Virus record (IMG/VR): IMGVR_UViG_2526164666_000022
Span: 1 to 6,871 of that record
Length of the DNA stretch: 6,871 nucleotides
DNA from: a virus
Taxonomy: Duplodnaviria; Heunggongvirae; Uroviricota; Caudoviricetes
Strand: one strand, 5' to 3'
The notes under the pieces are model-generated. The model searched no databases. It was not told the origin of the DNA and worked only from the letters and a program-made list of their open reading frames with translations. The translations under genes were made by a program, and so were the position numbers. Positions 1-6,871 of the stretch are shown in pieces. Numbering within the stretch: position 1 is the stretch's first letter; every line of letters begins with the position of its first letter.

Positions 1-6551: not shown

Positions 6552-6871
6552 TGAGGTGTACTGGCAATAGCGGACACTACCATTTGTTCTTTTTTTAAGC
6601 AGCCATCTGATGATATTTTTCCCTGAAGGCTGCCGGGGAGATATTCCCCAGACGAGAGTGACGACGCTGACGATTGTAGAAAATCTCAATGTATTCCCGT
6701 ATTACTGAGATGGCTTCATCCCGGTTATTAAAACGATAGTGGCTCAGGCTCTCATTTTTCAGCGTTCCCCAGAAGCTTTCCATCGGAGCGTTGTCGTAAC
6801 AGTTACCTTTACGCGACATTGATGTTTTCAGACCAAACTGCTCCTGTATGACCCGGTAATCGTATGCGCAG
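6552..6871 (-). mobile_element. IS3-family insertion sequence (IS911-like), right-end portion; the boundary near 6552 is tentative
   Basis: Transposase orfB 3' end as above. IS3-family elements terminate 5'-TG…CA-3' a few tens of bp beyond the orfB stop; a TGAGGTG… motif begins at 6552, 43 bp from the stop. The other end is outside the window, so the inverted repeat cannot be confirmed. Confidence 0.55.
6595..6871 (-). CDS. IS3-family transposase OrfB (integrase catalytic-core C-terminus), 3' portion; N-terminus lies beyond the window end
   Basis: The minus-strand frame is open from the window edge: …AYDYRVIQEQFGLKTSMSRKGNCYDNAPMESFWGTLKNESLSHYRFNNRDEAISVIREYIEIFYNRQRRHSRLGNISPAAFREKYHQMAA*, with the stop read from 6595-6597. 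'SRKGNCYDNAPMESFWGTLK…YNRQRRHSRLG' is the conserved C-terminal signature of IS3-family OrfB; it resembles IS911-type elements from memory. Confidence 0.9.
   Translation of the reverse strand, partial: CAYDYRVIQEQFGLKTSMSRKGNCYDNAPMESFWGTLKNESLSHYRFNNRDEAISVIREYIEIFYNRQRRHSRLGNISPAAFREKYHQMAA

Follow-up and report, generated by a model that had tools for sequence, protein, structure and literature searches.

IS600 is a member of the IS3 family that was first described in Shigella sonnei and is common in Shigella and in non-O157 E. coli that produce Shiga toxin (STEC). The element IS629/IS1203 of EHEC O157 belongs to the same family, shares its transposition chemistry and is likewise found inserted in prophages beside effector genes. 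The models for the family, IS911, IS2 and IS3, transpose by a copy-out-paste-in route, and IS3-family elements of STEC can also yield adjacent deletions, especially with the IS-excision enhancer (IEE). Activity of IS600 in STEC has been reported together with its precise IEE-mediated excision, and in STEC O121:H19 a copy was described in lacZ, inserted with a 3-nt target sequence (PMC9397093).

The window analysed here, a stretch of 6,871 nucleotides of tailed-phage DNA, ends on its right-hand side within such an element, close to the effector gene nleC. Comparison with complete E. coli genomes indicates that this is, almost certainly, the edge of a complete and apparently functional 1264-bp IS600 that entered the 3′ end of a prophage dinI-like gene by simple transposition.

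The element at the right edge of the window

Sequence comparison identified positions 6552-6871 (minus strand) as 320 bp from the right-hand end of an IS600 of 1264 bp, an IS3-family element; they are element positions 945-1264 in transposase orientation, and the rest lies beyond the window edge. At 100%, this piece matches the first 320 bp of two full copies, one in the O103 strain RM8385 (L001, 9153-10416), a genome that also agrees with window 4455-6871 at 100%, and one in L007 (9555-10818), the complete genome closest to the whole window (99.7%). On the minus strand, a frame that is open from the window edge runs from 6870 to 6598 over 91 codons (CAYDYRVIQEQFGLKTSMSRKGNCYDNAPMESFWGTLKNE...FREKYHQMAA, also given as CAYDYRVIQEQ...FREKYHQMAA) and closes with a TAA stop, the complement of which stands at 6595-6597. 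The feature at 6595-6870 is the C-terminus of the IS600 transposase (orfB/OrfAB) with its integrase-core (DDE) domain, and was matched by the Pfam families rve_3 (E 2.6e-15) and rve_2 (E 1.2e-14) and by positions 289-369 of the 369 in the NCBIfam IS3-family transposase model NF033516 (E 6e-30, 104.7 bits). The latter score falls below the cut-off of 160 bits because the cut-off is set for the whole protein and the window holds only a fragment.

The full OrfAB, reconstructed from the same-junction genome L001, reached 407.2 bits on the same model (cut-off 160) and contains the domains HTH_Tnp_1, HTH_21 and rve (rve E 4.9e-26). In that copy, and outside the window, orfA comprises 100 codons with the Pfam domain HTH_Tnp_1, while orfB lies in the −1 frame, carries HTH_21 and rve, and overlaps orfA at a slippery site, A AAA AAG, at element positions 316-323; a hairpin with 12-nt arms follows 5 nt downstream of it. 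The RefSeq label is “IS3-like element IS600 family transposase”, with the note “programmed frameshift”. All of the defining features of the IS3 family that could be tested here are present.

The name IS600 rests on the annotations of matching copies and not on the ISfinder reference entry. Over positions 1-1264, the full element agrees at 99.5-99.8% with E. coli plasmid copies annotated “IS600 transposase” or “IS3-like element IS600 family transposase”; 890 plasmid records match the full IS600 (140 of them from Shigella), and the full copies that were compared differ mutually by only 4-8 substitutions. A literature search returned no statement on the length or the inverted repeats of IS600, the reference length of which we take to be 1264 bp.

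The right terminal inverted repeat (IRR; 6552-6578, 27 nt) reads TGAGGTGTACTGGCAATAGCGGACACT, with its outer end TG on the given strand, and a repeat search in L001 paired it with AGTGTCCGTTAAACTCAGGCTACCTCA, located 1210 nt away, at 19 of 27 complementary positions, so that the repeats are imperfect. The termini are of the TG...CA type (TGAGGT...ACCTCA), and the two 27-nt repeats bound exactly 1264 bp, at L001 9153-10416. Since L001 9153 corresponds to window position 6552, the TG at this position, which the first-pass annotation of the window had offered as a tentative terminus, is correct; it is the start of the IRR, and genomes free of the IS align only up to 6552. The same annotation, made from the letters alone, had recognized an IS3-type element and the minus-strand 3′ end of orfB entering from the right edge with a stop at 6595-6597, and both are confirmed, the former by the rve_3, rve_2 and NCBIfam matches and the latter by translation.

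Insertion site and insertion history

Window positions 6400-6871 were compared by megablast with 5,426 complete E. coli genomes. The whole query was found at 100% in 11 genomes, and the IS part only, annotated “IS3-like element IS600 family transposase”, in thousands more. Left and right junctions alike occur in these 11, and the record coordinates put the ends exactly 1264 bp apart in every one of them; none of the 11 is 100% identical to the window over its whole length. Directly outside both ends of the element stands the trinucleotide TCT, its left copy at window positions 6549-6551, as read base by base on both sides in two of the copies (L001 and L007), and a single TCT is present at the empty site. 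To obtain the latter, the IS and one TCT were removed in silico, and the resulting 600-nt query was recovered as one contiguous piece, at 99.8%, in 160 IS-free genomes. Those with a named serogroup include O26:H11 11368, O121, O145:H28 and O157:H7. Because the 11 genomes share an identical junction, the window's own copy is presumably complete as well, and would continue for 944 bp past the edge to ...AAACTCAGGCTACCTCA, after which TCTTTCAGCGTCTCC and then the main part of the dinI-like gene would be expected.

From what is known of the IS3 family, we infer that the copy-out-paste-in pathway brought the element here. OrfAB, made by −1 frameshifting, would cleave one end of the donor element to give a figure-eight and then a circular IS600 copy, which would integrate via a 3-bp staggered cut in the dinI-like gene; a cut of this kind would explain the duplication of TCT. 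This pathway fits with the TG...CA ends, with the duplication of 3 bp and with a frameshift site that is followed by a hairpin.

The polymorphism could in principle have arisen in the opposite direction, the element being there originally and later lost from the 160 “empty” genomes by precise IEE-mediated excision. IEE does promote precise excision of IS600 with restoration of the target gene in STEC O121 (PMC9397093), and precise excision is scarless and thus invisible to sequence alone. Such a history is nevertheless very unlikely: the occupied sites are few (11 versus 160), the sole occupied genome with a serogroup in its record is O103 whereas the named empty ones span O26, O121, O145 and O157, and one insertion is more parsimonious than many excisions. 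The 11-versus-160 polymorphism could include excisions, but is more simply read as one insertion that took place in an O103-type lineage; in either case, there is no adjacent deletion.

Neighbouring DNA and the outer boundary of the element

The dinI-like gene belongs to a lambdoid prophage that carries nleC, and is located at its right end; the prophage is integrated in ydfJ of an O103-type Shiga-toxin-producing E. coli lineage. The same prophage is present at ydfJ in the O121 strain RM8352 (L003), where the dinI-like gene is intact (243 nt) and the gene order is J, lom, tail fibre genes, a 430-bp gap, nleC, the spacer, the dinI-like gene and ydfJ, with order and spacing the same as in L001. 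In the window, the tail-fibre protein encoded at 3099-4454 is, by translation, rich in alanine, serine and glutamate over a long stretch, after which come collagen-like G-x-x repeats; the lambdoid side tail fibres of STEC prophages typically have this layout. Relative to L007 (99.7%), the window contains seven single-base indels, at 716, 2379, 3109, 3182, 3191, 4208 and 4224, mostly in short homopolymer runs, that split the tail-tip gene J into the frames 2-772 and 610-2475 and shift the frames of the tail-fibre gene as well. Either the sequencing or the assembly is in error at these points, or the tail genes of the prophage are genuinely decaying.

Further insertions were seen in O26:H11 11368 (L002), which is IS-free at dinI. 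About 450 bp past the same dinI-like gene, a tyrosine recombinase gene is interrupted by another full IS600 (7947-9210, 1264 bp, with AGA on each side), and further along ISCro1, of the IS66 family, interrupts an excisionase gene. This junction of the prophage gathers IS insertions independently.

On the window's side of the element, nleC occupies positions 5155-6141 (Pfam Peptidase_M85, E 8e-113) and the IS terminus at 6552 lies 410 bp downstream of its end at 6141, in agreement with the few hundred base pairs given in the first-pass annotation. That annotation had gone on to suggest that both the truncation of nleG and the gene-poor spacer that separates nleC from the IS could be due to an IS-mediated deletion or rearrangement, and had proposed to look for the target-site duplication, the absence of which would point to an adjacent deletion. 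The region does hold gene remnants, and IEE activity on IS600 has been described (PMC9397093), but for this copy the suggestion is refuted. The 3-bp TCT duplication is intact, the empty site is contiguous in the 160 genomes, and window positions 4455-6551, which span a tail-fibre assembly gene, a 63-aa ORF (the putative nleG remnant), nleC and the spacer, align without gaps and at 99.2% identity with the IS-free O26:H11 11368 (L002). The remnant and the spacer are unchanged in an IS-free genome, and so came before the IS and do not depend on it. Moreover, a leftward deletion starting from 6552 could not have reached ~5126, because nleC would have gone first, yet nleC is intact. The insertion of IS600 thus neither deleted nor rearranged the neighbouring DNA.

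The 63-aa ORF itself (4935-5126), which had been read as a truncated nleG, has no match in Pfam or NCBIfam, and a tblastn search of phages yielded nothing but copies of it that are 95-100% identical and unannotated, in 49 records of Stx1a/Stx2a-converting phages; this occurrence at an identity of at least 95% is a further argument against an IS-caused truncation. It is best described as a conserved remnant of this phage module with a putative origin from nleG, an origin that has no bearing on the IS question, as IS-free genomes carry the identical region. The spacer between nleC and the dinI-like gene (6142-6511) contains short pseudogene fragments that are identical in IS-free genomes: by annotation in relatives, a hypothetical/ferredoxin fragment at ~6263-6355 on the minus strand, and a capsid-protein fragment at ~6436-6501 on the plus strand. 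A consensus scan of 6100-6871 detected two promoter-like sites in all, compared with 1.5 expected, and no terminators; at the IS end it gave no promoter, outward-facing or hybrid, from which antisense transcription could run toward nleC. No effect on nleC is expected, because the IS lies downstream of the gene and no promoter-like site at the IS end faces it.

That the element is instead another IS3-family member (IS629/IS1203, IS911, IS2, IS3 or IS150), or that it ends ~10 bp further left, is scarcely credible: the best partial megablast matches to other copies do start at query 143-144, i.e., at window 6542-6543, but the copies in L004, L005 and L006 all begin with TGAGGTG, each with its own 3-bp duplication, and the full-length identity to elements annotated as IS600 is 99.5-99.8%. 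A terminus 9-10 bp to the left of 6552 was accordingly rejected, as the three such copies that were read start at the same TG. The IRR-side terminus is identical, with different flanks, in four other IS600 copies, and the duplications of other copies are TGT, ACA and CTC (L004, L005 and L006, respectively) and AGA. The flanks of the copies in L004, L005 and L006 are unrelated DNA that by chance resembles CCAGGTATCT, and the apparent extension by 9-10 bp looks like a chance resemblance of flanks that was favoured by the ranking of matches. Several IS600 copies have such loosely similar flanks, with CCAG..T.T just outside the IRR (window 6540-6551, L004 1498-1509, L005 1499-1509 and L006 1500-1511); this likeness is probably an artefact of ranking in the BLAST list, although it may reflect a weak target preference.

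The interrupted dinI-like gene and comparison with known insertions

In the first-pass annotation, the IS was described as flanking the effector locus. The IS3 family, the orfB stop and the terminus have stood, the deletion mechanism has not, and the gene into which the element is inserted had been overlooked. This target is the prophage dinI-like gene, which has 80 codons on the minus strand and is split after codon 69. Its displaced 3′ end is found at 6512-6551 (minus strand) and consists, by translation, of the duplicated D69 codon, T70-R80 and the stop at 6512-6514; the last 11 codons are at 6512-6547, also on the minus strand.

The intact 80-aa product, taken from the IS-free L002, matches Pfam DinI (PF06183, E 1.2e-17) over residues 14-78. 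In the NCBIfam DinI model NF007893, its residues 8-79 align to model positions 8-79 (of 81) with 52 bits, below the equivalog cut-off of 111, and the protein is therefore called DinI-like and not E. coli DinI itself; from the same alignment it follows that the residue numbering is that of E. coli DinI. The IS-bearing allele, in contrast to the intact one, runs 13 nt into the left inverted repeat and ends as ...QETLKDEVA followed by a stop, with a length of 72 aa. The insertion thereby swaps the last 11 residues of the DinI-like protein for EVA, and the residues lost include W71, W77 and F78 and the acidic D75 and E76. Replacement of L13, L21, W71, W77 and F78 by alanine impairs the stabilisation of RecA filaments by E. 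coli DinI, in which E69 and D76 make electrostatic contacts (PMC9926225). Because W71, W77 and F78, which DinI needs for its action on RecA filaments, have been cut away, the insertion has probably inactivated the dinI-like gene, as judged by the mutagenesis of E. coli DinI, of which the target here is a phage paralogue. It is a long shot, more speculation than expectation, that the loss of the DinI-like C-terminus might alter SOS dynamics or the induction of prophages, including Stx phages, in the O103-type lineage, perhaps reversibly through precise IEE-mediated excision as for the IS600 in lacZ of O121.

What has been found is a known element, in a simple insertion, in a known kind of place, and its main value is one of correct annotation: the right edge of the window is a standard IS600 copy, nleC and the remnant upstream of it owe nothing to this element, and one small prophage gene, the dinI-like gene, is disrupted. 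The insertion can also be used as a lineage marker: of the ~171 complete E. coli genomes with this locus, 11 have it.

Compared with IS629/IS1203, the element is a different one; the sequence matches IS600 at more than 99% and is never annotated as IS629. The closest described case is the IS600 in lacZ of STEC O121:H19 (PMC9397093), with which this insertion shares the element, a position very near the 3′ end of the gene, a 3-nt target and polymorphism among related strains; the target here is a prophage dinI-like gene and not lacZ. The element agrees with IS600 in general in its length of 1264 bp, in imperfect inverted repeats of 27 nt that have TG...CA ends, in duplicating 3 bp of the target, and in an orfA and orfB with an A6G −1 frameshift site, and nothing of substance differs from the annotated copies, to which the nucleotide identity is 99.5-99.8%. 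Only the insertion site, in the prophage dinI-like gene, is particular to this lineage.
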